A stretch of DNA of 5,025 nt from an uncultured archaeon (GTDB lineage: Archaea; Asgardarchaeota; Jordiarchaeia; Jordiarchaeales; Jordiarchaeaceae), in contig CAZECW010000116.1 in assembly GCA_964510585.1 (NCBI GenBank), positions 1 through 5,025 on the forward strand, in the 5' to 3' direction. Below are positions 1-5,025 of this stretch, one piece after another. The number at the start of each line of letters is the position of its first letter. The first letter of the stretch is position 1. The notes beneath the pieces are model-generated. The model was not told where the DNA came from. It did no database searches and saw only the letters and a list, made by a program, of their open reading frames with translations. Made by a program: the position numbers and the translations under genes.

Positions 1-53
1 TGCGTCTTGTTTAGCCTCTTAAGCCCAAGCCAAACCCTTCAGCTACCAACAAC

Positions 54-63
54 TATTTATATA
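54..63. promoter_or_regulatory. TATA-like box inside element copy A (TTTATATA on plus, TATATAAATA on minus)
   Basis: tatttatata at 54-63, identical to 4975-4984. It fits an archaeal TATA box in either orientation. No transcript evidence. Confidence 0.45.
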
Positions 64-96
64 CCATACTTTCAAATAAACTTTCTGGCGATTCAT

Positions 97-121
97 CCCC
101 ACGACTAAAGTCGGGGGCTTT
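97..121 (-). repeat. Left-end subterminal hairpin plus AAAG guide tetranucleotide (TnpA Y1 recognition site)
   Basis: On the plus strand, cccc(97-100)-a-cgac(102-105)-taaa-gtcg(110-113)-gggg(114-117) forms an 8-bp stem with one bulge, followed by cttt (118-121), which is AAAG on the minus strand. Confidence 0.85.
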
Positions 122-135
122 CTCGCCAAGGTTTT

Positions 136-139
136 GTAA
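136..139 (-). other. TTAC insertion target / left cleavage tetranucleotide (candidate TAM core; context TTTTAC)
   Basis: Lies immediately outside the left end. TTAC is the target that pairs with the AAAG guide in IS608. Confidence 0.75.
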
Positions 140-344
140 AACTGGAGAAACACTCTTCGGCCACCGAAATAATAAGGCGCTACGCAATATTTTCATTCAT
201 CCTCCAAATTAAACTATATTTGAAATACTTTTTTCTATACCCATCAAAATACTACCTCTGGATTTCAATCCTGGCGAGTCTGTGAGCGTGATAGCAACAC
301 AAGGTTAACTTCTAATTTCTTCCATACGTCTTCCTCAACCTTTT

Positions 345-1709
345 TTACACGATTGGTATTAATTTAATTTGGGGATATCCTTGGTTGTAGTCTGCCTCAA
401 CAACATAGGAGATCGATTTGGGTTTTAATGAGTTAAAGATTAGCACACCTCTCTTTTCCTCAATTTTCAAGTGGTAGTCGACTATGTTAGCTACTTCCTC
501 GAGTTCTTTAGTTCCGTGCTTTATGATAAATAATGCTAGCAACTTTTTCTTTTGAACCATGTATAGGATTGCTTCTAAAACTTCAGATATATTTTCCTCG
601 AATTCTACAAGAAGAGAATCTAAGCCAAATACGCCAAAATAGTTTTCAGGTTCAATTTTTCTGGACATTTCTTCGAATTGATAATAGAAGTCTTCTAAAA
701 TGTTTTGTTCACTCTTGTAGAGTTTTTCAAGCCCCCATCTCTTTTCCACCACATTTATTCTGTTTAGTCCTTCCTCCTGTATGAAGTCTGACAGCGAGGA
801 AAGGATTGTCTCCTTGCTTGTTCCAAGGGAAGGTATCACTATTACTCCTTTACCCTTTGATAGGAAATTAAGGGTCGTGGGTACTACCATTTGGATGTAT
901 GCTTCTCGACTAACATTTTTTCCAAGCTCCAAAAGCACTGTTGATCCCTTTCTGTATCCTCCCCTAAGAGCCTCATCTAAATCTTTGCTCCCTGTTGAAA
1001 AGTGAGACTCAGTGTCTGGCAGTGGTTCGAACCTCCTTCTTTCCTTGATTGCTGGAAGTTGAAACGGTTCGAAGTGTCTGAAGACTCCACCAAAAAGGGT
1101 GAAGAAATAAGTGTTTAATTTAAGGCAGGCGCCCTTCAGCTTCAGTATATGAAGCTCCCTCAGGAACTTATTCTCTGAACTCACCCTTCTTAGCAGTATA
1201 AGCCCATCAACCAGATAATCTAATTCTTTACTATCCTCATATTCACTTACAAAAACAAGACGCGAACCTGTTTCTTGCTGAATCTCAAAAAGTTCATAAT
1301 AAATATTTTCGCCCAGCACCTTTTGAATGCCCTCAAGGGAGTCCAGGATAACAAGAGAATCCTCTTTCTTCAAAAGTTTTTGGGAGAATTCTTTAATAAA
1401 GGTGGGTTTATCAGAGTATTCAATAAACTGGGTGACTTCTTTATCAACCTGTGTGGGGAAATTTTTTCTATAAACGTCTATTATTTGACTTGGCGGGATT
1501 TTCTCCATAACCTCTGGATAAGTTAGAGTTAAAGTTTTGGCGTTCACCCTTGTTGTCACATAGAAGCTATTTGGTTTTTTAAACATTGCAAGGAGAGATA
1601 GGGCCAAAATTGTTTTTCCAGTTCCCGGTTCACCCTTAATTAGGATAGAGGTAGAGGGCTTCTTAAAGAAGAATATCAACTCTCCAGGAATGGAAATTTT
1701 AAAACTCAT
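345..1709 (-). CDS. GvpD-like / KaiC-RAD55 superfamily double-domain P-loop ATPase (454 aa), with intact N-terminal P-loop and degenerate C-terminal domain
   Basis: Walker A GEPGTGKT (1611-1634), YVTTRV motif, Walker B LVILDS, VFVSE, DYLVDGLILL and LRELHILKLKG. The second RecA-like domain starts FSTGSKDLDEALRGGYRKGSTVLLELG and has no GKT. ATG at 1709, TAA at 345-347. Confidence 0.9.
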   Translation of the reverse strand: MSFKISIPGELIFFFKKPSTSILIKGEPGTGKTILALSLLAMFKKPNSFYVTTRVNAKTLTLTYPEVMEKIPPSQIIDVYRKNFPTQVDKEVTQFIEYSDKPTFIKEFSQKLLKKEDSLVILDSLEGIQKVLGENIYYELFEIQQETGSRLVFVSEYEDSKELDYLVDGLILLRRVSSENKFLRELHILKLKGACLKLNTYFFTLFGGVFRHFEPFQLPAIKERRRFEPLPDTESHFSTGSKDLDEALRGGYRKGSTVLLELGKNVSREAYIQMVVPTTLNFLSKGKGVIVIPSLGTSKETILSSLSDFIQEEGLNRINVVEKRWGLEKLYKSEQNILEDFYYQFEEMSRKIEPENYFGVFGLDSLLVEFEENISEVLEAILYMVQKKKLLALFIIKHGTKELEEVANIVDYHLKIEEKRGVLIFNSLKPKSISYVVEADYNQGYPQIKLIPIV

Positions 1710-1797
1710 AATTCCCTAACTTCCTTACTTCTTTATGATTTTCTCTTATATTATGCAGATTCCCTTTTTTGATTTCAGGTTTTACACCCGACACCCT

Positions 1798-2199
1798 TCA
1801 TATGTTTTGCGGTTCCATTATTGAAATGATTTTTTCGATTTCATTTATGATTCCCGACTTAATTAACGCTGACTTTAATACGGGTGTTGAGATAACCCCG
1901 TTCTGGTAAGCTTCAATTGAAACATATGCCAAAGGAAGCCAATCAAAAATTTTTCGCATAGAATAATAAAGTTCTGGGCTTCTTGCCACCCGCTTTAACT
2001 GCTCTAAACAATTATAACATTCATCTATATGTGAAACCGTTCTACCCAAATCTTCAGAAGTAAGATTTGAACCATTTAGGAGACCTGCCAAGTCAGTTTT
2101 CAATCTTTGTAAAGTATCCCTAACCCTCTCCAGAATGGACAATATTCCACTTTTACCAGAACCATCATACCCCAATAAACCAATATTCTCCGCAACCAT
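1798..2199 (-). CDS. Hypothetical protein (133 aa from ATG 2199; the ORF track extends it to 2262) with an N-terminal Walker A-like motif
   Basis: Open frame with an SD-like GGATGTGA (2214-2207) 7 nt before ATG 2199. The N-terminus is MVAENIGLLGYDGSGKSGILSIL. It is co-oriented with the ATPase gene and ends 88 bp upstream of it. Confidence 0.65.
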   Translation of the reverse strand: MVAENIGLLGYDGSGKSGILSILERVRDTLQRLKTDLAGLLNGSNLTSEDLGRTVSHIDECYNCLEQLKRVARSPELYYSMRKIFDWLPLAYVSIEAYQNGVISTPVLKSALIKSGIINEIEKIISIMEPQNI

Positions 2200-2343
2200 C
2201 GCCCTTTCACATCCAGAGAAACCAATTTTTTGGTTCCAAATGTATATTTGACCGGTTAGCAAACACCAACTCAGTAAGTTTCACAATTTGCTCCTGAAAC
2301 CTTTTCTGAGAAAATTTCAGTAATCCTTCAAATACAAAGGTAA

Positions 2344-2685
2344 AATAGAATAATTCCCATTAAAATCAAAAAACAACCACCATCTTCAAGAATATTCCAA
2401 AAATTAACTACGCAATTCAAAAACTTAAAATCCCTAAACTACAAACCCAGTACAAAACCAAACATACAATGCGAAAATCGCAATATCCTAAACTACCTTT
2501 TAAATTTTTGGGATGATTACCTACAACTCCTCTCACAGTTAAACCTTCAAAATGGATCCAAAACATCTCAAAAAACGTGTTCGAATAACACTCTCTACGA
2601 GACGTCAAGTCACAGAACAAAATGGTACACACCAAACATCGAAGACTTCTCACATCACATAAACAAACCATCACAAAAACTTTGA
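2344..2685 (+). pseudogene. Possible gene remnant: 113-codon stop-free frame without an ATG start, in an A/C-rich, G-poor tract
   Basis: Frame 1 from 2344 reads NRIIPIK...LNYLLNFWDDYLQLL...KWYTPNIEDFSHHINKPSQKL*. The stop TGA (2683-2685) falls inside the decayed element. No family recognised. Confidence 0.25.
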
Positions 2686-2905
2686 AAGCAAGTCTTGGGG
2701 CGAAGCACCAAAATGCTTATAGGATGATGTGTTTAAAAAATATAATAATTATCAATAGAGATAGAATATAGAGATTCTCGAAGCTATCTGATTCTACATA
2801 TGTGATGTCTACAGTGGAGGGCAGACTAACTGGGCGATGTTTCACCTAATTAGAGGTTAGAACATGAGTTTCCAAGATCTCCCAGACTTCCGCAGAGAGT
2901 GTCAA
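2675..2905 (+). mobile_element. Decayed full-length relative of the IS608-type non-autonomous element, copy C, inverted relative to A and B
   Basis: Left end reads TCAC|AAAAACTTTG-AAAGC-AAGTCTTGGGG, against the intact TTAC|AAAACCTTGGCGAG-AAAGC-CCCCGACTTTAGTCGTGGGG. Segment 2702-2720 matches the intact element at 14/19, and 2812-2846 matches 4883-4849 (minus) at 22/35 ungapped. Right end reads AAGATCTCCCAGACTTCCGCAGAGAGTGTCAA, against AAGAATCTCCCGACTTTAGTCGCGGAGAGTGTCAA. Confidence 0.7.
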
Positions 2906-2959
2906 AAATGTTAGTCACTCTTCTCTTGGTTGGAGAAAAGAGAAAAAAGTGGAAATTTA

Positions 2960-2974
2960 AGCGAATTTAAAAAA
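2960..2974 (+). promoter_or_regulatory. Putative BRE/TATA promoter of the second ATPase gene
   Basis: A purine-rich agcgaa is followed by TTTAAAAA (2966-2973), about 40-47 nt before the TTG start. Motif match only. Confidence 0.3.
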
Positions 2975-3000
2975 GTCAAGAAATCTTTGTCCACCTCGTT

Positions 3001-3005
3001 GGAGG
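3001..3005 (+). promoter_or_regulatory. Ribosome binding site GGAGG
   Basis: GGAGG lies 7 nt upstream of TTG 3013. The resulting N-terminus (MSIGSVPSEL) aligns with that of the paralog (MSFKISIPGEL). Confidence 0.6.
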
Positions 3006-3012
3006 AAAACGT

Positions 3013-4449
3013 TTGAGTATTGGTAGCGTTCCCAGCGAATTGATGGAAATTTTGAATCAGCAGAAATGCTATAAGCTCTTGATAAAGGGTGCTCCTGGTA
3101 CTGGAAAAACTTTACTCGCCCTGAGTATATGCGAATTAATTAACCAAGGGGGCACAGCCCTTTACCTCACGTCAAGAGTGACGCCGGAGGAGCTATATGC
3201 AGAGTATCCATGGGTTAACAACTTGATACCTCCCAAAAACGTTCTGGACGCCACAGAATCAAGTTACCAGACGGGGGATATGGCGGTAGCCTTCAGGTAT
3301 TCGGATAAGCCAGCCTTTGTTCAAGCCATGTATGAAATATGCAGCAGGAAACCGAAGCCTAACGCCATAATAGTTGATAGCCTTGAATCCCTAAAAGAAA
3401 ATATGCAAGCCTCGAGGGAGGACTACTCAATTGAAAGATCCATAATGGATATCTCTCGAATAACTGGAACCCACATCATATTTGTTTCCGAAACAGATTG
3501 CGTCACACCAGTCGATTATCTTGTTGACGGTATAGTTAACCAGGTCAAATTAAACGAAAAAGTTTTCTTAAGGGTAACCGAAATTCAAAAGCTAAGAGGG
3601 ATAACTGTTCACTGCCCTAGGTACCTGTTTACCCTAGAAGGAGGGCGGTACCGTGTTCTGCCTCCCCAACGTTCCACACTAGACGACTTAATCAAAGGTT
3701 CCAAAGAGAAAAAGTTTGAACACATTAAAAATGTGGAAGGAAAAATCTCAACCGGAATTAAGTACCTTGACACAATTACTGGTGGAGGATACTCCTACGG
3801 GTCAGTTAATCTTATAGAGGTAGGCAGTGGGGTGGGAGAAGCCTACGACTATTTTTACCTCCCAACAATATATAATCACGTCCTGAATGGTGGAAACGTT
3901 CTTATAATTCCCCCATCTGGAATTTCCGCCCAAGTGATGAGAGGGATGATAGAGCCAGTGGTTGGTGAGGAGAACTTCAGAAACCACGTGAAAATAATAG
4001 ACTTTCAATTTGCAGGACCGAAGAGTGTCAAGGGGGAGCAGTGGGAGGTGATTCTTGAAGGCCGCAGTTTGCCCGAGGACTACCAAATAATGTATAATGA
4101 GACTAAGGCTTTGAGAAAGGGACAGAAATCAGTTTTAGTCATAATTTCTGCTGACACCATAGAATCTGTATACGCGTGGCAGAGCAGAGGAAATTGGAGT
4201 GTCGCCTCCCTGATTTCAAGAGGTGCCATTGAAGCGAAACAGACTGGAAACACAGCTATATGTTTAGCAAAGTATGGACAGAAAGAAATAGTCGACTACA
4301 TTAACCACATTTCTGATGAACACTTCAACGTCATAAACCTAGAAGGAACAGTTTTACTAAAAGGCGTTTTTCCCAGCCTCCCCGCCATGTATCCCGTTGC
4401 AGAAAGGAGTGAGGAGGGCCTCAGAGTAGACCTATTGCCCATAGTATAA
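3013..4449 (+). CDS. GvpD-like / KaiC-RAD55 superfamily double-domain P-loop ATPase (478 aa), paralog of 345-1709
   Basis: Walker A GAPGTGKT (3088-3111), LYLTSRV, Walker B AIIVDS, IFVSE, DYLVDGIV and LRVTEIQKLRG. The second domain ISTGIKYLDTITGGGYSYGSVNLIEVGSGVGE has a degenerate P-loop. TTG start with RBS. Confidence 0.9.
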   Translation: MSIGSVPSELMEILNQQKCYKLLIKGAPGTGKTLLALSICELINQGGTALYLTSRVTPEELYAEYPWVNNLIPPKNVLDATESSYQTGDMAVAFRYSDKPAFVQAMYEICSRKPKPNAIIVDSLESLKENMQASREDYSIERSIMDISRITGTHIIFVSETDCVTPVDYLVDGIVNQVKLNEKVFLRVTEIQKLRGITVHCPRYLFTLEGGRYRVLPPQRSTLDDLIKGSKEKKFEHIKNVEGKISTGIKYLDTITGGGYSYGSVNLIEVGSGVGEAYDYFYLPTIYNHVLNGGNVLIIPPSGISAQVMRGMIEPVVGEENFRNHVKIIDFQFAGPKSVKGEQWEVILEGRSLPEDYQIMYNETKALRKGQKSVLVIISADTIESVYAWQSRGNWSVASLISRGAIEAKQTGNTAICLAKYGQKEIVDYINHISDEHFNVINLEGTVLLKGVFPSLPAMYPVAERSEEGLRVDLLPIV

Positions 4450-4760
4450 ATCAACTACGATTCCTCCCTCCTAGTCACAGAGAAGTTTAAAATAGAATGT
4501 TCTCAAAGATTACTAAAACATGTGGCTAGATAAAGGGTGAGTTGTCGGGAAAAGGGATGTTAATCATTGAATGTGGAATTCAGTTTCACCCTTAACTCGG
4601 TGCGCAACCATTTTAGGGGACTTAGTAAGTGCATAGATATGCTTTCTGTATCTGAGAATTGTCACAAATTTACTTTTAAGGCTACCCTAACAAAGATATT
4701 TTGGGCTCCTTTTAGCTTAGTCACACTTATAAGAAGTAGAAGGTGGCTATTATTAATTTG

Positions 4761-4952
4761 TGAGGTTGCAGGACGATGTTTTGACACTCTCCGCGACTAA
4801 AGTCGGGAGATTCTTGCTTCTGGCTCATCGGGAGCCTTCGAGGCAACGGGTGTGCCACCACCCGGTTAACACGCCCTTCCCTCAAGGGGAACGGCGTCTA
4901 TGTTGGCACCCTCATGGGGGCTGCGTCTTGTTTAGCCCCTTAAGCCCAAGCC
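4761..4952 (-). ncRNA. Putative stand-alone TnpB-type omegaRNA/reRNA (scaffold about 4952-4781, flank-derived guide 4780 to about 4761)
   Basis: TATA box at 4984-4975. GC-rich hairpins at 4917-4939, 4871-4897, 4847-4864 and 4822-4836, plus the right-end hairpin 4788-4810. The loop UUGA (4885-4882) is complementary to the terminal UCAA. The tail GAAGCAAGAATCTCCC...GTCAA resembles tnpB element 3' ends. Boundaries are inferred. Confidence 0.6.
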
Positions 4953-5025
4953 AAACCCTTCAGCTACCAACAACTATTTATATACCATACTTTCAAATAA
5001 ACTTTCTGGCGATTCATCCCCACAA
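4922..5025 (+). repeat. Direct repeat of window positions 1-104
   Basis: 102/104 identical, with differences at 17/4938 (T/C) and 103/5024 (G/A). Confidence 0.97.
4975..4984. promoter_or_regulatory. TATA-like box inside element copy B, candidate omegaRNA promoter
   Basis: TATATAAATA on minus and TTTATATA on plus, about 25-30 nt upstream (minus strand) of the first GC-rich structured segment. Confidence 0.5.

Follow-up and report, generated by a model that had tools for sequence, protein, structure and literature searches.

The 276-nt element whose copies close both ends of the window (the whole stretch of DNA analyzed, 5,025 nt, which is one entire contig, G000:C116) is, judged by its relatives in the same genome, a parent insertion sequence (IS) without its interior: a left end and a probable tnpA promoter joined to the last ~150 nt of tnpB and the right end. 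The reading that we favor, and consider probable, is that it is a non-autonomous PATE from an IS608-type IS200/IS605 insertion sequence, which TnpA moves in trans and whose RNA is loaded in trans by TnpB for retention of the element. Elements of this kind have already been described; the present case is a very clean and very abundant one.

Anatomy of the element in the window

Self-comparison matched positions 1–102 of the window to 4922–5023 at 99%, so the contig begins and finishes within two copies of one repeat, referred to here as copies A and B. Their features, together with a decayed relic between them, are as follows.

1–135, minus strand: copy A, the left-end 135 nt (element positions 1–135) of another copy, truncated by the contig start; from the repeat match and blastn
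121–118, 117–97 and 63–54, minus strand: AAAG, left-end hairpin and TATA box of copy A
136–139, minus strand: TTAC, target and left cleavage tetranucleotide of copy A (TTAC in 79/80 left flanks genome-wide); it would also be the TAM for TnpB
2798–2905, plus strand: decayed parent-type relic (tnpB 3' end and right end), separate from copies A and B, ending in GAGAGTGTCAA; 21.6 bits with covariance model R1 (see below)
4761–4780, minus strand: flank, which would become the guide of an RNA extending past the right end, beginning AACATCGTCCTGCAACCTCA; assigned by position only
4781–4813, minus strand: right-end TnpA signals (GAAT 4813–4810, imperfect hairpin 4809–4789, TCAA 4784–4781), read from the sequence
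4781–4904, minus strand: omegaRNA scaffold homolog of 124 nt (R1, 151 bits) with the same modules as tnpB 3' ends, in the order AACATAG anchor, stem B, GTTAAC, stem C, stem D, GAAT, right-end hairpin, AGTGTCAA
4781–5025, minus strand: copy B of the 276-nt PATE (element positions 32–276); 100% self match, 88–98% identity to the 29 full copies elsewhere
4905–4971, minus strand: 5' domain of the predicted RNA, a long-range stem GTTGG.../...CCAAC around two hairpins; from folds
4975–4984, minus strand: predicted TATA box TATATAAATA, homologous to GGTATATTGATAG ~30 nt upstream of the parental tnpA ATG

Read on the minus strand, the right end of copy B consists of GAAT, a 21-nt imperfect hairpin, AGTG and TCAA, after which the flank begins with AACATCG. 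GAAT stands at the right-end guide position and is what we take to be the right guide of IS608. The left end, seen in copy A, has TTAC (139–136), then 18 nt ending in AAAG, and then a hairpin (117–97) closely similar to that of the right end; as a direct repeat the two hairpins are 84% alike, and there are no terminal inverted repeats. Cut short by the end of the contig, copy B is missing element positions 1–31, and the final two bases of the window depart from the family sequence. The 276-nt length is that of a composite of copies A and B. All 13 aligned mini copies end in ...GAGTGTCAA. In IS608 of Helicobacter pylori (PMC3201880), TTAC is the target and left cleavage site, AAAG the left guide and TCAA the right cleavage site; these three are identical here, and hairpins lie at both ends of both elements. 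The spacing given there differs slightly, the left spacing being 19 nt in IS608 and 18 nt here and the right cleavage site ending 10 nt from the hairpin foot in IS608 and 8 nt here. The hairpin sequences are unrelated to those of IS608, and the present element has no genes.

In 25 of the 29 full copies found in the genome, every reading frame is broken within the element, and Pfam gave no hits. A coding reading was considered for an antisense frame of 88 aa and rejected, as this frame is open in only 4/29 copies and likewise has no Pfam hit. A scan of the window against Rfam, with E up to 1, returned nothing at the element; its sole match, PK-repZ (E 0.14), lies away from the element and is a chance match. 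The 206-nt stretch on the RNA side folds at −83.3 kcal/mol (z = −2.87 against shuffles), with one C.A mismatch in stem D of the window copy. The part of the parental tnpB that encodes RuvC-III has its homolog in the 3' third of the 5' domain. We also considered a pseudoknot between the stem B loop (UUGA) and the terminal UCAA, and rejected it because the loop is not kept in other copies (CTAAA and CATGA variants), in parents or in relatives. The initial annotation had described an element of about 276 bp with IS608-type end signals divided between copies A and B, no coding capacity, GC-rich hairpins toward the right end, an internal TATA box and a flank after TCAA; all of these were recovered where it had placed them, the flank letter for letter (4780–4761) and the TATA box at 4984–4975 on the minus strand.

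Copy number and insertion sites

The genome (G000) comprises 3.78 Mb in 217 contigs, with 41.7% GC. Blastn with the composite found 29 full copies inside contigs, 271–280 nt long and 88–98% identical, together with fragments at contig ends, 62 of the left end and 46 of the right. Roughly one in four contig ends of the assembly (108/434) falls within the element, with overlaps typically of ~140 nt. Terminal probes counted at least 80 left ends, preceded by TTAC in 79 cases and by TCAC in one, and 72 right ends, each followed by a unique 20-mer. Target duplication is absent, since right flanks do not repeat the left flank, and the flanks share no common target. The at least 80 different insertion sites imply past mobility. 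A DNA search that covered 41 relatives recovered the full-length element from this genome alone, which marks it as a species-specific burst; the covariance model of the right half gave 84 matches in this genome versus 1–15 in each of five congeners.

Contigs of metagenomes X1–X4 were compared with one locus (L006:900–2400). The insertion there, at C169:12338–12612, is occupied in three hot-spring metagenomes from different studies (X1–X3), and the contigs contained no empty-site joint. Loose contig ends exactly at the element borders are many and reflect only the many insertion sites. In metagenome X1 the unitig depth of the element is ~65–88x that of the flank, in line with the copy count, such depths not being copy numbers. 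Of the 72 flanks, three recur elsewhere in the genome over 16 nt, and only one of these recurrences, in C154, follows TTAC. The 198 nt after the copy in C12 (C12:8956–9153) are 98% identical to those after a bare TTAC in C154 (C154:2124–2321), and the sequences before the two TTACs are unrelated. C154 was therefore rejected as a clean empty allele, as it shares the sequence after the site but not that before it; the pair suggests that the site was rearranged or that a second repeat starts immediately 3' of TTAC.

The element is a main cause of fragmentation of this assembly and hides the middle of the parent tnpB. It needs to be masked before other findings of a 'structured RNA' or a 'repeat' in the same genome are read.

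Parent insertion sequences in the same genome

Genes for Y1 transposases are present on contigs C169, C7 and C162 (Pfam Y1_Tnp, E 1e-32 to 1e-37, full-length profile match), and these parental tnpA genes are intact-looking. TnpB-type genes lie on C81, C8, C204, C13 and C124. The tnpA genes at C169, C7 and C162 are immediately preceded by the same ~60 nt that open the mini-element, with TTAC, AAAG and the hairpin, and the tnpB 3' ends on C8, C54, C45, C152 and C81 are immediately followed by its last ~36 nt. Of the parent IS, at least nine left and four right ends are visible; the whole parent is on no contig of the assembly. The nearest, C8-type tnpB is assembled only as an N-terminal part of ~190 aa and a C-terminal part of 107 aa, the assembly breaking in repeats, and residues ~190–280 were on no contig when searched by tblastn with the C81 protein. 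On C7, the query aligns with the tnpB copy in two segments that overlap, as a frameshift would produce. A full-length ortholog of the parent TnpB is found in the congener G004; it is 85% identical over the C-terminus and frameshifted near the N-terminus. The only intact tnpB of the clade in the genome is the 424-aa ORF on C81, and the stem D domain of its omegaRNA is much longer than that of the mini-element. Matches to Y1_Tnp, OrfB_IS605 and a zinc ribbon all fall in one stop-free frame of 571 aa at C81:5075–6787 (minus strand). The Y1 match of the tnpA part is weak and partial and this part looks degenerate, and the left-end hairpin there is unlike that of the mini-element.

The window itself holds the relic at 2798–2905 (plus strand), which is ~75% identical to its parent type, as judged by tblastn to residues 327–363 of the G004 TnpB and by DNA alignment to the C8 parent. 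It lies just upstream of a GvpD-like gene, and it accounts for inverted repeat I4 (2891–2907 with 4779–4795). Two paralogous GvpD-like/KaiC-like P-loop ATPase genes (Pfam GvpD_P-loop, GvpD_bR2, KaiC) are divergently arranged in the window at 345–1709 (minus strand) and 3013–4449 (plus strand). Their Walker A regions give rise to the 46-nt inverted repeat I1.

Homology and covariation of the omegaRNA scaffold

The tnpB 3' ends of the clade share one plan: AAyATAG, which encodes Leu-Asn-Ile after the RuvC-III aspartate; a variable hairpin B; GTTAAC; hairpin C, of 6 bp with the loop GTGGCA; a long stem D closed by TTGCTTC...GAAGCAA; GAATC; the right-end hairpin; and AGTGTCAA. This plan was found in the genome itself and at 30+ tnpB-linked loci of Bathyarchaeia, Nitrososphaeria, Methanomethylicia, Archaeoglobales and other thermophilic archaea. 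The mini-element contains every module in the same order, with a short stem D as in its nearest, C8-type parent. Covariance model R1, which was built from 13 mini copies only (124 positions, 42 pairs), recovers tnpB-linked regions of several archaeal lineages over their full length (E 1e-12 to 1e-20). By this match the last 124 nt of the element (4781–4904, minus strand) are a homolog of the tnpB 3' end plus right end, i.e., of the omegaRNA region.

Covariation was assessed in 48 sequences aligned by fitting to R1, a procedure that favors the structure, and the margin was large: 94.1% of cells were paired, compared with 44–52% when partners were slid by 1–3 columns. Both-sided changes were seen in 31/42 pairs, compensated cells numbered 202 versus 16–34 in the slid controls, and 0/500 shuffles reached any of the observed measures. 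An analysis of mini-elements and parents with MAFFT and RNAalifold missed stem D through misalignment and was replaced by module-wise folding and covariance-model alignment. Because TnpA also uses the right-end hairpin in its DNA form, covariation there is not specific to RNA; for stems B, C and D we know of no role with TnpA. Relative to the C8-type parent, two pairs have changed in stem B (GTGCC/GGCAC to ACGCC/GGCGT) and four in stem D (TTGGAGG/CTTCCAA to TTGCTTC/GAAGCAA), all of them compensated, and the B loop varies by one base in length among copies, shifting any reading frame. The constraint on the scaffold is thus, by its pattern of change, one of structure and not of coding. Small compensations also occur within the family. 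At the outer pair of stem C the consensus has T-A, the copies in the window and on C12 have C-G, and two further copies show the intermediate C.A. For the stem that closes the 5' domain, the family sequence is GTTGG/CCAAC, and an old copy of 85% identity (C49:13534) has GTCGG/CCGAC.

The genome harbors a second TnpB-less PATE family of ~330 nt (C58:28221–28557, C107:~6905–7233, C32:~13043–13370 and C21:232–398), with its own left end, a TATA-like box and an omegaRNA scaffold with a long stem D. Its copies carry two different versions of stem B, which suggests module exchange. Joins of a left end to an omegaRNA without TnpB were also observed elsewhere, at L032 (G001:C274), which still shows the first codons of tnpA, L036 (G014:C77), L083 (Thermoprotei MAG KM4324-16) and L086 (a Bathyarchaeia MAG). 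The congener G004 has about ten R1 matches of 110–116 nt versus only two matches to the parent TnpB fragment.

A predicted promoter, probably derived from tnpA

The stretch GGTATATAAATAGTTGTTGGTAGC of the mini-element aligns with GGTATATTGATAGATTTATGGTTATC of the parent, where it starts ~30 nt upstream of the tnpA ATG. An archaeal TATA box that drives an almost leaderless mRNA would be expected at this distance. Given this homology of the TATA region to sequence preceding the parental tnpA, the promoter of the mini-element is most likely the reused tnpA promoter, predicted now to be aimed at the omegaRNA. The transcript so predicted would have ~55–60 nt 5' of the scaffold, which would have to be tolerated or trimmed. 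Both the promoter and the read-through into the flank are predictions from sequence; among the sequencing runs listed as matching the stretch, 14 hot-spring metagenomes, none is on record as RNA.

The initial annotation had proposed that the element kept the ends, a promoter and the RNA scaffold while tnpA and tnpB were lost, and that this could be checked by counting copies with BLASTN, by finding a parent with the same ends and by a covariance model across copies. The checks bear the proposal out: the copies are there in the numbers given above, the same left end with tnpA and the same right end with the tnpB 3' end both occur in the genome, and pairing and both-sided changes exceed those of every shuffle. 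Parent copies, scaffold homology and covariation, and the match of the TATA region all agree with retention of these parts and loss of both genes. The functional part of the proposal, in which each copy would express a guide for TnpB to load in trans and so cut TTAC plus flank, stands as a prediction.

An RNA that is made but has a role other than guide homing is conceivable: it might be a decoy, titrating TnpB at the expense of the parent IS, or an outward mobile promoter or antisense RNA that alters expression of a neighboring gene. In this window such an RNA would run antisense toward the 3' end of the GvpD-like gene at 3013–4449. The predicted promoter does point out of the right end into host DNA, and by eye the ~100 nt of minus strand beyond 4781 contain no run of ≥5 T; the TATA variants described below differ by copy, as expected if local effects were under host selection. 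Nothing requires such a role, however. The scaffold is kept in full, including the guide-adjacent part, which would be superfluous for a simple promoter, and the flanks have no common target. We regard these other roles as quite improbable.

Variation among copies and the case for a passive element

Across the 29 full copies, the TATA core (element 71–84; window 4975–4984 in copy B) shows a variation of 6.7% per site, exceeded only by the A-rich spacer just 5' of it (8.8% per site), and the RNA-coding 190 nt beside it are almost invariant. Changes in the core are found in 12/29 copies (TACATAA, TATGTAA, TATACTA, TATACCA or a replaced segment) and could reflect relaxed constraint or copy-by-copy silencing of the promoter.

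Degraded TATA cores are also compatible with a passive PATE, which TnpA would move in trans, whose interior would be the leftover of an internal deletion, whose scaffold would be intact because the burst is recent, and in which neither RNA nor TnpB would have a role. At 88–98% identity among copies, conservation could largely reflect youth, and an intact cognate tnpB has not been assembled. Moreover, PATEs of Haloquadratum down to 52 bp still appear mobile (PMC3119063), so an RNA module is unnecessary for spread. Against this, the scaffold has diverged from its nearest parent, yet every changed pair of stems B and D is compensated. Variation within the family is 0.97% per site at paired scaffold positions and 2.6% at unpaired ones, 2.7 times less when paired, and the non-terminal 5' domain (element 85–152, 1.1% per site) is as conserved as the left end (1.55%). 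The same modules were kept, in addition, by a second, sequence-unrelated PATE family in the same genome and by PATEs elsewhere. A purely passive element thus seems to us unlikely, though less so than an RNA with some other role, and we retain the reading in which TnpB loads the RNA.

Putative partner nuclease

At the position of the canonical RuvC-II glutamate, the aligned TnpBs of the clade all have glycine, in the motif ISKIV-x-G-x-L. The alignment comprised the TnpB of C81 (L047:176–1447), the G004 ortholog (L088) and relatives from four other lineages (L056–L066). RuvC-I (DLG) and RuvC-III (RD/AD) are kept in the clade, and an unrelated TnpB of the same genome, on C204, has the usual, canonical LEDL. 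By these motifs the clade corresponds to those that Altae-Tran et al. (2023, PMC10691335) describe as 'rearranged RuvC-II', for which modeling puts an alternative glutamate in the active site and predicts activity. For the present E-to-G clade, nuclease activity is predicted from that published modeling only (PMC10691335).

Proposed life cycle

In the life cycle that we propose, TnpA of the parent IS would move the element as single-stranded DNA. The former tnpA promoter would start an RNA ~25 nt downstream of the TATA box, and this RNA would run through the scaffold, across TCAA and into the flank. TnpB from the parent IS would load the PATE RNA in trans and would then cut the scarless empty site left by excision, recognized by the TAM TTAC and 16–20 nt of flank, after which recombination with a sister copy would restore the element. 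Since TnpA would move the element and the TnpB cut at the empty site would restore it, the PATE would doubly exploit its parent, TnpA for spread and TnpB for retention.

A further-reaching proposal is that the ~80 PATE guides and the TnpB with rearranged RuvC-II (E to G) constitute a set of guides that the host tolerates and that is distributed over, and acts at, about 80 chromosomal sites, beyond selfish retention. We consider this a long shot. If it were true, the set might police excision across the population in a gene-drive-like manner, or modulate neighboring genes by DNA binding, and the copy-specific changes in the TATA box would tune which loci are active.

Comparison with known systems

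The initial annotation had implied that such an element was new. This does not hold, as both omegaRNA-encoding PATEs that need TnpB in trans and stand-alone mobilized omegaRNAs have been published (PMC10055086, PMC10691335). PATEs of the IS200/IS605 family in Geobacillus stearothermophilus 'often encode omegaRNAs' and are acted on in trans by TnpB of other IS copies (Meers et al., 2023, PMC10055086). Those PATE-like elements resemble the present one in being protein-free, in having ends in common with IS that bear tnpA/tnpB, and in the same model of retention (PMC10055086). They differ in host, which is archaeal here, in number ('several' there, at least 80 copies here), and in their TTGAT-type TAMs, whereas the IS608 code TTAC/TCAA is used here; the present family also has a partner TnpB clade with rearranged RuvC-II and an identifiable, predicted archaeal TATA promoter from tnpA.

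Stand-alone omegaRNAs that have evidently been mobilized act in trans with compatible effectors (Altae-Tran et al., 2023, PMC10691335). Those of OMEGA systems (Altae-Tran et al., 2021), as far as the summary in PMC10691335 describes them, are alike in having no effector or transposase gene and effector-bearing loci in the same genome; compared with that summary, the element here has a traceable promoter origin and parent IS, and is known from sequence alone. PATEs were defined by lack of terminal inverted repeats, subterminal palindromes, lack of target duplication, a length too short for a transposase, and expansions of >90% identity (Dyall-Smith et al., 2011, PMC3119063). The present element shows every one of these defining features, as do the homogeneous PATEs of Haloquadratum walsbyi such as HqIRS71. 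That description comes from halophiles, the present host being a thermophile, and it predates omegaRNA and gives no role to an RNA (PMC3119063).

What this case adds is a hot-spring archaeal host, a very high copy number, a traceable (predicted) promoter from tnpA, a partner clade with a rearranged catalytic site and a second PATE family. The biological role of stand-alone omegaRNAs has been stated to be unknown (Altae-Tran et al., 2023, PMC10691335), and the family described here is a good system in which to test it, offering at least 80 near-identical putative guide cassettes with known flanks, traceable parents, a defined predicted promoter and a TnpB clade whose catalytic site is rearranged, within a single thermophilic archaeon.
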